Shown: positions 1 through 64,000, counted from the first letter of the stretch. The stretch: 64,000 nucleotides of DNA from Bacillota bacterium (GCA_050952625.1 JBMNLH010000001.1:1472001-1536000), one strand, 5' to 3'. The notes: generated by a model from the letters alone, not told the origin. Translations and numbers: made by a program.

Positions 1-718
1 AATTGATCGGGAAACCGCTTGTGCTGTGATTCAGCAGCCTAATTTCTATGGTCTGTTGGAAGACGCGGCCCCGGTCGAAAAGGCAGTCCATGCCCAAAAA
101 GGTCTGTTTATTATGACCGTTGACCCAATTTCCTTAGCCTTATTAAAAACCCCGGCAGAGTGGGGAGCGGATCTGGCCGTGGGCGAAGGCCAACCACTAG
201 GTAACAGCCTGAGCTTTGGCGGACCCTATCTAGGATTTATGGCCGCCACTAAGAACCTGATGCGCAAGATTCCCGGTCGGATCGTCGGGCAAACCACGGA
301 CCTAGATGGTCAACGCGCTTATGTTTTGACCCTGCAGGCTCGAGAACAGCATATCCGACGCGAACTGGCAGCTTCTAATATTTGTTCTAATGAGGCTCTC
401 TGTGCCCTAGCGGCCAGCATGTACCTAACCTTTGTTGGCGGCCAGGGTCTAAAAGAAATTGCCAAATGCTGCCACCTATTGGCGGTCTATGCGGAGCAGG
501 AATTCCAGAAAGTCGGACTGGAACTAAAGTATAACCAGCCCTATTTCCGTGAGTTTGCCCTGAAAGTCAGTGAGCCGGCTGCGGCTAACCGCAAACTGTT
601 AGCGAACGGAATTATTGGCGGATATGAACTCGAGGATGCGCTGCTGTTAGCCTTTACCGAAAAGAGAACTAAAGCGGAAATTGACCAACTGGTAGCTGTC
701 CTGGGAGGAAAAATCTGA
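1..718 (+). CDS. gcvPA: Glycine dehydrogenase (decarboxylating) subunit 1, 5'-truncated by window edge
   Basis: Frame open from position 2. Motifs QQPNFYG, GEGQPLG-x4-GGPYLG, RIVGQT, LQAREQHIRRE, SNICSNEAL. Precedes gcvPB. Confidence 0.96.
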   Translation, partial: IDRETACAVIQQPNFYGLLEDAAPVEKAVHAQKGLFIMTVDPISLALLKTPAEWGADLAVGEGQPLGNSLSFGGPYLGFMAATKNLMRKIPGRIVGQTTDLDGQRAYVLTLQAREQHIRRELAASNICSNEALCALAASMYLTFVGGQGLKEIAKCCHLLAVYAEQEFQKVGLELKYNQPYFREFALKVSEPAAANRKLLANGIIGGYELEDALLLAFTEKRTKAEIDQLVAVLGGKI

Positions 719-771
719 TATACTATTTTAACCTTTTGGGTCTTGAACGTAGCGAAAGGAATGGTCAATAA

Positions 772-2250
772 ATGCCCAAGCTTATTTTTGAAAAACACGT
801 TCCCGGCAGCAATTCTTTTAGCCTGCCCAGCAGTGAAATATCGGATCAAGCTTTCAGTGAACAAATCCCGGATCAAACCAAATCCGGGAGAATCCCCGCC
901 CAGTTCCTCCGTCAGGAAGCCATGAATCTCCCTGAAGTAAGTGAGGTTGAAGCGGTTCGCCATTACACAGAGCTTTCTACCAGGGCTTACGGGGTGGATA
1001 GCGGGTTTTATCCGCTTGGTTCTTGTACGATGAAATATAACCCCAAGATTAATGAGTGGGCAGCCAGATTGCCGGGTTTTGCCGGCCTCCATCCCTACCA
1101 ACCGGCCGATACGGTCCAGGGGGCCCTGCAGTTATACTACGAAATGCAGGAGATGCTGGCAGAAATAACCGGCATGGATGGCTTCTCCCTGCAGCCAGCA
1201 GCTGGTGCCCACGGCGAACTGGCTGGCGTTATGATTATGAAAGCCTATCATCAGCAGCGGCAGGACCATAAAAGAACTAAAATTATGGTGCCGGACTCAG
1301 CCCACGGGACCAACCCGGCTTCCGCTAATGTCGTCGGCTTTGAGGTTATTGAAGTGAAATCCAACCCGCGCGGCCTGGTGGACCTGGATGACCTGCGCTC
1401 CAAGATGACGGAGGAAGTAGCGGGCTTAATGCTGACTAACCCTAATACCCTGGGTCTGTTCGAAGAAGAGATTCAGGAAATTGCCGCGATCGTGCATGAT
1501 GGCGGGGGACTCCTCTATTACGATGGTGCTAATCTGAACGGGATCATGGGGGTCGCGCGGCCGGGTGATATGGGATTTGACGTCATCCATGTTAACCTGC
1601 ATAAGACATTTGGGACGCCCCATGGCGGTGGGGGCCCGGGTTCTGGCCCGGTCGGAGTTAAGGCCAAGCTTTTGGAATTCTTGCCGAAACCGATCGCGGT
1701 TAAAGAAGGCGAGCAATACCGCTTTAACTATAATCTGCCCCTGTCCATTGGTAAGGTTAAAAACTTTTATGGGAATTTCGGGGTCATTGTTAAAGCCTAC
1801 GCCTACATCAAAGCCCTGGGAGCGGAAGGCTTAAAAGAAGCCTGCCAGCATGCTGTCTTAAATGCGAATTACCTGCGGCATCAGTTACGGGATACTTACC
1901 ACATTCCCCTGGATCGGCTGTGCAAACATGAGTTTATAATTAATTCGAAGAAGCAGGCGGAAAACGGTATTACCACCCTGCAGATGGCGAAACGCTTAAT
2001 CGATTACGGCTATCACCCCCCCACGGTTTACTTCCCGTTGATTGTCAGCGAAGCGATGATGATTGAGCCGACGGAGACCGAATCCAAGGAACGGCTGGAT
2101 GACTTTATCCAAACCATGCGCACCATCGCGCGAGAATCAGTCGAAAATCCGGAGCTGGTCAAACAGGCCCCGCAGCAAGCGATGATCAAAAGGGTTGATG
2201 AAGTAACGGCTGCCCGCAAGCCGGTGGTTAAATGGGAGACCGGTGTGTAA
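772..2250 (+). CDS. gcvPB: Glycine dehydrogenase (decarboxylating) subunit 2
   Basis: [27 protein letters not shown]-lysine motif [25 protein letters not shown]. Confidence 0.97.
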
Positions 2251-2328
2251 TGGGAAGCCAGGGTAAAGATCTGAACACCATTTGCGTAGTTTTTTATTAC
2301 AGAGCGCAGCGAAAGGATTTCTATTAAA

Positions 2329-3822
2329 ATGAAAGACTTGATTATTATTGGTGGGGGCCCGGGCGGTTACGTTGCGGCGATCCGAGCCCGACAGCTAGGG
2401 ATGACCGTCACAATCATAGAGAAAGAGGCTTTTGGTGGAACTTGCCTTAATCGTGGCTGTATCCCGACCAAGGCCTACTACCGGAACGCCCTGGTCATGA
2501 AGGATATAAAGGCTTGTGAGGAATTCAATATCAAGGTGAGCAACGTCTCATTTGACATGGCCGGGGCGCGGCAACGCAAGGATCAGATTGTCCGCAACTT
2601 AGTTGTGGGCATCGAAAAACTGTTGCTGGCCAACGGAGTAGAAATAATCAAAGGCAATGCCGCTTTGCTGGACCGCCACACGGTCCTGGTCAATGGAGCC
2701 GAGCTTCAGAGCAAAAACATCTTACTGGCCACTGGCTCAATCCCGGCTTCCCTGCCCATCCCGGGGATTGATCTGCCAGGAGTAATGACCAGCGATCAGC
2801 TATTGGAATTAAATGAAGTGCCGCCACGATTGGCGGTTATTGGCGGCGGAGTCATCGGGCTGGAATTTGCCGGTATTTTTAGTGCTCTGGGTAGCGAGGT
2901 AACTGTGTTTGAATACCTGCCGGAGCTCTTAAACACCATGGACCACGAGCTAGGCAAACGCCTGCGGGTTTTCCTCAAAAAACAGAAAATTAATGTGCAT
3001 ACTTCCACCCGCGTCGAGAAAATTGAATTAGTTGAAGATATTGAGCTAGATAAAGAGTCGGCAAAGACCTTAAAGATAAGCGGTGAAAATAGCATCCGGA
3101 CTGATCATCTGGCTGACCGATCTTCAAACCTCTTAAAAATTAGAGCAGAAGGTAAAAAAGGCCCAGTTGAAGTTACGGCTGACATCATCTTAGTCGCCAC
3201 CGGGCGAAAACCATTTACCGCCGGCCTGAACCTGGAAAAACTGGGGATTGCCACGGATAAAGCCGGTTTTATCCAAGTCGACAGCCATTTCTCGACCAAT
3301 GTAAAAGGCATCTATGCCATCGGGGATGTTATCGGGGGGCAGATGCTGGCTCATGTTGCCTCAGAAGAAGGAATTGTGGCTGTGGAAAAGATGGCTGGGA
3401 TTGACTCAGATATGCCTTATCAGGCTGTGCCCGCCTGTGTTTTTACCATGCCGGAAATAGCCAGCGTCGGTTTAAGCGAGGAAGAAGCGAAAGCCAAAGG
3501 AATCGTTTATCAGACCGGAAAATGCCAGTTTGCTGCTAATGGTAAAGCAATGACCATGGGAGAAACCGATGGCTTGGTCAAAGTGCTGGCTGATCAAGAC
3601 GATGTCATAATCGGGGTGCACATTATTGGGCCGCATGCCAGCGACCTAATTATGGAAGGTACTATAATGGTTAATAGCCGGCTGAAGGTCCCCGATGTTT
3701 TCGGGACCATCCACCCCCACCCCACCCTGTCTGAGGTGATGATGGAAGCAGTCCTGGATGTACACGGCCAGGCCATTCACTTGGCCCCAGTCCGCCACCG
3801 CCGGGCCACCGGGACCGGTTAA
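2329..3822 (+). CDS. lpdA: Dihydrolipoamide dehydrogenase (L protein)
   Basis: GGGPGGYVAA, redox disulfide GGTCLNRGCIPTK, IGGGVIGLE, C-terminal HPHPTLSE; gcv context. Confidence 0.96.
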   Translation: MKDLIIIGGGPGGYVAAIRARQLGMTVTIIEKEAFGGTCLNRGCIPTKAYYRNALVMKDIKACEEFNIKVSNVSFDMAGARQRKDQIVRNLVVGIEKLLLANGVEIIKGNAALLDRHTVLVNGAELQSKNILLATGSIPASLPIPGIDLPGVMTSDQLLELNEVPPRLAVIGGGVIGLEFAGIFSALGSEVTVFEYLPELLNTMDHELGKRLRVFLKKQKINVHTSTRVEKIELVEDIELDKESAKTLKISGENSIRTDHLADRSSNLLKIRAEGKKGPVEVTADIILVATGRKPFTAGLNLEKLGIATDKAGFIQVDSHFSTNVKGIYAIGDVIGGQMLAHVASEEGIVAVEKMAGIDSDMPYQAVPACVFTMPEIASVGLSEEEAKAKGIVYQTGKCQFAANGKAMTMGETDGLVKVLADQDDVIIGVHIIGPHASDLIMEGTIMVNSRLKVPDVFGTIHPHPTLSEVMMEAVLDVHGQAIHLAPVRHRRATGTG

Positions 3823-4041
3823 GTGTCCTCGCGGGACAGAGGGACATATTAAATGTCCCGGTAATCAATATGTCCATAGCTTACATGGCCGGTATTATTG
3901 GTTTCCTTTGGGTTGAGGTCATTGATAACAACTCAAGATATACTTATTTCTACAGATGCGGAACATTCGGGTAATAAGTACCTGAGAAGAATTCTTACTT
4001 AATTGAGACTCATCATGCGTTGGAGGGTCGTCCAAGGATTA

Positions 4042-5031
4042 ATGAAAGAAATAATCAATCACTCGACTGATCCGTATTTCAATATGGCAATGGAAGAGTA
4101 CAGCATCAGGCAGTTGCCAGCTGATGATAATTATTTTATGCTCTGGCAGAACCAGCCGGCGGTGATCATCGGTCGAAACCAAAACACGATTGAAGAAATA
4201 AACTCTAGTTTCGTTGAAGAGCATGGTATCAAAGTGGTGCGCCGAATGTCTGGCGGAGGTGCTGTCTACCACGATCTCGGAAACCTTAATTTCACGTTTG
4301 TGGTCGATGAGAACCAGGACTTTGCCAACTTCGACAAGTTCACGCGTCCAGTCATTAATGCCCTGAAAAGGCTAGGGATTGAGGCCGAAAACAACGGTCG
4401 AAATGACCTGACTATTGCCGGCAAAAAATTCTCCGGTAATGCTCAGTATAAGCACCGAAATCGGCTTTTACACCATGGGACCATTTTATTTAATTCCAAT
4501 ATTGAGATAATGGTTCAAGCCTTAAACCCCAGCCCGGAGAAAATCTCTTCCAAAGGCATAAAATCAGTGCGCAGCCGAGTGACGAATATCCATGAACATT
4601 TGCCAATACCGGTAACGATCGAGGAGTTCAAACAGGTCCTCACAGAGGAAGTTTTTCGGTTAGAGCTCGCCCCTGCTGTCTACCGGCTCAACGAATCAGA
4701 CCGGCAAAAGATAACTGAGTTACGCAATAACAAGTATGCTAGCTGGGATTGGATCTACGGAACTTCCCCGGCGTACAATGTTAGAAAAACCGCTAATTTT
4801 GGCTGGGGCAGGATTGATATTCGGTTGGATGTTAAACGCGGATTAATCTGTGGGTGTAAAATATTTGGCGACTTCTTCAGCCCCCAGGATATGGATGAAC
4901 TGGAAAACAGCTTAATTGGCACTAAGTACCGTGAAGAAGATTTAACCAAACGCCTGGTGGAAATTGATTTGCGTCAATTTTTTCCCCAAAGCGAGGGCGA
5001 CGAACTTCAAACACTATTGTGCTCTACATAA
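4042..5031 (+). CDS. lplA: Lipoate-protein ligase A
   Basis: DPYFNMAMEEY, VRRMSGGGAVYHDLGNLNF, GKKFSGNAQ, LHHGTILF. ATG 4042 chosen over TTG 4003. Confidence 0.94.
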   Translation: MKEIINHSTDPYFNMAMEEYSIRQLPADDNYFMLWQNQPAVIIGRNQNTIEEINSSFVEEHGIKVVRRMSGGGAVYHDLGNLNFTFVVDENQDFANFDKFTRPVINALKRLGIEAENNGRNDLTIAGKKFSGNAQYKHRNRLLHHGTILFNSNIEIMVQALNPSPEKISSKGIKSVRSRVTNIHEHLPIPVTIEEFKQVLTEEVFRLELAPAVYRLNESDRQKITELRNNKYASWDWIYGTSPAYNVRKTANFGWGRIDIRLDVKRGLICGCKIFGDFFSPQDMDELENSLIGTKYREEDLTKRLVEIDLRQFFPQSEGDELQTLLCST

Positions 5032-5149
5032 AATTACCCCCCTATCCAGAAATGAATTATCAGACATAAGACAACTACCTTAATTCATAAAATTTAGATG
5101 AAACCTGCAAATGCTTAGCCGGTTAGTCTTTCAACAAAGAGGTACGCTT

Positions 5150-5710
5150 ATGGCTGGTTCGCTCAGTCAAGCCTTTCACTACCGAGGAAAAGCAGTTAAC
5201 CTGGTGTCTCAGGCAGAAAAGCCCGAAGACTTCCAGCTGGCGGGTCTATTTTTTCAGGAGGCCGGCCATTATTTTCGGAAAACTCAGTGCTGGCTGGCTG
5301 CTCGAGAGAGTTTTCTGGCTGCGGACGAGAATTTTCAGAAAGGAGGACTGATTAATCAGTCACAAGAGGCCAAAGCCTGGGCGAACCGGACCAGGAAACA
5401 CCTTAGTTCCTGGTTTAACCGACCGCTTCAAGTGGGCTGTTTTGGTGCGGGTATTATCCTATTCTACGGCCTGATCTACTGGTACCTCGATGGCGTGAGC
5501 ATCGATTCCTCTGGCAATCTGCCCTCTTCTTTCTGGGAGGCCCTTGGTTTTAGTGGTGTAACCTTTACCACCCTAGGTTACGGCAATCTTTACCCTAATT
5601 CCTGGCTGATTACCCTCCTGGCGGTATCAGAAGCCATGATCGGAGTAATCACTATCTCCTTCTTAATTTTTTCTCTCACCACCCGCTGGCTGCATAAAGA
5701 AACCAATTAG
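5150..5710 (+). CDS. Two-TM potassium channel family (Ion_trans_2) protein with N-terminal helical region
   Basis: Pore helix and filter FSGVTFTTLGYGNLYP between two hydrophobic segments; AGAGGT RBS before ATG 5150. Confidence 0.8.
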   Translation: MAGSLSQAFHYRGKAVNLVSQAEKPEDFQLAGLFFQEAGHYFRKTQCWLAARESFLAADENFQKGGLINQSQEAKAWANRTRKHLSSWFNRPLQVGCFGAGIILFYGLIYWYLDGVSIDSSGNLPSSFWEALGFSGVTFTTLGYGNLYPNSWLITLLAVSEAMIGVITISFLIFSLTTRWLHKETN

Positions 5711-5725
5711 CTTAGACCAACCACG

Positions 5726-5913
5726 CAACCACGGGGACGGTTCTCGTGGCTGGCGGGGTATAAGTGACATATTTGAAGGCGCGCCAACCATAACTTAATT
5801 TAGTCCCAATGACTTTAGCTGCATCATTAATATTATTAGAATATTATTAGCGACTATTAGTTCCTCAATAATTCTGTCTAAATTCCCTGCCACGAGAACC
5901 GTCCCCGTGGTTG
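5726..5913. repeat. REPIN/MITE-like element with perfect 25-bp inverted repeats
   Basis: caaccacggggacggttctcgtggc (5726-5750) and its exact reverse complement (5889-5913) around a 138-bp AT-rich core. Confidence 0.8.
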
Positions 5914-5920
5914 GCTGTAC

Positions 5921-5951
5921 AAAGGCCTTCGAAAAAATTCTTCGAAGGCCT
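5921..5951. terminator. Hairpin between convergent genes
   Basis: aggccttcgaa...ttcgaaggcct inverted repeat. Confidence 0.65.
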
Positions 5952-5961
5952 GACTTATTCC

Positions 5962-6210
5962 CTAAGCTTTTTGCGTCTCCGACATCAAAGCCAACGTAAA
6001 CAAGCAAACAAGAACAAAGCCGCCAATAATCATCCAAAGCTGGAGGTCGCTGCCAGCCATAACATTCAGCCCAATAAGTCCCACCGCAGTTAAACCATAC
6101 ACACCCTTTTTAAAACCGGAAGACAAGGTGAATTTTTTACATACACCGGCGAATTTTAGAAATACAAAAATGGCCAAAAAGATAATGAGCAGTTCGATGA
6201 TCGATTGCAT
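5962..6210 (-). CDS. Small membrane protein (about 3 TM), hypothetical
   Basis: 82 aa, hydrophobic, strong AAGGAGGTGA RBS. Confidence 0.8.
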   Translation of the reverse strand: MQSIIELLIIFLAIFVFLKFAGVCKKFTLSSGFKKGVYGLTAVGLIGLNVMAGSDLQLWMIIGGFVLVCLFTLALMSETQKA

Positions 6211-6384
6211 CCAGAATCACCTCCTTCTTCCGTCATATTGCCAGAGAATAATCCTCATTTCGACATTTACCCAGTTATAAATTACTTCGCCATTAGCCGT
6301 ATAAATCCTGCTAAATTTAAAAATATTGTTTAGTCTTGCGCATAATTCTCTATATCTCTATAAATATAGGGTACAGAGTATAGG

Positions 6385-8136
6385 TTACAGCACCCTAGTC
6401 ACGCCGCGATAAATCAGTCCGCGCACACTATCCACGGTTACCATTTCACCGTCGGTCAGTTTCCGAACCGCATCAGCAGCCCCGACGATCGTGGGAATAC
6501 CTAGAGTCAGTCCAACGATGGCGGCGTGGGAAGTCAGCCCACCTTCTTCTGTGACAATAGCGGCGGCTTTTTCCATGGCCGGGACAAACTCACGGTCTGT
6601 TGACCGCGTTATTAAAATATCCCCCGGTCGCATTCGGGTGCGGGCCTCATTCGGGGTTAAAGCCAGACAAACCCGACCAACCACGCCCCGATTCCCGACG
6701 CCAGTGCCGCTGACCAGGACGTCCGCGACTAGATGCACCTTAATCAGATTGGTCGTTCCGGGTACCCCAGCCGGTACACCAGCGGTGATGACAACGAGGT
6801 CCCCGCGGCGAATCATGCCGGCCTTAAGACTGGCATTAATTGATTCTTCAATCATCTGGTCAGTTCCTTCGATATCCTGAACAGATACCGGATAGACGCC
6901 CCAAACTAAACAAAGCTTAGCGGCTACCCGTTCACTAGGTGTGGTGGCGATGATCGGGGCTTCGGGCCGATACTTGGCCACCATGCTGGCGGTTGAGCCA
7001 GTTTTGGTCGCTGTAATAATGGCTGCTGATCCTAGATCCGCTGAAATAGAACAGGTCGCATGACCAATCGCATCTGTGACTGATGGTTTATAAGCAATCC
7101 GTTTAGCTGCTAACAAGTCATGATAATTGACGGCTTTTTCGGTCCGGCGGGCAATGCGGGCCATGGTTTTGACTGCTTCGACCGGATATTTCCCAGCCGC
7201 GGTTTCGCCGGATAGCATAATAGCATCGGTCCCATCAAAGATTGCATTCGCCACATCGCTGGCTTCGGCTCGGGTGGGTCGGGGGTTGCGGACCATTGAC
7301 TCCAGCATCTGGGTGGCGGTGATCACCGGTTTGCCCAACAGATTGCACTTATCAATGATTACCTTTTGCACCAGGGGCACTTCTTCGGTCGGGATTTCGA
7401 CTCCTAGATCACCCCGGGCAACCATGACTCCATCCGCGACCCGGGTAATCTCGTCGAGGTTATCTACTCCTTCCTGATTTTCGATCTTGGCGATGATGTG
7501 GATATCCGCGTTCCGCTCTTCCAGGATCCGGCGAATGTCTAAGACATCAGAGGCTTTGCGCACAAACGAGGCCGCAATAAAATCAACCCCATGGTCAATG
7601 CCAAAGTTGATATCCGCCACGTCCTTCTCGGTCATGGCCGGCAGTCGGATTGAGACCCCGGGCACATTGACATTCTTGCGGCTGCCAATCTCCCCGCCAT
7701 GCGCTATCTCGCACAGGATTTCAGTCCCCTGAATCCGTAAGACTTTTAACCCAATCAGCCCGTCAGCGATCAGGATCATGTTGCCGGGCTTGACATCCTG
7801 GGGCAAGCCGCGGTAACTGATGCTCAGTCTGGTTTCGTCTCCCAGGATATCTTCTGTGGTTAGGGTGATTTGTTCCCCTTCAATAAGATTAATCGTGTCT
7901 TTAGCTAAGTTCCCCGTTCTGATTTCTGGCCCCTTGGTATCCAACATGATGGCCACTCTTCGCCGGGTGTTGGCCATGGCCTGCCTGATTGCCTCAATCC
8001 GGAGTAAATGTTCCTCATGGGTACCATGAGAAAAATTCAGTCGCGCAATGTCCATCCCTTCATTAATTAGCTGTTCCAGGATCTCAACCGATTGACTGGC
8101 TGGGCCGATCGTACAAACAATCTTCGTCCGCCGCAT
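6385..8136 (-). CDS. pyk: Pyruvate kinase with C-terminal PEP-utilizer mobile domain
   Basis: RRTKIVCTIGPAS, DTKGPEIR, MVARGDLGVE, TATQMLESM, C-terminal GGLTSHAAIV. Confidence 0.98.
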   Translation of the reverse strand: MRRTKIVCTIGPASQSVEILEQLINEGMDIARLNFSHGTHEEHLLRIEAIRQAMANTRRRVAIMLDTKGPEIRTGNLAKDTINLIEGEQITLTTEDILGDETRLSISYRGLPQDVKPGNMILIADGLIGLKVLRIQGTEILCEIAHGGEIGSRKNVNVPGVSIRLPAMTEKDVADINFGIDHGVDFIAASFVRKASDVLDIRRILEERNADIHIIAKIENQEGVDNLDEITRVADGVMVARGDLGVEIPTEEVPLVQKVIIDKCNLLGKPVITATQMLESMVRNPRPTRAEASDVANAIFDGTDAIMLSGETAAGKYPVEAVKTMARIARRTEKAVNYHDLLAAKRIAYKPSVTDAIGHATCSISADLGSAAIITATKTGSTASMVAKYRPEAPIIATTPSERVAAKLCLVWGVYPVSVQDIEGTDQMIEESINASLKAGMIRRGDLVVITAGVPAGVPGTTNLIKVHLVADVLVSGTGVGNRGVVGRVCLALTPNEARTRMRPGDILITRSTDREFVPAMEKAAAIVTEEGGLTSHAAIVGLTLGIPTIVGAADAVRKLTDGEMVTVDSVRGLIYRGVTRVL

Positions 8137-8322
8137 TAAACTCCCCCTTATTTTTCAAGAGTTGAGGCTTTACCGACAACTTTTTTCTGCCAGGGAATCA
8201 GGTTTACTCTTGCTTAAAGCCAGAATCAGGTAGACTCCATGCTCTAGACAGCACTATCAGAACATGAACATCTGCTGACCGAGTTAAAACACGAACGTAG
8301 AGTAATATCCTTTAGTACATTG

Positions 8323-9282
8323 CTAGATCGCCAGGATACTGGCTAATTCCATGATGTCCCGGTTAGGTTGCTTGCGGCTATGTAAAATACTGTCCAGGTC
8401 CCAGGTTTCGATCTGCCCGGCTTTCATCCCGACCATCTTTCGGGTGTCACCCTGCCGCAACAAATCAACCGCATGGGCCGCCATCCGACTGGCCAGGAGC
8501 CGGTCCATCGCTGTGGGGGGGCCACCCCGTTGAATATGACCCAGAATAGTTACCCGGGTATCCATCTCAGTCATCTCCCTGATCTGGTTGCCCAATTCAA
8601 AGACATTGACCGCGCCCTCTGCAACCACTAGGATACTATGCAGTTTCCCGCGGGCCTGGCCTCGCCGGAGTTTGGCCGCAATCTCCTCGAGATCATAGGG
8701 CACTTCTGGGATGAGGATTGATTCTGCACCGCCGGCCAGCCCGGCATCCAGGGCAATGTACCCGGAGCGATGGCCCATGACCTCAATGATAAAAATTCTT
8801 TCATGCGAGGTCGCGGTATCCCGAATTTTATTAATTGCATCAATAACCGTGTTCACCGCCGTATCGAAGCCAATCGAATAGTCAGTACACGGGATATCAT
8901 TGTCAATACTCGCCGGTACACCGACGACCTTAATCCCCAATTCAGCCAATTTCAGAGCCCCCCGAAAAGAGCCGTCTCCCCCTAAAATAACTACGCCATC
9001 TATTCCGGCAGTCTGGAGGTTTTCGACTGCTATTGGCGGACCCTCCGGCGTCATGAACTCCGCGGAGCGGGCGGTCCTAAGAATCGTCCCTCCCCGATGG
9101 ATAATATCTGCCACTGAACCGAGTCCTAAGGGAATAATCTCATTCGCAATTAACCCGGAAAAACCCCGACGGATCCCCATTGGTTCCACTCCATGGTAAA
9201 TTGACTTGCGAACAACCGCCCGAATGGCCGCATTCATTCCTGGAGCATCGCCGCCGCTAGTCAATACGCCAATTCTGCGCAA
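8323..9282 (-). CDS. pfkA: ATP-dependent 6-phosphofructokinase
   Basis: VLTSGGDAPGMNAA, GGDGSF, SIDND, EVMG, LGHIQRGG; probable TTG start 9282. Confidence 0.97.
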   Translation of the reverse strand: MRRIGVLTSGGDAPGMNAAIRAVVRKSIYHGVEPMGIRRGFSGLIANEIIPLGLGSVADIIHRGGTILRTARSAEFMTPEGPPIAVENLQTAGIDGVVILGGDGSFRGALKLAELGIKVVGVPASIDNDIPCTDYSIGFDTAVNTVIDAINKIRDTATSHERIFIIEVMGHRSGYIALDAGLAGGAESILIPEVPYDLEEIAAKLRRGQARGKLHSILVVAEGAVNVFELGNQIREMTEMDTRVTILGHIQRGGPPTAMDRLLASRMAAHAVDLLRQGDTRKMVGMKAGQIETWDLDSILHSRKQPNRDIMELASILAI

Positions 9283-9371
9283 AAAACTCACTCCCACAAT
9301 GAAAAATACCCATTAGGCCTAGTTTACCCGTTCACAAATGTGCAATTCTTTTCAACGATAATCTCGATAAA

Positions 9372-9572
9372 TTATGCTCCTAAGGCTGATGCTAATACTT
9401 CATGCGCTTCTTCGACCTCAGATTCGGGAACCAGGATTTCCACGGAATTCGCATCTCCTGACTGGGGTAAACCTACTGGTCTTAGCTGAACTAATAATCC
9501 TTCAGTGGTCAGTATTTCTTTTAAGCTTTCAGCACTAGATCGATTCGGTGCAATATATACCACGGTCCACAT
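9372..9572 (-). CDS. Small conserved protein (DUF2007-like), typical of clostridial mtrB-pfkA loci
   Basis: MWTVVYIAPN...L..EGLLV...EILVPESEVEEA; GGAGG RBS. Confidence 0.75.
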   Translation of the reverse strand: MWTVVYIAPNRSSAESLKEILTTEGLLVQLRPVGLPQSGDANSVEILVPESEVEEAHEVLASALGA

Positions 9573-9619
9573 CTTTGCCTGGCCTCCCACTTCCACCTAT
9601 TTTTATCTGTTTGGTTATC

Positions 9620-9853
9620 CTAGTCCTCAAAGGTGTCTACGACGCCATGTTCTGTATAGAGTCGGGCTTTTCCTCTAATCTTAATCGCCGAGGTATGTTC
9701 CGTAAACTGAGCGAGCATCACCTCGCCCCGGTCCAGTTTCTCCGTGTGGTGAAAACGGGTATCTTTACCCCGGGTCAAGCCGATGATAGTTACTCCATTT
9801 TCCAATGCCTTAACGACAATGTACTGCTGTTGGTTCATCATATCTGCGGGCAT
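9620..9853 (-). CDS. mtrB: trp RNA-binding attenuation protein TRAP
   Basis: [49 protein letters not shown]. Confidence 0.97.
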
Positions 9854-9928
9854 CTAACTCCCTCCTCTTGTCAACGATGATACCACCTTTTGTTAATCAG
9901 CGCAAATAAAAGGAAATCGCATTTTTTG

Positions 9929-12900
9929 TTAATTTGACTTAACCGAAAAAGATTCTCTCCCACATAAACGCTCTACCTGAAGCTGCAGTTCCGGGACGAC
10001 CCGGACGGATAACTCCTGGTGAGTTAAAATCAACTTGCGGTCCGGGGCAAAAAACAGGTACACCCGGTTTGGCCCCGGATACTGTTCCAAAATGCTGGAA
10101 ACTTTATCAATCCAGCTTCGATCATTAATCCTCCCGGGAACCCGAATATAGACTTTCAATTCCGGGTGCTCCCTATCCGGTAGAATAGCCAATTTGTCGG
10201 CCATAATTCGCCATGTGTCTTCTTGAATATTCAACCGGCCATTGACCTGCAGCACGGCCTGAGGATTGATCACCGCCATGTACCGGCGGTAGGTCTGCGG
10301 AAAGACCACCACTTCAATACTGCCGGTGGTATCCTCCAGCGTCAAGTAAGCCATGGTTTCCTTTTTGCGGGTCTGCGTCCGTTTGATATTGGTGATAATC
10401 CCGCCGGCCTGTACCCGCTGCCCATCAGCTAATTGGTGCAATTCCATGATCGTCGGGATACTGGCCCGACGCAACTGCTCCGCATATTCCTGCAGCGGGT
10501 GGCCGCTGATATATAAACCCAAGGCTTCTTTTTCCATCTCCAGGATCTGGCGAAAAGGAAACTCGGGCAGGTCCGGTACCGGCTGGTCAGTCGGATCTAC
10601 TATGGCCGCAGCCGGTTCCAGATCAAACAGAGAGAGCTGCCCGCTGTTTTGCTGCCGGTGAACCCGCTGAGCTACTTCTAGGCAGTGCTCCAGACTGTGC
10701 AGGAGTTGAGCCCGTGGCAAGTTTAGGCTGGAAAAGGCCCCGCCGCGGATCAGGTTTTCAATGACCCGCCGATTTACCTGCCTTGAGTCAACCCGGGTAC
10801 AAAAATCAAGTAAGGAGGTAAACGGCCCCCCTTGCTTACGGGCTTGAATGATCGAAGCCAGTGCTCCCTCGCCGACTTGTTTAATGGCTGCCAAGCCAAA
10901 ACGAATGCCTTGACCAACGACGGTAAAGGTGTCTCGGCTTTCATTTACATCCGGCGGGAGCACTTTCAGCCCCATCCGCCGGCACTCCTCCAGATAAAAA
11001 GCCACCTTATCCAGATTGGTACTAATACTCGTCAATAAAGCGGCCATAAACTCGGCTGGGTAATGGGCCTTGAGGTAAGCGGTCTGATAGGCAATCAGGG
11101 CATAGGCGGTACTGTGCGACCGGTTAAAGCCGTAACCAGCAAAATACTCCATCAGTTCAAAAACCCGCTGGGCCGTCTCCTTGGGGATCCGGCGGTTAAT
11201 TGCGCCCTGAACAAAACTATCTCGATAAGCCGCCAGGATTTCGGGTTTTTTCTTACTCATGGCTCGCCTGAGTTCATCTGCTTCGCCCAGAGAGAAGCCG
11301 GCCATTTCGCTGGCAATCCGCATGACCTGTTCCTGATAGACAATAACGCCATAGGTATCCTTCAGGATCGGCTCTAAAGTCGGATGCCAATAGTCAACCA
11401 CCGTTTCACCCTGCTTCCGCTTCACAAACTCTTCCACCATGCCGCTGCCTAAGGGGCCAGGCCGATACAGGGCATTCAAAGCAATCAAGTCTTCCAGACA
11501 ACTGGGTTTCATCTCTCGCAGCAAACTCCTTAAGCCAGAGCTTTCCAATTGAAAAACGCCAATCGTTTCTCCCCGGCTCAACAGGTCATAAGTCGCTGCA
11601 TCATCCAACGGAAGCTTTTCCAGATCAAGGTTTTGGGCTTCCGGTCGAGTCCGCTGGATGATCTGGACCGCGTCATTCATGACCGTCAGGGTCCGCAACC
11701 CCAGTAAATCCATCTTGAGCAGTCCGATTTCCTCCACCGTTTCCTTGGTAAACTGAGTGGTGACCGCCTCTCCGGTCCGCTGCAAGGGCAGGAAGTTCAT
11801 CAATTTATCTTTCCCTATGACCAGGCCGGCCGCATGGGTTGAAGCGTGCCGCGGGACTCCCTCCAGACCCTGGGACACGGTCAGCAGTCGCTGAATCCGT
11901 TCGTCCTTGGCAGCGGCTTGCTGTAACTCTGGAGAGGTTTCCAGGGCTTTGGCCAAGGTAATCCCCAGTTCTTCGGGCACCATTTTGGCTACCCGGTCGA
12001 CTTCGCCCAGAGGCAGTCCCAGGACCCGACCGACATCACGAATAGCGGACCGGGCCTGCATGGTCCCAAAAGTGATGATCTGGGCGACCTGTTCCTCCCC
12101 GTATTTTTGGACGACATAATTAATGACCTCGTCGCGGCGCCGGTAACAAAAATCAATATCAATATCCGGCATGGTCACGCGTTGCGGGTTGAGAAAACGT
12201 TCAAACAACAGATCATACTGCAGGGGGTCGAGATTGGTGATACCCAGCACATAAGCGACCAGGCTGCCGGCGGCCGAACCTCGGCCTGGCCCAACCGGGA
12301 TTCTCTGGGATCGCGCCCAATTAATTAGGTCCTGCACAATCAAGAAATACCCGGCAAAGCCCATTCGTTGAATAACCTGCAGTTCAAAGTCCAGTCTTTC
12401 TTTGATCGCCGGCGTGACTGCCGCGTACCGTCGCTGCATTCCCTGATAACACAGCTTAGTCAAATAGCTTTCCGGGGTCTCCCCAGCCGGCACTGGAAAC
12501 TCGGGCAGGTGGAGGGTGTCAAAATTCAGGTTCACCTGACACCGCTCCGCAATCTCCAGAGTGTTTTGCAAAACTTCTGGTCGTTCGCCAAAGAGCAGAA
12601 ACATCTCGTCCGCGGTTTTGAGGTAAAATTCATGAGTCGGAAAGCGTAGTGACCGGTCCTTATCCTGGACTGTTTTGCCGGTTTGGATGCACAATAGGAC
12701 ATCCTGAATGCCGGCATCTTCTTGCTGGATGTAATGCAGATCATTGGTAGCTACTAAAGGAAGATTAAGCTCTTTGGCCAAACGAAACAGCCGCGGATTG
12801 ACGGTCTTTTGCTCCGGCAGGTGATGGTCCTGCACCTCCAGATAAAAGTTACGGCCAAAGATGTCCTGTAGTTCACCGGCTTTGCGCCGGGCTTCCTCGA

Positions 12901-13357
12901 TTTCTCCCCGGCTGAGTAAGGCAGGAATCTGGCCGGCTAAACAACCGCTGAGCGCAATCAGCCCCTCCCGGTGATGCTGCAGCAGTTCCAAGTCTACCCG
13001 GGGTTTGTAATAAAAACCCTGGAGGTGGGCTTGGCTTACCAAAGCCAATAAATTCTGATAGCCGGTTTGATTCTCTGCCAGCAAAACCAGGTGAAACTGA
13101 TGGTCATCGACCTGAGGGGTTCGGTCAAATCTGGTCCGGGGAGCAACATAGACCTCACAACCCAGAATGGGTTTAATCCCATACTTTTGGCAGGCCTTAT
13201 AAAAATCAACCGCGCCATACATGACGCCATGGTCCGTAATGGCCAAGGCGGGCATGCCCAGATTCCGGGCTGCTTTAACTAGGGGTACAATCCGAGCCGC
13301 CCCATCCAGCAAACTATATTCAGTATGACAATGAAGATGCACAAATTCGCCTGACAG
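9929..13357 (-). CDS. dnaE: DNA polymerase III alpha subunit
   Basis: FVHLHCHTEYSLLDG PHP motif, GRGSAAGSLV, MPDIDIDF, FAGYGFNRSH, C-terminal OB fold. Start probably CTG 13357 (ORF track gives GTG 13342). Confidence 0.97.
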   Translation of the reverse strand: MSGEFVHLHCHTEYSLLDGAARIVPLVKAARNLGMPALAITDHGVMYGAVDFYKACQKYGIKPILGCEVYVAPRTRFDRTPQVDDHQFHLVLLAENQTGYQNLLALVSQAHLQGFYYKPRVDLELLQHHREGLIALSGCLAGQIPALLSRGEIEEARRKAGELQDIFGRNFYLEVQDHHLPEQKTVNPRLFRLAKELNLPLVATNDLHYIQQEDAGIQDVLLCIQTGKTVQDKDRSLRFPTHEFYLKTADEMFLLFGERPEVLQNTLEIAERCQVNLNFDTLHLPEFPVPAGETPESYLTKLCYQGMQRRYAAVTPAIKERLDFELQVIQRMGFAGYFLIVQDLINWARSQRIPVGPGRGSAAGSLVAYVLGITNLDPLQYDLLFERFLNPQRVTMPDIDIDFCYRRRDEVINYVVQKYGEEQVAQIITFGTMQARSAIRDVGRVLGLPLGEVDRVAKMVPEELGITLAKALETSPELQQAAAKDERIQRLLTVSQGLEGVPRHASTHAAGLVIGKDKLMNFLPLQRTGEAVTTQFTKETVEEIGLLKMDLLGLRTLTVMNDAVQIIQRTRPEAQNLDLEKLPLDDAATYDLLSRGETIGVFQLESSGLRSLLREMKPSCLEDLIALNALYRPGPLGSGMVEEFVKRKQGETVVDYWHPTLEPILKDTYGVIVYQEQVMRIASEMAGFSLGEADELRRAMSKKKPEILAAYRDSFVQGAINRRIPKETAQRVFELMEYFAGYGFNRSHSTAYALIAYQTAYLKAHYPAEFMAALLTSISTNLDKVAFYLEECRRMGLKVLPPDVNESRDTFTVVGQGIRFGLAAIKQVGEGALASIIQARKQGGPFTSLLDFCTRVDSRQVNRRVIENLIRGGAFSSLNLPRAQLLHSLEHCLEVAQRVHRQQNSGQLSLFDLEPAAAIVDPTDQPVPDLPEFPFRQILEMEKEALGLYISGHPLQEYAEQLRRASIPTIMELHQLADGQRVQAGGIITNIKRTQTRKKETMAYLTLEDTTGSIEVVVFPQTYRRYMAVINPQAVLQVNGRLNIQEDTWRIMADKLAILPDREHPELKVYIRVPGRINDRSWIDKVSSILEQYPGPNRVYLFFAPDRKLILTHQELSVRVVPELQLQVERLCGRESFSVKSN

Positions 13358-13461
13358 AAGCGGTCACCTGCCTTAACTTATTTGGGACACGGGGACAAGT
13401 TAACTGTCCCGGAAATTGTCATTTTATGATGGTGCTGCCTAGCAGCAGAAGGTCGGCTGTT

Positions 13462-13977
13462 TTAATCTAGATACTGCTTAAGCTGCTCGCGCACTTCCTC
13501 GCTCAGAGACCCTTCGGACCAATCCCCCATTACTTCCATTGGCAGTTCCGGATGACTATAAGTGAAGCAGGTCTCTTTCAGATCGTCTTGCACCATTTTA
13601 ATCCGTTCTTCTTGGGTGCTAGGCCAGTAGCGCAGTCGGTAACGGGCCTGAATAATTCCCCGTATCGCTTCGATGACTAGATCTGCCACATGAGTACACC
13701 CTTCTTTCTGGCCAATTTTCTTTTCCACTTCTCGCCTGATGCCCGGGCCGACCTTAATCCCTTCGATCAAAGAGATTGCCTGGCCTGCAGTCTCACACAG
13801 ATTCCAGGGATACTTGATCATTTCGGCTTGCGCGGACACGATCTCTGCCGTCGTGGCTCGACAGACCAGGATTACCTGAACTTCGTGAACCCCGTCATCG
13901 AGGCCAGCTTTTGCGGTCAGTTCGTCTCGGCCGGTCAAGGCTACTGACACAAACTTCCGCCTGGAGTATAGTTCCAT
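13462..13977 (-). CDS. DUF2889-like hypothetical protein
   Basis: D..HEV, PW..C, G..GCTH..DL, ETC..Y pattern. Confidence 0.7.
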   Translation of the reverse strand: MELYSRRKFVSVALTGRDELTAKAGLDDGVHEVQVILVCRATTAEIVSAQAEMIKYPWNLCETAGQAISLIEGIKVGPGIRREVEKKIGQKEGCTHVADLVIEAIRGIIQARYRLRYWPSTQEERIKMVQDDLKETCFTYSHPELPMEVMGDWSEGSLSEEVREQLKQYLD

Positions 13978-14296
13978 CCTTAAGCACCGTTCCCTTCTTG
14001 GCTAGGTAAATCCCTGCTTTTGCTGTCATTGCAATGAATATGGTCTAATTCGTCTATCGTTAGTGCGGATAAATGCGTGATTAGTTCTGAGCAGAGCGAA
14101 GAAGCTTAACTCAATTGCTTACCTCCTTCGTCCTGAGGGTTAGTAATTAAATAACACGTATATTGTTGTTTGTGTTATTATCGTTGGTGGTTGTGCCTAA
14201 CAGGCATGGGCGGTTAATAGGAAAAAAATTCCTTGCCTCATTCGGAATGACAGAAATAATCAATCAGACATTATTAAGCTGACTTTATGCTAACTC

Positions 14297-14797
14297 TTAA
14301 CTAACCGCTTGGTCGATTGTCTGGTCGGCTAGCGAAACAACCTCGCCTCCGGTTATTTTCCTGAGTTGCTCTAAGGTTATCGGCAGGGCAGAATTAGCGG
14401 TTCCGGCGGCGGCGTAGACCACTGAATACTGAGCCAGACTGTCATCCAATAAGATGCGCACTGGTGTTTTAAGGTCAAAGGGACAGACTCCGCCGATTGG
14501 GTAGCCGGTTACTTGCAGCACTTCGTCGGGATTAGCCATCCTGACTTTACTCCCGATTACCTGGCGGATTTTCTTCTGATCAATCCGCACATCACCCGCC
14601 GCCACCACCAGCACATACCCTGTCTTCCCTTTAAACACCAGGGTCTTGGCAATCTGCCCCACCTCTACTCCCAGGGCAGCCGCGGCTAATTCACAGGTAG
14701 CCGTATTTTCATCCAGCCGAATAGCCTTAAGGCCCAGGTGGTGTTGATCTAGATAGGCTTGAACTTTATTCAATAATGGCATCGGTTTAACCTCCAT
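14297..14797 (-). CDS. YbaK/EbsC family aminoacyl-tRNA deacylase
   Basis: AAALGVEVGQIAKTLVF, TGYPIGGVCPF, YAAAG. Confidence 0.92.
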   Translation of the reverse strand: MEVKPMPLLNKVQAYLDQHHLGLKAIRLDENTATCELAAAALGVEVGQIAKTLVFKGKTGYVLVVAAGDVRIDQKKIRQVIGSKVRMANPDEVLQVTGYPIGGVCPFDLKTPVRILLDDSLAQYSVVYAAAGTANSALPITLEQLRKITGGEVVSLADQTIDQAVS

Positions 14798-15133
14798 ATT
14801 CCGTATGTTGCAAATAAATTATTTGATTCATAATTAGAAGGTGAGGTGTTTAGTGATGAAGAGTGTGACCAGTCATTTGAGCAGATCGAGAATCCTCGAT
14901 GGATAGCTTATAATAACTAGGATAGACCGCCGGCACAGCCCCAAACTTGGGGTAATCCTCCGATACCTGAAACAGAATTCGGTTTAATAAGTGCAGCGTA
15001 GGATGGAAAGATTCCTCACCTCGTTTAGAATGACAAAATTCTAAGGACTACTCCTAAAAACCTGAAGGGACTACTCACCTGTGAAGCAACTCGTCGGTTA
15101 GCCATGCGACAGCCTCCTGAAAACTTGAAGGGA

Positions 15134-15436
15134 CTACTTACTGAAAGCTTGTCCCCCGGCGCGAAGGCAGTCCATCGTGGAGATCAGGTAAACAATCCGC
15201 AAGGTTTCTTGAATTTCTTCATCACTAGCTCCCTGCTCCCGGACTTGCTGGGCTAGAGCCTTAACCCCGGGTCCGGACCCTTTAAAAGCATCTAAAGCCA
15301 GGGCAATTAACAATTTGGTTTTACTATCTAAAGCCCCGGGTTTCATAACTAATTCAGCTGTTTCTTTGACTGTATGATAAAGGACCGGATCAATTCCAGC
15401 CAATTCTTGGACAAACCAGGGTAATTGAAAATTCAT
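15134..15436 (-). CDS. Carboxymuconolactone decarboxylase/AhpD-like protein
   Basis: PGALDSKTKLLIALALDA...GASDEEIQE; AGGAG RBS before ATG 15436. Confidence 0.85.
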   Translation of the reverse strand: MNFQLPWFVQELAGIDPVLYHTVKETAELVMKPGALDSKTKLLIALALDAFKGSGPGVKALAQQVREQGASDEEIQETLRIVYLISTMDCLRAGGQAFSK

Positions 15437-15662
15437 AGCATTTTCTCCTCTACGGCTTATTTTACCACTACCACTCATTCGGTACAATTCTGCAAGTTGA
15501 CTCAGCACTGGCTTATATCAAGCTAATTAATCCAATCTGTACATTGCAACCGCAAGGTGCCAATTAGAAATAACACCTATGTAACTTTCTCCACTTTATT
15601 GTTTTATCCAATATTTTCAAGTATAATGGATGTAGATTTAAAAGTTCTAGGTGGTCACCGTT

Positions 15663-15920
15663 TTGAAAATTATCTTTACCTTACATGCGGAAAAACAACT
15701 TAAAGAAAGAAGTATAGCCAAAGAAACGGTGTATAAAACTGTGCTCAACCCTGACCAGGTAATCCCACAAGACGAAGGTATATTTTTATTTCAATCAGTT
15801 TATTATGAGAATAATAAACAATATTTACTTCGAGTGGCAGTAAAACTTCAATCTGATAGATGTTTAATTATTACCGCTTATCGAACTTCTAAGATTCAAA
15901 AATATTGGGGGGAAGACTAA
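15663..15920 (+). CDS. DUF4258-like (RelE-fold) putative toxin
   Basis: KIIFTLHAEKQLKERSI...PD...LRV...IITAY; TAATG overlap with the next gene; TATAAT at 15622-15627. Confidence 0.8.
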   Translation: MKIIFTLHAEKQLKERSIAKETVYKTVLNPDQVIPQDEGIFLFQSVYYENNKQYLLRVAVKLQSDRCLIITAYRTSKIQKYWGED

Positions 15921-16141
15921 TGAGATTTCGCTATGACCCTAAAGCCGATGCAATATATATCCGTTTTAATGAAGGAATAGTTGATGAAACAGACGAAGTA
16001 TTTCCGGGTATAATGCTGGACATTGATATGGAAGGAAACCCAGTGGGTCTGGAAATACTTAATGCCTCTAAAAAACTTGGTAAGCCGCCACTCACGGTTG
16101 AGGTGGAAATACCCGAAAAATTGGAACAAGAGGCACTTTAG
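15920..16141 (+). CDS. DUF2283-like putative antitoxin
   Basis: MRFRYDPKADAIYIRF...LDID..G.PVGLEILNASK. Confidence 0.85.
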   Translation: MRFRYDPKADAIYIRFNEGIVDETDEVFPGIMLDIDMEGNPVGLEILNASKKLGKPPLTVEVEIPEKLEQEAL

Positions 16142-16249
16142 AACAGAATTAAAGATAACTTAGCTTAAGCCAAGCCTTTGGCACCGGCGAAAGCCTTAGT
16201 TGCACTTACTTATAATCAGAAAGTCCACTTATACTTTCTGATTATGCGA

Positions 16250-16290
16250 GAAAGGCCTCCGAAAAACACTTCGAGGCCTTTCTTTTTTTC
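16250..16290 (+). terminator. Intrinsic terminator after TA pair
   Basis: gaaaggcctc(c)gaa...ttcgaggcctttc followed by T7. Confidence 0.75.
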
Positions 16291-16500
16291 CAAACTTTCA
16301 TGTCCTTATTTTAGTACTATAAAGAAGCAGTACAATTACTTATAAAGTGTACCAAGAAGCCCTACGTTTCGATTGGAGATTATCAGTTGTGGGTTAAAAA
16401 TGCCCGCAAATTGGTTAAAATATACAAGATAGAGCTAATTTCTAGTTTTGCGCAATCAGCCCTGAAGTTTTCTACATAATCCTTATTTAAAATAATCGCT

Positions 16501-17241
16501 TTAATCACCAAGAATCCCCTGGTTTTTGCCGTGAGGAGTTGTCAATTCCCGATTGCGTTCCTGCCAGATCGTTTTCCCGACAAATATGAGAATGCTCAGC
16601 GCAAACAAGATCAATAATCCAAAAACAAATGTCTTCACACTACCAACCAGCATATCCCCTACATAAGAGTAGATCAAGGTAGCCGGTAGCTGCCCCAGGC
16701 CGGTCGCCCAGAAAAATTCCCAAAAACCAATTGCCGTTAAACCAGCTGCATAACTAACGATATCAAAGGAAACAAAAGGTAATAGGCGGGCAACCAAAAC
16801 AGCCCATTTCCCATACTTTTCGAAAAAGATATCTACCTGCTTTAAAGCCGACCGAGTAGTTAGTTTTTCGACAACTGACCGTCCATAAACCCGAGCAATT
16901 GCATAACACAAAACAGCACCAACCATAGCACTACTCCAGGATAGGATCGCCCCCTTAACCCAGCCAAATAAACCAGCATTGGCAAAAGTAATGACAAACG
17001 CAGGCAGCGGAGCAATTAAAGATTGAAAAACCATCAATAAAAAGGAAACAACCGGTGCCCACAACCCAAAAGACAGGATATATCCTTTGACCACCGAAAC
17101 GTTAACCATGGATAAAATGAAAATTGCTTGTTTTACGGCTGCCTGAAATGGGCCGACAAACAGATAAAGGCAAACCGGTACAACAATAATCGCCAGCTTA
17201 AACCATAGTTTGTTCCATAATTTGTCTTTTTCACTTATCAT
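16501..17241 (-). CDS. TVP38/TMEM64 (YdjZ-like, DedA superfamily) membrane protein
   Basis: FQSLIAPLPAFVITFANAGLFG, ARLLPFVSFDIVSYAAGLT, GQLPAT. Confidence 0.9.
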   Translation of the reverse strand: MISEKDKLWNKLWFKLAIIVVPVCLYLFVGPFQAAVKQAIFILSMVNVSVVKGYILSFGLWAPVVSFLLMVFQSLIAPLPAFVITFANAGLFGWVKGAILSWSSAMVGAVLCYAIARVYGRSVVEKLTTRSALKQVDIFFEKYGKWAVLVARLLPFVSFDIVSYAAGLTAIGFWEFFWATGLGQLPATLIYSYVGDMLVGSVKTFVFGLLILFALSILIFVGKTIWQERNRELTTPHGKNQGILGD

Positions 17242-17289
17242 AAATAAACTTCCCTTTTCGATAAGACATATGTCCTGACTGTCTTTCAA

Positions 17290-18288
17290 TCACAACTTAA
17301 AAAATCGGGATGGACCCTCTAATACTTTCCACTCTGCTTCACTAAAGATGCTTTGACACCGGTTTACGTCATAACCTCGGCTATGCTCCGTATTATTAAC
17401 GGTATCCCGAGGATTAGACCCAGCTTCTGCCCACAGTAAATTGGCTCCGGCGATGGCTCCTAACACATTTGGCTCGTGGGTACAGTTTCCGGGAATCGCA
17501 AGACCCATCGCCAGCCGAACTACCGCAAGAATATGGGCCATCCGGGCTTCACTAACCATTCCCTGAGTACTCAGACTGGTTCCGGGGATGCCGATGCGTC
17601 GGGCTGCCCCGCTGAAGACTGGTCGAGCTTTCCGGGTGATGATCGTTTTTTCAACCAGTTCGTCCTGGCTGTGTTCCGGTCCGACTGGCTCCACGCAGGT
17701 ACCCAACTGAAGCCCAGCTTTAGCGGCTGCTTGAAAGGAATTCAGACGTTTTTGGATTTCAATCCGGGTCACCTGTCCCTCCCCTAGACGCACAGCATGG
17801 TAAACACCGGTAAAGCCTGTTTCTTTTAAAGCCATGGCTTCTTGATCGCCAAAATCGCCAATATTAGCAATTAATGGAATCTCCTTTTTTAATTCCTGCC
17901 GAACTACTTTTCCGATACGTAAAAACTGGTCAAGTCTAAAGTTCGCGGTTGCCATAAGGTAGATCGCATTGGCCCCGGCCTTTTGTAATTCAAGGCATTT
18001 TCTGATGATATCCTCTAGGGGTTCCACCCGGTGCTTTTTGAAGATCCGATTACTGGCAGCAAAAGAACAGAAACCGCAATCACACGGACATGGCCCGCTG
18101 TTAACTCCCACCTGGCCATGGACCTCGGCCTGTCCGTTAGAGCTTTCTTCACTCATCTTTCTTGCGGCCAGCTGAATCTGCGACGACTCTTCGGTAAAAA
18201 GCGGAACAGCAAATAGGGCCCGAATCTCTGCGACTTCGAGCTGCCGGCCAGCCAGAGCTTGATCAACAATAGTTTTAATGGTAGTCAT
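17290..18288 (-). CDS. Radical SAM protein, BioB-like architecture, function unknown
   Basis: CxxxCxxC (CPCDCGFC), N-terminal helix followed by A..R as in BioB/HydE-like enzymes; ATG 18288 directly after upstream stop. Confidence 0.85.
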   Translation of the reverse strand: MTTIKTIVDQALAGRQLEVAEIRALFAVPLFTEESSQIQLAARKMSEESSNGQAEVHGQVGVNSGPCPCDCGFCSFAASNRIFKKHRVEPLEDIIRKCLELQKAGANAIYLMATANFRLDQFLRIGKVVRQELKKEIPLIANIGDFGDQEAMALKETGFTGVYHAVRLGEGQVTRIEIQKRLNSFQAAAKAGLQLGTCVEPVGPEHSQDELVEKTIITRKARPVFSGAARRIGIPGTSLSTQGMVSEARMAHILAVVRLAMGLAIPGNCTHEPNVLGAIAGANLLWAEAGSNPRDTVNNTEHSRGYDVNRCQSIFSEAEWKVLEGPSRFFKL

Positions 18289-18290
18289 AT

Positions 18291-19025
18291 TTATGGCCAA
18301 ACTCCTTCCGCATATTTTTGCACAATCCGTTTTGCACACTGATATGCATTTAACTTTTGATACTCTTGATTATCGCTTAACTGGCCTCGTTCATAGAAAT
18401 AAAGCAGGTCCGGCCAGGTGTCAATGTCCGCTTTGATTTCTAACATAGAACAAATTAGACCTTTTTTAACAGTTGCCTCTAGTGTCCGCTGAAAAACAGT
18501 CTCTGTCCCCCAGGGTATATTATAAAATAGTTCTGGATGGACCTTTTTCATACCTAACAGGTAGTAACCTCCATCCACTGCTGGTCCTAGAACCAGATCA
18601 CTTACCGCCAAGCTCAAGATCGCCCGTCTCAACAGCTCGGGGCTAAGATCAGGTAAATCACTGCCAAGCAAAATAACCGCCTCATACAATGAGAGGATGT
18701 CCTCAGCGGCATGCAACATTCTTTCGCCCAGTTCATGCCCTATTTGCGGCTTTATCTGAAAGTTGCGGTATTCTGTCGGAAGCAAAGACCATAGCTCATC
18801 CTGTGACCACTGGACCAACCTTGTTACTTGGTAATCAATTTCGGCCGTGTTGCCTGTATAATAAAGGTAACCAGGCAGGTCTGCGTTTCGAACATGGTGG
18901 TAGATATCTAGTAAACAGGCCCGGTGAAAAGCGGCACACTCATCGCCCGATAGTTTGGTCATTAAACGCGTCTTGGTAACTCCAGCTACTGGAAGCCTGC
19001 TCATAATCACTACAGCCGCCCTCAT
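18291..19025 (-). CDS. TIGR04282/DUF2064-type glycosyltransferase (rSAM/selenodomain-associated transferase 1)
   Basis: P..G.TKTRL, Q.G..LGERM, LLGSDLPDL, VLGPAVDGGYYLLGM, IPWGT..VF..T, DIDTWPDL. Confidence 0.88.
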   Translation of the reverse strand: MRAAVVIMSRLPVAGVTKTRLMTKLSGDECAAFHRACLLDIYHHVRNADLPGYLYYTGNTAEIDYQVTRLVQWSQDELWSLLPTEYRNFQIKPQIGHELGERMLHAAEDILSLYEAVILLGSDLPDLSPELLRRAILSLAVSDLVLGPAVDGGYYLLGMKKVHPELFYNIPWGTETVFQRTLEATVKKGLICSMLEIKADIDTWPDLLYFYERGQLSDNQEYQKLNAYQCAKRIVQKYAEGVWP

Positions 19026-19088
19026 ACTGCCTCCTGGGAATTAGAATTTTATAAACAAGCCCGGTGGTAGGACTGGAGTTTTGTCCCC

Positions 19089-19787
19089 TCATCCAACCTT
19101 ACGAGGATTAACACCATACCATTGCAACAGTCGTTCCGGCTTAACTCCCAATCGATACAGGATTTTTATTACCTGCATTTTACAAATCGTCCGCAGTAGA
19201 CCCCCTTCATAGAACCGACGGGCACTAGTTTCAACCTTACCCGTGATTACATGAGCCCGCTTCAGCCGACGCAGGGTCCGTGAAAACTCAAGATCTTCCA
19301 AAAAGACCATCTCTGGAAACTGGCCAGCTTGAAAAAATAGATCTCTCTGGCAAAAGATCCCTTGGTCTCCATAACAACTGCTCAAACAACGGGCTCTAAG
19401 GTTGGAAAATAAGGCAATGATAGAGAAAAATATTGACTTATCGTTAAATGCCAGGGTGCAACATCCCCATTGATAACCGCGAGATAATGCCGCCCGAATG
19501 TCAGTCAATGTTCGTTCTTCAATCACTGAATCCGCATGGAGAAAGAACAGAATATCGCCGGAAGCTTTCTGAGCACCCGTATTTAACTGGACACCGCGGC
19601 CAGGGGCTGAATTAAGCACCTGAACCGGATAGTGCCGGCATATCTTAACCGTCTCGTCCCGGCTTCCCCCATCACTGACAATAATTTCGATTCCGGGCCA
19701 AGCTACTAATTGTTCGAGTAGACCACCAATCTGCTCTTCTTCATTAAGCGTGGGGATGATGATTGAGATTTTCTGAGGCACTGGCAT
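19089..19787 (-). CDS. TIGR04283-type family 2 glycosyltransferase (rSAM/selenodomain-associated transferase 2)
   Basis: ISIIIPTLNEE, DGGSRD, GRGVQLNTGA, FLHADS, YGDQGIF, LEDLEF, TSARRF. Confidence 0.9.
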   Translation of the reverse strand: MPVPQKISIIIPTLNEEEQIGGLLEQLVAWPGIEIIVSDGGSRDETVKICRHYPVQVLNSAPGRGVQLNTGAQKASGDILFFLHADSVIEERTLTDIRAALSRGYQWGCCTLAFNDKSIFFSIIALFSNLRARCLSSCYGDQGIFCQRDLFFQAGQFPEMVFLEDLEFSRTLRRLKRAHVITGKVETSARRFYEGGLLRTICKMQVIKILYRLGVKPERLLQWYGVNPRKVG

Positions 19788-20196
19788 CCAAAACGCCCTC
19801 CCACTCTCTAACCAGCATTTCCACAGCTTGCCCGGTCAGTTCAATACAGGCCCGATTGCCGATATTTTGCAAGACATGACGCTTTTTCTTGATTACCCGG
19901 CAGCAGGTAGCACCAAATTGCTGTTTAAATATATCATGCAGCAGACCCGACAATTTGGGGCCCAGCGGATGAGAAGAATGCCTCTCTAGAACCCCAGAGA
20001 CCATAATCATCCCCGCCAGAGCCCCGCAGGTACACCCACTGCCCATACCTCCGCCGAACAGGGAAGCGGCGGCCAGGATATCCTCGCCGACGGGCACGGC
20101 CAGGACCTGGCTAGCAGCAATAATTACTGATTGACAGCAGTTATGGCCGCACTTCATTTGTTCCTGGGCAATCCGAGCTGCTTTTGACGCTAACAT
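19744..20196 (-). CDS. C-GCAxxG-C-C family putative redox protein
   Basis: HNCCQSV, FGGGMGSGCTCGALAG, FGATCCR, late Cys in RACIEL. Confidence 0.88.
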   Translation of the reverse strand: MLASKAARIAQEQMKCGHNCCQSVIIAASQVLAVPVGEDILAAASLFGGGMGSGCTCGALAGMIMVSGVLERHSSHPLGPKLSGLLHDIFKQQFGATCCRVIKKKRHVLQNIGNRACIELTGQAVEMLVREWEGVLDASASENLNHHPHA

Positions 20197-21133
20197 CAGC
20201 TATCTCTCCTCTAGTTCGCTGATTCAGCCATACCCAGCCTCCATAGAGGCTGCACAAACTTACCAAAAATGCAAAGAGTAAAGAAGAAGCAAAGGCAGTC
20301 CCTTTGACTACACCATAGGAGGCGAGTAGGAACACGTAGGCTCCCTCCCTTAATCCATAGCCGTTAATCCCGACCGGTAACATAGCGGCAACCGAAGTAA
20401 CCGGGATAATATAAAGCGCATCCCACCAAAGTAGGTTGGAGATTTGCAGAGCTTGAAAAATAGATAGATTAACCCCAACAACTGAGACCTGGAAGGCAAC
20501 TGATAAGACCCCAACATAAATGATTCGGTACCACTGCCCTTGGAGACAACGACCGTGGCTTTCAATGCCTCTGAGAAAGTTTAATAGTCGGCCGGTCCGC
20601 TTGTTTGTCCAGGCAGGCAGATGTCCCCAGAGGATGAGGCTCAGCAGTCCCAAACTAACCAGAACGAGCAGTAAAAAGAGCATGACCGCCTTTCGATCCG
20701 GTTGAACCACGAAAAAACTGGCCATTAAGCCGGTTAGGGCTAGACCGCCGGTGGCCAGGATGCGCTCAACGACTACCGAGGCGACAGCCCCGGGTGTATC
20801 ACCAGTGGCTTCTCGGACCCAGTAGATCCGCCAGGCATCCCCACCGATACTGGATGGCAGGAAATTGTTTAAGAAAAGTCCTGTCCAGTAGGCTTGCCAC
20901 AGTTCTTTCCATTTTAAGTTTATACCTTGAGCTTTTAAGACTGCCTGCCATTTCGCCACGCTCAAGAGCATGGAGATAATAATCCAGACAACCGCCAGCG
21001 TTATCCAGGTAAGTTTGACACTGGTTAACACCTGAAGCAATTGGGGCCAGTCGATCGAGTACGCTAGCCAGCCCATTAGGGCAACGGAGACAATACCGCG
21101 CCCAAGAATATTCCACAGCGACTGCTTACCCAT
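20141..21133 (-). CDS. Lysylphosphatidylglycerol synthase TM-domain (UPF0104, flippase-like) membrane protein
   Basis: FLNNFLPSSIGGDAWR, SVVVERI, LPVGINGYGLRE; multiple TM segments. Confidence 0.88.
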   Translation of the reverse strand: MGKQSLWNILGRGIVSVALMGWLAYSIDWPQLLQVLTSVKLTWITLAVVWIIISMLLSVAKWQAVLKAQGINLKWKELWQAYWTGLFLNNFLPSSIGGDAWRIYWVREATGDTPGAVASVVVERILATGGLALTGLMASFFVVQPDRKAVMLFLLLVLVSLGLLSLILWGHLPAWTNKRTGRLLNFLRGIESHGRCLQGQWYRIIYVGVLSVAFQVSVVGVNLSIFQALQISNLLWWDALYIIPVTSVAAMLPVGINGYGLREGAYVFLLASYGVVKGTAFASSLLFAFLVSLCSLYGGWVWLNQRTRGEIADVSVKSSSDCPGTNEVRP

Positions 21134-21277
21134 GAAGATAATGTCCCTATCTTTTTAATTGATGGGTAGAATAGCCCAATAAGCTATCTGCCAGTTACCA
21201 TGCAACGTAACCGGCAGAGCTTTTGTGTTAATTCTTGCTTAATAAATGGTTACCAACTGATAGCGATAATTATTGTT

Positions 21278-22210
21278 CTATCTTTCAACTGTTAAAGACT
21301 GGTTGCCAGCCCACTCGTGATAGGAAGCGTCATAGTTCCTGGCTTTAGTAAAGCCGACCATTCTCATAACCTGGGACATGTGAGCTGACCGAATACCGGC
21401 GGTGCAGTAAGTTACTATCTCATCATCTAGATTGAGTCCAGCCGCCGTAAACAACTGCTTGATTTCGTCCGAGCTCTTTAAGGTACCATCCTGGTTAAAC
21501 ATATTTTCAAACGGGAGGCTGATGGCTCCAGGCAGATGCCCGCCACGGACTTCACCATAATCAGTCGCCCCACCATATTCCTTACTGGAACGGGAGTCGA
21601 CAATCTTAATGTTCTTCTGGTTGCTGATAATCCAATCAGTGGTGGCATTCATGCTTTCATCAAGGCTGGCTATCTCAAACTTTACCGGGGCTGGTTGAAC
21701 TTTATCCTTACTAATCTCATCATTTATTGCTTTCCAGGCCGCTAGGCCACCGTCCAATATTTTAACATCCTTAATACCGGCCATTTTTAACATCCACAGA
21801 ATACGGCCGTCTTCACCCCAACCCGGCGGTTGGGCATAAACGATAACTGGTTTATCTCCGCTAACCCCTAATTGGCCGATCTTAGCCGCTAGTTGCTCTT
21901 TGGGCAACAACACGCCCCAACCAGGGTCACCCGGTTTTTTGCCTTCCATACTGGTAAAGCTCTGCCACACGGCACTAACCGCCCCGGGAATATGACCAGA
22001 ATTGTAATCCTTCTCAGGCCTGGCATCAATAACTACTACGTCGCTCAGGTTAGCCTTAAGCCAGTTCGCATCAACAAAAAGGGTACTTTTTAATTGGTCC
22101 ATTTGGGCAGACTGGTTTTCCGGTGGTGCTGGGGTGTTCCCGCCACAACCCACAAGACTGACCAGCATCACCACTAATAAGGACAGAACCGCGACTTTTC
22201 TTCCCCACAT
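21278..22210 (-). CDS. Tandem-rhodanese sulfurtransferase lipoprotein (YnjE/SseA-like)
   Basis: Lipobox LVGC, GHIPGAV, ILDGGLAAW, GHLPGAI, active-site loop YCTAGIRS, YDASYHEW. Confidence 0.92.
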   Translation of the reverse strand: MWGRKVAVLSLLVVMLVSLVGCGGNTPAPPENQSAQMDQLKSTLFVDANWLKANLSDVVVIDARPEKDYNSGHIPGAVSAVWQSFTSMEGKKPGDPGWGVLLPKEQLAAKIGQLGVSGDKPVIVYAQPPGWGEDGRILWMLKMAGIKDVKILDGGLAAWKAINDEISKDKVQPAPVKFEIASLDESMNATTDWIISNQKNIKIVDSRSSKEYGGATDYGEVRGGHLPGAISLPFENMFNQDGTLKSSDEIKQLFTAAGLNLDDEIVTYCTAGIRSAHMSQVMRMVGFTKARNYDASYHEWAGNQSLTVER

Positions 22211-22376
22211 GAATCTCGTACCTCCTCAAACAAAATCAAAAATTATAACTTCCTACTATATAAATTATAACTACCTGGTATATTATAACAGAACGGACGT
22301 TATACGTCTAATAACTATTAGTTATAGGAGGTTCGTGTTAGTACTTGTTTTAGTTATAGTTTGCCAGCTTTGAGTT

Positions 22377-22495
22377 GTTTATCTGAGTTCAAAAGATCCC
22401 TACTTCTATAAGTGGGGGTTACCATGTTCACACTCCAGGTGGAGTAGAGTCCCCACCTGAGGCTCCGATGTTCAGCGAAGCTGAACGAGTTCACT
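22377..22495. mobile_element. 119-bp non-autonomous palindromic repeat, copy 1 (IS200/IS605-end-like)
   Basis: Homologous to 29075-29193, about 46732-46860 (inverted) and 59502-59520 (partial). Hairpins tccctacttctataagtggggg, caggtggag...ccccacctg, gttcagcgaagctgaac. Confidence 0.7.
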
Positions 22496-22498
22496 GCC

Positions 22499-24685
22499 TC
22501 ACCCCTGAGATGAATGTTTGACTCCAAGAAGCCTCATCCCGTTTAACGTTACCAACAGCGAACTGCCCATGTCTCCGACGATCGCCAGCCACAAGGTTAA
22601 CCAACCGGGGATAACCAGGAGTAGAATCACTCCTTTGATAGCCAGGGAAAGAACAATATTCTGCTTGATGATACGCTGGGTTCGTCGACTCAGGTCAATG
22701 GTGTAAGGTAATTTAGACAAATCATCCGTCATTAGGGCAATATCGGCGGTTTCCAGAGCTGTATCAGTCCCAGCTGCACCCATAGCAATGCCCACAGTCG
22801 CGCTGGCCAGGGCCGGGGCATCGTTGACGCCATCCCCGACCATGGCCACTTTAGCGTGTTCCGCCATCAACTTTTTTATCGCAACTGCTTTATCTTTCGG
22901 CAACAAATCTGCCTTAACCTCGTCCACTCCTAGGTTGCTGGCAATCGCACGGGCGGTCCGCTCATTATCCCCGGTCAGCATCACCACTTTATTAAGGCCG
23001 ACTTTTTTCAGTTGCTCAATAGCTGCTCGACTAGTATTTCTTAAACCATCAGCTACGGCGATCGACCCGAGGATCTTTTCTTCATCGCCCAGGACCATCG
23101 CTGTTTTGCCTTCCTGTTGAAGCTGGGTAATCGCTGCTTCCACCTTGGCTAGGGAAATCCCTTGTTCCTGAAAGAAACCCACCTTGCCGATGGAGTATTT
23201 TCGACGATTAACTATACCCTGGGCCCCTTTACCCAAAACTGCTTCGAATTGGGTTACTGATGGGATAGTAATTCCTTGTTCTTTGGCATAATTTACAATT
23301 GCTTCCCCCAGCGGGTGGCCGGAGCGGGACTCAATGGCGGAAGCCAGGGTGAGTAGTTCCTCACGGCTGCTGCCGTTTAAGGGAAGGATATCGGTTACCT
23401 GGGGTTTGCCCTGCGTGAGGGTGCCGGTCTTATCAAAGGCAATGACCGAAAGGTTCCCGATTTCTTCCAGGTAGGCCCCGCCTTTGATTAAAACCCCGTT
23501 CCGGGCGGCACTGCTAATCGCGGAAGCAATTGATACTGGAGTGGAGATAACCAACGCACAGGGGCAGGCGACCAACAGCATGGCCAGGGCCTCATAAAAC
23601 CACTGATTAAAGGACTGGTTAAAAGCCAGCGGGGGGATTATGGCCACCAAGGCCGCCGCCATAATCACCAGAGGGGTATAGTAACGAGCGAACTTGTCGA
23701 TAAACTGTTGGGAGGGGGCCCGCTGGCCCTGGGCTTCTTCGACCAGATGAATAATCCGGGCCAGGGTGTTATCTTTGGCCAGTTTCGTGACCGCAATTTC
23801 CAGAGCCCCCTGCTCATTGATCGTCCCGGCAAACACCTCGTCGCCGGGTTGTTTATCCACCGGCAAAGACTCACCGGTAATCGGGGCCTGGTTGACCGTG
23901 GAGGCACCCCTGACGACCCGGCCATCCATGGGGATCCGTTCCCCTGGTCGCACGATTACTGTGTCGTCAAGGCGAATCGCCTCAACTGGCAGTATCATTT
24001 CCTGATTGTTGCGCCGAACCAGAGCCTCGTTGGGGGTTAGTTCCATCAAGGCCCGAATTGAATTCCGGGTCTTATCCAGGGTATAGCCCTGCAGGGCATT
24101 GCCCAGGGAAAACAGGAAGACCACGACCGCGCCTTCCTCAAGCTGACCGATCGCGACGGCCCCAAGCACGGCCAGCATCATTAAAGTGTTCATGTCTAGC
24201 TCCCGCGCTTTCAGCAGCATTGCCAAACCATTTTTCGCCGGGAGATAGCCGCCCAAGACGATTCCAATGAGATAGATGGGGTGGACAATTGAGTCCGGCA
24301 AGCCCACTAAATGCTGCAGGCTAACGGCCAGGCCGATGATCGCTCCTGAAATAATCGTTGATCGAGCATATCTATTAGTCTTCCAGAATGCAGCTGGCGG
24401 TTGATCATTGGCCTTCGCTCCTTCCAGGGTTCCGCTGTAGCCGAGTTCTTCGATGATGTGCATCAGCTCCGCTATTGACCCACGGTGGGTGACATCTAGT
24501 TTGGCGGCCCCAAAATTAACACGGGCGGTTTCTACCTCGGGGACCGCTTGGATCCTTTTTTCTAACTTGGCTGCGCAATCGGCACAATCCAGACCGCTGA
24601 TTCGGATGGTGGTATCTCGGAGAATGGTTCCGGTACTATGGTCAGTTGTTAGATCCTTCATGTTGATTTCCACTGCTTTCCCCAT
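22499..24685 (-). CDS. cadA: Cd/Zn/Pb-transporting P1B-type ATPase
   Basis: HMA GLDCADC, TGES, CPCALVISTP, DKTGTLT, HP, GDGVNDAPAL, QNI...IK, DMG. Confidence 0.93.
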   Translation of the reverse strand: MGKAVEINMKDLTTDHSTGTILRDTTIRISGLDCADCAAKLEKRIQAVPEVETARVNFGAAKLDVTHRGSIAELMHIIEELGYSGTLEGAKANDQPPAAFWKTNRYARSTIISGAIIGLAVSLQHLVGLPDSIVHPIYLIGIVLGGYLPAKNGLAMLLKARELDMNTLMMLAVLGAVAIGQLEEGAVVVFLFSLGNALQGYTLDKTRNSIRALMELTPNEALVRRNNQEMILPVEAIRLDDTVIVRPGERIPMDGRVVRGASTVNQAPITGESLPVDKQPGDEVFAGTINEQGALEIAVTKLAKDNTLARIIHLVEEAQGQRAPSQQFIDKFARYYTPLVIMAAALVAIIPPLAFNQSFNQWFYEALAMLLVACPCALVISTPVSIASAISSAARNGVLIKGGAYLEEIGNLSVIAFDKTGTLTQGKPQVTDILPLNGSSREELLTLASAIESRSGHPLGEAIVNYAKEQGITIPSVTQFEAVLGKGAQGIVNRRKYSIGKVGFFQEQGISLAKVEAAITQLQQEGKTAMVLGDEEKILGSIAVADGLRNTSRAAIEQLKKVGLNKVVMLTGDNERTARAIASNLGVDEVKADLLPKDKAVAIKKLMAEHAKVAMVGDGVNDAPALASATVGIAMGAAGTDTALETADIALMTDDLSKLPYTIDLSRRTQRIIKQNIVLSLAIKGVILLLVIPGWLTLWLAIVGDMGSSLLVTLNGMRLLGVKHSSQG

Positions 24686-24724
24686 TCTTTCATCCCCCTT
24701 GCGGTATATATAACTACACTCTCT

Positions 24725-25123
24725 TCACTCCATGACGTGCTCCAGCCCTTGCCCAAACAACTTCTCGATATGCTTGTCTGCTAAAGAGTAGTATAAGACC
24801 TTGCCGTCCCGCCTAAATCTGACTAATTTTTGGTTTCGCAACACCCTTAATTGGTGAGAAACAGCTGACTCCGATACCCCAATTACGGCGGCCAGATCAC
24901 AAACACATAATTCGTGGTTCATTAGGGCAAACAGCAGGTTAACCCGTGTAGGATCGCCTAGGGTTTTAAAAAGTTCGGCTAATGACCGAGCAATGTCTAC
25001 GTCAATCATTCGCTCGCGCACTTCTTTAACGCTGTCTTCATGAATGCAGGTTATGTCACAGCGGTCAACTACGATTTCTTGGTTAATTGCCTGACTTACT
25101 TTTCGATTCAGTTCCTTGGTCAT
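24725..25123 (-). CDS. cadC: ArsR/SmtB family metal-sensing repressor (CadC-like)
   Basis: N-terminal CDITCIH, FKTLGDPTR, ELCVCDLA, SAVSHQLR, alpha5 DKHI...GLEHVME. Confidence 0.88.
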   Translation of the reverse strand: MTKELNRKVSQAINQEIVVDRCDITCIHEDSVKEVRERMIDVDIARSLAELFKTLGDPTRVNLLFALMNHELCVCDLAAVIGVSESAVSHQLRVLRNQKLVRFRRDGKVLYYSLADKHIEKLFGQGLEHVME

Positions 25124-25181
25124 TCTTTTATTCCCACCCCCGTAATTCAGATATTTTTCTCTTAATATTTTTCACTTAGGT

Positions 25182-25244
25182 AACATATGAACAGATATTC
25201 AAATGTTCAGTTATAAGTTTATACGTTTATGGTAACTTGGTCAA
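25182..25244 (-). promoter_or_regulatory. cadC promoter and SmtB/CadC-type operator
   Basis: Operator AACATATGAA-cagata-TTCAAATGTT (25182-25207); minus-strand TTGACC-17 nt-TAAACT (25244-25216). Confidence 0.8.
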
Positions 25245-25335
25245 CTGGAAAACCATTTTATATGGTTATCCTTTACCAAACCTTCTCTTTATGCAAAGAA
25301 TAGAATATAATATTTACAAAAGAAGGTGTTTTGAG

Positions 25336-26260
25336 ATGGACGCAAGAATAACAAAACACAATAATGACATCATCATGAAAGCAATGATTGAAACATTTAA
25401 GGATAAGACCCTGAAGGTATTTGGCCTCGAAACCGCTAAGATAGTTGAAGTTATTCCAACTGTTTTACCTGTGCTAGAGGTCAAAGAGAATCGGACCTCC
25501 GATTGGGCAACCTCCTGGAAGGAAGCTGGAAAACGTGCTAGAGGTCAAAGAGAATCGGACCGACTATATTTTTCTCTTGGAGGACAATACCTTATTACAC
25601 TTGGAATTTGCTACCGCTATCACAAAGGGAATCCTGAACCGGTTTGCTCTATACGATGCAAGACTTATTAGCCGAGATGATCGACATGTTAATACAGCAG
25701 TTGTCTATTCTGGGCGAGTGGAGACAGCACCAAGTGTACTGAAAAGGGGATCAATTACTTACCGTGTTACAAATGTCTATATGAAAAGTTTTGATGGCGA
25801 CTTGGAGTACCAACGATTGCGCGATAAAATTGAGAATAATGAAACCCTGACCGAGGAAGATACCCTGAAGCTGGTTTTTCTACCCCTGATGAAAAGTGAG
25901 AATTCCGAAGACGAGATGGCCATTCAAGCCGCGGAACTGGCTAAGGAGATCAAGGGAGAGATCAAGACGCTTATTATCGGAGCAATTGTCGCTATTACCG
26001 ATAAATTTATGGCTGAGAACTACAAGAAAAAACTGCTGGAGGTGTTAAGGATGACCCAAATTGAGCAGTGGATCAGGGAAGAAGGTAAAATAGAAGGCAG
26101 ATTAGAAGGTAGATTAGAAGGTAGACTAGAAGGTAAACTAGAAGGCAAAATAGAAATTGCCAAGGCAGCGTTAAAAGAGGGCGCGGATATTGAGTTCGTT
26201 GCTAAAATAACTGGGTTGAGCAACGAAGTTATTCTTAATTTAAAAAGAGAATTGAATTAG
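25336..26260 (+). pseudogene. Rpn/YhgA-like PD-(D/E)XK protein interrupted by a 64-bp frameshifting insertion
   Basis: Two overlapping ORFs share a duplicated LEVKENRT; removing 64 bp gives 286 aa. R.D..F...D...HLEF motif, (E)G(R/K)LE repeats, IAK...EG...EFVAKITGLS C-terminus. Confidence 0.8.
26051..26260 (+). CDS. Putative internally initiated RpnS-like small protein (69 aa)
   Basis: GGAGGTG at 26038-26044, 6 nt before in-frame ATG 26051; covers the 12-bp repeats and the C-terminal helical domain. Confidence 0.6.
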   Translation: MTQIEQWIREEGKIEGRLEGRLEGRLEGKLEGKIEIAKAALKEGADIEFVAKITGLSNEVILNLKRELN

Positions 26261-26339
26261 ATAACATCTCTAATCGCGACGTTCAATTGAGTTGGAAATA
26301 CCGGAAAAATGGCACAAGGGACAACTTAGAGTTAATGCA

Positions 26340-26380
26340 GAAAGGCCTTTGAAGAATCCTTCGGAGACCTTTCCTTTTTC
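26340..26380 (+). terminator. Intrinsic terminator after Rpn-like gene
   Basis: gaaaggcctttgaag...cttcggagacctttc followed by T-tract. Confidence 0.65.
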
Positions 26381-26451
26381 CGAATAAAGGTCTGACCCTC
26401 CTAGAAAAGTTTACCTTAAACGGATGTTTAATGTTTCAATAAAAGTACCAT

Positions 26452-28848
26452 TCAAAGCCGCACTCGTTTCAGCCGCAAAGCGTTACTCACTACGGAAACC
26501 GAACTCAGAGCCATGGCCCCTCCAGCCAGGACCGGACTCAGCAGGCCAGCCGCAGCGACTGGAATCCCCACCAGGTTGTAGATAAAAGCCCAAAACAGGT
26601 TTTGTTTAACGTTACGCATTGTGGCTTGGCTAAGCCGGATTGCGGTCGTAATCGATCGCAGGTCTCCGCGCATCAGGGTGATATCGGCTGCTTCCATGGC
26701 GACATCGGTCCCGGTACCCATGGCAATTCCCACGTCTGCCGTGGCCAAGGCTGGGGCATCGTTAATTCCATCCCCGATCATGGCGACAATTCGGCCCTGA
26801 TCTTTCAGCCTTTGGACTTCTCGGGCCTTATCCTCCGGCAGTACCTCAGCCAGGACCTGATCAATCCCAACTTCTTTGGCGATGGCCCGGGAGGTCCGCT
26901 GGTTATCCCCGGTGATCATCCACACCTGAATCCCCATGTTCTTCAGTTCTTGAATCGCCGCGGCTGAGTGTTCCTTGACTGTATCCGCCACCCCGATAAC
27001 CGCAGCGACAGATTGGTCAACGGCCAATATGACCGTGGTTTTGCCGGCCCCCTCTAATTCTTCTAGAATCGGCTGCACTGATTCCACACTAATTCCCTGC
27101 TCTTCCAAAAAAGGCCGGGTTCCCATCAGGACCTGCCGGCCTTCGACGCAGGAAACCACACCCTTCCCGGGCACGGCTGTAAATTCCTCCGGATCAATCA
27201 GGTCAAACCCAGGTGTCCTTGCCAAGGCTCCTTGCACAATTGCCTGGGCCACCGGGTGCTCGGATAGTTTTTCAACTCGGGCGGCCCAGTTTAATAGCAC
27301 CGCCTCTTGACTGGCGTACAGCCCAACCGCCACAAAATCTGTTAGGGCTGGTTCACCCTTGGTGATAGTACCGGTCTTGTCCAACACCACGGTATCCACC
27401 CGGTGCGCTCGTTCCAGGTGCTCCCCGCCGCGAATCAGGATCCCGTTTTCCGCTCCCCGGCCGGTTCCAACCATGATCGAGGTGGGCGTTGCTAATCCCA
27501 TGGCACACGGGCAGGCAATCACCAGAACCGCGGTGGCACTAATCAGGGCGCGCGAAAAGTTGCCTGGGGCCACCCCCCAGTACCAGATTGCAAAGGTACT
27601 GAGGGCAATGACAACCACCACCGGGACAAAATAGCTGGCGACCAGGTCTGCCAACCGTTGGATTGGAGCCTTGGAACCCTGGGCCTCTTGGACTACGCGA
27701 ATGATTTGGGCGAGCACCGTATCCCGGCCGACTCGGGTGGCTTCGATTTTCAGCACCCCAAACTTGTTCACCGTGGCCCCGGCCACCAAATCGCCTGACT
27801 GTTTGTCAACTGGTACGCTTTCCCCAGTTAGCATTGATTCATCAACCGCTGAGTAGCCTTCTTTGACCTGGCCATCCACGGGGATTCGCTCTCCAGGCCG
27901 CACGACCACCAGATCACCGACCATTACCTCGGTGGTGGGAATTTCTCGTTCCTGCCCGGCCCGAATAACCCGGGCGGTTCGGGGTTGGAGGCCCATCAGC
28001 TTCCGGATCGCTTCTGAGGTTCGGCCTTTGGCCAAAGATTCCAGGTACTTGCCCAGTAAAATCAGGGTGATCAAGATGGCACTGACCTCAAAATACAGAT
28101 GGGTATGCGGCGTCAAGAAACCAATTCCCAGACTATAAAAATAAGCAGAACTGGTTCCCAAAGCTACCAGCACGTCCATATTGGCACTGCCGCTGCGCAG
28201 GGCACTAAAAGCCCCGCGGTAAAAGGGATAGCCGGCGATAAACTGAACCGGGGTCGCTAGCAGCACCTGCGTTGAAAAGGCGGTCAACCACCTGGGTAGA
28301 GCAAAACCCAGGAATTCTCCCAACATCATAATTAGAAAGGGTACAGACAGGGTTGCGGAAAACAGGAGGAGTCGAAGTCTCTGCCGTATTTCCCCAGATT
28401 CAGTTTTTTGTACCTCTTCTTCCTGTAAAGTGGTTGCCGGACGAGCCTCAAAACCCAGGCGCGCAATAGTTCCAACAAGGTCTTCCACCACCACTTCGGT
28501 TGGAAGGTATTCGACTGTCGCCGTCTCTGTAGCCAGGTTAACACTGGCCTTTTCTACCCCGGCCAGTTTATTCAGCCCTTTTTCGACCCGGGCCACACAG
28601 GCAGCGCAGGCCATGCCTTTAATTTTTAGCTCGATCTTTTCCGTTGGCACCGTGAAGCCCAGCCGTTCAATCTGTTCTACCAGACCAGACACCGCCAGAA
28701 CCTCCGGGTCATATTCGACTGAGGCTTGCTCCAGGGCTAAATTTACCTGGGCGTGGTTAACCCCAGGCAGCCGACTCAGGCCCTTTTCAATTCGGGCCGA
28801 ACACGCAGCACAGCTCATTCCCTTCACTTTCAACGATACCCGCTGCAT
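26452..28848 (-). CDS. copA: Cu(I)-transporting P1B-type ATPase
   Basis: Two HMA domains (GMSCAAC, GMACAAC), [36 protein letters not shown]. Confidence 0.95.
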
Positions 28849-28970
28849 TTTTTATGACTCCCTTGAAGATTTTATATTCTTCTATAGGTTATAGTTTTAG
28901 TTTGTAGTTTTTACTCTCAGTTAAACTTAATCCTACTGTTTAATTTTTCCACTATTTGTTCATAAGATTA

Positions 28971-29041
28971 AGAGGGTAACTTGCGATAACATGTTGCCCT
29001 CCGGTAGTAGATGCAATGTACTAGATTCGTGGTTTTCTTTT
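28971..29041 (+). ncRNA. Putative type I antitoxin-like small RNA, locus A
   Basis: Hairpin gagggtaac/gttgccctc, homologous to 42664-42725 with compensatory changes; convergent to a small hydrophobic ORF. Confidence 0.5.
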
Positions 29042-29074
29042 AATATCCAAATGTTTAGCCAGGATAAATTCCTA

Positions 29075-29193
29075 GTTTATCTGAGTTCAAAAGACTCCTG
29101 CTTATATTAGTGGTGCTTACTTTGTTCAAACTTCAGGTGGAGTAGAGTCTCCACCAGAATCCCCGATGTTCAGCGAAGCTGAACGAGTTTACT
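29075..29193. mobile_element. 119-bp non-autonomous palindromic repeat, copy 2
   Basis: Same length and orientation as 22377-22495; absent from the homologous position of TA locus B, so it is an insertion. Confidence 0.72.
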
Positions 29194-29212
29194 TTCTATA
29201 TCGTTTGCAATA

Positions 29213-29293
29213 CTAACGGGACCACAGAATCAAAAATCCTGGAATTATCGCCGGAACAATTACCAGATGAAAACATCCGCTATGTATCTCCAC
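29213..29293 (-). CDS. Putative Fst/Ldr-like type I toxin peptide (26 aa, possibly truncated by TAG)
   Basis: AAGGAGG, 9 nt, GTG; MEIHSGCFHLVIVPAIIPGFLILWSR* followed in frame by YCKRYRK*; RBS sequestered in hairpin 29300-29360. Confidence 0.55.
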   Translation of the reverse strand: MEIHSGCFHLVIVPAIIPGFLILWSR

Positions 29294-29522
29294 GGCATCA
29301 GTCCTCCTTCCCTTGCCCGGTACCGGCATCCTCCCACCAGCACCAGGCAGAAGGAGGACTTTGCGATTTAACCCGTTAACTGAAGGCGTATACCTTACCA
29401 TGTTAAATTTTGGCTCAATTCTCCTGGTTTCTCAAGGATGATAATAAGACGGGTTCTACTTAATACTGCCGATCGGACTTGTTAAAAACAAATAGCGGGT
29501 TAACCCATCCTGAAATAGTGCT

Positions 29523-30455
29523 TTATTCACCGTGCTGAAACAAAGCCGTACTCAAGTAGCGTTCCCCGGTATCCGGTAAGATGGCAACAATAAGTTTACC
29601 CTGATTTTCCTCCCGTCGGGCTAACTCCAAGGCGGCACAGGCTGCTGCTCCGGAGGAAATGCCGACCAACAGGCCTTCCTCTCGGGCTAACCGGCGGCCG
29701 GTCTGAAGTGCATCTTCGTTACTGACCTTGACGATTTCGTCAAGCAAGGGTAGTTCCAGGACCTGCGGGATGAAGCCGGCCCCAATTCCCTGCAGCAGAT
29801 GGGGACCAGGGGTTCCGCCGGAGAGGACCGGGGAAGCCGCGGGCTCGACGCCAACAACTTTTAGGCCTGGTTTGCGGTCCTTGAGCACCTGGGCAAGACC
29901 GGTGATGGTACCACCGGTCCCAACGCCGGCCACCACTAAATCCACCTGGCCATCAGTGTCCCGCCAGATTTCTTCTGCAGTTGTTCGCCGGTGAATCTCA
30001 GGATTGGCTGGATTCTCAAACTGCTGGGGCATAAAGGCCCCCGGTATTTCTTTGACCAGTTCAGTCGCTTTTTGAATAGCCCCGCTCATCCCGGCCTCGC
30101 CCGGGGTCAACACCACTTCAGCCCCGTAGGCTTTAAGCAAATTACGCCGCTCGAGGCTCATGGTTTCCGGCATGGTAAGGATTAGGCGATAACCGCGGAC
30201 CGCGGCCACTAAAGCCAGGCCAATCCCGGTATTGCCGCTGGTTGGTTCAACAATCACGGCTCCTGGTTTAAGCAGTCCCTGTTCCTCAGCCCGGCGAATC
30301 ATATTCAAACCGATGCGGTCTTTGCTGCTGCCGCCCGGATTAAAGGACTCCAATTTTACGACCACATCGGCCTTTGCTCCCACCGTTAATCGCTGCAGCC
30401 GGAGCAATGGGGTATTGCCAATAAGCTCAGTTAAGCTGTTAGCTATGTTAGCCAT
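29523..30455 (-). CDS. cysK: Cysteine synthase A
   Basis: [55 protein letters not shown]. Confidence 0.97.
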
Positions 30456-30591
30456 TCTATCTTATCCGCTCCTTCATCATATGATAAGTTCTTTTTATAT
30501 CCCTTTCCACCATTTATCGATAAATTAATTTAATGCCACCTAAAAATTTTAATTTTGGAAATCTCTAATGCATTGCCCCTGCTTGATAAAT

Positions 30592-31677
30592 TTAATACCA
30601 TCTAAAAACCACTGGGAGATCGGTTATACCCTGTTCAGATGCCTTATCTTGGAAAGCGTTATATAGCTTGTCCAATATTTCCTTGTTTACTTCCCAGTCG
30701 TTATCAAACCTGAATTCTAGATAACCCTCACTGCTAGTGCCTGACCCTCGAACGGGTCCTTCTGGGGCAGATATGCCTTCCAATTCTTCCCACAACTCAT
30801 CCCGCACTTCTTTTTTCCCAAATACACCAATCAGTTGCTCATACCAATCTCTTTCCTGACGAAAACTTGCACGGCTGATAAACGCTCCCCTGGTTTCAAT
30901 AATTGATTCATCCTCTTCCTTTCCCCTGGGGAAATCAGCCTTACGTTCTATTTCAAGTGGATAATACCTGAAATACGAAGCTATTCTCTCGGGTAATAGT
31001 TCAATATTCTTAATCCTTAGTGGGTTATTAGGCTCTTGCGAAACCCCGACTTCTATCATTAGCATTTGACCATCTTCAAATTCTAAAAGGGCCGGTTGGT
31101 TAAATCTTAAAGGGTGCTGCTGCAGATAAGGTTCTACATTCTGAAATTCTTCCAGGGTAAAGTCATCCCGATAATCCTCAAAAAACAACTCCTGAATATT
31201 CTCGAAATTAGTTCCCTCTCTCAATTCTGAGCGATACAGCTGAATGGCAGTAGAAGGTTTTGAAGATATGCTTTGATAAGCGGTTACCCCCAAAACACTA
31301 ATCAGGGTTAAGGCTAGTACCCCTTTTTCCAGCATGGTCAAATCTAAGCTTTCCCAAAGCGTTGAGATTATTAAGGCAACCAAAAACAAGACTATAGGAA
31401 CGTATTCTAATGAAAATCCGGTTAATTCCTTCGCCGTCACGTAAAAAATTGTAATAGTGATAAAGACCATACAAATAAATATAATCCGTTGCTTGAGAGA
31501 ACTTTTATCAGTTATGTAGTATCGGTTGGTTAAGAAAAAGGCAAACATCATCAATGCGGATAACAAAGTAAAAATTATAAGTTCTTGCATATTGGGTTCT
31601 GTACTACTATAAAAAATGCCCACCAATAATACAAAGAGAATTGTTAATAATAAGATATTATTTTTCCCTTTCACCAT
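30592..31677 (-). CDS. Hypothetical membrane protein (about 5 N-terminal TM plus soluble domain), AT-rich
   Basis: 361-aa ORF, AAGGAAGG RBS, composition visibly more AT-rich than neighbours; no motif recognised. Confidence 0.75.
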   Translation of the reverse strand: MVKGKNNILLLTILFVLLVGIFYSSTEPNMQELIIFTLLSALMMFAFFLTNRYYITDKSSLKQRIIFICMVFITITIFYVTAKELTGFSLEYVPIVLFLVALIISTLWESLDLTMLEKGVLALTLISVLGVTAYQSISSKPSTAIQLYRSELREGTNFENIQELFFEDYRDDFTLEEFQNVEPYLQQHPLRFNQPALLEFEDGQMLMIEVGVSQEPNNPLRIKNIELLPERIASYFRYYPLEIERKADFPRGKEEDESIIETRGAFISRASFRQERDWYEQLIGVFGKKEVRDELWEELEGISAPEGPVRGSGTSSEGYLEFRFDNDWEVNKEILDKLYNAFQDKASEQGITDLPVVFRWY

Positions 31678-32088
31678 GATTACCTTCCTTAATCAAATAT
31701 TGGAACTGCGTCCACCAATCGCTGACCTATGTTAAAAACACTGCGCCAATTTTTCATGTTCTGATGGTGCCGTGCCGCTTAGGGGCATGAACAAGTACTT
31801 TGAATCCCGTTTCCCTGCAGGTGAGGCAACCATCTGATTTGCCGAAACGGGCCGCAAAGACCCTGCCTTAGGCATGGTGATATATAGCACAGCTAGCACA
31901 GCAGCCATAGGCTGCATTTGATTTCTTTAAAGTTTTTTAAAAATGTGTTGTATACTTTGTATAAGCTTTAATCAAATCATAACCAAAGAGCATCAAACAG
32001 ATATAATTGAAGAATGCCATCTCTTGTAACCAACAGTTATTAAGACTCGCTATATTTTCTAATTAGCAACTAAGGTAGGAGGCCAAAA

Positions 32089-32907
32089 ATGCTCAGCTCG
32101 GCTAAACTCAATTCAATCGTTTCTTTAATTACCAGCTTTAACAGCGTGCTGGTAGCTTTGTCCGGGGGAGTGGACAGTTCGGTGCTCCTGAAGCTGGCCG
32201 TTAACTGCCTGGGGCCAGCTAAGGTGCTGGCTGTCACCATCCGTTCCGAAATCACTACCCCCGAAGAGCTAGCCATGGCGGCCCGCATTGCGCAAATCTG
32301 CCAGGTCAACCACGAAGTTCTGACTGTGGCTGATCTGTTGGTGCCCGAATTCGCGGCAAACTCCCCGGAACGCTGCTACTACTGTAAGCTCAACCGTTTC
32401 TGTCTGTTACAAGAGCTAGCCAGCAGCCGGGGCTATCAGGTTGTCGTGGATGGTTCCAACTGGTCCGACCAAGCCGACTACCGCCCGGGAATGCGAGCCT
32501 TAAATGAGTTGGGCATCCGCAGTCCTTTGAGGGAATGTGGCTTCACCAAGGAGGATATCCGTCAATTGGCCAAGAGCTTTGGTCTCCCCAACTGGCAGCA
32601 ACCCGCTAATGCCTGCCTGGCCTCCCGTTTTCCCTATGGAACACCTATTGCCGCGGAAGCTCTCGCTCAAGTGGCCAAAGGTGAAAGACTGCTGCTCTCC
32701 CTCGGCCTCACTCAGTGCCGGCTCCGGCATCATGGCCCGATCGCCAGGATTGAGGTGGTTCCTGGAGAATTCCCGCTTATTCTGGATCCAGCTCACCGGG
32801 AAGCAATCATAACCGGGCTTAAGCAGCTCGGCTATACCTATGTAACCCTTGATCTTCAAGGATACCGCACTGGGAGTCTTAACGAGGTTGTTTCCGTGTC
32901 CCGGTGA
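32089..32907 (+). CDS. larE: ATP-dependent sulfur transferase LarE
   Basis: PP-loop SGGVDSS, RCYYCK, DYRPG, SPL, ACLASRFPYG, RLRHHG..ARIE, TLDLQGYRTGSLNE. Confidence 0.92.
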   Translation: MLSSAKLNSIVSLITSFNSVLVALSGGVDSSVLLKLAVNCLGPAKVLAVTIRSEITTPEELAMAARIAQICQVNHEVLTVADLLVPEFAANSPERCYYCKLNRFCLLQELASSRGYQVVVDGSNWSDQADYRPGMRALNELGIRSPLRECGFTKEDIRQLAKSFGLPNWQQPANACLASRFPYGTPIAAEALAQVAKGERLLLSLGLTQCRLRHHGPIARIEVVPGEFPLILDPAHREAIITGLKQLGYTYVTLDLQGYRTGSLNEVVSVSR

Positions 32908-33130
32908 TTATTTTTTGAATGGCTTCAGTTATTTCAGCAGCAGTGCCACCAGCAAGCATGAATTTACCGTTGACCAAAACGATTGGGTAGGAATGGCCCT
33001 GGTTAATCAACTTTTCAACGTTAGGGTAGGTTCCATAAGATTTGAAATCTGTATCAATATAGCTAAGCTCGACCGTATCTGGATAGCGTTTTTGTAATTC
33101 CTTAGAGAACTCAGTTAATGCCTGCTCCAT
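32879..33130 (-). CDS. Small thioredoxin-fold-like protein (DUF1462-like C-terminal region), no Cys
   Basis: L.KRYP..VELSYID...YPIVLVNG; ATG 1 nt after addA stop. Confidence 0.55.
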   Translation of the reverse strand: MEQALTEFSKELQKRYPDTVELSYIDTDFKSYGTYPNVEKLINQGHSYPIVLVNGKFMLAGGTAAEITEAIQKIITGTRKQPR

Positions 33131-33131
33131 T

Positions 33132-36100
33132 TTAGTTGATCCTTCTGGCTGCCCCAATGGATAAAAAGTAGAGGTATTTTTCTTTGACCGGACGCCGGAA
33201 AATAGACTCCACGGCCTGAGTATAGAGGCTCATTTGACCTTGATAACGTCTAACTAGCTCGTATAATTTATCGCTTTGACCAAAACCCAGCCAATCGGTC
33301 TTGTAATCGACTAACAGGAAACCATCTTCCTCCTCCGCCAGGCAGTCAATCACCCCTTGGATGATCACGCGCTCCTCACTACCGGCCGGCAGTTCCGGGT
33401 ACAGCTGATCCGCTGCCACTGCCAGGCTAAAGGGTAATTCGCGCAGGACCTGCCGGGCCTGAAGGATCCGCTGCCCTAAATTGCTGGCCCAAAATCTAGC
33501 AATCGCGTACGTGTCAACTGCTTCTGCCTGCTCGGGCGTCAGTATTTCCTTTTCTTGCAAAACCATGACTTGTCGCTTAATTCCTTTCCGATCCAGGGAG
33601 CCCCGCAAGTCAAGATGCTGCAGCACAAGATGCATGGCACTGCCCCGTTCGGCAGCGGTTAAGCCTCTTGCTTGCTGAACAAAACGAGGCTGGTCCGTGA
33701 AGCTCGTCCTTCTTGGCTGAAAAGGCACGCCGAGCCAGACGGGATTGTCATCGGCCGAGATCACTAAGTTCGTTTGTCCAGACTGAAAAAGGGAGGGTTC
33801 CCCGGCCTGATTAGCTTGATGTTCCGCCAACGCAGTTTTAGTGGCAGGGAGAGCTATACCGCTATCGCCTGCTGGTTTAGCTTGATCCGCCAGCGAAGTT
33901 TCAGTGGCAGAGAAAGCTTTACTGCTATCGCCTGCCGGTTTAGCTTGATCCGCCAGCGAAGAAGGGAGGAAAACTTCAAACGATTCCTCAGACAGTTCCC
34001 CAACCGTTTCCTCTGGCCCGGCACCAATAAAAGACTTGATTTCAGTGACCGATAGTTTAGCCCTTTTTCCGACAGCCGTTTGCCAGGGATACTGCCAGGC
34101 TAAACGCCGGTCAATCTCCGCTGCCATCTCGCTGGCGGGTAGGGGCTGCCCCTGCCTGACTAATTTCAGTAAATCTACGTCCTCTTTATCCTGAATCGCC
34201 GGACCGTGAATCGCCTCGGCCCGACCGAGCAGGCGCAAGCTGAATTGAGCAGCGGTAGGGCTGGTATTAGTTAAGAGTGTCTGATTCCCACTGGTGTTCT
34301 GGTCAGCCCCCAGACAGTCATTCTGGCTGATATCCCCGTCAGATGGTTCTGGCGTAAGATAACCATTGGGGTTTCTGGAAGCCTGATTCCCATCCGTCTT
34401 TCCGTCAGCCCCCGGACAACCGGTTGTAGCCCAGAGCGGTTGCCCCTGCGGATGCCGGGCCAAAGCTGGTCCCAGCCAATCCAGGTAACACCGGGCCTGG
34501 GCTAATTCAGGATCCGGCAGAGTTGGCCCGGCGATTTGAGCCGTCTGACACCAGGCCTTGATTTTCCGCGTTAGCCGCGACCCGGTGCCCACCAGGCAAA
34601 GCTTATCCCGCGCCCGGGTCATGGCTACGTATAACAACCGCATTTCTTCCGCCAGGGTTTCTAGTCTAATCTGTTGCGCCAAAGCCAGCTTGGCGAGAGT
34701 CGGGTACTTGATCAACCGTTTATAATCCACTAACTGGGGGCCAATCCCTAATTGTTTATGGGTGAGCAAAACGCCTTTCAGGTCATTCAGATTAAACTGG
34801 CGGCCCAGACCAGCCACGAATACCACTGGGAACTCTAAGCCTTTACTCTTATGAATGCTCATGATCCGCACGACATCTTCATTTTCACTCAGGGTCCGGG
34901 CCGAGCCCAGATCCTCCCCTTTTTCCCGCAACCGTTCGACAAAACGGAGGAAGTGGAACAGACCGCGAAAGGTGGTAGCTTCGTATTTGCCGGCCCAGGT
35001 TTGCAAGAGCCGCAGGTTGGCCTGACGTTGGGCTCCGCCGGGCATCCCGGCCACATAGTCGTAGTAGTCAGTCTTGTGCACGATTTCCCACAGCAAGGTG
35101 GTCAGCCGTTCGCGCCGGGCGATTGTCCGCCATTCCTCCAAGCGGGCTAAAAAAGCCTGAAGTTTCTCGGCCGTGGCTCCGCTCAGGTTAGCCGCAGCCG
35201 CCACGGTGGCCTCATAAAAGCCGCCTTCGCGATGGCTGGCCCTGATTTGGGCTAACTCGTCGGCGTTAAGGCCTACCAGTGGTGATCGGAGCACGGCAAC
35301 TAAAGGAATGTCTTGCCGGGGGTTATCAATGATTTGCAGGAGAGACAGGATGGTCTCCACCTCTCCGGCCGCAAAGTACCCGGTGCCCAGTTCGGCATAG
35401 AGCGGGATCCCCTGACGCCTGAATTCTTCCAGATAGACATTGGCCACTCCCCGGGTTGCCCGCATCAGGATCGCCACATCTCGAAAGGTGACCGGCCGGT
35501 GTTCTTCTGCTTTCGGATCCCAGATCAAGTCTCCCTGCTCTACCAGACGGCTGATTTGCCGGGCAATTACCCGCGCCTCCAAATCGGCTGTTTCCAACTG
35601 TTCTTCCGCTTCCAGTTGGGTCTGGGCCGCTGTTTCTTCAGCTACTCCCTCATTCTCCTCAGCTAATTCGTCAAACTCGTTCTCGGTATTCATTCCCAAG
35701 CTGGTGGTACGCTCAATTTCTCCGAGTTCTCTAAATTCTCTAGATTCTCTAGATTTACCAAAACCTTTAGATCCTTTATCTTCTCCGAATTCTCCAGGTT
35801 TTAAAGCTTCTAAGGATTTTCCAACTTCCTTGATTTCAGGGACATTTGCCAGGTTATCATCTTCCCGCTCGATCAGGAAAACATCTACGACCGGTGAGAG
35901 TGAAGTCCCACCCGCCGGCACCGGGGGGACCGCCAGGCCGCAGACCAATTCCGCTGCTTGGTCATAGGCCAGTTCCCCCACCTCAGGGGTCATGATCTGT
36001 CGAAAAAAGAAATTAACCCCATCCACAATCGCCTGGCTGCTGCGGAAATTCTCCCGCAGGTTGATTCGCCTTTCTCTCTGGCCTTGCTCGACGGAAAACT

Positions 36101-37487
36101 GTTGGTATTTTGTTAAAAACAAACCGGGGTCCGCCAGCCGAAACCGGTAAATGCTCTGTTTGACGTCGCCGACCATAAACAGGTTAGGCTGTGGGGACCG
36201 TTGCCGGGAAACCAGTTGCAAAATGGCTTCCTGAACCGCATTAATATCCTGGTATTCATCAACCAGGATCTCAACAAACCGGGCCTGCAGTTCCTCAGCC
36301 ACCGGGGAGGGTTTCAGTTCCCCAGGTGAAGCTCCCTCCTGGAGCAGAATCTGTAGGCAGTAGTGTTCTAAATCGTTAAAATCAACAATTCCCCGTTTGT
36401 TTTTCGCTTGACGGAAATTTTCGCCGAACTCCAAAACGAGCTGCACCAGGGTCCGCATCAATGGAGCAACCTGCTGCAAATCATTTAACTGCTCAGCCGG
36501 ACTCTGGGTGAAGTAGGTTTTTTGCAGACTGACAATCTGGTTTTTAACCTTATCTCGCAGGTTTTTGACCTGTTCCTGAATGACCGGGTCAATCGCATCC
36601 TTCTTCCGAATAGGCTTCAACCGGCCAAACTGAACCCCTTGGAAGCGTTGGGACAGTTTCTCCCACGTCCCGGAGCAAGCGGTCAACAGCCCTTGAACCA
36701 GATCCAAGTCAGCGTAAAGGTTATCTAGATAGGCCAGGGGGGCCTGCGGCCGGGCACAAAGATCAATGGCCTGGGCTAAACTCTGGCGGCACCCGGTCAG
36801 GTGTAAAGCGATATTCTGCTTAAGCTTGGCGCACCAGGCAAAATCATCCAAAGTCCCCTGTTCGGCCATGGCCAATTGGTCAGCGGCTTGCTGCAGCCAC
36901 TGCTTAGGCCAGGGGGTGCTGCGGGCAAACCGGTACAGATTTAGAATCAGCTCAATTAATCCCGCGTCATCGCGTTCGCCTCCGTAGCAATCAACCAGGG
37001 TCAGAAAAGCCTCGTTGTTAGTTTCATTGTTATCGCCCTGATATTTTGCTTCCAGCAGATCCTCCAGCACCTCTAACTGCAGCAGCCCGGCTTCGCCGTC
37101 ATCAGCCACCCGAAAACCGGGATCCAGATCCAGCCGGTAAAAATGCTGGCGCAGGACTTCCAGACAAAAAGAATGCAGCGTGGCAATCGAGGCGTGATTC
37201 AACAGGGTCAACTGCCGGCGCAGGTGCCGGTCCGTGGGATTGGCGTTTAATTCCCGCGTCAGCTCACGGCCAATCTTTTCCCGCATTTGCGCGGCCGCGG
37301 CGTTGGTGAAGGTGACAACCAGCAACCGATCAACATCAATCGGGTTTTCCCGATCTTTGAGGTAACTAATAATCCGTTCCACCAGGACCGAGGTTTTCCC
37401 GGCCCCGGCTGCAGCGGCAACTAACAGGTTACCGCCCCGGGCGTGAATCGCCTCTTGTTGCTGGGGGGTCCACCGCTCCTTACTCAC
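33132..37487 (-). CDS. addA: Helicase-nuclease AddAB subunit A
   Basis: AAAGAGKTSVLVER, LVDEYQD, VGDVKQSIYRFR, MSIHKSKGLEF, LLYVAMTRA, nuclease QGVID...VDYKTD. Confidence 0.97.
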   Translation of the reverse strand: MSKERWTPQQQEAIHARGGNLLVAAAAGAGKTSVLVERIISYLKDRENPIDVDRLLVVTFTNAAAAQMREKIGRELTRELNANPTDRHLRRQLTLLNHASIATLHSFCLEVLRQHFYRLDLDPGFRVADDGEAGLLQLEVLEDLLEAKYQGDNNETNNEAFLTLVDCYGGERDDAGLIELILNLYRFARSTPWPKQWLQQAADQLAMAEQGTLDDFAWCAKLKQNIALHLTGCRQSLAQAIDLCARPQAPLAYLDNLYADLDLVQGLLTACSGTWEKLSQRFQGVQFGRLKPIRKKDAIDPVIQEQVKNLRDKVKNQIVSLQKTYFTQSPAEQLNDLQQVAPLMRTLVQLVLEFGENFRQAKNKRGIVDFNDLEHYCLQILLQEGASPGELKPSPVAEELQARFVEILVDEYQDINAVQEAILQLVSRQRSPQPNLFMVGDVKQSIYRFRLADPGLFLTKYQQFSVEQGQRERRINLRENFRSSQAIVDGVNFFFRQIMTPEVGELAYDQAAELVCGLAVPPVPAGGTSLSPVVDVFLIEREDDNLANVPEIKEVGKSLEALKPGEFGEDKGSKGFGKSRESREFRELGEIERTTSLGMNTENEFDELAEENEGVAEETAAQTQLEAEEQLETADLEARVIARQISRLVEQGDLIWDPKAEEHRPVTFRDVAILMRATRGVANVYLEEFRRQGIPLYAELGTGYFAAGEVETILSLLQIIDNPRQDIPLVAVLRSPLVGLNADELAQIRASHREGGFYEATVAAAANLSGATAEKLQAFLARLEEWRTIARRERLTTLLWEIVHKTDYYDYVAGMPGGAQRQANLRLLQTWAGKYEATTFRGLFHFLRFVERLREKGEDLGSARTLSENEDVVRIMSIHKSKGLEFPVVFVAGLGRQFNLNDLKGVLLTHKQLGIGPQLVDYKRLIKYPTLAKLALAQQIRLETLAEEMRLLYVAMTRARDKLCLVGTGSRLTRKIKAWCQTAQIAGPTLPDPELAQARCYLDWLGPALARHPQGQPLWATTGCPGADGKTDGNQASRNPNGYLTPEPSDGDISQNDCLGADQNTSGNQTLLTNTSPTAAQFSLRLLGRAEAIHGPAIQDKEDVDLLKLVRQGQPLPASEMAAEIDRRLAWQYPWQTAVGKRAKLSVTEIKSFIGAGPEETVGELSEESFEVFLPSSLADQAKPAGDSSKAFSATETSLADQAKPAGDSGIALPATKTALAEHQANQAGEPSLFQSGQTNLVISADDNPVWLGVPFQPRRTSFTDQPRFVQQARGLTAAERGSAMHLVLQHLDLRGSLDRKGIKRQVMVLQEKEILTPEQAEAVDTYAIARFWASNLGQRILQARQVLRELPFSLAVAADQLYPELPAGSEERVIIQGVIDCLAEEEDGFLLVDYKTDWLGFGQSDKLYELVRRYQGQMSLYTQAVESIFRRPVKEKYLYFLSIGAARRIN

Positions 37488-40400
37488 GACTGATCACCTT
37501 CCTTGCCAAGCTGCTCCCATAATTCCTTATCTGTCAGGTCACGCAGGTTGCGATAGCGGTTGCCGATTAGCGGATCAAACTGACAGATCGGCCGGAATCG
37601 GCAATAGGTACATGCTCGCTGTTTTTTAAGCTGATAGGGTTCCAGGGCCACCTCACCAGTCAGGATCGCTCGCCCTGCCTCCAACAAGGCCCGGCGCAGG
37701 TGCTGCCGCAGGAGTTTAAACTGTTCCCGGCTAATGACCGCTGAACGGCCGGTGAAGTTACCATCTTTTTTGAACCCCACCGGAATAAGGTCCGAGTTCC
37801 CGGTCAAACCCCGCTCCATCAGTTCGATTAGTTCCCGATCCCCGAGTACCAGGCCTTTGAGCTTATAACTCTGTCTGATCTTACGGGCAATCTCTTCTGG
37901 CGGCAGCGGGCCCTTAGCGTTAATCACCGGGTTTTTTAAGCCAAAGTAGAGGATCCCGCCTGGGAGAACCTCCTCCCCGTCGGCTAATTGGTTGTTGGCT
38001 TTATGGTTGTAAGCTATTTGGCTGTTGACTAATTGGTTGTTGGCTAATTGACCGTTAGCTAACCGGTTATCGAATAGCCGCCCGGCATTGGTTAAGGCTA
38101 CTTCTAAATACGTTAATAACTGCAGGTTCAACCCATAGTAAATTTCCGCCAGATTGAGCCGGGCAGCCCCGGACTTGTAATCAATGACCCGGACAAAACT
38201 CCCGGCAGCTGAGCGGGCCAGATCAAGCCGGTCAATGCGCCCAATCAGTTGCAACCGGGCTGCCTTCGGGCTAACCTGGTCCGCGTCCGTCGGTCGAGGA
38301 ATAACCAACTCTACTGGCGGCAATTCATCGGGGTAACCAAAGCCCAGTTCCAATTTGATAGGCCGAAAACTGCCGCAACGGGTCTGCTCCAGCAGGGCCC
38401 AAGCGGAATGGAGGACGATTTCCCGCAGTTTATGAATTAAATACCGCTGCCGCTGGGAGCCCAGCATTATTTCGTTCTTTAGCTGGGGTACCAGCTGTTC
38501 AATAATCTCCTCAATGATTGGCTGGCAGTCGGCCAGAGTTAGCGCGGTCCAATCCAGGCCGGTTGACAGCAGACGTTCCACAAAGTTTTTGAGAGCAGCG
38601 TGAAAGAATTGACCCAGATCCAGGGGCTGCAGCTTGGCGGTCTCTCTTTCGCGGACCGCCAGACCATACCGAACAAAATGAGCAAAAGGACAGGCCCGGA
38701 ATTGCTCGATGCGGGTCACACTCACCCGCAGGCGGGTGCCATAGAGTCCCACCCGAGTTGCGGGCTGCAGGCTGGTTTCTTGATTCTGGTGGAACAGGCC
38801 CCCGACCACAATGGCTGATGCGGGTCGGGCATGGCTGAGAGCCCAATTATAAACATCCCGCCATATGGGGCGAAGTTCTTGGCCGGTCTTCACCTCCCGC
38901 AGTTGACTGGTCAGGTAGGTAAAGGCGCGGATCGGGTGGGCGATAAAGCTGAGTTCATCACCGACCCCTGGTTCCAGTGGACAAACCGTTTCTTCAAGGT
39001 CAGGCAAAATTTCTTTCAACTCTTTGATCAGGGTGGAGGGAGTCAGGGCATTTCCTTCTTGATCTGCCAGGGAGTAACTCAACCATAAGTACTCACTGGC
39101 TCGGGTCAACCCCAGGTAAATCAGATACTGCTCATCAAAGAGGCTGCGTTGGTCTGTTGGGGCCAATTTCAGGCCGCTATTTAACAGGAGTTCGCGTTCT
39201 TGATCCGACAGCAGTCCCTGACTGGTAATTCTGGCAGGCAGGATTCCGTCATTGATCCCCAGCAAAAAGTTGGCCCGGACCCGGGGATTGCGTGATCGAT
39301 CCAGGGTCCCCACAAACACTTGATCCAACCCGGGCGGGATTAGGCCCAACCGGAGGTTTTCCAGCCCGGCTTCCAGCACCTTTAGATAATCTTCCACGGG
39401 CAGCTCTTGCTCCCCCAAGGCTTCCACTATTTCATCCAGGAGCAGGATAACCTGATTATAGAGCTGGGCATATTCCCGGGACCGGTCTAATCGGCCCGCG
39501 GCTTGGGCTTCCGTAGCCCAGACTTCCATTTTTTCCTTAACCCCCAAGTCAGTCAACAGTTGATAAAGAGCCAGGCTGATTTCCCGGACTGTCGAGCTTT
39601 CCTGAATCGCGGCACTAAAGCTCGCTAGTTCCCGCACCGCCGCTTCCTTGATCCGGTTAATCTCGGCTAGTTCCTCCACCTGTTTGGCTGAGGGCTCCCG
39701 GTCATCCCCGATTGAGTAATAACGGCGATAAGTCCAGGGTTGACCGTCAGTCCAGCGGGTTCCCCGGATACCATGGGCTAAAACGTAGTTTTCTAGGAGG
39801 TCCACTTCTTCCCGCGTTACCGAGATAAAATCAGTTTTTAGATAGCGGAAGACCGAGTCGTAAGCCCATCTGGTTCCCACCACCTCCAGGGCTGAGCGAA
39901 TCAGCTCTACCAACGGGTGATGCCGCACCGGTCGTTTATAGTCAATAAAGCAGGGGATGCCGTAATCGGCAAACACGCGATCCACAAGTTCGTCATAGAG
40001 GGTCAGATCCCGGGTCAGCACGGAAATATCCCGCCACCGATAACCCTGGTCGCGGGCTAAAGCAACAATCTCTCGGGCAACCCCCTCGATTTCAGCCCGG
40101 CGGTTATGGGCAGCGACCAGTTTGATGCCGGAGGCAACTCCCGCAAACGGTGGTCGAGGCCTGGTGAAGAAATGCTGTTCGAGATGTCTTAAAACCGGGT
40201 TGTTGGCGAAACGGCAGGCTGAAGTTTGGCATGCTTCCTTCGATGTCGGTTCAAAAACACAGGGGTCTTCAACCGTGACCCCGGCTTCCTGAGCCATTTC
40301 TAAGAGAGTATCGTAGGTTTGGTGAGTCCGGTAAAAGAGTTCTTGTTCATCCAAAGGCTGGCCTAGAATTGTCGGATCAAGACACAAAGCGACATTGACC

Positions 40401-41077
40401 CGGGCACTCACCGTTAACAGTTTGCTCAGCACCCGGTATTCCTGGGGGGTAAAGCCGCTGAAACCATCTACCCACACTTCGCTCCCCAAGCAGGTAGAAG
40501 AATAGGCCAGACGATCGGCCAATAGATTAAGGTAATCCTCGGGATCAGTAAAGCGTCCGGCCAGAAATTGTTCTAGATCAAGGTACAACAAGGCTAAGTC
40601 TTCTAGTTTATTACGTAACAAATTATTCTTAGCCCCGATGAACGCAGCCGCGCTAGTCAATTGGGCCGGGGTCAGGCAGTACATTTTCATTTCGGCAATT
40701 ACCCGGGCCAAGCTGTCCGAGAAATTGGGTTGTCGCGCCGCGCGGTAAAAAACCTTTAAATCATCCCGCCGCTGTTCTAATAAATTGCGCAGGACCATCC
40801 GCTTGCCGATTTCCCGCAGGTGTGGACGGGCCGCACCCCCGGCTTCCTGCAGCACCTTCCAGGCTAACCGGCGAAAACTGTAGACATGAGCACGCATTGT
40901 CCCATTCAGACCAGGCCAGGCTGCTAGTGCCGCTTCCATCTGAAAAGTACCTTGCTCCGGCACCAGGAGAATGATGCTCGAACCTTGGGGCCTTGCCTGC
41001 AATTCCTCAGCAATTTGGGCAAGGCAATAAGTAGTCTTTCCTGTCCCCGCCCGACCTAGAATAAAGCGCAAACTCAA
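37484..41077 (-). CDS. addB: Helicase-nuclease AddAB subunit B
   Basis: ILGRAGTGKT, LVPEQ, F.ACPF, GRIDRLD, IDYKSG, Fe-S CTYCRFRPICQFD; probable TTG start 41077. Confidence 0.97.
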   Translation of the reverse strand: MSLRFILGRAGTGKTTYCLAQIAEELQARPQGSSIILLVPEQGTFQMEAALAAWPGLNGTMRAHVYSFRRLAWKVLQEAGGAARPHLREIGKRMVLRNLLEQRRDDLKVFYRAARQPNFSDSLARVIAEMKMYCLTPAQLTSAAAFIGAKNNLLRNKLEDLALLYLDLEQFLAGRFTDPEDYLNLLADRLAYSSTCLGSEVWVDGFSGFTPQEYRVLSKLLTVSARVNVALCLDPTILGQPLDEQELFYRTHQTYDTLLEMAQEAGVTVEDPCVFEPTSKEACQTSACRFANNPVLRHLEQHFFTRPRPPFAGVASGIKLVAAHNRRAEIEGVAREIVALARDQGYRWRDISVLTRDLTLYDELVDRVFADYGIPCFIDYKRPVRHHPLVELIRSALEVVGTRWAYDSVFRYLKTDFISVTREEVDLLENYVLAHGIRGTRWTDGQPWTYRRYYSIGDDREPSAKQVEELAEINRIKEAAVRELASFSAAIQESSTVREISLALYQLLTDLGVKEKMEVWATEAQAAGRLDRSREYAQLYNQVILLLDEIVEALGEQELPVEDYLKVLEAGLENLRLGLIPPGLDQVFVGTLDRSRNPRVRANFLLGINDGILPARITSQGLLSDQERELLLNSGLKLAPTDQRSLFDEQYLIYLGLTRASEYLWLSYSLADQEGNALTPSTLIKELKEILPDLEETVCPLEPGVGDELSFIAHPIRAFTYLTSQLREVKTGQELRPIWRDVYNWALSHARPASAIVVGGLFHQNQETSLQPATRVGLYGTRLRVSVTRIEQFRACPFAHFVRYGLAVRERETAKLQPLDLGQFFHAALKNFVERLLSTGLDWTALTLADCQPIIEEIIEQLVPQLKNEIMLGSQRQRYLIHKLREIVLHSAWALLEQTRCGSFRPIKLELGFGYPDELPPVELVIPRPTDADQVSPKAARLQLIGRIDRLDLARSAAGSFVRVIDYKSGAARLNLAEIYYGLNLQLLTYLEVALTNAGRLFDNRLANGQLANNQLVNSQIAYNHKANNQLADGEEVLPGGILYFGLKNPVINAKGPLPPEEIARKIRQSYKLKGLVLGDRELIELMERGLTGNSDLIPVGFKKDGNFTGRSAVISREQFKLLRQHLRRALLEAGRAILTGEVALEPYQLKKQRACTYCRFRPICQFDPLIGNRYRNLRDLTDKELWEQLGKEGDQS

Positions 41078-41512
41078 GCGATCACCCCCCGCTACAAAAT
41101 AAACAAAGCGGGCCAAAAAATCTGGCCATCTTAATTATCATTTAAAATGAGTTATTACTATAATGCTTCGCTCAATGGTGGTCGATTTCCTCCCCGTCAG
41201 TTCGCTCCTTTTACCGTTGTTTTATGAATAATCATGACCGAGTCTAACCATAAGTTAATTTTTTCTGAGAAAAAGCTCTTTAGTTTAATTTATATGTAAA
41301 ATAATGGTAGCTCAGTTAAGAAAAGATTTGAGTTTCATCTTAAAATTGTAGTACACTTTTGTTATTGTTTTTCATCCTTTTCTCTAAATAAGTGACACGC
41401 AAAACATTAAGGGTTCGGTAGTAGTGTTATTATTGTTGAGCAGACAAGCAAAAACAAAGTAATTAATCTATTTAAGAAATAGTTCTACATATTATTTTAG
41501 GAGGGCTCCATA

Positions 41513-42575
41513 ATGCGTCTATTGCCAGTCGAAGAATTAAAACCGGGGATGAAGGTGGCTCGAAACATATTCGGAAACGACTTGTGTTTATTGTTAAGTG
41601 CCGGGGTTACCCTTACCCCATCTTTAATCGCTCGACTCAAAGAACTTGAATTTAACGGGATTTATATTCAGGACGATATTGTTGGTCAGATTGAAGTGCA
41701 AGATTTATTAAGCGAGAAAATAAAGGCTGAATCGATTAGTGTTATCCGTCAAACATTTGAAAAGGCAAAGCTAGGATCGAAAATTGACATTCGTCGGATC
41801 GCTAGTATTACAAATTCTATTCTGGATGAGGTGCTATCATGTTCTAATTTATTAGTTTCCATTGTGGATATGAGAAATAAAAGCTCTTATCATTTATCAC
41901 ATTCAATCTCTGTCTGTACTTTATCATTACTGACCGGGATTGCGCTAGGATACGACCAGTTAAAATTATTCCAGCTAGGGCTAGGAGCTTTTTTGCACGA
42001 TCTCGGTAAAAGCAGAATTGATCCAGCATTAATGATTAAACAACCACCTCATACCTCAAAAGAAGCGGCAATCATTCAGAGTCACTGTACAGAAGGCTTC
42101 GAGATTCTGCGGAGAATTCCCGAGTTAAATATTTTGTCGGCGCATATAGCTTTTCAACATCATGAACGCTTTGATGGAACCGGCTATCCGAGAGGAATCA
42201 AAGGGAACGAAATCCATCCTTTTGCCGCAATTGTTGCCGTGGCTAATGCCTACGATCTTGCTGGTTTCCCCGCCTCAAGGAACTGGCTTGTTCCCGGCTA
42301 AGGCTTTAGAAAAAATCCTGTCAGAGCGAAGTCGCGCCTTTGATCCAGAAATTGCCCTAGTCTTTGCCCACCAGGTATCTCCTTATCCGATCGGATGCAA
42401 TATTCGACTAAGTACCGGGGAAAATGCAATCGTTATCTCCACTCAAAAAAACTACCCCACCCGGCCAATCGTCAAGCTAATTACTGACCAACACGGTAAG
42501 GTTAGAACTAAATCGTTCCCCGAAATCGACCTTAGTCAGCACGAGGATATCAAAATTATTGAAGTATATACTTAG
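41513..42575 (+). pseudogene. HD-GYP c-di-GMP phosphodiesterase, frameshifted near 42257-42260
   Basis: HDLGK and HHERFDGTGYP in ORF1; FDPE...SPYPIG...LSTGE...PTRP C-terminus in a second frame; deleting 1 nt gives 353 aa. Confidence 0.85.
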
Positions 42576-42663
42576 GCAGATCCTGACGGAGACTCGATCG
42601 AAATAGCTTCGGAGGTTCCTTGATTTAACTACCCCAATATTTGTTTATAAAATTTATAATTAA

Positions 42664-42725
42664 AGAGGATGGCTTGCGGTCAACAAGCTACCCTCGGTAG
42701 GAGACGCAGTACACCGGGTTTATTT
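42664..42725 (+). ncRNA. Putative type I antitoxin-like small RNA, locus B
   Basis: TATAAT at 42655-42660, hairpin gaggatggcttg/caagctaccctc, then ctcggt...accggg and T-rich end; homologous to 28971-29041. Confidence 0.52.
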
Positions 42726-42761
42726 AAAATCATTCTTCGACTTAGCCAGGATCATCCTGGC

Positions 42762-42854
42762 TTATTTTTTATTCCGGTTGTAATGCCGCCGGTACCACAG
42801 AACAAAAATTCCTGTTAGCACCGCTGGAGCAATTACCAGATGAAAACACCGATA
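42762..42854 (-). pseudogene. Fst/Ldr-like type I toxin remnant lacking start codon
   Basis: Frame reads YRCFHLVIAPAVLTGIFVLWYRRHYNRNKK*; in-frame TAG directly upstream; DNA homologous to about 29190-29280. Confidence 0.55.
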
Positions 42855-42874
42855 CTAGGCCTTAGTTTTTCTAT

Positions 42875-42905
42875 AAAAATAAAAAGCGCAGTTAAACTAC
42901 GCTTT
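42875..42905 (-). terminator. Intrinsic terminator downstream of tRNA-Pro
   Basis: Minus strand aaagcgtag-tttaa-ctgcgcttt followed by ttattttt. Confidence 0.65.
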
Positions 42906-42915
42906 AGCATTCCTC

Positions 42916-42947
42916 TTTGTCCGGCTATTTGTCCGGCTGTTTGTCCG
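42916..42947. repeat. Three TTTGTCCG direct repeats, 12-bp period (integrase arm-site-like)
   Basis: Copies at 42916, 42928, 42940, about 115 bp beyond the tRNA 3' end. Confidence 0.6.
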
Positions 42948-43061
42948 TATAGTCAAGGAAACCCAGAGAAATCAAGGGATGCTTAGAGAACATTCTGCCT
43001 GGCCCTCTTCATTATGAAAAACCTGAAACCCTTGATTATAAAGGATTCTCTGGAAAATTAA

Positions 43062-43138
43062 TGGTCGGGATGACAGGATTTGAACCTGCGGCCTCTTGGT
43101 CCCGAACCAAGCGCTCTACCAAGCTGAGCCACATCCCG
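43062..43138 (-). tRNA. tRNA-Pro(CGG)
   Basis: Minus strand CGGGATG acceptor, TGGCTCAGCTTGGTAGAGC D arm, CTTGG-TTCGGGA-CCAAG anticodon arm, GGTTCAAATCC, encoded CCA; 77 nt. Confidence 0.97.
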
Positions 43139-43306
43139 ACGCAAGTTACATTCTACAACAGGATATAACCAAAGTCAAGACTAAGGTCTCTTACTTGTGT
43201 TTTAACTTATGAAAAATAGCAATAATACACAAGCTGCCAATTACCAAAAACACCTTGGAACATTATAATTAGTTTAACGATTAGATGATCATCATTAACT
43301 GATGGC

Positions 43307-43954
43307 TTACTCTTCTCTTTTTAATAAGCCGTCTGGTTGGGACTGATTCCTTCTATACACTACGTAACCAAGACCGGCAACTAAAAATAAAACTAAGATT
43401 ATTGGCAACCAGTAGTGCTGGATGGACCGGGACACTCTAAACCAGCCTTCACCTAGAAACCGACCCAAACTAACAAATAGAACAACCCAGAATATTCCGC
43501 CTATATAGGCATAAAGTGCAAAAGTACGGTAAGGCAAGTGACTTATGCCTGCAAAATAAGCCATAAAATGTCGAACACCCGGCACAAAATAACCGATAGG
43601 AAGAGCAAACTTGCCAAACCGGTTAAACCACTTCTCGACCTGATCAATTCTTTTTTGCGTCAGTCCAATCCGGTTTCCAAAACGATCTATAATGGGGATT
43701 CCAATGTTTCGTCCAATTAAAAAACTGATTGTTACTCCGGTTAAACTGCCGATAATGGCCGAAATAAGTGTTGGCACGTATTCCAGCCGACCAGCATACA
43801 CTAAATACCCGATAAAAACCATAACTGTTTCTTCTGGCAGCGGTAAGCCGACCATGCCACCGGCTAGAAACCAAAATATCGCTAAATAACCGTAGTGCGA
43901 AACCAGGACACTTGCATTTTCAAACATCATTACTGTAGGATTTTCAAACCTCAT
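43307..43954 (-). CDS. DedA family membrane protein
   Basis: GLPLPEET, F.RFG......YFVPGVRH..AYFAG. Confidence 0.9.
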   Translation of the reverse strand: MRFENPTVMMFENASVLVSHYGYLAIFWFLAGGMVGLPLPEETVMVFIGYLVYAGRLEYVPTLISAIIGSLTGVTISFLIGRNIGIPIIDRFGNRIGLTQKRIDQVEKWFNRFGKFALPIGYFVPGVRHFMAYFAGISHLPYRTFALYAYIGGIFWVVLFVSLGRFLGEGWFRVSRSIQHYWLPIILVLFLVAGLGYVVYRRNQSQPDGLLKREE

Positions 43955-44006
43955 TCAATTTAAACAGTTTTTATTTCGACGATTTAATTGCTATTCCTGC
44001 TTTAAC

Positions 44007-44486
44007 TTATAAGTTTCTAAACATACGCTTCGGGTAGATGGTACTTTCAGGGGCAACCGGACAGAACCCCATTTTTGTCCAAAAAGGGACGCTGCTTTTA
44101 TAGGAATGAAGTAAAACTTTATTATAGCCAAGTTCCTGAATGATTAAGAACAGGCAATTAACCACTTTTTTCCCAATTCCCTTTCCTCGCTCTCCATTGG
44201 GAATACATAAGAAGTCAATATTTATGGTCTGGATTTCCGCAATAAACTTAACCTGGAGTTGAGTGACTTTAAGATAATGTCGTTGGTGACGTAACGGCTT
44301 TGAAGCATCTCGCTCCCAGCAATAGATCCGACTGAGCGAGCGATCCGGAATGTGCCCGTTCTTTTCTTTGGAAAAACCGCTTACCACTAACCGCCAGCAA
44401 ATTGCTTCATCTAGAGCAGATTGAAGTGTTTCCGCGACCTGATCAAGGTGGTAATCAGTCGGCCATTTGGCTATTTTTTGGTTCAT
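44007..44486 (-). CDS. GNAT family acetyltransferase
   Basis: Motif A ERGKGIGKKVV, FWTKMGF; GAGGTG RBS before ATG 44486. Confidence 0.8.
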   Translation of the reverse strand: MNQKIAKWPTDYHLDQVAETLQSALDEAICWRLVVSGFSKEKNGHIPDRSLSRIYCWERDASKPLRHQRHYLKVTQLQVKFIAEIQTINIDFLCIPNGERGKGIGKKVVNCLFLIIQELGYNKVLLHSYKSSVPFWTKMGFCPVAPESTIYPKRMFRNL

Positions 44487-44809
44487 CCGGCACCTCTCTT
44501 TCTTTTCGTGCGCCCCCCATGCCGGTGGGGCACAACACCGATACACGCCTCACCCCTTAACTTCTTTGCGTCTTACGCAATTTATTCTTGTTAGCTTCTT
44601 GTTAGACATCCATACCCGCTAGACACAACCACCAATGAAAAGAACACAACAATAAAAATCAATAAAAATAAAAGCGTTATTTACTTGTCCTCATGATTAC
44701 AACCACGGATAAAAATATCTTATATTCCTACCAAAATACTGATTTAAACACAAGGCCAACGAACAATCGAGGCAGAGGGTTTTTGGCCTCTGCCTCTAAT
44801 CATTCATCT

Positions 44810-46564
44810 TTAGTTCAAATTTATATGAGCACTGCCGGTATTCGCATCCCAGAAAACCTTCCCGCCCAAGGCCTGACTAACAAACCGGAGGGGGACGAGA
44901 GTCCGTTCTTCCTGGATCTTCGCCGGAACATCCAGTTTGACATTTTTCCCGTTCACTTTAGCCCGAGTAGAACCGATCGGCAACTCAACCTTAGTCTTAC
45001 CTTTCGTGGCTATTACGGTCCTGGTTTCGCCTTCCCAACCAACCTCAGCCCCCAGGGCTTCAAAAATTTTTCGGACAGGCACCAGGATTCGGTCATTTTC
45101 CATGGTTGGCGGGACCTCTGCTAGTTCGAAATAGATTCTCTCGTCGTTGATAAAGATAGGAATTTGATTAAGAACCACCAATCCAGCACTAATTCCCCGT
45201 TCCCGACCGTCTGACAGGGAATTGGCGATGTCACCCATGACTAATAACTCGGAAGAACCTCCGCCATCCAGGGCCATCGCTTCTACCGCCCCAAGTTCCA
45301 GCATTATATCGGCTAATTCGTCAAAAGTTACGCCGACGCTAGTTTCTTGTCGGCCATCCACCACGACCATCAGGACTTCTCCTTTAGCCGTCAACCCAAT
45401 GGCGGTGCGAGGGTGACGAGCCCAGAGGCCGCTATCTAATCCTTCTTTATTAATCGGTACAGTCTTGCAGCCCTTGCTTAACAGTTGGGGGCCGTTGGAG
45501 ATCATATGTAAGATATCTGGTTTATCTTTCAGATCCACCTCTAAAACAACCGTATCGCCGACGCTAAAGTGTTGGGCATAGTTCGTACACGTTCCTTTGA
45601 AGGAAATCACGACCCCACCCGGCGGAATAGTTGTGCTGCCATTAATTATTTCAGCAACTTTAAGCTTGCCTTGGAAATCTTTTTTCAGAACTAGCTCAGT
45701 ACAAATTCCTCCATCTTCCCCATTATTAGTCGTATTTTGGCCAAACATTGAGTTGTAAACTGCTATGCCATTAGCTGTTTCGCAAGGACGATTCATGGCA
45801 TCCACCCGGAAGATTAATTTCTTGTCGGGCAAGCGGAGAGTAGTATAGGGCAAAAATTGATCGATGTAGATGTCCTTATTAGTTGTGATGATCAATGAAG
45901 TTGCTGCTCTGGGACTCTGTACCATCAACTTCTGATCAATTATTGTCGTGTCAATGACACTCCGTTGGCCGCCCGGATAAAAGAACGGACCGTTGATCGC
46001 CGCAATCGCGCCGTAGGGCTGACTGATATTAGTCAGGGTGCTTAGCTTGTTAAACCCGTCTCCAGCGAGGACTGGCCTGATCTCTACCCAGGGCTGATTG
46101 GGATCCACCTTAACATAATGAATATTAACCGGGCTATTATCACTGAGAACCTTGGCCATTGAGGAGTAGCTTATTCCCTTGTCTAAGGTCTTGGTTTCCA
46201 GTAAAACTGGTTTGGTAGAAACCGGGGGCTGACTGATTGAGCTAGGCATAGTGGAATTACTATTTGTTGGGGGACTGCCGTTGTCGGTCCTAGTATCACT
46301 GCTTGATGGTGCCGGTTCACTATCAGAAGTCAAATCATTACTATCGTTACTTTTCTTATTATCATTACTATCTATTAATGAATTGTCAGGATTGCTCAAA
46401 GAGGTGTCTTCATTCTGGGCAACGCTAGTAATCTTAGCTTTAACCGACTCACTTGGAACCTCTGCCCCCAGAGGCAACGCAACCCCCAGATTAAATAAGA
46501 AGAGAAAAGCGGTTATGCCGCCAGCTGCTTTCAGTCGACTTCGTTTAAAAGACTCAAGAACCAT
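44810..46564 (-). CDS. Secreted phosphodiester glycosidase (NAGPA-like) with C-terminal copper amine oxidase N-terminal/stalk domain
   Basis: Signal peptide, Ser/Asn/Asp-rich linker, AAINGPFF, RHPRTAIG, VVDGRQ, MALDGGGSS; C-terminal RILVPVR, RTLVPLRFVSQALG. Confidence 0.88.
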   Translation of the reverse strand: MVLESFKRSRLKAAGGITAFLFLFNLGVALPLGAEVPSESVKAKITSVAQNEDTSLSNPDNSLIDSNDNKKSNDSNDLTSDSEPAPSSSDTRTDNGSPPTNSNSTMPSSISQPPVSTKPVLLETKTLDKGISYSSMAKVLSDNSPVNIHYVKVDPNQPWVEIRPVLAGDGFNKLSTLTNISQPYGAIAAINGPFFYPGGQRSVIDTTIIDQKLMVQSPRAATSLIITTNKDIYIDQFLPYTTLRLPDKKLIFRVDAMNRPCETANGIAVYNSMFGQNTTNNGEDGGICTELVLKKDFQGKLKVAEIINGSTTIPPGGVVISFKGTCTNYAQHFSVGDTVVLEVDLKDKPDILHMISNGPQLLSKGCKTVPINKEGLDSGLWARHPRTAIGLTAKGEVLMVVVDGRQETSVGVTFDELADIMLELGAVEAMALDGGGSSELLVMGDIANSLSDGRERGISAGLVVLNQIPIFINDERIYFELAEVPPTMENDRILVPVRKIFEALGAEVGWEGETRTVIATKGKTKVELPIGSTRAKVNGKNVKLDVPAKIQEERTLVPLRFVSQALGGKVFWDANTGSAHINLN

Positions 46565-46731
46565 TTTTAACCTCCTTAAATTCTACGTATAATAGCTGAT
46601 TCAACATTCCAGTTTAATTCCATTTTACTTTATAACGTTACAAACACTATGAGGGAAACACAAAACCGAACTATTTATATTCGACTTGGTCTATAGTTAT
46701 TTGACCACCCAGGCTCATAAATTGTTCCCTA

Positions 46732-46860
46732 AGTGAACTCGTTCAGCTTCACCGAAGATCGAGAGTTTAGAGGGGGTCTGCTCTACTTGAAGTTTAAGCC
46801 CGGATTTGTCATTTTTAGTATAATACCACCTGTATGAAGGCTTTTAGAATTCGTATTAAA
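46732..46860. mobile_element. 119-bp repeat family, diverged inverted copy 3
   Basis: Starts agtgaactcgttcagcttc (reverse complement of copy 1 end); similarity decays after about 46795. Confidence 0.6.
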
Positions 46861-46892
46861 AATGGAAAAACTCAAAAATCGCTTAGATCTCA

Positions 46893-48185
46893 TTAATTTC
46901 CACCGAGAATTAAGCGATTCAAATCATCCCAGAACCCGGGATACGAAATGTTAACGGCCTCTGCTCGAGTTAAGCGAACCGGGTCCAGGGTCAGCAGTCC
47001 GGCAATTCCCATGGCCATGGCTAAGCGGTGATCCCCGAAGGAATCCACTTCGGCACCGTTAAACTTGGCTGAACCTCGCACCCAAAAGCCATCGGACATT
47101 TCTTCTATCTCAACCCCAAGGGCTCTTAGGTTATCACAGATTGCTTTAATCCGGTCCGTCTCTTTAACCCGCAACTCCTGAGCACCGCGCACCACTGACT
47201 CGCCCTTAGCACTCGCCATAGCCACGGCCAGGATCGGTATTTCATCAATTAAGGTCGGGATTATCTCTCCCCCGATATCTACTCCCTTTAGGGGGGCAGA
47301 CCGGACGATCAGGTCAGCTACGGCTTCTCCACCAAGCAGCCGCTCATTAATCGTTTGGATTGAGGCACCCATCTGACGCAGCACCTTAATTACCCCGGTT
47401 CGGCTTGGATTAATGCCGACATCCCGCAAGATGAGCTCAGAACCAGGCACCAGACTGGCGGCCACCAGCCAAAAGGCCGCTGAGGAGATATCGCCGGGAA
47501 TCGTATATTCCTGGGGTGACAGTTCATGACCGCCGGTTAAGTGGATAACCTTGTCCTTTACTTGAAGTCTAGCCCCCATCGCTTTGAGCATTCTTTCTGT
47601 ATGATCCCGGGAAGGAGCCAGTTCCCTTATTTCTGTCTCTCCCTCAATCCCTAAGGCAGCTAGCAATATGGCGGATTTGACTTGGGCACTGGCGACCGGC
47701 AAGCGATAACTGATTGGGCGCAGTTGCCCCCCTTTAATAACCAACGGGGCGTAGACCCCATTTTTTCGACCTTCAATACTAGTTCCCATGAGCATTAACG
47801 GTTTGATTACCCGACCCATGGGTCGATTCCGCAAAGAATCATCACCCGTAAGGATCGTCAAAAAGGAATAGCTGGCCACCATACCAGCTAATAGGCGCAT
47901 AGTCGTTCCTGAGTTACCGCAATCCAGAACATTTGATGGTTCTCGCAAGCCTCGAAGGCCGTTTCCATGCACTTCCAAGACTTTTTCCTTATCTTCTACC
48001 GTAATGCCTAAACCTCGAAGACAACGAACAGTCGCTAGGGTATCCTCGGACCGCAGGAAATTTCGAACTATGCTTCGTCCTTGGGCCAAGGCACCAAAGA
48101 TAACCGCCCGGTGGGAGATAGACTTGTCTGGCGGAACGTGCAGTTCACCAGTTAATGGGCTGCCGCCTTGAATCATAACATCCAT
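46893..48185 (-). CDS. aroA: 3-phosphoshikimate 1-carboxyvinyltransferase
   Basis: PPDKSISHRA, CGNSGTTMRL, ASAQVKSA, SRDHTERM, ELRVKETDRI, DHRLAMA. Confidence 0.97.
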   Translation of the reverse strand: MDVMIQGGSPLTGELHVPPDKSISHRAVIFGALAQGRSIVRNFLRSEDTLATVRCLRGLGITVEDKEKVLEVHGNGLRGLREPSNVLDCGNSGTTMRLLAGMVASYSFLTILTGDDSLRNRPMGRVIKPLMLMGTSIEGRKNGVYAPLVIKGGQLRPISYRLPVASAQVKSAILLAALGIEGETEIRELAPSRDHTERMLKAMGARLQVKDKVIHLTGGHELSPQEYTIPGDISSAAFWLVAASLVPGSELILRDVGINPSRTGVIKVLRQMGASIQTINERLLGGEAVADLIVRSAPLKGVDIGGEIIPTLIDEIPILAVAMASAKGESVVRGAQELRVKETDRIKAICDNLRALGVEIEEMSDGFWVRGSAKFNGAEVDSFGDHRLAMAMGIAGLLTLDPVRLTRAEAVNISYPGFWDDLNRLILGGN

Positions 48186-48297
48186 TTGAGACTACTCCTT
48201 AAAACAAATCGTATTGTGCTTAAAGAATATAATACCATTAGTATTGCCATCCTATGTCAGCCAATGACAAAAAGAGTTAATCCTCGGGCTTGGGCGG

Positions 48298-48732
48298 TTA
48301 TAATGCAAAGACTAATCCTAAAGTAATAAGAATATGAATGGCAAAAAAACGAGCACTCAATCTTTCAATTCGCCAATCCATCAAATTGGAACTAAACTCG
48401 GCTTTTCCGGCTAATACTCTCAAAACGGGGATTAACTTTAGGCCATGCCAGATCTCGAAGGTAATGAATAAACCGGTTAAGATGCGATAAAGGGGTATAT
48501 TAATCCCGATCAAGGCTAAAACAAAATAGCCGCCTTCTAATAATAATGCCAAACCAATCAGAAAAACAAAAAGGTTAACTGGGACCGGTTCAGTACTAGT
48601 TATAGTCTCTAATTCTTCAAGCAGCATTTCTTCAAATCGTTCGGGCTGGCCACGAAGAATCTGAATAAGGTAGTAAGCGTAGAAGACTAGAATTAACGTC
48701 CCAAAAATTACCAACCATCCTTTAACCCACAT
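48298..48732 (-). CDS. Hypothetical membrane protein (about 4 TM)
   Basis: 144-aa hydrophobic ORF, AGAGGG RBS. Confidence 0.75.
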   Translation of the reverse strand: MWVKGWLVIFGTLILVFYAYYLIQILRGQPERFEEMLLEELETITSTEPVPVNLFVFLIGLALLLEGGYFVLALIGINIPLYRILTGLFITFEIWHGLKLIPVLRVLAGKAEFSSNLMDWRIERLSARFFAIHILITLGLVFAL

Positions 48733-49037
48733 TTAATTAATCCCTCTTTTCATCAAACTAAACTCTGAAATAATAACACTTATTGGTTTACTCCGCAGCA
48801 GTTTACTCCGGCGGCCGGCTAAACGGGAAAAACCGCTGGCCTCGGTCATTCATCGAACTCATGCGGTGTGGGGTATTGCTATAAGGAGTTTTTAATCAGC
48901 AAATTAGCAGTTTTTAAACAGAGATTTATTCTGCAAGCAAATTATAAATCCTGCCTAAAACAAAAACACCTGCCAAAAAAGTTGAAGGTGTTATTGAAGG
49001 TGTCGAGGTATTCAGCTAACCTCAGCCGGTCATGTTA

Positions 49038-50144
49038 TTACTGATTATACTCGTTATCTGCTTGCAGCCTGCTTTTTTGGCGAGCATTTTTTAGTACGTT
49101 CCGATAATGCACCTGACTAAGCACCTGTTCATTAAAACGTAAAGCAGCCAGTCGGAAGCCGTGTTTGAGGGACAGTTGATAAATCTCAGTTATTCTCTCT
49201 GGTTGGTACTCCCGGCCAAGACTATAGCTGTCAAATCGCTCCTCTAAAGCCAGAATCATGGTTTCCGCCATACAGGCGTAGGTTAAACGCGGGGGAAAAC
49301 CAAAGTTAAAACCAAAATCCACATCGCCGGGAACTTCCAGAACCCCGCCATCAAAAACCAGAACATCATCTCGTTCCTGCGCGACCCGCTCCGAGGTATC
49401 CCGCGGCCGGGCAACATCGCAGATGATTGCCCCCGGTTTTAAGTATTCGGGCTGGATTAAGGCCCCGGGAGAACTGGAGGTCGCCAGGATTACGTCAGCC
49501 TTTCTCACTGACTCAGCCACGTTGGTCGAGTAGTCTACTGAGATTGACTCACCATAATACCGACGAATTAATTTGGCTGTTTCCTCAAGACGCGGTTCAT
49601 TTCGAGCCATCAGGGTCAGGTTATGGACTTCATTAGCCAGGATACTGGAAACAGCTAACCCGATTGAACCAGTCGCTCCCACCACCACTACGGTCGCTTT
49701 CTTCAGGTCAATGTCCATAATCTGGGCCGCCTGTCGGGTACCGGCAATCGCGGTGGCCGCGGTTAGGCTGTTGCCAGTAGTTACACCAATCTTCAAATGG
49801 CGGGCGACGGTTAATCCGGCATCACCAACCACTGAAGTAAAAGCACCCAAGCCCAGTATGCGAGCTCCTAATTTTTCCGCTAGCTTTCCCGCTTCAATAA
49901 TTCGCTGTAAAACGAAAGAAGCGGGCAGTTCCACCATCTGACGAGAAGTTAAGGTTATGGCCAGAAAATTACCTCTTGTTTTCGCGTGTTTCGATTCAAC
50001 TCCGGTAATTTCCGATATCCGCAGGGGCGGGAGTTTCGTCAGCAGCCGATTAATCCATGCTTGGGGGAGATGCTTTATCAACTTATATTTCCGATAAAAA
50101 TCGTCAATAGTGAGCGGATGGATTAGGAAAGCAAATTGATTCAT
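49038..50144 (-). CDS. Acyl-ACP reductase-like NAD(P)-dependent reductase
   Basis: FAFLIHPL, ILGLGAFTSVVGD, TTGNSLT, VVGATGSIG, CDVARPRD, catalytic-Cys motif YACMAETMILALE. Confidence 0.8.
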   Translation of the reverse strand: MNQFAFLIHPLTIDDFYRKYKLIKHLPQAWINRLLTKLPPLRISEITGVESKHAKTRGNFLAITLTSRQMVELPASFVLQRIIEAGKLAEKLGARILGLGAFTSVVGDAGLTVARHLKIGVTTGNSLTAATAIAGTRQAAQIMDIDLKKATVVVVGATGSIGLAVSSILANEVHNLTLMARNEPRLEETAKLIRRYYGESISVDYSTNVAESVRKADVILATSSSPGALIQPEYLKPGAIICDVARPRDTSERVAQERDDVLVFDGGVLEVPGDVDFGFNFGFPPRLTYACMAETMILALEERFDSYSLGREYQPERITEIYQLSLKHGFRLAALRFNEQVLSQVHYRNVLKNARQKSRLQADNEYNQ

Positions 50145-50242
50145 TAAACGACTGATCCTCCGTTTTTTTCGATTACGTATTTATGCCTATTAGGCATTTA
50201 TTATCCTATTTTTCACATGACAAATATGGATTAATAAGTCAA

Positions 50243-51643
50243 CTAACGTCCAATCAGACCTTTAACGGCTGATCGGGCACCCCGCCAGGCTAATGACGCG
50301 ATTCCCTGGTTGACAAAAATCTGTTCCAGAGCAGAAATCACATAATCAATCTGTGACCGCTCAATAATCAGGGGGGGCTCCAGTCGGATAACGTTTGGAT
50401 TATTAAGGGTATAAGCAGTGATTATTCCATGTTGCTCTAGTAATTGACCGGCCACGATTGAGGCAAAGTATTCTTCCGCTAATTTCTTGACTGTTCCACC
50501 GGTGAGGGTATTCAGGAGACGTGAGTTTGGTGAAGCAAACTCAATACCAATTAACAAGCCCCGGCCACGAACCTCAGCCATGACGGGGTATTTTTGGGCT
50601 AACTCTTGCAGTCTTTCGAGAAAGTAGCATCCGTTAATGCGGGCTTTATTAGCCAGATCTTCTTCGATCAGCAACTGAATAGAGGCCATCGCCCCGGCCG
50701 CGGCTAGGGTATTGCCCCCAAAAGTAGAGGTGTGCAGGGCCGCTCGTTCCATCCGACCGTAGCCAGCCTCCCAAATTTTATCCGTCGTGATATAGGCACC
50801 AATCGGCATCATGCCCCCGCCCAGCGACTTGCCCAAACACAGAATATCTGGTACTACCTGTTCCTCTTCACAGGCAAATACTGACCCGGTCCGGCCAAAA
50901 CCGGTCTGGATTTCATCAAGAATTAGCAAGGTCCCGTAACGGGAACATAGGTCTCGCACCGCTGCAAGGTATCCTGACGGCGGAACCCGAACGCCGGCTT
51001 CCCCTTGAATCGGCTCCAAGATAACCGCCGCCACATCTTTACGAGCCAATCGGGTTTCCAGTCGGGTCACGTCGCCAAATGGGACCGCCTCTACCGCCGG
51101 AACCAGGGGTTCAAACGGGGTTTGATATCTAGCGCGGCCGGTGACTGATAAAGCCCCAAACGTTTTGCCGTGAAAAGAGTTTTCCGCATGAATAATCGTT
51201 TTCCGGCTAGTAGCGATCCGGGCTAGCTTTAAGGCTCCCTCGACTGCTTCTGCACCACTATTGCCAAAAAATGACCGATTCAAAGCCCCTGGCGTAATCT
51301 TGGCCAGATTAGCGGCCAGCAGGCTAGCCACCACCCCCATTGAGGCCTGCAGGAGATTGGGAAAATCCATGACCTTTTCTAAGGCCTGCCATATTTCTGG
51401 GCGATTATGCCCAAAATTCATCGCCCCGTAGGCCCCTAACAAGTCAAGGTAGCGGCGGCCAGTATCATCCCAGATATACATCCCCTCAGCTCGAACATAT
51501 TTTCGATCAAAACCAATCAACCGTAACATATTGTATAACTCCGGGTTAACATGTTGGCGGTATAGTTCTCCTAACTGCTCCCGCGAGATGATAGTGGCAT
51601 CTTCCAAACGATATAAATCTACTTTTTCCTTCAGTCTAGCCAT
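50243..51643 (-). CDS. Class III PLP aminotransferase
   Basis: NSGAEAVEGALK, SFHGKT, ILEPIQGEAG, DEIQTGFGRTG, LGKSLGGG, HTSTFGGN, IRLEPPL; AGGAGG RBS before ATG 51643. Confidence 0.92.
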   Translation of the reverse strand: MARLKEKVDLYRLEDATIISREQLGELYRQHVNPELYNMLRLIGFDRKYVRAEGMYIWDDTGRRYLDLLGAYGAMNFGHNRPEIWQALEKVMDFPNLLQASMGVVASLLAANLAKITPGALNRSFFGNSGAEAVEGALKLARIATSRKTIIHAENSFHGKTFGALSVTGRARYQTPFEPLVPAVEAVPFGDVTRLETRLARKDVAAVILEPIQGEAGVRVPPSGYLAAVRDLCSRYGTLLILDEIQTGFGRTGSVFACEEEQVVPDILCLGKSLGGGMMPIGAYITTDKIWEAGYGRMERAALHTSTFGGNTLAAAGAMASIQLLIEEDLANKARINGCYFLERLQELAQKYPVMAEVRGRGLLIGIEFASPNSRLLNTLTGGTVKKLAEEYFASIVAGQLLEQHGIITAYTLNNPNVIRLEPPLIIERSQIDYVISALEQIFVNQGIASLAWRGARSAVKGLIGR

Positions 51644-51781
51644 GGATATCCTCCTGTTGTGCACAATTTTGTACACATAATCTACATAATAGATTATACA
51701 TATATTTTTCAATTTTATGCAAGGAAATTTTTTCTATAATAGGGTTCTTTCAGTGATTATTGGAATGCTAGGTCAAGGCTA

Positions 51782-52882
51782 TCATCGGTGGCGGAGAGAA
51801 ACCGTTATACTCCCCAGGTCCGCGTTCAGCCGAATCCGTCCTTGCCCATCGCCTAATTGGGTGACTCTTTTATTGCCTTCAATTTTCCAGGGACTTTGCT
51901 CTGACCAATTAACAGAACCACGGTTAGCCTCAGCTTCCAGGATGGCATTTGAGTTGTCGGGAATTTGTACCTCAATTGAGCCCATTGCGGTCCGCAGGTC
52001 CCAGTTGTGAGCCACCGGGTAATCGGTCCGGACGTTAATCTGTCCTTTGTCTGCCTCAATCACCAGATCACCTTGGCAGTCTCTGACAACAACCATGCCT
52101 AGGTTAGATTTTAAGACCATATTCCCTTGTCCGTTTTCCACCCGGATATTTCCCGAATTATTTTCTACCGCCACTTTGCCCTGGCACCCTTTCACCACGG
52201 TCTCCCCCAGATTATTGATAATACCCAGATCGCCGGCCAAATCTTCAACAGATACCTGACCGGCCTTGTTATCAACCTCCAGGTTTAAATTGGGCGGTAA
52301 TTCAATATCGTGATTGACTCGGACACCCCGTTGGTTTGGTCCTTCATCAACTCGAATCAGCAAAGGATCTCCTGGTGTTACTTTAACCTCAGCGAGCTGT
52401 TCTTGACCGGAATTGCCATCTGATATCTGACCTTTAACGTGAATCTGCCCATCCTGCGAAGCCCGAACTTTAACCCCGCCCAACTTATTTTCTATCCGCA
52501 CCCCCTGGCCTTGATAATCGCCGATTGGAGCTAATTCAAACGAACGGCTGACACTCCGGTGTGGCCCCAAGTTAGTTAATTCATCCCTTAATTCCCAAAA
52601 GGGGGTCTTGGGCACCCAGGCTCCGACCGCCAAACCACCCGAAATAAGGGCTAAGATCAGCAGACTGCCCAGGCTCCACCGAATCCGAGTCTCCGGGCCA
52701 AACTGACGGTATCGCCACAAATACTCCAACCCCAAAAGAACCAGGAGCAAGGGCCACCACCGGGTCAGGTAACTAAAGGTAACGTAGGGGGTGAGGTTCT
52801 GGATTAACCAAGCCGCGCCTAACCCAATGAGCGAAACAGCCAGAGTGATTACGCCTACTCGCACCGGTTCTCGCTTATTCAT
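51782..52882 (-). CDS. Membrane-anchored DUF4097/LiaG-like beta-repeat protein
   Basis: N-terminal WWPLLLVLLGLE TM motif, repeated N..G.V.V units, RIRLNADLGSITV. Confidence 0.82.
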   Translation of the reverse strand: MNKREPVRVGVITLAVSLIGLGAAWLIQNLTPYVTFSYLTRWWPLLLVLLGLEYLWRYRQFGPETRIRWSLGSLLILALISGGLAVGAWVPKTPFWELRDELTNLGPHRSVSRSFELAPIGDYQGQGVRIENKLGGVKVRASQDGQIHVKGQISDGNSGQEQLAEVKVTPGDPLLIRVDEGPNQRGVRVNHDIELPPNLNLEVDNKAGQVSVEDLAGDLGIINNLGETVVKGCQGKVAVENNSGNIRVENGQGNMVLKSNLGMVVVRDCQGDLVIEADKGQINVRTDYPVAHNWDLRTAMGSIEVQIPDNSNAILEAEANRGSVNWSEQSPWKIEGNKRVTQLGDGQGRIRLNADLGSITVSLRHR

Positions 52883-53858
52883 CTTGGTCTAATACCTCCT
52901 TCCGTGGCGACCGAGTCCGGTAGAGGATCAGTAACCCCAAGCCGATTAAAACAATCGGTCCTCCGAGCATTCGGATATACTTTTCCACTAACAGACTAGG
53001 GAAAAGGTTATTTAACAGAAGCAAGGCCCCGGCTCCGATCAAGATATAGGCAACAATCGCGCTGTACCGTTTTGTCTGCGGATTAGTCTGAGAAGTCAGG
53101 GGCATCTCAGGCGGAACCGGTTGCCGGATATCTGACGCGACCGGGTCGGATATGGTTAATTCTACTTCCCCACTTACTGAAGCTTTCTCGTCGCCGGTTG
53201 TCCAAGCAGATGAAGACGCCTCTCCTGCGGGGTATTGATTTGAAACACCGGGGTCGATCCGGTCCGAATCATTTTGGGCCGAACTGCCGCCCACATTGAA
53301 ACCACTCGTTCCGGTTGCTGTTCCTGGCTGAACAGTCGATGAAAACGGTCCGGCTGACCGGGAAGCATCTGGGCCGGGATTCTGGGTCATCGGGTTTTTC
53401 AAGCCAATTGACTTCCACTCAAAAAATCCTCGGTCTAGTATCCGGCCGGTTCGATTTAGGTCCCCCGCAATCTGCTGAGTATCAAAAATCGTGTATAACA
53501 TTAGGACCGGTATCACCAAACCGTTTAAAAAATCAAGGTTTAGCACTTCACTTAGAAAGATAGTCCCAACAAAGATCAACAGAGTCTGCAAGCCGCGATT
53601 CATTAAACCTAGATACATGTAGCCACCACCGGGGATTATAGACAACAGCAAGGCTAAGCCGCGGCTCTTTGACTGTCCTGGTTCAAGCTGCACCCAACTC
53701 GCTTCAGTTGATTGACTGCTCTTACCTAAGGCACTTGTTGCGCAGCTTCGACAGTAAATTTGTCCATTGACTGAAACCGTACAACTGCTGCAGATTGGTT
53801 GCCTGCAACTGTGGCAGTGTTCAACCTCTGGGGCGGATGGATGGTAAATACAGGACAT
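52875..53858 (-). CDS. B-box-type zinc finger membrane protein
   Basis: CIYHP.....HCHSCRQPICSSC......YCRSC, SIIPGGGYMYLG, disordered linker, C-terminal LIGAGALLLL TM pair. Confidence 0.8.
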   Translation of the reverse strand: MSCIYHPSAPEVEHCHSCRQPICSSCTVSVNGQIYCRSCATSALGKSSQSTEASWVQLEPGQSKSRGLALLLSIIPGGGYMYLGLMNRGLQTLLIFVGTIFLSEVLNLDFLNGLVIPVLMLYTIFDTQQIAGDLNRTGRILDRGFFEWKSIGLKNPMTQNPGPDASRSAGPFSSTVQPGTATGTSGFNVGGSSAQNDSDRIDPGVSNQYPAGEASSSAWTTGDEKASVSGEVELTISDPVASDIRQPVPPEMPLTSQTNPQTKRYSAIVAYILIGAGALLLLNNLFPSLLVEKYIRMLGGPIVLIGLGLLILYRTRSPRKEVLDQDE

Positions 53859-54055
53859 TTTTCTTTTCCCCCTTATCTACACTTGTGTTTTACTCAGTCA
53901 GCAGGCTAGACTGGATCGAAAACTAGGTGATGCATATCGCCAATCGCTGACTTTTTATAACATGGTGTGTACGTGCTTAGCGAGGTTTAAACCTTAGCAG
54001 CCTTTGCGTTAAAAACTCATAGTGAGCACCTCACCCCTCACACCTAACAACTGCC

Positions 54056-54634
54056 CTAGATCAGCCAGAAAACCAACAAACTGTAAAACGAGCCAACAAC
54101 CTCTATCCGCACATTCCACAAAAAGTCTTCTACTGCCTGACCGGTGCTGGCATCCAACTGAAACAAACTGAAAAATTCTTGCCAGGGACTATTTTGAACA
54201 AGTGAGATGATTTCTTTCCCCAAGGAATAACTGCCCCAGTCTGTAAAAAACAACCAGGTAGCAGCTAGCGCAGCCCCCAGGTTAATTAGTGAGCCCCACA
54301 AATCAGACTGGCTGTTGGTCCCTTCAGGCTTTGTTAGCCTGGTCCACCGAGCAGCGGCTCGCTCAATCAGCTTCGGTTTCGCCTGCTTAAGCGCAACTTC
54401 TTTATCCGCTAGAGCTACTTGTTCCATGATTGCAGCCAACAATTCCGGAGGCGGTTCGCCGGCGGGGAATTCACTCAGCACCTGGTCTAATTCCGCCCAA
54501 GCTTTCAGCTCTTGCTGACATAAGATGCATTCTGCCAGATGTTGTTCAATTCCTTGTCTGGAACAACCATCGACTGCCCCGTCTCGGTAATTGGGCAGTT
54601 GTCTTTGCACTTGTCGGCATCTCAATTCCCACAC
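54056..54634 (-). CDS. Zinc-finger (zf-HC2) anti-sigma factor
   Basis: C..V...L..Y.DG...EQHLAECILC (HxxxCxxC), TM helix; follows ECF sigma. Confidence 0.85.
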   Translation of the reverse strand: MWELRCRQVQRQLPNYRDGAVDGCSRQGIEQHLAECILCQQELKAWAELDQVLSEFPAGEPPPELLAAIMEQVALADKEVALKQAKPKLIERAAARWTRLTKPEGTNSQSDLWGSLINLGAALAATWLFFTDWGSYSLGKEIISLVQNSPWQEFFSLFQLDASTGQAVEDFLWNVRIEVVGSFYSLLVFWLI

Positions 54635-55208
54635 CCCCTTTTTCCGGGTTGTTTTCCTTTTTAATTCGCTCTTTTAACATCACCCGGGCTCGATAGAGCC
54701 GAGTTTCCACGGTTCGAGCCGGGATTGTTAAGGTTTCCGCAATCCTTTCGTAAGAAAAACCATGATAGTAGTGCAACACCAGGACTAAACGGTACTTTTC
54801 CGGCAAAGAATCCAGGAGAAATCGAACTCGCTCTGCCTCCTCCTTTTTCAGATATATTTCCTCCGGAGTAAGATTTAGTAATTGCTCCTGACGACTCATA
54901 AGCCCAAATCCGCGAGTCAGTTTATCCTTAATCGATAATGATTGATGCCGGTGTTTCCTAAGCCAATCAACTACTTTGTTGCTGGCTACCCGATAAATCC
55001 AGGTAGCAAAACGGGCTTCGCCGCGAAAACTGCTCAGGTTTCGATAAACTTGGAGGAAAATCTCCTGGGTTAAATCACGGGCATCCTCGCCGAACCCCAC
55101 CATCTGGCCGGCCAGGTTATAGATTGGACCCTGGTATCGCTCTACTAACTGAGCAAAGGCCTGCCGATCTCCTTGAATCACAAGTCGGACCAATTCTTCA
55201 TCCCCCAA
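54546..55208 (-). CDS. ECF RNA polymerase sigma factor (SigW-like)
   Basis: D.ELV.....GD..AF..LV.RY, DLTQEIF, FATWIYR, LPEKYR, TVETRLYRAR. Confidence 0.92.
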   Translation of the reverse strand: MGDEELVRLVIQGDRQAFAQLVERYQGPIYNLAGQMVGFGEDARDLTQEIFLQVYRNLSSFRGEARFATWIYRVASNKVVDWLRKHRHQSLSIKDKLTRGFGLMSRQEQLLNLTPEEIYLKKEEAERVRFLLDSLPEKYRLVLVLHYYHGFSYERIAETLTIPARTVETRLYRARVMLKERIKKENNPEKGGVGIEMPTSAKTTAQLPRRGSRWLFQTRN

Positions 55209-55479
55209 GGGTCCAATCCCCCCTTCGTTGCTGATTTTAGTCTTATATATTTAGACGCGATCTTTGGATATGGTACTTCATTTTGGCTCAAAATAATTGT
55301 GATCGAAATATCTGAAGTATGACGAATGATCAACCCGGCTAATATTAAAACTAACCTTAAAAATTAGGTTAGCCCAAATATCCCGCTTCTACAAGCCGTT
55401 TAGTCCGGCCAGGATAAATACTTTATATCAGAGACTAATGAGCTAACATTTTGCGAACCGCAAAGGGGGTGATTCGCAA

Positions 55480-55620
55480 TTGGAACTTAATCAGCTAGAT
55501 AGAATTCCTTTAGCCAACCTTACTGATCATGAGCTTCAGATGCTTCGGCAGTTAGAAGAAAAATTCAATGACCGCTACTATCTGATTGCTTTTCAGAAGC
55601 CTGACGAAGAAAGATTTTAA
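55480..55620 (+). CDS. Small protein (46 aa) below ORF-track cutoff
   Basis: GGGGGTGA RBS, TTG start, MELNQLDRIPLANLTDHELQMLRQLEEKFNDRYYLIAFQKPDEERF. Confidence 0.7.
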   Translation: MELNQLDRIPLANLTDHELQMLRQLEEKFNDRYYLIAFQKPDEERF

Positions 55621-55738
55621 CCGGCACCACAGAGGACATTCGGCACTTGAAGTATTTTTCTATCAGCTAAAGGAAAGCTTATAAAAGATACGCTTAAAAA
55701 ATTCGGGCAGGCTAGCTTTTTTAGTATCTGTATTTTTA

Positions 55739-56239
55739 ATGATTAGAGGGCGAGGCGAGAAAAAAGTGCCGGATAGAATTGAAAAGTATCTGGTCTCCAA
55801 TAGTTTAAGCATGACCCGGGACTATGCTAACCGTGAAGAACCCTTCAAACTAAATCAAGGCGAGCGTTCGGTCCTGGGCTACTTCCCTAGTAGTACTAAA
55901 GCGGACAAAGCTGTTGAGCAACTGAAAAACATGGGTATCAAGACCGTCCAATTAGACCGTGTCAGCCGCTATGGCGTAAGCAATGATGGTGAATACAACA
56001 CTCCCCTGACCGGAACCGCCTCCACGCAAACCGGGTTAAGCCTTTTTTCGACTGAGATTGGCGAGATTGCCGACCCCAGTGCCCGAGTTCTCCTGGGAGC
56101 TGACCCTTCAGTTAGTGGTATGGCTAGCCGTGGCTATGGTATGGCAGGCGGCTACCCGTTTCTAGTGACGGTTGTGACTGACGATAACCAGGCTGACGAA
56201 GTGACCCGAATTATTGAAGCGCATGGCGGGTATGTCTAG
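55739..56239 (+). CDS. Conserved hypothetical protein of spore-forming clostridia (start uncertain)
   Basis: ERSVLGYF, VQLDRVSRY, RVLLGADPSVSGM, I...GG end. Confidence 0.7.
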   Translation: MIRGRGEKKVPDRIEKYLVSNSLSMTRDYANREEPFKLNQGERSVLGYFPSSTKADKAVEQLKNMGIKTVQLDRVSRYGVSNDGEYNTPLTGTASTQTGLSLFSTEIGEIADPSARVLLGADPSVSGMASRGYGMAGGYPFLVTVVTDDNQADEVTRIIEAHGGYV

Positions 56240-56268
56240 AGGTCTAAATAAAGGAGGGGGATTTAATC

Positions 56269-57255
56269 ATGGGTCGAAGGAAAAAATCAAGTTTGGCAGT
56301 ATTTCTGACACTGTTCCTTATCTGCATCTTCATTCTAGCTGGCTGTGATCAACCACAGCAGAAACCGGGTGGCCAGACCGCACTCCCGGCAATCCCGGGG
56401 CCAATCAACAAAGGGGCCGGAGTTGAACCAGAACTGCTGGTTTATCTGGATGATCAAAAAAGGGTCCAGAGTATGCCCATGGAAAAATACATTCAGGGAG
56501 TAGTCGCCGGAGAAATGGAGCCGGACTGGCCGGAAAATGCCCTGGCCGCTCAGGCAATTTTAGCTCGAACCTTCACGCTGCAAAAAATTGCGGAAAAAAA
56601 TAAGTTAGAAAACCGTAATGCTCATGCCTCGACAAACGAAAAAGAATTCCAGGCTTATGATGCCTCCAAAATTAACGACCGTATCAAAAATGCCGTTGAA
56701 AAAACACGCGGCCAGGTCCTGGTCCACAATGGCAACTACATTCGGGCCTGGTTTCACGCCTACAGCGGCGGCAAAACCGCTACAGCTCAAGAAGGTTTAG
56801 ATTTTAATCAAGGACCAACCCCTTATATCCAGTCGATCGATGACTCTAGTTTTGACCAGGGGATTCCGGCAGAAGTCCGGAACTGGACCGCCAGCTTTTC
56901 GCTGGATCGGGTTCGAACTGCGGTTAGACAAGTAACGGGTAAGGACCCTGGTGCGGTAACTAGGATTGAGATTGTGAAACGCTCCGAATCCGGTCGGGCA
57001 GCGACCCTGCGGGTCAACAACACGGAAGTAAACGGTAATGATTTCCGGCTGGCACTTGACAGCACAACCCTCAAGTCAACCTTAATCACTGATATTAAGA
57101 TTGCTAACAGCAAAGCGGTTTTTCAAGGGAAAGGTTATGGACATGGTGTGGGGATGTCCCAATGGGGGGCCCGGGTGATGGCCGAACAAGGAAAAAATCC
57201 GGAAGAGATTGCTTTGAATTATTTCCGGAATTGTCAAGTGGTGAAATTATGGTAG
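56269..57255 (+). CDS. SpoIID/LytB domain lipoprotein
   Basis: Lipobox LAGC, EKYIQGVVAGEM, ALAAQAILART, FQAY, GYGHGVGMSQWGA. Confidence 0.92.
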   Translation: MGRRKKSSLAVFLTLFLICIFILAGCDQPQQKPGGQTALPAIPGPINKGAGVEPELLVYLDDQKRVQSMPMEKYIQGVVAGEMEPDWPENALAAQAILARTFTLQKIAEKNKLENRNAHASTNEKEFQAYDASKINDRIKNAVEKTRGQVLVHNGNYIRAWFHAYSGGKTATAQEGLDFNQGPTPYIQSIDDSSFDQGIPAEVRNWTASFSLDRVRTAVRQVTGKDPGAVTRIEIVKRSESGRAATLRVNNTEVNGNDFRLALDSTTLKSTLITDIKIANSKAVFQGKGYGHGVGMSQWGARVMAEQGKNPEEIALNYFRNCQVVKLW

Positions 57256-57470
57256 ACAATAATCAAGATGCTGGTTGTCCTCTATGTAACAGTCTCATCT
57301 CATTACATCAAGTTTGTCCCCAATGTTACCAAACCTTGCTTGATGGTGGCCGGGTAGAGGACTTTTTAGCTCCGTATGCGCCATATGAAGAACTAGATAC
57401 GGATTGGGAACCATGCACTCACTTGATTTATTGCCCGGCCTGTGGTCAGGATTGGCGAGTGACAATCTAA
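57249..57470 (+). CDS. Small Cys-rich zinc-ribbon protein
   Basis: CPLCN, CPQC, D.GR..D...PY.PY, CTHL.YCPACG; start overlaps upstream stop. Confidence 0.75.
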   Translation: MVDNNQDAGCPLCNSLISLHQVCPQCYQTLLDGGRVEDFLAPYAPYEELDTDWEPCTHLIYCPACGQDWRVTI

Positions 57471-57715
57471 CCGGCCTGCCTCCGCGAAGAAGACCTAACT
57501 CCGCTATTAGATTGGGAGTCTTTGATTTAGATAAACGCAGGCATCAAACCTGTCTTGGATTAAAGGATGATGCCTGCTTTATCTTTAGCTGTTTTTGGGA
57601 AATCGTCAGTTTCACTGGCGGAAGGCATACCTGGTGCGCTTAACTGACTTATCCGCTATTTTCATAGGTGGTTGTGTCCTTGGGGCATGGGTTATTAATA
57701 AGTTGGCTAACCGAG

Positions 57716-57964
57716 TTACTGATCGATAATCTCTTCGCTCGTATCCGGTATTGCGTAAAAAACTACCAGATCATTTTCCTTCAAAAGATAATCACCCATC
57801 TGAACACTACCATTCACAATAGCCATATAGGCCATTTCTCCGGGTATCCCTAATCGTTCGCCCAACTGAGCCAAGACTGTCCCATCCTCAACCTCAATTT
57901 CCGTCCAGTAGGAAGTCTCATCCGTCATGTATAAGGAACTAACTATCTCGACTAATACCAGCAA
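57716..57964 (-). CDS. MoaD/ThiS-like beta-grasp protein lacking C-terminal GG
   Basis: IEVEDGTVLAQL..RLGIP......IVNG......LLKENDLVVFY; AAGGAG RBS. Confidence 0.72.
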   Translation of the reverse strand: MLVLVEIVSSLYMTDETSYWTEIEVEDGTVLAQLGERLGIPGEMAYMAIVNGSVQMGDYLLKENDLVVFYAIPDTSEEIIDQ

Positions 57965-58092
57965 TCTAGACTACTCCTTTATCACTACGCTCTCTGCTGT
58001 AAAGTAGTATTAGTCACAAATTATAAATTCATCCCCGCTCCGCTGAAGCCGATAGGAATCGCACTTAGTTCACATGAATACTGTAGACATTA

Positions 58093-58581
58093 TTAGGTAA
58101 TCTTTTCTAATGAATGATCAATAGTTTCTAACCCCATAAATCCCTGTTGACGCAGGGCCTCATACAAAATCACCGCCACTGAGTTGGACAGGTTGAGTGA
58201 ACGCGCTTCCTGACGTATGGGAATGCGCATACACCGCTCCGCGTTGTCTTTTAGCAATGTGAACGGGAGTCCTTTAGTCTCTTTGCCAAAAACTAGAAAA
58301 CTATCCGAGGGAAAGCAAAATGAGGTGTAAGGTTTACCTCCTTTAGTTGTTGCAAAAAAGAAACTGTTTCTGGGGTGACTTGCAAAGAGTTCCTGGAAGC
58401 TGTCATGGTAACGGATATCTACTAAATGCCAGTAGTCCAAACCGGCTCGTTTAAGATAACGGTCATCAGTCGAAAAACCTAACGGTCGAACCAAATGAAG
58501 GATAGTGCCAGTAGCTGCACAGGTTCGGGCAATATTCCCTGTGTTATATGGTATCTCCGGTTCCACCAGAACAATATGCAT
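58093..58581 (-). CDS. trmL: tRNA (cytidine/uridine 34-2'-O)-methyltransferase
   Basis: PEIPYNTGNIARTC, LKRAGLDYW, FGKETKGLP, RSLNLSNSV...YEALRQ. Confidence 0.96.
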   Translation of the reverse strand: MHIVLVEPEIPYNTGNIARTCAATGTILHLVRPLGFSTDDRYLKRAGLDYWHLVDIRYHDSFQELFASHPRNSFFFATTKGGKPYTSFCFPSDSFLVFGKETKGLPFTLLKDNAERCMRIPIRQEARSLNLSNSVAVILYEALRQQGFMGLETIDHSLEKIT

Positions 58582-58722
58582 ACTTTGGATCCGTTCCTTT
58601 CTAGGTTTTATAGATTAAGTATACCCAAACGTCAGCTGCTCTTTATTAGCTAAGAGGCTTTCAGGGCAGTCTGCTCTACTCCGACAAAAACTACGCGCGT
58701 GTTTTAACTCGGTAATTTTTCC

Positions 58723-59409
58723 TTATCTGCTGGCAAGCTTCTTCTGAGTTAGTACCTGCCAATCTGCTTCAGAACAGAAGGGACGCAAGGGAATTGACTG
58801 ATAATCTCTGGCTCCTCGAAAAGGGTTATCGGCTCGGTCTGCTTCAAACCGAATCAGTTCCAGCATCATCTTCTCGTAACCGGACCAGGCTACATTAGCC
58901 CCCTGAATATTAAGAAACCCTTGTTCCGCAGCCAGTCGGATAAACTCGCCAATCCCGGCCGCCACCACCCCGTAAACCATTGTTTGGGCCTCGTCAGTCA
59001 TTGGCGTGCAGATATAGAGCCGACAGATTAGGGTGCGGTGAGGGTAAACGGTGCATAAGCCTTCCTGCAAAAAAATACAGGGGGAGGAGCGTAAACGGGG
59101 AAGCCCCTTACTCAGAAGTTCTTGATCAAAATACCGCTGGATAAACTCAGTCGGTTTTACACCTAATGATTCATGCAGCCAACCAAAGGAGATGGCGTCC
59201 GGCAGGACAAAACACTCCCGGCAACAGTTAACTGAGCAGCCCCGACAGGGTCCTTGTTTTTCCGCCAAATAGGCCTTATAAATCTGAGCATCATCGCACC
59301 AGGGCTGAATAGCTTCAATCAGATCTTGCACCGTCGCCCTGTCATCATGGATCGCCAGGTCCAGCCCCCAAACCTCTTCAATTAAACAAGGGAAGAATTC
59401 TGCTTTCAT
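58723..59409 (-). CDS. YkgJ-family cysteine cluster protein
   Basis: CRGCSVNCC, PCIFL...CTVY..R..ICRLY. Confidence 0.85.
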   Translation of the reverse strand: MKAEFFPCLIEEVWGLDLAIHDDRATVQDLIEAIQPWCDDAQIYKAYLAEKQGPCRGCSVNCCRECFVLPDAISFGWLHESLGVKPTEFIQRYFDQELLSKGLPRLRSSPCIFLQEGLCTVYPHRTLICRLYICTPMTDEAQTMVYGVVAAGIGEFIRLAAEQGFLNIQGANVAWSGYEKMMLELIRFEADRADNPFRGARDYQSIPLRPFCSEADWQVLTQKKLASR

Positions 59410-59596
59410 GCAAAAACCTTTCTTAAATTAAACAAAGTACCTAAAATAAGCACTTACTAGAATAAGCACTTAGATAGAATAAGCATCCAGAATAAGTGCC
59501 TAGTGAACTCGTTCAGCTTCATATCATTTTACTGCCATAAGAACATGATAGGCAATTTGGCATTCAGTTATCAAACTACTTTACATAGCACTTGTT

Positions 59597-59648
59597 GAAG
59601 ATACTAATAGAAGATACTAATAGAAGATACTAATAGAAGACACTAATA
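59597..59648. repeat. 13-bp tandem repeat x4
   Basis: gaagatactaata x3 plus gaagacactaata, overlapping the HAD gene stop. Confidence 0.9.
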
Positions 59649-60518
59649 CTTTATTACCGGTAACAGCAAATCAGGAAGCTCCCAGAGCGATTTAATTCGC
59701 CACGTGCATTCAGGGAAGGGCGGTTGAAGGGAGTGACTATACCAAATCGTTTTCATCCCAGCTCCCCGAGCTCCACTGATATCGGATATCGGATTGTCCC
59801 CGATATGAACAGTTACCCCCGGCTCTAACCCCAACTGGGTCAAAGTGAGTTCAAAAATCTTCGGATTTGGTTTGGCCACGCCTACCTCGTTGGAAAAAGT
59901 CAGCACCTTGAAAAAATGGTCAATATTTTCGCGTTTTAACAACTGCCGTAATACCTGGCCGGGTGAAGTGCCTGTATTACAGATCAGGCCAATTTTTAGG
60001 CGCGGGCTTAGAGCCGTTAAAGCTTCTCTAACCCCGTCAATCAGCGGTGGAGCTTCCTCCAGAAACATGGCCATATAAGCCGGTTCAACGGCCCGATAAA
60101 TCGCCTCGGTTTGCGGTACTCCTATCCGGGAGAGCAGCTCTAGGATCTGTTCTTCCGGCGTGAAATCAAGTCCCTCCTGCAGCTGGAGATCCAGGGTATA
60201 CTGCCTAATCGCCTGCAGTTCATGCGCTATTGTCTCTTCCGGGATAACCCAGCCAGCCTGTTTCAGACTCTGCATGACCCGGGAAACCCGTTTTGTCTCA
60301 AAAATTGGAAATTGGTCCCCCAAATAAAACAAAGTATCCCAAAAATCAAAGGTTATTCCCTGCAAAGCTGGCTTATTACCAACAAATTCCTGTTTTCTGC
60401 AATTCATAAAACTCACAACCTTAACTTTATCTTGATGGGACATAGGGACATATTTACCATCCCGGTTTAGATTACTAACCGCATGCCTGTTAGGCACAAC
60501 CACGGATGAAAATAACAC
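59643..60518 (-). CDS. HAD-superfamily hydrolase (true start probably downstream of 60518)
   Basis: ITFDFWDTL, LICNT, SNEVGVAKPNPKIF, HIGDNPISDISGA. Confidence 0.9.
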   Translation of the reverse strand: MLFSSVVVPNRHAVSNLNRDGKYVPMSHQDKVKVVSFMNCRKQEFVGNKPALQGITFDFWDTLFYLGDQFPIFETKRVSRVMQSLKQAGWVIPEETIAHELQAIRQYTLDLQLQEGLDFTPEEQILELLSRIGVPQTEAIYRAVEPAYMAMFLEEAPPLIDGVREALTALSPRLKIGLICNTGTSPGQVLRQLLKRENIDHFFKVLTFSNEVGVAKPNPKIFELTLTQLGLEPGVTVHIGDNPISDISGARGAGMKTIWYSHSLQPPFPECTWRIKSLWELPDLLLPVIKY

Positions 60519-60741
60519 AAACTGCGAGAGAAACGTGTTATTTTCTGACTAACCGCCCATTCCCTAAGGTCACAAACTAAATGTTAAAAAATATAGTAAA
60601 GCTTCCCGTCCTAGAAATAATCTAGTATTATTTAACGGTGAAGACTAAAACTTGTTTCCAAAACACAGGCTATTCTCTAAGTTCGCTAACCAGGTATTGT
60701 TTTGGATGGAATTTAGTATTGTTACGGAGGGCACGATCAGG

Positions 60742-61611
60742 ATGATTGACCAAGACTACCCGTCGATTAATTCTACATTGGAATCTAAGCAACATACCAA
60801 TCAGGTTCCAGCAAAAGATGACTGCCAACTAAGCCTGGCTTATTTACGCTGGATCCTGTCCCGAGTTCGCCGGGCAATCAAAGACTTTAGCCTAATTGAA
60901 CCCAATGATCGCATTGCCGTGGGAATTTCTGGGGGCAAGGACAGTATCGCCCTTCTTCACCTGCTGGCTCGCTTACGATCATATCGTGGGTTTAATTTTG
61001 AGCTAATCCCAATCCATTTGTCCCTTGGCTGGGAAGGTCTAGGGCTAATGGGGCCTGAGCTTCCCCCCCTGCAACAGTACTGCGCTAATCTAAACCTACC
61101 CCTCTATATTGAAAAAACTCAAATAGCGGAAATAGTTTTTGTCGCCAGACAGGAGTCTAACCCCTGTTCGCTGTGTGCCAAGATGCGACGCGGGGCTTTA
61201 CACAACACAGCCTTAGCCCTGGGCTGCAACAAGGTTGCCCTGGGACATCATGCTGACGATGTAGTTGAGACTCTCTTTCTTAATCTCTTCTACACTGGGA
61301 AGCTGGGCACCTTCTCGCCGCGGACGTATCTTAGCAAAAAAAATCTGGTTCTGATCCGGCCGATGGTGTATCTACCGGAGCGAGCCCTCCAATCTTTAAC
61401 CAGAAGCCTAAATCTCCCTATCATTGTAAACCCCTGTCCGGCCAGCGGCCAAACCAAAAGGCAGGAAATGAAAAAGATTGTCAACTTCCTGGAATCACGT
61501 TATCCGGATGTTCGGGAGAAAGTCCTCACAGCCTTGGGCAACCGCGACTTGGACGAACAGTGGTTGCGGTCCGGCAGGGGAGGGAGGAGGATTGATTCTT
61601 CTGCTGATTAA
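60742..61611 (+). CDS. ttcA: tRNA 2-thiocytidine biosynthesis protein TtcA family
   Basis: SGGKDS, PCSLCAKMRRGAL, ALGHHADD, LIRPM, NPCP. Confidence 0.88.
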   Translation: MIDQDYPSINSTLESKQHTNQVPAKDDCQLSLAYLRWILSRVRRAIKDFSLIEPNDRIAVGISGGKDSIALLHLLARLRSYRGFNFELIPIHLSLGWEGLGLMGPELPPLQQYCANLNLPLYIEKTQIAEIVFVARQESNPCSLCAKMRRGALHNTALALGCNKVALGHHADDVVETLFLNLFYTGKLGTFSPRTYLSKKNLVLIRPMVYLPERALQSLTRSLNLPIIVNPCPASGQTKRQEMKKIVNFLESRYPDVREKVLTALGNRDLDEQWLRSGRGGRRIDSSAD

Positions 61612-61744
61612 TTCTCATGGCTGATTTTATTTTCATGTGATTGATTTTCATGTGATTGATTTTCATGCTGGTTGACGCAATGAGTACGATGACACTGATG
61701 ATGGCCCTGATGGTTGCTGTTATCAGGATGAAATAGTGAAGCAG

Positions 61745-62599
61745 CTAGAGTATGGCCGAATTAAGCGATGTTAATAAATAAACCAGTAGCACAGCAGTTC
61801 CTCCTCCAATGAGAGAGCTCAACAGATTGACCAGATCATTATTGACCCACGGCCAACCCCGGGTCGGTCGAGACAACTTATGGCAGTGTTCGGTTTTCTC
61901 CGTCACTTTACCGCAAACCTGGCACTGGTACTGAATTTGCACTGTTGCCCCCAAAAAACTGTCCGCGAAACAACCAACCAATCCACTGACTAAACTGACC
62001 AGGATCACACTACTCATGGGTAATATGGGGGTAGTTAATAACTGTCCTACTTCAGCTACCATACCGGTCAAAGCAGCCCCGGCCGCCGCCGCCGCTGTCC
62101 CGGCTAAAGATACCCCGCCAGAAGTACCAGGAGCGACCCTTCGTCCAGTTAAAACCGACCGAGTGCCTCCGCGACTAAGGACTCCCAATTCAGTTGCCCA
62201 AGTATCAGCGTTGACAGTGGCCATAGTTCCGATAAACAGCGCGAAGAAATGAGGGTCAGGCCCCAGCAGCGAATTTATTAATGCCACCAGCGCGCCAGCT
62301 CCGCCATTAGCTAATACCTGTCCCAGATCTCGCCGGCCGGTTTTGGCAAAATCCTGCTCAACTCCCTGTTTATCCCGGCGTCGATAGCCGGACAGGACAC
62401 TGGCAGACAGAAAAAAAGCGGCCAGAATCGCCAACCAGACCCATCCCCCAAAGCCCGTAATCACTGTTCCCACGAGCAATGCTCCGACCAAGCCGCTAGC
62501 AGAAAGGGCCTGTTTATAATATCCCGCCAGAGCCCCAAGCAAGCTCACCAGGAATCCCCAAATTAACACCCGGGCGATCTCCCTTCTTAAAATAATCAC
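61745..62599 (-). CDS. DUF92 (TMEM19-like) membrane protein
   Basis: RDLGQVLANGG, ADTWATELG, PGTSGGVS..G, DSFLGATVQ, C..CG, NDLVN. Confidence 0.9.
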   Translation of the reverse strand: MIILRREIARVLIWGFLVSLLGALAGYYKQALSASGLVGALLVGTVITGFGGWVWLAILAAFFLSASVLSGYRRRDKQGVEQDFAKTGRRDLGQVLANGGAGALVALINSLLGPDPHFFALFIGTMATVNADTWATELGVLSRGGTRSVLTGRRVAPGTSGGVSLAGTAAAAAGAALTGMVAEVGQLLTTPILPMSSVILVSLVSGLVGCFADSFLGATVQIQYQCQVCGKVTEKTEHCHKLSRPTRGWPWVNNDLVNLLSSLIGGGTAVLLVYLLTSLNSAIL

Positions 62600-62753
62600 T
62601 CTTAGTATTTTAGCATATCCTCGATGATGTCTGTCTTATCGACCAAAAATGAACTAGCTTTATAAACTAAAAAACCATGCATAAATAGATGGCAAATGCT
62701 AAAACTTAACATTGAAAAGATATAGTTTACTACACCAAAAGGAGGTGCGATTT

Positions 62754-62951
62754 TTGAATCAACTGACCAATCGTGAGCTCTTACTTCTGGAAGAAAACTT
62801 AAAAATGGAAGCTAGTATGGCTACTTTTGCCCAGAGCTGTGTACACCTGGTTTCTGACCCCCAGCTACGGGCACTGTGCCAGAGAATTGCCCAGGACCAC
62901 CATAACGACTATCAGGGATTATCCCGCTATATTAATATGCGAAATATGTAA
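62754..62951 (+). CDS. Small spore coat (CotF-like) protein
   Basis: LTNRELLLLEE...E......A....DPQLR.LC...A..H; AAGGAGGTG RBS with TTG 62754. Confidence 0.75.
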   Translation: MNQLTNRELLLLEENLKMEASMATFAQSCVHLVSDPQLRALCQRIAQDHHNDYQGLSRYINMRNM

Positions 62952-62970
62952 ATAAAGGAGGTGTGTATCC

Positions 62971-63438
62971 ATGGCCCAGCATATGAATCCAAACTATTCA
63001 GCCATGGCGACCACTGGTGCGGTAGGAACCACCGGAACTACGATAAGTAGTGCCGGCGGTATAGGCTTGACAGACCGAGACTTGTTCCAAATCATGCTAA
63101 ATGAACACAAACTCATGACGATGTCGATGACTACCACAATTCTGGAAGCGGTTAATCCCCAGTTGCGCCAAGATTGTATAAATGTTCTCAATAAAAACTT
63201 TGATCATCAAAGGATGATTTGGGAAGCGATGCACCAACGGGGCTGGTACCAGGTCCAAATGGCGACCCCTCAGGAAATGCAGCGGATGCAGCAGCAACTA
63301 AGCCAGCAAACCTATCCGCAACAACAACCGTATAATCAACAGCAAACACATACGCAGCAGACGTTTCACCAACAACCTTACATGCAGCATTCATATACGC
63401 AACAACCCTATTCTCAATCGTTTACGCAACGCTCATAA
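62971..63438 (+). CDS. CotF-like spore coat protein with Gln-rich repeat tail
   Basis: LTDRD...ML..HK, LEA.NPQLRQ, IW..M.QRGWY; QQxYx repeats. Confidence 0.82.
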   Translation: MAQHMNPNYSAMATTGAVGTTGTTISSAGGIGLTDRDLFQIMLNEHKLMTMSMTTTILEAVNPQLRQDCINVLNKNFDHQRMIWEAMHQRGWYQVQMATPQEMQRMQQQLSQQTYPQQQPYNQQQTHTQQTFHQQPYMQHSYTQQPYSQSFTQRS

Positions 63439-63462
63439 ATAAAGAACAGACCAAAAAGGCCA

Positions 63463-63491
63463 TAAAGTCCTGGTTGCTAACCAGGACTTTA
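63463..63491 (+). terminator. Intrinsic terminator after coat genes
   Basis: aaagtcctggtt-gct-aaccaggacttt perfect stem. Confidence 0.8.
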
Positions 63492-63666
63492 ATACTTGAC
63501 TATTCCCTTCACGCTAAAATCAACTTCGCATGTATTGACTTGGTTAACAGTCCTACCTGGAAACAATAATCAAAGATTTAAACCGCTAATTGCTAACCTT
63601 CAAGGAGTTAAATGAGAAGGAAGCAAAAAACCGTACCCCTTGTTTTCTTCAAATCCAGCAGCTGAA

Positions 63667-64000
63667 ATGGAGGGAAAAGATATTAGACATCATCTATTAT
63701 CTTTACTAATAAAATATTTCCTTATCGCGCTTACCTTAGCCCTTTTGCTGCCTCCTTTTGGAAATTATAGTGTTGGGATGACCTTTATCATTGCCGTACC
63801 CATAACTCTAGTCCTGTATAGCCTCAGCGACCTGATGGTGCTGCCTCTTGCCGGTAACCGAAACACAAGCATTCTAAATACTTTTCTGGCTAGCCTAATA
63901 ATCTGGGCAAGTCTTTATGTTCTGCCGGACTTTACTCTTTCCTGGTTTGGCATCCTGATCAGTTCACTGGCGGTGGGGATTAATGAATGGTTCTTCCACC
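63667..64000 (+). CDS. YndM/DUF2512-like membrane protein, 3'-truncated by window edge
   Basis: Manual translation: HLLSLLIKY...YSLSDLMVLP..GN...GINEWFFH, open to end. Confidence 0.75.
   Translation, partial: MEGKDIRHHLLSLLIKYFLIALTLALLLPPFGNYSVGMTFIIAVPITLVLYSLSDLMVLPLAGNRNTSILNTFLASLIIWASLYVLPDFTLSWFGILISSLAVGINEWFFH

Follow-up and report, generated by a model that had tools for sequence, protein, structure and literature searches.

Among described systems, the closest counterparts of the operon analyzed here include the clusters for arsenosugar biosynthesis, whose radical SAM enzyme, ArsS, is known to adenosylate arsenic (PMC12159101). These clusters belong to the "rSAM-associated transferase 1/2" class, in which we also place the operon; a literature search found no paper describing the roles of the TIGR04282 and TIGR04283 transferases. 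A resemblance is also seen with the uncharacterized ydjXYZ-ynjABCDE cluster of Escherichia coli, to which the papers found make passing reference only. Single components also have precedents: rhodanese selenoprotein forms with a UxxG motif are tabulated in PMC13188914, and DedA proteins have been reported to be polyprenyl-phosphate transporters (10.1101/2022.02.03.479048).

The DNA under study is a stretch of 64,000 nucleotides (the window) from a Bacillota bacterium. It contains seven co-oriented ORFs on the minus strand (positions 16501–22210), which overlap or abut, with the widest intergenic gap (144 nt) separating the first two genes. In the direction of transcription they encode (i) a two-domain rhodanese with the lipobox LVGC (21278–22210; PF00581, 9.8e-34), (ii) a polytopic LPG_synthase_TM/UPF0104 flippase-like protein (20141–21133; PF03706, 2e-34; TIGR00374, 43.4 bits, cutoff 43.2), (iii) a Cys-rich C_GCAxxG_C_C protein (19744–20196; PF09719, 4.1e-22; TIGR01909, 61.8 bits, cutoff 47.4), (iv) a soluble GT2 glycosyltransferase (19089–19787; TIGR04283, 250 bits, cutoff 182), (v) a DUF2064 protein with a CofC-like nucleotidyltransferase fold (18291–19025; TIGR04282, 171.2 bits, cutoff 134; PF09837, 9.9e-29; CofC, 2.5e-7), (vi) a radical SAM enzyme (rSAM) belonging to a previously unnamed family (17290–18288, ORF open to 18339) and (vii) a VTT/TVP38-type membrane protein of the DedA superfamily (16501–17289; PF09335, 2e-28). 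These coordinates and scores bear out an earlier interpretation made without database searches (the sequence-only reading), which had proposed seven mostly abutting or overlapping genes of these families, including the matches to TIGR04282, TIGR04283, PF09719 and PF03706. The seven genes form a real operon, which is conserved in anaerobic bacteria and is probably transcribed as a single unit.

Upstream of the rhodanese gene, on the same strand, lies a promoter-like site (TAGACG-17-TATAAT with a TG extension; 22310–22282). Its -35 hexamer is abutted by a perfect 7-1-7 palindrome (ATAACTA-A-TAGTTAT; 22311–22325, minus strand), and more GTTATAAT half-site repeats extend downstream of it to about position 22240. 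With up to 2 mismatches allowed, the palindrome precedes the first gene of the operon in 7 loci out of 67, compared with 1 of 434 other intergenic regions. It is probably a conserved operator through which expression of the operon is controlled.

The start codon of the rSAM gene is most likely the ATG at 18288, 2 nt past the DUF2064 stop codon, since homologous proteins are 330–337 aa long; the resulting product has 332 aa. Its CxxxCxxC motif comprises C67, C71 and C74 (332-aa numbering), and PF04055 is matched with 28.4 bits, slightly below the gathering score of 29.5. Other invariant residues include C198 (GTCVEP) and C269 (NCTHEPN), as well as numerous Arg, His and Glu residues. The Cys of the TCVEP and NCTHEP motifs, already noted as conserved-looking, are invariant in 81 of the 81 family members compared, with NCTHEPNxxG itself being one of the two search patterns used to recruit the loci.

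The sequence-only reading had described this enzyme as BioB-like but neither BioB nor ArsS, and this agrees with the profile scores: orthology with BioB was ruled out (45.8 bits, cutoff 225), as was orthology with ArsS (no TIGR04167 match). PylB (28.7 bits, cutoff 348) and HydE (20.1 bits, cutoff 255) were likewise rejected, and no dedicated Pfam or NCBIfam model was matched. The protein has a full TIM barrel with TM scores of 0.80–0.81 to type II BioB (8vdw) and HydE and 0.78 to PylB, at 13–17% identity; the profile E-values were 4.6e-13 (8vdw) and 8.2e-8 (1r30). It represents a distinct full TIM-barrel family, roughly equidistant from BioB, HydE and PylB, with 222 clusters at 50% identity (E≤1e-30) among 1.84 billion representatives. 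Members of a sister subfamily are fused to an ArsM-type methyltransferase (P0214) or to a cysteine desulfurase/SclA-like enzyme (P0218), but these fusions bear on the rSAM only weakly, because the subfamily lacks both C198 and the CTHEP segment.

Genes within 10 kb of the rSAM were counted in the best-scoring 80 of 192 relatives, many of which lie on short MAG contigs, with counts inflated by related genomes. Partners detected were GT2 (38 loci), VTT (35), DUF2064 (34), C_GCAxxG_C_C (24), UPF0104 (21) and rhodanese (20). All six accompany the rSAM in 15 of the 80 loci, from several phyla and in at least three gene orders; rearranged versions of the set were found in L004, L008, L017, L020 and L028, and the set also recurs in at least four non-Bacillota subclades. 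This is far more than would be expected by chance, and the co-occurrence of the rSAM with the TIGR04282/TIGR04283 pair, as earlier suggested, holds across phyla. However, 42 of the 80 loci have no GT2 within this distance, and GT2 is present in only 4 of 21 from Nitrospirota, as against 27 of 28 (and DUF2064 in 28 of 28) in Bacillota; therefore the transferase link is tight in Bacillota and loose elsewhere. Two proposed components did not withstand this comparison. The CMD-like gene near the operon has no counterpart in any of the 80 loci, and the adjacent metal-resistance genes (CopA and the ArsR/CadA pair) do not recur as neighbors of the family (CadA-like in 2 loci, ArsR-like in 6), so their proximity is a local coincidence.

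All 36 GT2 genes adjoining the rSAM in other loci match TIGR04283, and all 34 neighboring DUF2064 genes match TIGR04282. Invariant residues of the DUF2064 protein are P12, K18 and R20 (KTRL) and G121, D123 and P125 (GSDxP), and it matches PDB entry 3cgx (5.7e-22). Among the 120 long GT2 relatives listed, there were 113 fusions with DUF2064, 7 with LPG_synthase_TM and one DUF2064-GT2-rhodanese fusion (P0354). Because the flippase-like domain occurs fused to GT2, the lipid-linked or membrane product suggested previously is plausible. The UPF0104 protein has approximately 7–8 hydrophobic segments and no lysyl-PG synthase domain (MprF score 26.2, cutoff 600). The VTT protein was excluded as an orthologue of UptA (33.8 bits, cutoff 250); in related loci of other phyla VTT is partnered by a disulfide-reductase-type protein (PNDR in 7 loci, a Fer4-CCG-VTT fusion in 5). 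In locus L057, MTAP and adenine phosphoribosyltransferase genes directly follow DUF2064, which could simply reflect salvage of 5′-deoxyadenosine, a by-product of any radical SAM enzyme.

The rhodanese of the window has a signal peptide with the lipobox and a catalytic Cys269 within YCTAGIRS, which we take to be a six-residue, sulfurtransferase-type loop. All operon rhodaneses carry a lipoprotein or signal peptide, in line with the extracytoplasmic location earlier assigned to this enzyme. Whereas the window copy has Cys at position 269, the homologues of 10 loci have a TGA codon there, which is read as selenocysteine; in 8 of these loci a hairpin follows at a distance of 16 nt. The C_GCAxxG_C_C protein has no signal peptide and is cytoplasmic. 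In an alignment of 23 sequences its C20, C57, C99 and C117 are conserved and C55 and C98 are nearly invariant.

Our preferred reading, to which we give a probability of roughly 0.4, is that the operon encodes a membrane-linked pathway for biosynthesis and export that falls within the "rSAM-associated transferase 1/2" type and is arranged around an unnamed rSAM of the BioB/HydE/PylB class. Since it joins this enzyme with a transferase pair, two translocators and a surface-exposed sulfur- or selenium-transfer enzyme, the operon probably makes and exports an undescribed sugar conjugate bearing S, Se or As, a chemistry that we infer; that S or Se is what the pathway installs may reasonably be guessed. 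The cytoplasmic rSAM, with its [4Fe-4S]/SAM site and a putative second site formed by C198, C269, H271 and neighboring residues, would make or modify a heteroatom-bearing precursor (S or Se being likeliest in this genome, As where ArsS or ArsM adjoin), either by BioB-like insertion or by HydE/ArsS-like attack of the 5′-deoxyadenosyl radical on the heteroatom, both being possible. The CofC-like DUF2064 protein may then activate a phosphorylated intermediate with a nucleotide, and the GT2 may transfer the activated group to a membrane acceptor of lipid or glycerol type. The conjugate or its carrier would be moved across the membrane by the UPF0104 and VTT proteins, and the rhodanese, on the outer face, would load, unload or exchange the chalcogen, with Cys in this copy and selenocysteine in relatives. 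The C_GCAxxG_C_C protein is a candidate thiol/disulfide redox partner in the cytoplasm, a role apparently taken in other phyla by a MerA/Lpd-like flavoprotein or by the CCG domain fused to VTT; the promoter palindrome would be the probable control point. Against this pathway stands the fact that BioB is no nearer to the rSAM than are HydE and PylB, two enzymes that carry out no sulfur insertion.

The alternative that survives best, though still unlikely, is an accessory branch of arsenosugar or arsenolipid biosynthesis, with ArsM and ArsS encoded elsewhere in the genome. The rSAM would add a step (e.g. thiolation or ribose modification) on 5′-deoxy-5′-arsinoyl-adenosine or a ribose intermediate, and the transferases, flippases and rhodanese would complete and export the arsenical. 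The NCBI names of TIGR04282 and TIGR04283 derive from their association with ArsS, and the P0214 fusion also fits. Moreover, in L029 a gene for an ArsS-ArsM fusion (TIGR04167, 358.5 bits, cutoff 300) shares a co-directional cluster with the rSAM gene, which in L036 is clustered with ArsS (424.3 bits) and the ArsS-associated peroxidase-like TIGR04169 (202.7 bits, cutoff 120) and in L020 is next to ArsM (NF008823, 352.9 bits, cutoff 263); a C-terminal fragment of ArsM was found at the edge of L021. The family is therefore not cleanly separate from arsenic systems, and the rSAM may add to ArsS instead of replacing it. On the other hand, ArsS or ArsM occurs within 10 kb in only 3–4 of the 80 loci, the surroundings of the 36 GT2-containing loci show no further conserved cluster with a radical SAM enzyme or methyltransferase, and the ArsR/CadA genes beside the operon are not conserved neighbors. 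In the window, a scan of 49 of the 52 ORFs of at least 80 aa (all but three of 82–92 aa) revealed no ArsS, ArsM or SelD, and tblastn with two ArsS/ArsM proteins of related loci gave no match. The sequence-only reading was thus right that neither is visible here, but an ArsS-free system does not describe the family as a whole. Its gene families, rSAM class, transferase link and outer rhodanese stand, while the metal-resistance neighbor and the clean separation from ArsS do not.

More doubtful is a sulfur or selenium capture-and-import relay akin to the E. coli cluster, in which the outer rhodanese would take up sulfane sulfur or selenium and pass it through VTT for release by the cytoplasmic redox protein, the rSAM and transferases spending the chalcogen on a cofactor or small molecule and not on an exported lipid. 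The secreted or lipoprotein rhodaneses, with their selenocysteine in 10 loci, are consistent with this, as are the coupling of VTT to disulfide-reductase-type proteins, the P0218 fusion and a YdjY-domain protein (NF040466, 112.7 bits, cutoff 50) beside GT2-rSAM in 4 loci; DedA has reportedly been linked to selenite. SelB/SelD genes adjoin the rSAM in 5 loci (three Nitrospirota, two Thermodesulfobacteriota), but these represent few independent events, since just two phyla are involved, and selenocysteine in the rhodanese proves merely that those organisms use it. Furthermore, the window has neither YdjY nor an ABC transporter, and a membrane or exported product is indicated by the proteins in which GT2 is fused to a flippase-like domain.

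It is improbable that the operon serves metal homeostasis and that its rSAM, like HydE, is a maturase whose target is a metal (iron) complex or a metallocofactor, even though HydE is structurally as close as BioB (TM 0.81). Outside Bacillota, iron-uptake and iron-regulation genes (FeoB, DtxR-FeoA, Fur, TonB-ExbBD with receptor genes, DUF4198) are the commonest neighbors of the rSAM (15 of 80 loci), which the preferred pathway does not explain; the order DtxR/FeoA-FeoB-rSAM is seen in Thermoplasmatota, and genes for NUBPL/ParA-type Fe-S ATPases, NifX-like and DUF5320 proteins adjoin the rSAM in 7 loci. The 7-1-7 architecture of the palindrome would also match that of Fur-family boxes. However, Fur control of an Fe-S enzyme may reflect mere iron consumption, almost none of the Bacillota operons has iron genes (FeoB is near only L003), and the transferase pair, flippases and rhodanese would be left unexplained.

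An ordinary envelope glycoconjugate module (GT2, flippase and DedA-type carrier recycler, with carbon-only sugar modification by the rSAM and with the rhodanese and Cys-rich protein as unrelated passengers) is very improbable: GT2 proteins with flippase-like domains and DedA-type proteins are frequent in envelope glycan pathways, and the reported DedA transport function would fit, but the two passengers remain with the set despite rearrangements, the rhodanese is fused to DUF2064 and GT2 in P0354, the VTT protein falls far short of the score required for UptA, and the recurrent thiol-redox, selenocysteine, ArsS/ArsM and SelB/SelD contexts point to heteroatom chemistry.

Among known systems, the operon shares PF03706 and PF09335 with the MprF flippase domain and the DedA/UptA transporters, including fusion of PF03706 to GT2, but differs in lacking the lysyl-PG synthase domain and in its scores far below both cutoffs. 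With BioB (types I and II), HydE and PylB the rSAM shares the CxxxCxxC site and a (beta/alpha)8 barrel that is complete (TM 0.75–0.81), whereas the invariant C198 and C269/H271 are particular to its family. A search for a BATS domain was negative, and the positions that we take to be those of the first two auxiliary-cluster cysteines of BioB are not Cys in the HMMER alignment. TVP38/VTT proteins, an exported rhodanese and, in the 4 related loci, YdjY-domain proteins recall the E. coli ydjXYZ-ynjABCDE cluster, which is not known to include a radical SAM enzyme or the transferase pair; the window operon, in turn, has no YdjY or ABC transporter, and a CMD-like gene is not a conserved partner. The operon rhodanese resembles the selenoprotein rhodaneses in that its catalytic position shows a Sec/Cys pair (U-T-M-G, of the UxxG type), but here it is a two-domain lipoprotein locked into an operon, with Cys in the window copy. 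Finally, like the ArsS/ArsM clusters, the operon joins a radical SAM enzyme to "rSAM/selenodomain-associated transferases 1 and 2" scoring above the curated cutoffs; some relatives add CMD/AhpD-like, VTT and thiol-redox accessory genes, and in L029, L036 and L020 the two systems are directly adjacent. Unlike ArsS, the window rSAM belongs to another structural class and has no Cys-rich C-terminal domain; the window contains neither ArsM nor ArsS, and the operon carries an obligatory extracytoplasmic rhodanese and a C_GCAxxG_C_C protein.

The window carries a conserved operon in which a radical SAM enzyme (rSAM) is linked to a transferase pair (GT2 and DUF2064), two membrane proteins, a protein rich in thiols and a rhodanese that is exported and carries Cys or Sec. 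The seven minus-strand ORFs (positions 16501–22210) delimited by the sequence-only reading were recovered with identical boundaries, and an HMM scan (Pfam and NCBIfam) agreed with its family assignments for all of them. From the highest coordinate downwards, the genes encode (i) a two-domain rhodanese lipoprotein (21278–22210; PF00581 in two stretches, 9.8e-34) with an N-terminal lipoprotein signal peptide (lipobox LVGC), (ii) an LPG_synthase_TM/UPF0104 membrane protein (20141–21133; 2e-34), (iii) a C_GCAxxG_C_C protein (19744–20196; PF09719, 78.9 bits, cutoff 27, 4.1e-22; TIGR01909, 61.8 bits, cutoff 47.4), whose alignment shows the family Cys pattern to be conserved, (iv) a soluble GT2 of TIGR04283 (19089–19787; 250 bits, cutoff 182), (v) a CofC-like DUF2064 protein of TIGR04282 (18291–19025; 171.2 bits, cutoff 134; PDB 3cgx, 5.7e-22) retaining the KTRL and GSDxP signatures, (vi) rSAM (17290–18288; PF04055, 28.4 bits, slightly below the gathering score of 29.5) and (vii) a VTT/TVP38 membrane protein (16501–17289; PF09335, 99.8 bits, cutoff 33.9, 2e-28). 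The intergenic gaps measure 0–144 nt and several genes overlap. Since the homologues of rSAM are 330–337 aa long, the ATG at 18288, 2 bases past the DUF2064 stop codon, is its probable start codon.

The VTT protein can be placed only in the VTT domain family, as it scored 33.8 bits against UptA (NF052604; cutoff 250). A second DedA-family gene of the window (43307–43954, minus strand) reached 111 bits, still below this cutoff; because its score is so much higher, the operon protein is regarded as a divergent TVP38-type paralogue. The window itself belongs to the chromosome of a Firmicute that forms spores, with genes for DnaE, AddAB, SpoIID and a SigW-like sigma factor.

To define the gene neighbourhood, a genome scan was performed, which identified 192 relatives of rSAM; the best 80 loci (L001–L080) were kept, and their flanks (up to 10 kb) were searched with the window proteins. 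The sequence-only reading had made its proposal depend on conserved co-occurrence of rSAM with the transferase pair, and this was borne out: GT2 was found near rSAM in 38/80 loci and DUF2064 in 34/80, along with VTT (35), C_GCAxxG_C_C (24), UPF0104 (21) and rhodanese (20) genes, all of these counts being lower bounds because many contigs are short. All six partners were present together in 15 of the 80 loci. The neighbouring GT2 and DUF2064 proteins matched TIGR04283 (36/36) and TIGR04282 (34/34), respectively. In a quick maximum-likelihood tree the window protein fell within a Bacillota clade of 30 rows (SH-aLRT 97), and within Bacillota GT2 accompanies rSAM in 27/28 loci and DUF2064 in 28/28. 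The other clade (51 rows) has GT2 nearby in about 10 loci, scattered among Nitrospirota, Pseudomonadota/Desulfobacterales, Planctomycetota/Omnitrophota and Armatimonadota. The gene set is rearranged in order and orientation in Pelotomaculum, Desulfotomaculaceae, Desulfoscipio and Sporotomaculum, which points to selection for keeping these genes together rather than to synteny by descent. In two genomes the system is present in two copies or versions (L004/L008 and L010/L020).

The metal-resistance module and the CMD-like gene adjoining the operon, which had been read as associated with it, are not conserved: the CMD-like gene, YbaK and DUF2889 were each found in 0 of 80 loci, CadA in 2 and ArsR in 6, and none of them is considered a part of the system. 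Nor is the operon a cluster of the E. coli ydjXYZ-ynj type, as the window holds only VTT and rhodanese from the VTT/YdjY/CMD-AhpD-like/ABC/rhodanese set. The metal-efflux patch (22499–28848), not found conserved beside the operon in related loci, comprises genes for an ArsR/SmtB regulator and a P1B ATPase of the Cd/Zn type (22499–25123), for a recombination-promoting nuclease of the Rpn family or a transposase-like protein in surroundings of low GC content (25535–26260) and for CopA with two N-terminal metal-binding domains (26452–28848). On the other side, the operon is separated from the CMD-like gene by a toxin-antitoxin-like DUF4258/DUF2283 pair (15651–16141, plus strand; 16 nt overlap), followed by its terminator, a strong GC-rich hairpin with a T-run at about 16245–16290; the related loci yielded no such pair. 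At 32089–32907 (plus strand), approximately 10 kb from the operon, the window encodes an ATP-dependent sacrificial sulfur transferase of the LarE type, and LarE with a Fer4-CCG protein was observed within 6 kb of rSAM in four Nitrospirota loci that are close relatives of one another (L022, L025, L031 and L040). This proximity may be a coincidence.

rSAM has the CxxxCxxC motif and the TIM-barrel fold of the radical SAM superfamily. The cluster-motif residues C67, C71 and C74 (numbering of the 332-aa form) are invariant in 81/81 sequences (the window protein and 80 fetched relatives), and an AlphaFold model (15 homologues) contains a complete TIM barrel (pLDDT 84, pTM 0.86). Foldseek comparison of this model gave near-equal matches to HydE (TM 0.81), 8vdw (0.80), PylB (0.78) and E. 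coli BioB (0.75), at 13–17% identity, while a PDB profile search retrieved the type II biotin synthase 8vdw (4.6e-13) and 1r30 (8.2e-8). The enzyme had been described as BioB-like, a reading that would have fallen with a true BioB or ArsS orthologue, and the scores rule out both. Its 45.8 bits with TIGR00433 lie far below the BioB equivalog cutoff of 225. The auxiliary cluster of E. coli BioB has three Cys and an Arg as ligands; in the HMMER sequence alignment with 1r30, rSAM has non-Cys residues at the first two ligand positions, and C198 is two residues off the third. rSAM is not PylB (28.7 bits, cutoff 348) or HydE (20.1 bits, cutoff 255) either, and no ArsS match (TIGR04167) was obtained at E≤0.01.

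The additional conserved Cys residues predicted in the motifs TCVEP and NCTHEP, C198 and C269, are present in the window protein and all 80 relatives, but the invariance of the C269 motif arises partly by construction, because NCTHEPNxxG was one of the two search patterns used to fetch these relatives; the other invariant residues are unaffected. The 81 sequences also share the complete string C269-T-H-E-P-N, several His and Glu residues and about 8 Arg/Lys. A word-indexed search returned 1995 family matches at E≤1e-5, and an exhaustive search of 1.84 billion representatives gave 984, 513 and 222 clusters at 50% identity (E≤1e-3, 1e-10 and 1e-30, respectively). By pattern match, both Cys motifs are kept in only 9 of the 150 best representatives, so the strict rSAM family sits inside a wider BioB-like clade as one of its subfamilies. 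No specific model for it was found in Pfam or NCBIfam, and a protein atlas look-up led to no structure and to nothing beyond generic "radical SAM / biotin synthase" clusters. rSAM represents a new subfamily of the BioB/HydE/PylB class.

Gene fusions provide a further link between the partners. Among the 120 listed of 130 long GT2 relatives (E≤1e-25), 113 combine PF00535 with PF09837 and 7 combine PF00535 with the flippase-like PF03706, a rhodanese being added in one. NCBIfam models resolved one long relative (P0354) as TIGR04282, TIGR04283 and rhodanese, and another (P0370) as a PF03706 region with TIGR04283. These fusions tie together four of the seven gene products and point to a membrane-associated acceptor. 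Long fused forms of rSAM were not found at E≤1e-20 by word-index search, a negative of little weight; fusions did emerge from the exhaustive search, though they belong to a sister subfamily. One of these (P0214) carries an ArsM-type methyltransferase (NF008823, 253 bits, cutoff 263) and another (P0218) a cysteine desulfurase (TIGR01977, 399 bits, cutoff 377; SclA-like, 367 bits). Because both are devoid of C198 and the CTHEP segment, they serve as hints from the sister subfamily only. Further fusions in the wider clade involve peroxiredoxin, PadR and tandem rSAM.

The operon rhodanese carries its catalytic Cys (C269 of this protein) in a YCTAGIRS loop; it scored 124.9 bits as a 3-mercaptopyruvate sulfurtransferase, against an equivalog cutoff of 250. 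Its proposed extracytoplasmic location is upheld by lipoprotein or signal peptides on all rhodaneses of the clusters, two-domain as well as single-domain. In 10 loci a TGA codon is aligned with this Cys and the frame stays open beyond it (VY-U-TMGIRSG), except in L063. Nine of these genes are operon rhodaneses (L004, L005, L008, L017, L020, L028, L063, L065 and L066), and that of L021 is a more distant relative. The L063 sequence diverges soon past the TGA, and this copy may be broken or misassembled. A hairpin beginning 16 nt past the UGA is common to 8 of the TGA-bearing genes (16 predicted pairs, one compensatory). The in-frame TGA together with the conserved hairpin indicates a selenocysteine form of the operon rhodanese. 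UxxG-type rhodanese selenoproteins are already catalogued (PMC13188914); what is new is the fixed place of such a protein in this operon, the selenoprotein class itself being known.

Upstream of the rhodanese gene, a 288-nt region contains a promoter-like sequence (TAGACG-17-TATAAT with a TG extension), whose -35 hexamer is abutted by a perfect 7-1-7 palindrome (ATAACTAnTAGTTAT; half-sites ATAACTA and TAGTTAT around a central A) at 22311–22325, with half-site repeats extending to about 22240. The palindrome (up to 2 mismatches) occurs 5′ of operon heads in 7/67 loci, compared to 1/434 other intergenic regions, and the related loci yielded 10 matches versus about 3 expected. Its occurrences (locus:position) include L001:784, L002:6131, L003:2930, L005:7040, L019:593, L024:646, L026:6954 and L055:9135, and it recurs 5′ of the operon or rSAM in both Bacillota and Nitrospirota. 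A LysR gene was observed 5′ of the operon in some Desulfosporosinus loci. An Rfam scan of the leader and operon for riboswitches and known RNAs gave nothing near gathering scores.

Arsenic, selenium, disulfide-reductase and iron contexts recur around rSAM. The description of the operon as free of ArsS and ArsM holds for the window, but not for the family. ArsS, ArsM and SelD were absent from 49 of the 52 window ORFs of at least 80 aa, tblastn of the window returned nothing when the queries were the ArsS and ArsS-ArsM proteins of related loci, and the arsenosugar biosynthesis set (ArsM, ArsS and the transferase pair) is thus not complete within the 64 kb. Genuine ArsS genes, separate from rSAM, were identified in L029 (TIGR04167, 358 bits) and L036 (424 bits). 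L029 reads rhodanese - YdjY - GT2 - rSAM - (Fer4-CCG-VTT) - ArsS/ArsM fusion. L036 (377–9097, Bacillota MAG) reads rSAM - paralogous rSAM - TIGR04169 - ArsS - ABC transporter, with a TIGR04282-like gene further on, and connects the rSAM family physically with an ArsS system more directly than any other locus. Its two rSAM genes are tandem and BioB-like, the transporter resembles SaoP/SaoA, the TIGR04282-like match is weak, and RpoN and a CCG-domain protein follow. In L020, ArsM and a DedA gene are divergent from UPF0104-rSAM-VTT-rhodanese(Sec), and an ArsM fragment lies at the edge of L021.

SelB or SelD is encoded near rSAM in 5 loci (three Nitrospirota, two Thermodesulfobacteriota). VTT is adjoined by a MerA/Lpd-like flavoprotein in 7 loci and fused to CCG in 5, and YdjY occurs in 4/80. 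Genes for the uptake or regulation of iron (FeoB, DtxR-FeoA, Fur, TonB-ExbBD with receptor, DUF4198) were found near rSAM in 15 loci, and NUBPL-type, NifX-like and DUF5320 genes in 7. A Fur-family gene abuts rSAM in L023, L037 and L047. Thermoplasmatota MAGs (L074, L079 and L080) show co-directional DtxR/FeoA - FeoB - rSAM, then DUF6159, with no transferase pair within the contigs. The context is lipid-flavoured in L049, L053 and L075 (Planctomycetota, Omnitrophota and related): DUF2064 - small ORF - rSAM - DUF3108 (opposite strand) - GT2 - DUF547 - fatty-acid-hydroxylase-like (OlsE-like). L049 also has a large B12-rSAM/ketosynthase protein upstream of the cluster. In L057, DUF2064 is followed by adenine phosphoribosyltransferase (Apt) and MTAP (TIGR01694, 314 bits, cutoff 275).

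In the pathway that we propose, rSAM would generate a precursor that carries a heteroatom, a phosphorylated intermediate would be activated by the CofC-like DUF2064 protein and GT2 would transfer the activated group to a membrane acceptor. UPF0104 and VTT would translocate the product, with the rhodanese acting outside and the Cys-rich C_GCAxxG_C_C protein inside. A 5′-modified adenosine intermediate is conceivable, though speculative, in view of the MTAP/Apt neighbours and of ArsS and HydE as precedents; alternatively, the MTAP and Apt genes may serve only to salvage 5′-deoxyadenosine. As to the heteroatom, S or Se is favoured over As for the window operon, since neither the window nor most of the loci have ArsS/ArsM, while the three to four loci with ArsS/ArsM keep arsenic in play. 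Iron-related neighbours outside Bacillota are not explained by the proposed pathway.

The boldest reading, to which we assign a chance of roughly one in eight, is that rSAM is a new enzyme forming a carbon-chalcogen or carbon-metalloid bond, in a bacterial thiolipid or selenolipid pathway parallel to that of arsenosugar lipids. As in HydE and ArsS, the 5′-deoxyadenosyl radical would do the attacking, here on a protein- or cluster-bound S or Se held by C198/C269/H271, giving 5′-thio- or 5′-seleno-adenosine. MTAP-type phosphorolysis, nucleotidylation by DUF2064 and transfer by GT2 could then yield a lipid with a thio- or seleno-ribosyl group, which would be flipped to the outside and there be handled by the selenocysteine rhodanese. 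If true, this would give the "arsenosugar" transferases their roles.

The operon offers the prospect of discovering a new radical SAM activity, and a way to test whether glycolipids with S, Se or As are made in anoxic habitats, in which As/Se mobility matters. It provides a defined setting for the poorly understood TVP38/VTT, UPF0104, C_GCAxxG_C_C and YdjY proteins and for an exported selenocysteine rhodanese. The rSAM family is widespread (syntrophs, sulfate reducers, acetogens, Nitrospirota), and several carriers are culturable, among them Syntrophomonas wolfei subsp. methylbutyratica, Moorella thermoacetica DSM 21394, Desulfosporosinus metallidurans, Desulfoscipio geothermicus and Sporotomaculum syntrophicum. 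No description of this family, the operon or TIGR04282/04283 function was found in the papers searched. The transferase families and the rhodanese selenoproteins were already known as computational families, and ArsS chemistry is known as well (PMC12159101). In the operon described here, the transferases of ArsS systems have as their partner another radical SAM family, one that has no name so far.
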